Assembly (NCBI GenBank): GCA_046543235.1
Contig: JBKGZT010000040.1
Span: 1 to 12,023, forward strand
Source of the DNA: Candidatus Acetothermia bacterium
GTDB taxonomy: Bacteria > Bipolaricaulota > Bipolaricaulia > M55B111
Length of the DNA stretch: 12,023 nt
Direction: 5' to 3'
Shown: piece after piece, positions 1 to 12,023 of the stretch
Numbering within the stretch: the first letter of the stretch is position 1
How the letters are laid out: every line of letters starts with the position of its first letter
Translations under genes and position numbers: made by a program
Notes under the pieces: generated by a model
What the model was told of the DNA's origin: nothing
The model's input: only the letters and a program-made list of their open reading frames with translations
Databases searched by the model: none

Positions 1-626
1 TGGAATCGAAGTTTGAGGAATTCGTTAAAGAGGGTGGGTACCTGGTTGGAACTTTCAGGGCGGGAATTAAAGATTTCGATAACCACGTCACGGACGAAAC
101 CTTCCCGGGACGTCTGTCGGAGATGTTCGGGATAGAAATACACGAATTCAGCCCCGTCAATGAAAAACCTGAAGTGAGCCTAGCCAGTTTGCGGGAGGAC
201 GGGGAGTCTTACTCTGCAGTCGATTGGGTTGACTGCATTGAGACTAAAGAGGCGGAATCTCTGGCCGATTACGAGAAGGGCTGGCCTGCTGATAAAGGTT
301 TCGCGGGAGTGTCCAGAAACGAGTACGGTGAAGGAGTTGCTTATTACGTCGGACTTGCAGGTGAAGAGGATCTCTATAGTGACTTAATTTCGTACCTACT
401 GGAAAATACGGACGTAGAGTCTATCTTATCTAGCCCTGAAAACGTAGAAGTGAGGGAAAGGGTAGATCCCGAAACGGGAGCGAAGCTGGTTTTCATGGTA
501 AATCATTCACCCGAACAAAAATCCGTCAGTGTAGACGGAAACTACTGGGATCTGATCAGCTCAAAAACCGTTACCGAGGACACGGAACTTGAAGGCTTTG
601 GCGTAATGATCCTGAAGGAAAAATAG
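1..626 (+). CDS. GH42 beta-galactosidase, C-terminal part (trimerisation and C-terminal domains); 5'-truncated by the window edge
   Basis: The frame is open from position 3 (ESKFEEFVKEGGYLVGTFRAGIKDFDNHVTDETFPGRLSEMFGIEIHEF...), so ATG 123 is internal. FVKEGG..V..FRAG.KD....PG.L...FG, NEYGEGVAYYVG and FMVNHS...LEGFGVMIL match the GH42 C-terminal pattern. Galactose gene context supports the call. Confidence 0.85.
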   Translation, partial: ESKFEEFVKEGGYLVGTFRAGIKDFDNHVTDETFPGRLSEMFGIEIHEFSPVNEKPEVSLASLREDGESYSAVDWVDCIETKEAESLADYEKGWPADKGFAGVSRNEYGEGVAYYVGLAGEEDLYSDLISYLLENTDVESILSSPENVEVRERVDPETGAKLVFMVNHSPEQKSVSVDGNYWDLISSKTVTEDTELEGFGVMILKEK

Positions 627-693
627 TACGGATCCGCCGGAGGCCTAATACAGCTGATCAGTTTCGGGTCCGAAACAAGGTGAGCGTTTTGTA

Positions 694-2049
694 ATGTCTA
701 AGCCAAAAATCACTGTAATTGGTGCAGGTAGTTTCTTCACGAATGCCTGGGTCCGGGATGTTACCCTGTCCAAGGATCTGGATAAAGGGACTTTTGCCTT
801 TATTGACATCGACAGGGAAAGACTGAGCCTCTCGACAAAGATGGCCGAGAAGCTAATTTCGGATGTTGGTTCCAATTGGGAGGTTATTGCCTCGACGGAC
901 AGGCGGGAACTTCTTCCCGGCAGCGATTACCTGATCAATACTATCGAAGTCGCCGGGCTGGAGAACGTCAGGAAGGACTACGAGATTCCGAAGAAGTACG
1001 GCGTGGATCAATGCATAGGCGATACCACGGGTCCGGGTGGGATAATGAAGGCCTTTCGGACGATCCCGACGTGGCTGGATATCCTGGAAGATGCGGAGGA
1101 GCTCTGCCCTGATGCTCTTGTCTTGAACTATACAAACCCGATGCACATGATGACGATGGCAGCAAACGAGGTTTCGGATATGGAAGTAGTCGGGCTCTGC
1201 CATTCGGTTCAGGGCACCTCCAGACAGCTGGCGGGTTACCTGGAAGTTCCCTATGAAGAACTGGAATGGGAGTGCGCGGGGATAAACCACATGAGCTGGT
1301 TTACGAAACTCGAACACGAAGGTCGGGACCTCTATCCGGAACTTCTGAGAAGAGCCGAACAGCCTGAAATATACGAACAGGACCCGATAAGATTCGAGAT
1401 GACTAAGGAATTTGGCTATTTCGTCACCGAATCCAGCGGCCATTTCTCCGAGTACCTGCCTTACTTCAGAAAGGATCCGGACCTGATCGATAAGTACTGT
1501 GGCGAAGGTTATCGGGGAGAAAGCGGTTTTTATTCCAGGAATTGGCCGGATTGGCGCCGTGATCTTGATGAATTTCGGGAAAAGTGGATAGCTGGAGAGG
1601 AGATACCGGACGGGATCACGGAAGGTACACCCGGTCTCGAGGATTTTGACCCGGCAGAAAGGAGCTACGAATACGGTTCTCATATTATAGAGGCCCAAGA
1701 AACCGGCAAGGAGGCGGTGATATACGGCAATTTCCCGAATGAAGGACTAATAGACAACCTGCCGGGCGACGGGATAGTTGAAGTCAAGACGCTCGTAGAT
1801 CGAAGCGGTTTCCATCCTTGCAAGTTTGGCAGGTTACCGGAGGAGCTCGCGGGGTTGAACCGTTCAAATATGACTGTGCATAAGTTAACCGTTGAGTCAA
1901 TCCTAAATAAAGACCGTGAAGCAGGGATTCGTGCGTTCATGCTGGATCCTCTTACGGCCGCGGTTTCCACTCCTTCGAGTGTCAGGAATATGGTGGAAGA
2001 ACTCTTTGAGGCGGAAAGCGAGTACATACCGGATTATCTTACGGAATAA
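694..2049 (+). CDS. melA: GH4 family NAD+/Mn2+-dependent alpha-galactosidase (melibiase)
   Basis: Rossmann motif ITVIGAGS plus GH4 motifs DQCIGDTTGPGG, LNYTNP, VVGLCHS, AGINHMSW and TESSGHFSEY; lies next to the Leloir genes. Exact substrate specificity is inferred from context. Confidence 0.85.
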   Translation: MSKPKITVIGAGSFFTNAWVRDVTLSKDLDKGTFAFIDIDRERLSLSTKMAEKLISDVGSNWEVIASTDRRELLPGSDYLINTIEVAGLENVRKDYEIPKKYGVDQCIGDTTGPGGIMKAFRTIPTWLDILEDAEELCPDALVLNYTNPMHMMTMAANEVSDMEVVGLCHSVQGTSRQLAGYLEVPYEELEWECAGINHMSWFTKLEHEGRDLYPELLRRAEQPEIYEQDPIRFEMTKEFGYFVTESSGHFSEYLPYFRKDPDLIDKYCGEGYRGESGFYSRNWPDWRRDLDEFREKWIAGEEIPDGITEGTPGLEDFDPAERSYEYGSHIIEAQETGKEAVIYGNFPNEGLIDNLPGDGIVEVKTLVDRSGFHPCKFGRLPEELAGLNRSNMTVHKLTVESILNKDREAGIRAFMLDPLTAAVSTPSSVRNMVEELFEAESEYIPDYLTE

Positions 2050-2095
2050 ACGGCTCTTTGCCTTCGGATGTTTTACTGAAGTGGAGTGAATCAAT

Positions 2096-3136
2096 TTGAT
2101 CGAATCCAGATGCTGGGGCGAAAACGATGGAGTGCCGGTAACGCTCTATAAGTTAACCAACGACCAGGGAGCTACCCTGGAAGTTACCAACTATGGCGGA
2201 CGGGTGACCTCCCTGAAGGTTCCTGGGCCGGAGGGAGAACCGGTCGACGTAGTACTCGGATTTGACGATCTTGAGAGCTACCTGGAGGACGAGCACTACG
2301 TCGGGGCGATCGTCGGCCGATACGCCAACAGGATAGCAGGAGGCAAATTTAGCCTTGACGGTTCTACTTACCAGCTTACCCGCAACGAGGGTGACCATCA
2401 CCTGCACGGCGGTCGGCTCGGTTTCCACGACCGGATCTGGCGGGCTAAGCCCGTAAGGACGGATCGCGGTCCGGGATTAGTATTGCGTTACTTAAGCGAG
2501 GACGGCGAAGAGGGTTACCCGGGGAATTTGAGCGTCAGAGCGACTTACTTGTTGACTGATGAGAACGAGTTCCAGTTTACTTTTGAAGCAGCTACGGATC
2601 GTCCGACGATAGTTAATATCTCTCAACATAATTACTACAATTTGTCGGGAATGAATAAGAAGATAAATGACCACAGGTTGACCGTAAATGCGGAGAGTTT
2701 TACGCCGGTAAATCCGGAAGGAATTCCCTTCGGGGAAACCAAAGCGGTCGAAGGGACGCCCTTTGACTTTCGAGAACCACGGCGAATTGGAAGCGGATTG
2801 GATAACGAAGATCTTCAGCTGGAGTACGGAGAGGGCTACGATCATAACTTCGTCCTGGAGGAGGGCGCGGATTCCGCGGCGGAGCTTATTTCGCCCGATT
2901 CGGGGATAACCTTGAATCTGGTCACGGATCAACCGGGGTTGCAGGTTTACTCCGGGAATTACCTTGAAGAAGGGCTAAATGGAAAGGGCGGGGCTACTTA
3001 TGGTCCACGAGGCGGACTCTGCCTCGAGCCAGGGAACTTCCCTAACGCTCCTAACCAGGAGAACTTTCCCGATCCGGTTATCAGGCCAGGTGAGCAGTAC
3101 GAAACGAACAGCGTGATTCGATTTGGTACGGAGTGA
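2096..3136 (+). CDS. galM: Aldose 1-epimerase (galactose mutarotase)
   Basis: Motifs GAIVGRYANRI, NEGDHHLHGG, GEEGYPG, QHNYYNL, GYDHNF, TDQPGLQVYSGN and LCLE. TTG start with GGAG at 2083-2086. Confidence 0.93.
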   Translation: MIESRCWGENDGVPVTLYKLTNDQGATLEVTNYGGRVTSLKVPGPEGEPVDVVLGFDDLESYLEDEHYVGAIVGRYANRIAGGKFSLDGSTYQLTRNEGDHHLHGGRLGFHDRIWRAKPVRTDRGPGLVLRYLSEDGEEGYPGNLSVRATYLLTDENEFQFTFEAATDRPTIVNISQHNYYNLSGMNKKINDHRLTVNAESFTPVNPEGIPFGETKAVEGTPFDFREPRRIGSGLDNEDLQLEYGEGYDHNFVLEEGADSAAELISPDSGITLNLVTDQPGLQVYSGNYLEEGLNGKGGATYGPRGGLCLEPGNFPNAPNQENFPDPVIRPGEQYETNSVIRFGTE

Positions 3137-3169
3137 TTTGAGATTTGCCCGGAGTTCAAGGAGAAGATC

Positions 3170-3199
3170 GATCGGCTTCAAAGCCGAGTCAAATTTTTT
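3170..3199 (+). terminator. Possible weak intrinsic terminator or hairpin after galM
   Basis: TCGGCT-TCAA-AGCCGA stem (3172-3187), then GTCAAA and TTTTTT. The T-tract is offset from the stem, so this is tentative. Confidence 0.3.
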
Positions 3200-3235
3200 C
3201 GAGTGAGAGTCCGAAAATGCTCTTAGAGGTAAGAA

Positions 3236-3352
3236 ATGAACGAGAACTTTGACGAGAAGAGGATAGGTGGTCTGGAGAAAAAGATGTCCAAAAAAGAGGA
3301 CGGAAGGATAATTATATACTACGAGAGAAACCTCGATAGGGAGGAAGACTAG
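3236..3352 (+). CDS. Small 38-aa protein coupled to galT (MNENFDEKRIGGLEKKMSKKEDGRIIIYYERNLDREED), not in the ORF track
   Basis: SD GAGGT (3226-3230) lies 5 nt before ATG 3236. Stop TAG 3350-3352 overlaps the galT GTG (TAGTG). The KEDGRIIIYY motif resembles the DGRELIY[YF] N-terminal segment of actinobacterial GalT. Confidence 0.7.
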   Translation: MNENFDEKRIGGLEKKMSKKEDGRIIIYYERNLDREED

Positions 3353-4320
3353 TGCCGGAACTGCGCTGGAACCCGATTCTGAGACGGTGGAACATAATAT
3401 CGGACAAGAGACAGGACCGGCCCGTTTTGCCGGAGGATAGCTGTCCGCTCTGTCCCGGCGTGCTGGAAGTTCCTCAGGATGATTACTACATCGTTACCTT
3501 TGAAAACAGGTTTCCGGCCCTCGAACGAAATCCGAAGGAACCGAACGTAGAAGGAGATTCTCTTTACAGGGTACGCAAAAACATAGGAGTCTGTGAAGTC
3601 ATTCTATATTCTCCCGAACACGACGTTCCTCCGGCCGAGCTGAGCCTGGATAGGTTGGATGACCTGATAACAGTCTGGCGGGACAGGTTTGCTGAGCTTT
3701 CGGAGGAGAAATTCATAGATTACGTCTATATCTTCGAGAACCGGGGGCGGGAAATTGGAGTTACCCTGGATCACCCTCATGGTCAGCTCTATGCCTTTCC
3801 GTTCGTGCCGCCGCTCCCCCGACGATCACTGGAAAGCGCCAGGGACCATTACGAGGCGAAGGGAGAGTGCCTGTTCTGTCGAGTGATGGAAAAGGAGAAG
3901 GATTTCGAGGATAGAATTATCTGGGAAAACGAGGACTTCCTGGCCTTCGTCCCCTTTTACGCCAGGTTTCCCTACGAGGTACATCTGTATCCCAGGCGTC
4001 ACTTTCCGACGATGCTCGGCCTGAAGAAGGGGGAGGAAAGATCCCTGGCAAAGGGGCTAAAGACCGTACTGAACAGTTACAGGAACCTGTTTCCGATCGA
4101 GGATTTTCCCTACATAACAAGCTTTCATCAGGCTCCCGTGGACGGAAATGAATACCCTTTCTTCCATTTTCACCTCGAGTTTTACTCGCTGCAGCGGGCA
4201 AAAGACAAGATAAAATACCGAGCTGGAGTTGAAACCGGAACGTCGACCTTCATCTCCTCGATTTCTCCTGAGAAGATGGCCGCCGACCTGAGAGAAGCAG
4301 ACTCCGGGACCGGCGAGTGA
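3352..4320 (+). CDS. galT: Galactose-1-phosphate uridylyltransferase (class I, HIT superfamily)
   Basis: ELRWNP...RQDRP, Zn site CPLCPG, FENRFP, FENRG.EIGVTLDHPHGQ (HxHxQ catalytic motif) and CLFC. GTG start with SD GGGAGG at 3339-3344. Confidence 0.95.
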   Translation: MPELRWNPILRRWNIISDKRQDRPVLPEDSCPLCPGVLEVPQDDYYIVTFENRFPALERNPKEPNVEGDSLYRVRKNIGVCEVILYSPEHDVPPAELSLDRLDDLITVWRDRFAELSEEKFIDYVYIFENRGREIGVTLDHPHGQLYAFPFVPPLPRRSLESARDHYEAKGECLFCRVMEKEKDFEDRIIWENEDFLAFVPFYARFPYEVHLYPRRHFPTMLGLKKGEERSLAKGLKTVLNSYRNLFPIEDFPYITSFHQAPVDGNEYPFFHFHLEFYSLQRAKDKIKYRAGVETGTSTFISSISPEKMAADLREADSGTGE

Positions 4321-4327
4321 GGGGCCG

Positions 4328-5503
4328 ATGGATTTAAAAGACCTGAAGAGGGATTTTCGGAAAAGATACGGCTCCGGCAAAAGTCCTAAAGCCTACAGGG
4401 CCCCCGGCAGGGTCAACCTGATCGGGGAACATACCGACTACAACGGGGGGCTCGTCCTGCCAATTGCCGTCAATCTATCGACGTGGGTACTGGCGAGAAA
4501 GAACTCCCGGGATTCGATCCGGCTTTACTCGGCCAACCTGGATGAAGCCGGGGAGATCGAGCTCGGCGGGAAAATACGAAAGACGGAAGGCTGGACGGAT
4601 TACGTCCGTGGGATAATTTCCGGGCTAGATGAAGGGGATCGGGAGTTGCTTTCCGGGCTAGATTTCTATTTGGCCTCCGAGGTTCCGGTAGGAAGGGGCC
4701 TGTCGAGCTCGGCCGCGCTCGAGCTATCCGTGGCTACTGCCTTGAGCGAGGAGTTCGGCCTCGGCCTGGAAGGGCTGGAACTGATCCGTCTCTGTCAGAT
4801 GGCGGAAAACGACTTCGTCGGGGCCAACACCGGGATCATGGATCAGTACGTCTCCTATTACGGGAAGGAAGAGACGGCCCTGCTGATAGATACCTCCCGG
4901 CCTTCCCATGAATACGTAAATCTAGACCTCTCTGGATACGAAATCCTGGTCCTCGATACGACCGTCTCGCATACTCACGGGGGAAGCGAATACAACCAGC
5001 GCCGGGCCGAGTGCGAGGAGGCCCTGGAGTTGCTCAAAGAGGCCGACCGTTACAGGGACCTTGAATCCCTCAGCCGGCTCGATCCGGAGGACCTGGGGTT
5101 CGTCCGATCGGCCCTTCCGGAAAAGCTGGCGAACAGGGTCAGCCACGTGGTGGAGGAAAACCTGAGGGTGAAGCGGTCCGCCGATTACCTTACAGAAGGG
5201 GAAATCGAGAAAGCAGGGGAACTGTTTTTTCAGTCCCACCACAGCCTGAAGGAGCAATACGAGGTTAGCTGTGAGGAACTGGATTTCCTGGTGGAGTTCG
5301 CCCGCCGTGAGGGAGTTCCCGGCGCCCGGATGACGGGAGGGGGTTTTGGTGGAGCCTCGGTCCAGGTGGTTCCGGAAGAAAGCTCGGAAGAGTACCTGAG
5401 GGACTCCAAAAAGGAGTACCGGAAGGAGTTCGGAATCGAGCCCGAGGGGTTCTTCGTATTCCCGAGCGACGGCGTAAAAGCCGATATTGCCGGGAATGGT
5501 TAG
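4328..5503 (+). CDS. galK: Galactokinase (GHMP family)
   Basis: Motifs APGRVNLIGEHTDYNGG, PVGRGLSSSAALE, GIMDQY, YNQRRAEC, YEVSCEELD and GARMTGGGFGG; starts 7 nt after galT. Confidence 0.96.
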   Translation: MDLKDLKRDFRKRYGSGKSPKAYRAPGRVNLIGEHTDYNGGLVLPIAVNLSTWVLARKNSRDSIRLYSANLDEAGEIELGGKIRKTEGWTDYVRGIISGLDEGDRELLSGLDFYLASEVPVGRGLSSSAALELSVATALSEEFGLGLEGLELIRLCQMAENDFVGANTGIMDQYVSYYGKEETALLIDTSRPSHEYVNLDLSGYEILVLDTTVSHTHGGSEYNQRRAECEEALELLKEADRYRDLESLSRLDPEDLGFVRSALPEKLANRVSHVVEENLRVKRSADYLTEGEIEKAGELFFQSHHSLKEQYEVSCEELDFLVEFARREGVPGARMTGGGFGGASVQVVPEESSEEYLRDSKKEYRKEFGIEPEGFFVFPSDGVKADIAGNG

Positions 5504-5542
5504 GAGGCGCGGTGTTTGCTGTAGGTTTTTCAGGGTTTTTAA

Positions 5543-5638
5543 GTAGCCGGGAAGACTCCTTGCGCGGGTTCCTCAAAACTCCCTCGCTGGCGTTCTGTCA
5601 GGCATGTGCGGACCCTCGCAAGGAGTCTTCCCGGCTGC
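5543..5638 (+). repeat. ~96-nt imperfect palindromic intergenic element, copy 1
   Basis: GTAGCCGGGAAGACTCCTTGCG (5543-5564) pairs with CGCAAGGAGTCTTCCCGGCTGC (5617-5638): 22 bp with one G-U. After a C/T mismatch come 6 bp GGGTTC/GGACCC and a 38-nt loop with an inner CTGGC/GTCAG hairpin. About 74/96 identity to copy 2 by manual alignment. Confidence 0.9.
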
Positions 5639-5657
5639 CCGTAACGGATCGTAAAAG

Positions 5658-5680
5658 GTGAAAAAGTTGAGCTTTTTCAT
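5658..5680. other. AT-rich inverted repeat TGAAAAAG-N5-CTTTTTCA (hairpin or operator)
   Basis: Perfect 8-bp arms at 5659-5666 and 5672-5679; function unknown. Confidence 0.4.
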
Positions 5681-5730
5681 TATTGGCTTCTTTCCCTGAG
5701 CCTTACCCCAATATTTCGCCTCGAAAGACC

Positions 5731-5762
5731 CGCGCGGCTTGTAAGGAGGCCGCGCGTTGATT
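5731..5762 (+). terminator. GC-rich hairpin, possible terminator of the gal transcript
   Basis: CGCGCGGCTT-GTAAGG-AGGCCGCGCG 10-bp stem (one G-U) followed by TTGATT, a poor U-tract. Confidence 0.4.
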
Positions 5763-5835
5763 ACCCTCTAATAAGTGAAAACTTGAGTATTTATATCAAC
5801 ATTTGTTTAAGATAGAGAGAGGAGGAATTTGAAAA

Positions 5836-6063
5836 ATGATTACTGAAGAAGAAGTAGAAGACGCCCTTGACGAAGTCAGGCCCTCGATTCAGGCCGACGG
5901 TGGAGACGTGATCCTGGACGAAATTACCGAAGATAACGTGGTTAAAGTGCAGCTGGTAGGTGCCTGCGTCGGTTGTCCGATGTCTACGATGACGCTGAAG
6001 CAGGGAGTCGAGAAGGTCCTTGAGGCAAATATTCCCGAGATAAAAGAAGTAAAGGCAGTTTGA
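5836..6063 (+). CDS. Nfu/NifU C-terminal-domain Fe-S cluster carrier protein
   Basis: VRPSIQADGGDV and LVGACVGCPMSTMTLKQGVE (GACxxC motif); SD GGAGG at 5821-5825. Confidence 0.93.
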   Translation: MITEEEVEDALDEVRPSIQADGGDVILDEITEDNVVKVQLVGACVGCPMSTMTLKQGVEKVLEANIPEIKEVKAV

Positions 6064-6077
6064 CTCCATCGCATAAG

Positions 6078-6106
6078 TTGACCATCTCCAATTAGTATCG
6101 TACGCT
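6078..6106 (+). promoter_or_regulatory. Putative sigma70 promoter for ssb
   Basis: TTGACC (6078-6083) - 17 nt - TACGCT (6101-6106), upstream of SD GAGGT (6118-6122) and ATG 6131. Confidence 0.6.
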
Positions 6107-6130
6107 TAAAAAAAACTGAGGTGGGAAGAG

Positions 6131-6568
6131 ATGGCTGCAAGTCTTAACCAGGTTATTTTAATTGGAAACCTGACGGAAGACCCGGAGCTTCAGTATACCC
6201 AGTCCGGCGTGGCGAGAACGACCTTTACGATTGCTGTAAATCGGCAGTACCGCGACAGCAACGATGAACTGCAGGAAGACACCACCTTCGTCCCGATTAC
6301 CACATGGCGCAATCAGGCCGAAAACTGTGCCACCTACCTGAGCAAAGGGAGGCCGGTTGCAGTAACCGGGAGGTTGAGGATTTCGAACTACGAGGACGAC
6401 GAAGGCAATAACCGTAAGTGGACCAGCGTGGTCGCAAACAACGTTCAGTTCCTCGGATTCGGTCAGGACAGGGACTCTCAGGGGGGCGGCCAGAAGTCAC
6501 CTCCGGAAAAACCGGAATCGGAGGGTTCCGGTAAGACGTCCGACGACGACGAGGAAATTCCCTTTTAA
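6131..6568 (+). CDS. ssb: Single-stranded DNA-binding protein
   Basis: LNQVILIGNLTEDPELQYT, YLSKGRPVAVTGRL OB-fold, a G/Q/P linker and the acidic C-terminal tail DDDEEIPF. Confidence 0.97.
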   Translation: MAASLNQVILIGNLTEDPELQYTQSGVARTTFTIAVNRQYRDSNDELQEDTTFVPITTWRNQAENCATYLSKGRPVAVTGRLRISNYEDDEGNNRKWTSVVANNVQFLGFGQDRDSQGGGQKSPPEKPESEGSGKTSDDDEEIPF

Positions 6569-6599
6569 CCTTATTTCGTCTTTTAAAGATCCATTCTAG

Positions 6600-6692
6600 G
6601 TAGCAGGGTAGACTGTTTCTCGGGTTCCTCAAACTCCTTTGATGGCTCTTGGTCAGGCATATATAGACCCAAGAAGGAGTCTACCCGGCTGC
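6600..6692 (+). repeat. ~93-nt imperfect palindromic intergenic element, copy 2
   Basis: GTAGCAGGGTAGACTGTTTCTCGGGTT (6600-6626) pairs with GACCCAAGAAGGAGTCTACCCGGCTGC (6666-6692) with 3 mismatches. It shares CGGGTTCCTCAAA, CTCC, TGGC, GTCAGGCAT, GACCC, AAGGAGTCT and CCCGGCTGC with copy 1, in the same orientation. Confidence 0.9.
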
Positions 6693-6783
6693 TATTTAAA
6701 AATTAGTTTCTAAATTACGTTTTGGCGAAGGGTTGAGTTTAATTTCCTCTCCGTGGCTTAAGGTAGAGGGCCAGAAAACGAAG

Positions 6784-7968
6784 TTAGCGCAACTCGTCCA
6801 TCAACTTCGAACCGATCTCGCCGGGTAGCGTCTTCAAGATTGTAGTCACGACGGTGGGATCCTTTATCATTTTTTTTGCCAGCGGATAGAGGTGGTCAAT
6901 CTCCCCGTTGCGTGATATCCAGCTGGCGATTTCTTCTCGCTTCAACAAACTCAGAAGCCTCGTTAATCTTTTGTCCGAGACCCGATCCAGGATTCGGTGC
7001 AGCAACATTTCTCTCTTCAGTTCTTCTCCGACCTCATTCATCCACCTGTCGTAGTAGACCCTTCCGGGCTTTTCTAGGCCGTTCACGGCTTCGATCGCGA
7101 CTTCCCCGGCGATCCTGGCGGTTATCGATAGCGGGTATATCCCACCTCCGGATGTCGGTTTGACCTGCCCTGCCGCGTCGCCAACCGTGAGGACGCCGTT
7201 TTTGCAGGGAGACTCGGGTACCCCGATCGGAATTACTCCGGTTCTGAATGCGTCCGTAGGTTCTATTCCGATCTTTTCCGCCAGATTGGCAAAAAGATGC
7301 TTTATCCTTTCCCCCCGGCTCGTAGCCAAACCTATGCGCGCCCTGTTCCTCGATACCGGGATAATCCAGCCGAAAAATCCTGGAGCGAGGTCTTTGCCGA
7401 AGAAGACTTCCACGAAGTCGGACCTGCGGGAAGTAAACTCCGTTTCCTCCTGAATTGCGTAGAGCAACTTGGAGGGCCTCTCCAGTGCGAATAGCCTCCT
7501 GACGTCGCTTCGGGGTCCGTCGGCACCTATTATCACCCGGGGCTCGAGTCTCTCTTCTTCGGAACCATCCACCGATCGAATCGTGACGCTCCTGTCGTCT
7601 CGACGGTATATACCCGTTCCTGTCTTTACTTTTACCCCTTTTTTCTTTGCCCTGGTTGCCAGGTCCGCGTTTAATTCGTCCCTGTCGATCACGTAGGCTT
7701 TCGTTTCGGGAGCGGAAAGATCGAAGCTTTCACCTTCCGGTGGATGAACGAAGACTCCCCGTATCTCGTTTTCTATGACTTGGTCCGATGCTCCCAATCT
7801 CTCCCAGGTCTCCAGGCTGACGAGACCGCCGCAGGCACTGGATTCCGCCAGGTCGGTTTTCTTGTCGATCAAGAGCGTGTCGGCGCCCCCTTCGGCAGAC
7901 ACCCTTCCGGTAATGGAACCTGCAGGACCGCCACCGACGACGAGAACCTGTGGTTTACGATTTACCAT
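6784..7968 (-). CDS. Geranylgeranyl reductase family FAD-dependent oxidoreductase
   Basis: Motifs VLVVGGGPAGS, ACGGLVS, YVIDRDELNADLA, IIGADGPRS, APGFFGWIIP and VGDAAGQVKPTSGGGI. Confidence 0.88.
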   Translation of the reverse strand: MVNRKPQVLVVGGGPAGSITGRVSAEGGADTLLIDKKTDLAESSACGGLVSLETWERLGASDQVIENEIRGVFVHPPEGESFDLSAPETKAYVIDRDELNADLATRAKKKGVKVKTGTGIYRRDDRSVTIRSVDGSEEERLEPRVIIGADGPRSDVRRLFALERPSKLLYAIQEETEFTSRRSDFVEVFFGKDLAPGFFGWIIPVSRNRARIGLATSRGERIKHLFANLAEKIGIEPTDAFRTGVIPIGVPESPCKNGVLTVGDAAGQVKPTSGGGIYPLSITARIAGEVAIEAVNGLEKPGRVYYDRWMNEVGEELKREMLLHRILDRVSDKRLTRLLSLLKREEIASWISRNGEIDHLYPLAKKMIKDPTVVTTILKTLPGEIGSKLMDELR

Positions 7969-7969
7969 G

Positions 7970-8881
7970 TTACCACCTTAAAAACAAGTTTACTTTACTT
8001 TCCGAAACGCCCGTTTTACGGAGAAATTCCAGGCCGAGCTCCACTTCTCCGTGGTAGCCCAGAAAAACCCCCCTCCAGCCACCCCTCAGCCCGGTGGAGG
8101 TGTAACCGATGCTTAACCTCTCACCTTTCAGCTGGAGCGACAGGCGCTCGAAACGGAGTTCGTCGAATAAGAAAGACAGGTTACTATTTTCGTAGTCTAC
8201 CCTCGTGGCCATTGCAAGGCTAGGAGTTTCCTCGAGAAAATCCAAGGAAAGTCCCTGGGTCCAACTCAGGCGGTTCTCACCCACGGTAAATTGTCTTCCT
8301 CCCGAAAGGTTCAAGTAGCTATCTCTCGGGTATTTACGGCCTATTCTGCCCACCCTGTAGAGGTGGCTGAAGTCCGAATCTTTCGTGGAGGGAAACCAGA
8401 AGTCCGACTCGGGCCCGGGATTGGATAGGCCCAGTTCGTAGTTTAAACCTAGCTTTCCGACCGAGAAGGAACCGTCCCCGCTTAGCCTATAACCGGAACC
8501 GCTTAGCCAGACCCCCGTGTCCGCGGAAAGAGCCCAACCACCGATTTGGTAGTCGAGGTAAGAAGCCTCAAGCCCGGCCGCGATCCTAGTTGACTGGAGG
8601 TCCTGACCGGATTCAAAAAGTCCGGATACAAACGGACGGAACTCCCAGTTTTCCGGCGCAGGTAGGGTTTCCTCGCTCAGGGACAGACCGAGGCCGTATT
8701 CTCCCTGAAGCGTCCTGGTCAGCCCTAGGGTTTGATCGCTAAAGTTTACTTCCCCGAGAAATGTGGCACCGGAAGGTCCGAAAGAAAGCCTCGCTTCTCC
8801 CGTAACCGTAGGGGAAAACCCGAACAAGACTAAAAGGAAGGTTAGCAGTCCGGAGAGGGTTTTAACTCTTAACGATTTCAT
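7970..8881 (-). CDS. Hypothetical exported protein, possible outer-membrane beta-barrel
   Basis: 303 aa. Signal-peptide-like N-terminus (MKSLRVK-hydrophobic core-VTG), G/S/aromatic-rich alternating strands and C-terminal VNLFLRW. Its stop lies 1 nt before the reductase ATG. Confidence 0.65.
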   Translation of the reverse strand: MKSLRVKTLSGLLTFLLVLFGFSPTVTGEARLSFGPSGATFLGEVNFSDQTLGLTRTLQGEYGLGLSLSEETLPAPENWEFRPFVSGLFESGQDLQSTRIAAGLEASYLDYQIGGWALSADTGVWLSGSGYRLSGDGSFSVGKLGLNYELGLSNPGPESDFWFPSTKDSDFSHLYRVGRIGRKYPRDSYLNLSGGRQFTVGENRLSWTQGLSLDFLEETPSLAMATRVDYENSNLSFLFDELRFERLSLQLKGERLSIGYTSTGLRGGWRGVFLGYHGEVELGLEFLRKTGVSESKVNLFLRW

Positions 8882-8911
8882 CGCCCCTGCCCTTGGAGTT
8901 CCAATTCCGTG

Positions 8912-9952
8912 TCAACTCCTTTCCGCCTCTTCAGCCCTTTCCTTACGCTTTTCGAACAATAGGTTCATTATCCCGTAGTGCGCCAGGAGGGCAAGGCCTA
9001 AACCCACCAGGACGAACTGGATGGATTTAATCGCGAAGGAATAAGCCACGGCTTCACTTCCGCTTACTCCGAATAACGCGTATATACCGATGTAACCTCC
9101 TTCGGAAACCCCTATTCCACCCGGCGTAATCCAGAAAAACGAAGACATCACCGATATCATCGCAAAAAGCATCGTCAGCTCCGCGATCGTAAACACCCGT
9201 CCCTGGGTGAAGTAAAAGTAAATCAGTGGTCTGATGAACATAAAGAAGGTTGCCACCAGGTCGAGGACCAGTGCAACTACGGTGTGTCTGATGTGCTTGC
9301 CGAATGCCATGCTTATCTCTTTTTCCAGATGTCTGATCCCGTCTTCGGCCTTCTGGAGGACTTCGGTCCAGGGTAATTTACGTTTTAGAAAAGCCGTAAA
9401 CCTCGAGAAGATGAAGACCTTTTTGGAAAAATTCAGGATAAGGGCCGTCAGTAGAACGAGGAAGAGGAGCGAAATCAGGATCAGGTAAAGCATCATGTCC
9501 GTCGGTATCTGGCTGTAGATCGTCAGCATTGCGCCGATCAGTATTGCGGAAACGAGTGCCGCCATCATGGTTATCCGCTCGGCGACGATCGTCGCGAAGA
9601 TCCTGCTGTAGGAGGAATCGCTTTCCCGTTCTAATACCAGGGCCCTTACCGGCTCGCCTCCGAAGTGCATGGACGGGGTCAGGTAGCTGACGGCAAAACT
9701 CCCTATGCGTGCCCAGAAGCTCAGCAGATAAGGGGCCTTTACGCCGTAGCCTTTCATGATAACTATCCAGGCGACCGTCCAGAAGAAAAAGGTTAGAAGT
9801 ATCGCCGAAATCATCGTTATGAAGCCGTCCCAGCCCAGAGCAGAAAACTGGTTGAGTACCTTCTTGGGGCCAATAAAGCTGAGTATTGCCCCTAGTATCG
9901 CTATGCCGAGGATTATGGATATTATCGTCGTAGTTTTGCGACTTGTGCTCAA
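8912..9952 (-). CDS. UPF0104 / lysylphosphatidylglycerol synthase TM-domain (flippase-like) membrane protein
   Basis: Multiple TM helices; family motifs SYLTPSMHFGGEPVR, TIVAER and ITPGGIGVSEG. TTG start preceded by GGGAGGT on the - strand. Confidence 0.85.
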   Translation of the reverse strand: MSTSRKTTTIISIILGIAILGAILSFIGPKKVLNQFSALGWDGFITMISAILLTFFFWTVAWIVIMKGYGVKAPYLLSFWARIGSFAVSYLTPSMHFGGEPVRALVLERESDSSYSRIFATIVAERITMMAALVSAILIGAMLTIYSQIPTDMMLYLILISLLFLVLLTALILNFSKKVFIFSRFTAFLKRKLPWTEVLQKAEDGIRHLEKEISMAFGKHIRHTVVALVLDLVATFFMFIRPLIYFYFTQGRVFTIAELTMLFAMISVMSSFFWITPGGIGVSEGGYIGIYALFGVSGSEAVAYSFAIKSIQFVLVGLGLALLAHYGIMNLLFEKRKERAEEAERS

Positions 9953-9984
9953 ACGTACCTCCCAGACCTACGGTTCTAACTCAG

Positions 9985-10013
9985 TTGTACAAGGCTAACG
10001 GATACTTTATACT
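9985..10013 (+). promoter_or_regulatory. Putative sigma70 promoter for hflKC
   Basis: TTGTAC (9985-9990) - 17 nt - TATACT (10008-10013). Confidence 0.6.
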
Positions 10014-10020
10014 TTAGCAA
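9992..10020 (-). promoter_or_regulatory. Putative sigma70 promoter for the flippase-like/exported protein/GGR operon
   Basis: On the - strand: TTGCTA (10020-10015) - 17 nt - TAGCCT (9997-9992). Confidence 0.45.
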
Positions 10021-10044
10021 TATTCCCTAATACAGGGGTGGATT

Positions 10045-11061
10045 ATGCCTGAAAACTACGATTTTGACAGGGGAGACCGCCGTGGCAGAACCGACTGGGA
10101 TAGATTCAAAAGGAGTTTTAAGAAATTTGGCGACAAAGCAGGTTGGGTTATAGTTGGTCTGGTAGCAATAATCTACCTGCTGCAGGGAGTTTACCAGGTC
10201 GGACCGTCCGAAGTCGGTCTGGTAAGGAGGTTTGGTAAGCACGTTAGGACGGTAAATTCCGGTTTGAACTATCACCTACCCCCGCCGATAGAGATAGTAG
10301 ACAAGGTCGACGTAAGGTCCGTGCGAAAGGTGGAAATCGGATATGAGACCATCTCGCCGCCCCCAAACCCGCAATACCGGGTAGATGATAAAGAAGCGCT
10401 CATGCTAACCGGGGACGACAATATAGTTCACATGGAACTCGCAATTCAGTTCACCGTGGTGGATGCCGAGAAGTTTGCTTTTAACATTATAGAGCCCTAC
10501 TCCTTGGTAAAGGAATCTGGAGAGGCGGTTATCCGGGAGGAAGCGGTTAAACATACCGTAGAGGAGGTTCTTACTATCCAGAGAGCGGAAATCGCGAACC
10601 AAACTCAGGTGGAGTTACAGAAACTGCTCGATGAGTACGATGCGGGAATCAACATCGAAGTGGTCAAGATACAGGACGCCAGACCCCCGGAGCCTGTTGA
10701 ACCTGCTTTTGACGATGTCACCAGTGCCAAGGAGGACAAGAACACGAAGATCAACCAGGCGGAAGCCTATGCAAACGACGTCATACCAAATGCTCGAGGT
10801 CAGGCTACGGAAATACTCAACCAGGCGGAGGCCACAAAGGCAGAACGAGTCAACGAAGCGGAAGGTGACGTAAGCAAGTTCCTCCAGGTCCTGGAGGAAT
10901 ACGGACAGGGGAGCCAGGAGGTAACGAGGAGACGTCTCTACATGGAGACGATGGAGGAGATCTTACCAGAAATGAAGAAGGTTATCCTTACCGATTCTAC
11001 CGACGGTTCCTCGGTTCTAAAACTTCTGAACCTGTCCGAGCTGGAAGGTGAGAGCAAATGA
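10045..11061 (+). CDS. hflK: FtsH protease modulator HflK (SPFH domain)
   Basis: N-terminal TM plus GLVRRFGK, GLNYHLPPPIE, MLTGDDNIV, PPEPVEPAFDDV, AEAYANDVIPNARGQA and VTRRRLYMETMEEIL. Confidence 0.95.
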   Translation: MPENYDFDRGDRRGRTDWDRFKRSFKKFGDKAGWVIVGLVAIIYLLQGVYQVGPSEVGLVRRFGKHVRTVNSGLNYHLPPPIEIVDKVDVRSVRKVEIGYETISPPPNPQYRVDDKEALMLTGDDNIVHMELAIQFTVVDAEKFAFNIIEPYSLVKESGEAVIREEAVKHTVEEVLTIQRAEIANQTQVELQKLLDEYDAGINIEVVKIQDARPPEPVEPAFDDVTSAKEDKNTKINQAEAYANDVIPNARGQATEILNQAEATKAERVNEAEGDVSKFLQVLEEYGQGSQEVTRRRLYMETMEEILPEMKKVILTDSTDGSSVLKLLNLSELEGESK

Positions 11062-11960
11062 GAAAACTGGGTTGGTTCGTCGGGATATTGGTCGTACTCG
11101 TCATCTTGTTCAACCTCTTTACCTTTATCGTGCCCGAAACCGAACAGGCCATAATAGTTCAATATGGCGACATAAAACAGGTGGCAACCGAGCCCGGACT
11201 TTACTTCAAGATACCTTTCATTCAGTCGGTGGAACATATGGAGGCTCGATTGCTCTCCTACGATATACAACCTAGGGAGTTGATTACGGCGGATCAGCGG
11301 CGTCTGTCCGTGAATAATTACGCCGTCTGGAAGATAGAGGATCCCCGTCAGTTCAAGAAATCCCTCAATGCTAGTCTGGGTACGGCTCAGACCAGGATAG
11401 ATGACATCCTTTACTCGGACCTGAGGAACGTCCTGGCCAGTCGCGAATTCGACGAGATCGCTTCCGAGGAAAGAGAGAAAATGCTGAATGATATTACGAA
11501 AACCAGCGGGGAAAAGCTGGAGGAGTACGGGATTGAGCTGGTGGACGCCAAAATAAAGCGGGCGGATTTGCCACAAGACAACGAGCAGGCCGTATTCGAT
11601 AGGATGATCTCCGAGAGGGAAAGACGTGCTTCCCAGCTCCGGGCCGAAGGTGAAGAAGAGGAGAAGGAAATCGAATCGGAGGCGGATAGGCGGAGCAGCG
11701 TCCTCGTGGCGGAAGCCAGGAACGAGGCCGAATCCATCCAGGGTGAAGGGGAAGCGGAAGCGCTACAAATTTACGCCGATGCCTACAGTCAGGACGTCGA
11801 GTTCTACGAGTTCTGGCGAAAGCTTGCTTCCTACAGGGAGTCCTTCCCGGGGGAGGAGTCCACTATATTGATTTCTCCGGATTCCCAGTACTTGAGGTTG
11901 CTTTCCGAAGGGGTAACTGAGGGACTAAAGGAAAAGGAAGAATCCGGTGAAAACGGTTAG
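11058..11960 (+). CDS. hflC: FtsH protease modulator HflC (SPFH domain)
   Basis: N-terminal TM plus EPGLYFKIPFIQ, IKRADLP, VFDRMISER, GEGEAEA..IYADAY and FYEFWR; ATGA overlap with hflK. Confidence 0.95.
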   Translation: MRKLGWFVGILVVLVILFNLFTFIVPETEQAIIVQYGDIKQVATEPGLYFKIPFIQSVEHMEARLLSYDIQPRELITADQRRLSVNNYAVWKIEDPRQFKKSLNASLGTAQTRIDDILYSDLRNVLASREFDEIASEEREKMLNDITKTSGEKLEEYGIELVDAKIKRADLPQDNEQAVFDRMISERERRASQLRAEGEEEEKEIESEADRRSSVLVAEARNEAESIQGEGEAEALQIYADAYSQDVEFYEFWRKLASYRESFPGEESTILISPDSQYLRLLSEGVTEGLKEKEESGENG

Positions 11961-11984
11961 CGGGCGGCGCTTTGCTCGATTGTC

Positions 11985-12023
11985 AAGACCCTCCCGAGAA
12001 GTTCGGGAGGGTTTTCGTATTTT
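11985..12023 (+). terminator. Rho-independent terminator after hflC
   Basis: ACCCTCCCGA (11988-11997) - GAAGT - TCGGGAGGGT (12003-12012), followed by TTTCGTATTTT. Confidence 0.85.

Follow-up and report, generated by a model that had tools for sequence, protein, structure and literature searches.

A covarying hairpin element of about 95 nt past the stop codons of unrelated genes, possibly a new family of dispersed extragenic palindromes

The window, that is, the whole 12,023-nt stretch of Candidatus Acetothermia DNA that was analysed, contains two copies of a hairpin element of about 95 nt, and a third copy occurs in a MAG labelled Thermotogae. Judged from the aligned copies, this is a real, selected element, because its loop sequences are kept while its stem changes in matched pairs: compensatory double changes are present in 12 of the 36 proposed pairs across the three copies and in none of 500 shuffles. 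By our preferred explanation the element would be of the same kind as ERIC, REPIN/REP and Correia sequences and homologous to none of them. We give about an even chance to the explanation that it represents a new family of ERIC/REPIN-like dispersed extragenic palindromes, which would act as 3'-UTR RNA hairpins and bind some factor through a conserved apical core.

Copies of the element and their genomic setting

Copy 1 (5543..5638, + strand, 96 nt; 115 bits with the covariance model) begins after 39 nt from the stop codon (5501-5503) of galK (galactokinase, 4328..5503, +), the last gene of a + strand galactose-utilisation cluster. Copy 2 (6600..6692, + strand, 93 nt; 99 bits) follows the stop codon (6566-6568) of ssb (6131..6568, +) after 31 nt and lies inside the 215-nt spacer between the 3' ends of ssb and of a convergent geranylgeranyl-reductase-family gene (6784..7968, -). 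A NifU-like gene (5836-6063) precedes ssb, and the nifU-like + ssb segment (5639-6599) is flanked by the two copies in the same orientation. As a separate observation on the SSB protein, PDB entries 1se8 and 6bhw score above 1z9f. The alignment of the two copies has 74 identities in 96 columns with 3 gap columns, and a blastn search of the remaining window with copy 1 gives copy 2 at 77.1% (E 4e-14), the next best match being unrelated (E 0.43). The pair had been noticed in a sequence-only reading as two copies about 77% identical, in the same orientation and about 30-40 nt past + strand stop codons, and these coordinates, the orientation and the spacing were all right. Also as stated there, copy 1 has no U-tract after the hairpin; a separate AU-rich hairpin with a U-rich tail is situated 3' of it at 5660-5678, and UAUUU comes directly 3' of copy 2.

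Further copies, which the same reading had proposed to look for, were sought with the exact 22-base core pattern in 185,579 species genomes (596 Gb), where about 3 chance matches are expected by our own arithmetic; the scan covers the exact core in genomes other than the source genome. Five matches were obtained and one of them, found once in its genome, is a true third copy by the covariance model, whereas the other four (L001-L004) were set aside as chance matches having neither a flanking stem nor a covariance-model match at the site. The covariance model, run with filters off on the window and the five loci (31.7 kb), gave the three known copies and no others, and mismatch-tolerant motif searches of the window gave no further copy except one 3-mismatch match inside a GH42 gene, which is likely due to chance. 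By the exact-pattern scan the copy number looks low, with two copies in the 12 kb window and one pattern match in the other genome.

The third copy (L005:1813-1905) lies 31-49 nt past the stop codon of a gcvT-like gene and is antisense to that gene, so that two copies are in sense and one in antisense orientation to the preceding gene; on the gcvT strand a U-rich tail, CUUUGGUUUUUGG, comes straight 3' of the stem. Locus L005 contains two homologous tRNA-Leu/promoter/gcvT-3'-end loci, and only two tRNAs match Rfam families in it. In one of these loci (B) an extra segment of 185 nt carries the element, and in the other (A) the stop codon abuts the promoter and the element is absent, from which the sequences suggest that the element may be dispensable and polymorphic there. 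The junction between the filled and the empty locus is not clean. The indel, at 185 nt, is longer than the 93-nt hairpin, and L005 is a scaffold with an N-run between loci A and B, for which reasons the "empty site" may be an effect of assembly or deletion.

The two genomes thus carry the three copies each at its own non-orthologous site, following galK, ssb and the gcvT-like gene, which are functionally unrelated; all three lie 31-49 nt past a stop codon, between tandem or convergent genes. No consistent similarity was detected among the flanks of the three copies, so a larger repeat unit was rejected, and neither target-site duplications nor direct repeats nor TA ends were found flanking any of them by eye and by flank comparison. 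A consensus scan revealed no promoter of its own upstream of any copy, and no sigma-70-like promoter precedes the third copy on its own strand. None of the three copies is listed by a simple terminator scan, which allows loops of 3-8 nt and so would leave out hairpins of this type.

Fold, covariation and the conserved apical core

RNA folding predicts a rod with an outer stem of 21-22 bp in both window copies. The minimum free energy of copy 1 is -62.4 kcal/mol (z -8.6) and that of copy 2 is -40.4 kcal/mol (z -4.0); none of 200 shuffles of either copy folds as well. The + strand RNA folds slightly better than the - strand for both window copies, and for the third copy the - strand is at -56.9 and the + strand at -55.2 kcal/mol; with DNA parameters both strands give stable folds (z -3.6 to -7.8), and DNA-parameter and RNA-parameter folds together show little strand preference overall. 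The inverted arms amount to 25 nt with 96% complementarity in copy 1, 24 nt with 83% in copy 2 and 20 perfectly paired positions in the third copy. Terminal inverted repeats, a criterion for bacterial MITEs of the Correia, RUP and ERIC type, are thus present in the element.

In copy 1 the outer stem P1 is formed by the 5' arm at 5543..5564 (22 nt, starting with GTAG) and the 3' arm at 5617..5638 (22 nt, with an internal GGAG that is invariant in all three copies), and P2 by GGGTT (5566..5570) with GACCC (5611-5615). These are followed inwards by a pyrimidine-rich unpaired block of 12 nt, CCTCAAAACTCC (5571..5582), and by an apical part (5583..5610) that consists of the proposed P3 (5583-5587 with 5606-5610), P4 (TGGC at 5588-5591 with GTCA at 5597-5600), a variable 5-nt loop (5592-5596) and an invariant GGCAT bulge (5601-5605). 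The corresponding parts of copy 2 are the P1 arms at 6600-6620 and 6672-6692, P2 at 6622-6626 with 6666-6670, the bulge of the unpaired block at 6627-6637, P4 at 6643-6646 with 6652-6655 and GGCAT at 6656-6660. The TGGC-N5-GTCA hairpin with its variable loop and the conserved unpaired blocks had already been pointed out from the letters and are indeed there. An unpaired C before GGGTT/GACCC had been described as well; the C exists, but it faces an unpaired U in copy 1 or A in copy 2, so that it is part of a 1x1 internal loop and not a bulge.

The compensatory changes between the window copies are likewise real, since A5552-T5629 is replaced by T6609-A6683, and GCG/CGC by CT/AG, the gaps at alignment columns 20 and 77 being paired. 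Across the three copies, the outer helix (P1 + P2) has changes on both sides in 10 of 27 pairs, against 0-3 double-change pairs in slid controls, and 94.9% of its cells are paired; the basis is three sequences, too few for a statistical covariation test. Inside, P3 has 2 compensatory pairs and 66.7% of its cells paired, and the P4 pairs never vary among the three copies; the inner fold comes out differently in RNAalifold, RNAfold and manual models, and its pairs are without covariation. In contrast to the stem, the CCUCAAA(A)CUCC block is invariant at 11 of 12 positions, with one A indel, and GGCAU at 5 of 5, and between the genomes the apical core is identical at 46 of 52 positions while the arms are at only 25 of 44. 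The earlier proposal of selection on both fold and loop sequence thus gains strong support from the third copy, in which the bulges remain invariant.

Three G.U pairs that form only on the + strand had been mentioned, and such pairs are present as U2.G95, U28.G69 and G48.U56. U28.G69 and G48.U56, together with G44.U65, occur in 3/3 copies and U2.G95 in 2/3. In total, five independent G.U positions stand against one A.C cell on the + strand, which hints at one functional strand.

Both window copies start with GTAG, while the third starts with CGAG; GTAG is therefore seen in 2/3 copies, and because the window copies are paralogues this counts as one event. The GTAG start, which recalls RAYT-type REPs with their terminal GTAG or CGTC, is a lead only. 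A - strand mini-ORF of 10, 25 and 18 codons in the three copies, read by eye, starts at the invariant CAT; it was rejected as a gene, since the A indel shifts its frame in copy 1 and it extends into the variable stem.

Searches for known families

The element matches no Rfam family or IS end; the sequence-only reading, too, had given no match to a known riboswitch, ribozyme or attC consensus. None of the 4227 families of Rfam 15 matches in the window at the gathering score. At E up to 10, copy 1 is covered by miRNA-hairpin matches alone, all far below threshold (the best has 28.8 bits, the gathering score being 100), and copy 2 by none. Possible resemblances to SRP RNA domain IV, Y RNA, the 11-nt receptor and hammerhead or twister cores were dropped on the Rfam scans alone. 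Furthermore, plasmids and phages gave chance matches alone (E about 0.8-0.9) in a blastn search with copy 1, and 5,426 E. coli genomes gave no match. Four core strings, in DNA and RNA letters, are absent from the full-text literature searched, keyword searches of the literature gave no description of the element, and a 2026 preprint on noncoding clusters includes neither "Thermotog" nor "palindrom". In addition, no RAYT, IS110 or other recombinase, of the kind that had been thought worth looking for beside the copies, and no transposase, integrase or reverse transcriptase was detected with Pfam among the ORFs scanned, namely 12 of the 47 in the 12 kb window and 4 of the 15 in the 3.5 kb of L005.

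Dispersed palindrome, dedicated RNA or DNA site

The sequence-only reading had left two choices, a structured RNA or a REP/MITE-like element. The antisense third copy with its U-rich tail on the opposite strand weakens a strand-specific RNA, and the unrelated neighbour genes together with the element-free homologous site favour the dispersed repeat. As such a palindrome, each copy, lying in the short spacer past a stop codon, would be transcribed with the neighbouring gene, and the RNA would fold into the rod, in which compensatory change preserves the 21-22 bp outer stem. The rod would most likely be a 3'-end structure, serving as a barrier to 3' exonucleases and, with a U-rich tail behind it, as a terminator; it may also be a substrate of RNase III. 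The asymmetric apical core, consisting of the 12-nt pyrimidine-rich bulge, the GGCAU bulge and two short invariant helices, is under sequence selection and is probably a docking site for a protein; a candidate partner would be a protein by which the element was once spread in the form of folded single-stranded DNA, or else a factor that binds RNA. Mobility of the element is presumed in this scheme. Against the dispersed palindrome are the absence of target-site duplications and TA ends, of a transposase in the ORFs scanned and of GTAG in the third copy, the apparently low copy number, the unclean 185-nt indel, a conservation reversed with respect to REPINs and MITEs, and the G.U excess on the + strand, which hints at one functional strand.

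The last point is also the beginning of the case for a dedicated, non-mobile structured RNA, either a cis-acting 3'-UTR element or a 3'-UTR-derived small RNA, whose rod would present two invariant single-stranded blocks to a specific protein or, as a variant, whose C/U-rich block (CCUC, CUCC) could pair in trans with Shine-Dalgarno-like sequences. This explanation, the main rival, is possible but rather doubtful. Stem covariation with invariant bulges and two invariant short helices, although the outer arms have diverged, is a classic signature of functional RNA, and the kept + strand G.U pairs, the apparently low copy number, the two sense copies less than 40 nt past a stop codon and the slightly better + strand folds of the window copies are in agreement with it. 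It is opposed by the third copy, which is antisense to the only gene it follows, is without a sigma-70-like promoter upstream and folds slightly better on the - strand, and also by the unrelated functions of the three neighbour genes and by a homologous site that does without the element. Moreover, the core fold has little support from covariation, no Rfam family appears for it even at E up to 10, and three sequences are too few for covariation statistics. A little more tentative still is an undescribed structured-RNA class, a covarying rod displaying CCUCAAACUCC and GGCAU with the outer stem as a scaffold only, which could be a 3'-UTR protein-binding module or a small regulatory or catalytic RNA that pairs its C/U-rich block with ribosome-binding sites; for the ribozyme that had been listed among the options, nothing gives support.

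It is unlikely that the element is a site which a recombinase or a HUH/tyrosine transposase recognises in its folded single-stranded DNA form, as happens with REP/RAYT, IS200/IS605 ends or integron attC, any RNA effect then being incidental. Unpaired bases of specific sequence on a hairpin whose stem can vary freely would suit such a site, as would the same-orientation copies flanking the nifU-like + ssb segment, the GTAG tag of the window copies, the DNA folds stable on both strands and the presence at one and absence from the other of the homologous loci, but no recombinase or transposase gene was found in the ORFs scanned and 93-96 nt is far longer than REPs. The flanked segment was also rejected as a mobile cassette, having an ordinary composition (GC 0.50-0.54 against 0.52 in the window) and no duplications at its boundaries. 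Less probable still are ordinary intrinsic terminators or stabiliser hairpins, alike through local duplication and with no special function of the core. The position directly past stop codons, the very stable stems, UAUUU after copy 2 and the U-rich tail on the gcvT strand fit with them; however, they give no reason for the apical region being so much better conserved between genomes than the stem, and copy 1 has no U-tract and is followed by a separate AU-rich hairpin with such a tail. That the terminator scan lists none of the copies also speaks against terminators, though its loop limit excludes them anyway.

Comparison with known systems

In integron attC sites the ends carry inverse core and core boxes, some bases are extrahelical, the apical part is variable and an integrase or cassette array belongs to the system. 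The ends of the present element, GTAGC...GCTGC in the window and CGAGC...GCTCG in the third copy, are by eye without R''/R' boxes and without a GTT-type core box, its apical part is conserved, and no integrase is among the ORFs scanned. Intrinsic terminators are likewise GC-rich hairpins past stop codons, and a U-rich tail is on the transcribed strand in two of the three cases here, but the element, at 93-96 nt, has a conserved and structured apical region of 52 nt and its copy 1 lacks the U-tract.

In the passages of PMC3733652 drawn on here, extragenic palindromes are reported just past stop codons, between tandem or convergent genes, and REPs are given as 20-40 bp long with stems mostly of 6-9 bp and a GTAG tag of RAYT type; the element shares with them the location 3' of ORFs, and its window copies begin with GTAG. 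According to the part of PMC3116915 used, REPINs are extragenic hairpins of about 90-100 nt, predicted for ssDNA or mRNA, whose two sides show compensatory changes, as do those of the element. The conserved part of REPINs is, however, their ends, the inverted REPs, and the spacer is the least conserved, whereas in the element conservation is highest in the apical core and the arms vary from one genome to the other. RAYTs are typically single-copy per genome in the portion of PMC5581495 consulted; no RAYT was found in the 12 window and 4 L005 ORFs scanned (15.5 kb), the third copy has no GTAG and nothing points to copies in the tens or hundreds. Should the element be a dispersed palindrome, it would contribute a family from a lineage that is poorly sampled, with its closest relative in the MAG labelled Thermotogae, and the inversion of conservation with respect to REPINs and MITEs, an invariant asymmetric core with free-running arms, would imply a recognition mode undescribed for such repeats. 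A dedicated RNA would be a new and compact motif, about 95 nt long, whose sequence-specific bulges are clear and open to testing. Either way it marks gene 3' ends and merits annotation, because long perfect stems break assemblies and confuse gene callers.

ERIC/IRU sequences, 127-bp imperfect palindromes, are, in the sections of PMC2229807 used, also non-coding, of about 100 nt, located in transcribed intergenic space, able to form a long RNA stem-loop, present in either orientation and conserved in sequence across genomes, and an orientation-dependent mRNA stability is reported for them. The element has no sequence similarity to them by blastn in the E. coli genomes, the TA termini and target-site duplications given for ERIC in Table 1 of that source are not seen here, and the host lineage differs. 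The same sections describe Correia/NEMIS elements of Neisseria as small palindromic repeats co-transcribed with their neighbours, processed by RNase III, for which their long RNA stem is the proposed substrate; their 24-bp terminal inverted repeats, TA duplication, IHF site and abundance were not found for the present element. The 21-22 bp stem of the element would, by analogy, be long enough for RNase III in principle.

Copies of the hairpin element

The hairpin element is real, under selection and unannotated. Two copies lie in the same orientation on the + strand of the window, copy 1 at 5543-5638 and copy 2 at 6600-6692, as the sequence-only reading had reported; 74/96 columns of their alignment are identical (about 77%), with three gap columns, and a blastn search of the remaining window with copy 1 as query recovered copy 2 at 77.1% identity (E 4e-14), the top unrelated match having an E of 0.43. 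The galK stop codon is followed after 39 nt by copy 1, and the ssb stop codon after 31 nt by copy 2, in agreement with the distance of about 30-40 nt past + strand stops claimed earlier. As RNA, each copy folds into a rod, copy 1 at -62.4 kcal/mol (z -8.6) and copy 2 at -40.4 kcal/mol (z -4.0), and 0/200 shuffles folded as well as the real copy in either case. In addition, the window's two longest non-overlapping (non-palindromic) inverted repeats, I1 and I3, lie within copies 1 and 2. The observation of two structured copies is confirmed, and the details listed with it are all present, except that the "unpaired C" is a 1x1 internal loop facing an unpaired U or A. Elsewhere, 16 nt at 8-23 (-), inside the GH42 gene, agree with the core motif at all but 3 positions and form one arm of inverted repeat I4 (other arm, 6613-6635); this match is likely a coincidence, because 0.19 such matches are expected by chance.

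The comparison with Rfam proposed earlier gave no family at gathering scores in the whole window (0/4227), and at E up to 10 copy 1 was matched only by sub-threshold miRNA hairpins. A pattern of 22 specified bases, drawn from the unpaired blocks, was used for one exact-pattern scan of 185,579 species genomes, which covers sequences that keep this pattern unchanged. Five stretches matched, about three chance matches being expected by our own arithmetic; the window's own sequence is not among them, so the source genome is absent from the scanned collection. Four of the five, with no flanking stem and no covariance-model match at the site, were rejected as chance. The remaining match, L005:1813-1905, comes from a 3,494-nt contig (L005) belonging to a MAG that carries the label "uncultured Thermotogae bacterium"; it is a true relative, scoring 68.4 bits (E 7e-12) with a covariance model made only from the window's two copies. 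The covariance model found no copies beyond these three in 31.7 kb (the window plus five loci), nor did motif searches of the window.

Pairing and conservation

All comparisons rest on three copies. In their model-guided alignment, which is biased towards the model's structure, 90.6% of the cells of 36 proposed pairs are paired, and 12/36 pairs have changes on both sides, a count reached by 0/500 column shuffles and to be compared with 0-3 such pairs when partners were slid by 1-3 columns. Ten of the 12 fall in the outer helix (the outer stem P1 plus the GGGTT/GACCC helix P2; 27 pairs, 94.9% paired) and two in P3, a proposed inner helix with a paired share of only 66.7%. The TGGC/GTCA hairpin P4 shows covariation in 0/4 pairs, and the inner fold differs among RNAalifold, RNAfold and the manual model.

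The trend of conservation is opposite to that of pairing. In all three copies the 12-nt pyrimidine-rich block is invariant at 11/12 positions, the GGCAU bulge at 5/5, P2 at 9/10 and P4 at 7/8, against 20/44 for the P1 arms, 3/10 for P3 and 1/5 for the hairpin loop. Between genomes, copy 1 and L005 are identical at 46/52 core positions (columns 23-74) and 25/44 arm positions; within the window, copies 1 and 2 share 39/52 and 35/44. The pairing changes, together with conservation running opposite to pairing, show selection for pairing in the stem and for sequence in the apical core, and the earlier premise of a compensated stem with better-kept unpaired blocks is upheld. The sequences thus offer firm evidence that the element folds as a single strand and that something recognises it. 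In copy 1 (5543-5638) and in L005 (1813-1905), CUCC is found within the invariant bulge as well as the 5' arm, and GGAG of the 3' arm is invariant in 3/3 copies, even opposite a mutated partner in copy 2 (G.G, U.G), so the bulge may alternatively pair with the 3' arm.

The third locus and the question of strand

L005 is a scaffold with a 10-N run (1683-1692) and carries phoU (-), rnc (+), tRNA-Arg (+), tRNA-Leu (-), another partial tRNA-Leu 5' half, which has a promoter-like site of its own, the element (1813-1905) and a gcvT-like gene (-) with its stop 49 nt from the element. The element is antisense to this gene, which precedes it; on the gene's strand CUUUGGUUUUUGG comes directly after the hairpin and looks like a terminator. 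No promoter-like site was found upstream on the element's own strand; the orientation check suggested earlier therefore gives two sense copies and one antisense. The sequences flanking the N run are homologous. In locus A the gcvT-like stop codon abuts the tRNA promoter with no element, whereas locus B has 185 extra nt at that point, namely the 93-nt element and about 46 nt on each side. The difference is one of presence and absence, yet it is no clean insertion, and the loci may be two strains, paralogues joined in the scaffold or an assembly artefact. Between 1481-1682 and 1693-2025, the tRNA-Leu 5' halves are identical over 32 nt, the promoters are similar and the gcvT-like 3' ends are about 80% alike. 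Among the three copies there is no consistent flank similarity, and no target-site duplication is visible at any of them.

On the + strand, G.U pairs occur at five independent positions against one A.C cell: U28.G69, G44.U65 and G48.U56 in 3/3 copies, U2.G95 in copies 1 and 2, and U17.G80 in copy 2. This 5/6 bias, though suggestive, falls short of significance. By RNA folding energy, the + strand is slightly favoured in the window copies (-62.4 vs -60.4 and -40.4 vs -37.1) and the minus strand in L005 (-56.9 vs -55.2); folds with DNA parameters show no strand preference. The invariant core CAT is an ATG when read from the minus strand, where it begins mini-ORFs of 10 codons in copy 1 (5604-5575), 25 in copy 2 (6662-6585) and 18 in L005 (1874-1818), which share MPD..P..EF; the mini-ORF is probably not a gene, being frameshifted in copy 1 and extending into the variable stem.

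Explanations of the element and its gene neighbourhood

The three sites are non-orthologous, each just past the stop codon of an unrelated gene. Such sites, both orientations and a homologous site without the element match dispersed extragenic palindromes, which are described as found for the most part 3' of ORFs, in spacers of tandem and convergent genes, and as containing G.T pairs, a hint of an RNA role (PMC3733652). REPINs are presented as long hairpins that form in ssDNA or mRNA and show compensatory changes (PMC3116915), and Correia and ERIC repeats are reported to affect neighbouring mRNAs via RNase III or orientation-dependent stability (PMC2229807). Because of these matching traits, and of the positions and RNA roles reported for such repeats, a new family of dispersed extragenic palindromes is favoured, which would act as an RNA hairpin at gene 3' ends, and this has about an even chance of being right. 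Sites, orientations and the element-free homologous site favour the REP/MITE-like proposal of the sequence-only reading, but other traits do not: no transposase (RAYT or other), recombinase or reverse transcriptase was found among the 12/47 listed window ORFs scanned, which were long, non-nested ones; TA ends and duplications, as in named repeat families, were not found; and copy number is apparently low in the exact-pattern scan. Blastn of copy 1 against E. coli genomes gave no similarity to E. coli repeats, and by sequence the element fits no named family.

A dedicated structured RNA is a serious rival, though a less probable one, because conservation is higher in the core than in the arms, the reverse of REPINs (PMC3116915), and because of the G.U bias. 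A purely DNA-level recombination site is unlikely, more so than a dedicated RNA. Plain terminators are less likely than a dedicated RNA and very improbable. The element is most likely a new extragenic palindrome whose conserved core is unusual; its transcription, 3'-end function, mobility and binding partner are what we infer.

ORF listing and Pfam place a galactose-utilisation cluster on the + strand of the window, consisting of a GH42 C-terminus (3-626), GH4 (694-2049), aldose 1-epimerase (2096-3136), galT (3352-4320) and galK (4328-5503), followed by a NifU-like gene (5836-6063) and ssb (6131-6568). The galT ORF is preceded by a 215-nt gap (3137-3351), starts with GTG and matches Pfam only from profile position 35 of the N-terminal domain; its start may be mis-set or its N-terminus diverged. 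The 332-nt galK-nifU spacer holds two further hairpins 3' of copy 1. One, at 5660-5678, is AU-rich (GAAAAAG/CTTTTTC) with a U-rich tail, CAUUAUUGGCUUCUUU, and is possibly the true gal-cluster terminator; the other, at 5729-5756, has a GC-rich 10-bp stem with AAGGAGG within its loop. ARAGORN found no tRNA in the window. A convergent minus-strand block comprises a geranylgeranyl-reductase-family gene (6784-7968), an unnamed protein gene (7970-8881) and a flippase-like membrane protein gene (8912-9952), and two Band-7 genes (+) lie at the end of the window. The unnamed product between these two neighbours (P0001, 303 aa) has no Pfam or NCBIfam matches; it is Gly/Ser/Leu-rich, with a signal-like hydrophobic stretch at its N-terminus and a C-terminal ...LFLRW, and visual inspection suggests an outer-membrane beta-barrel.
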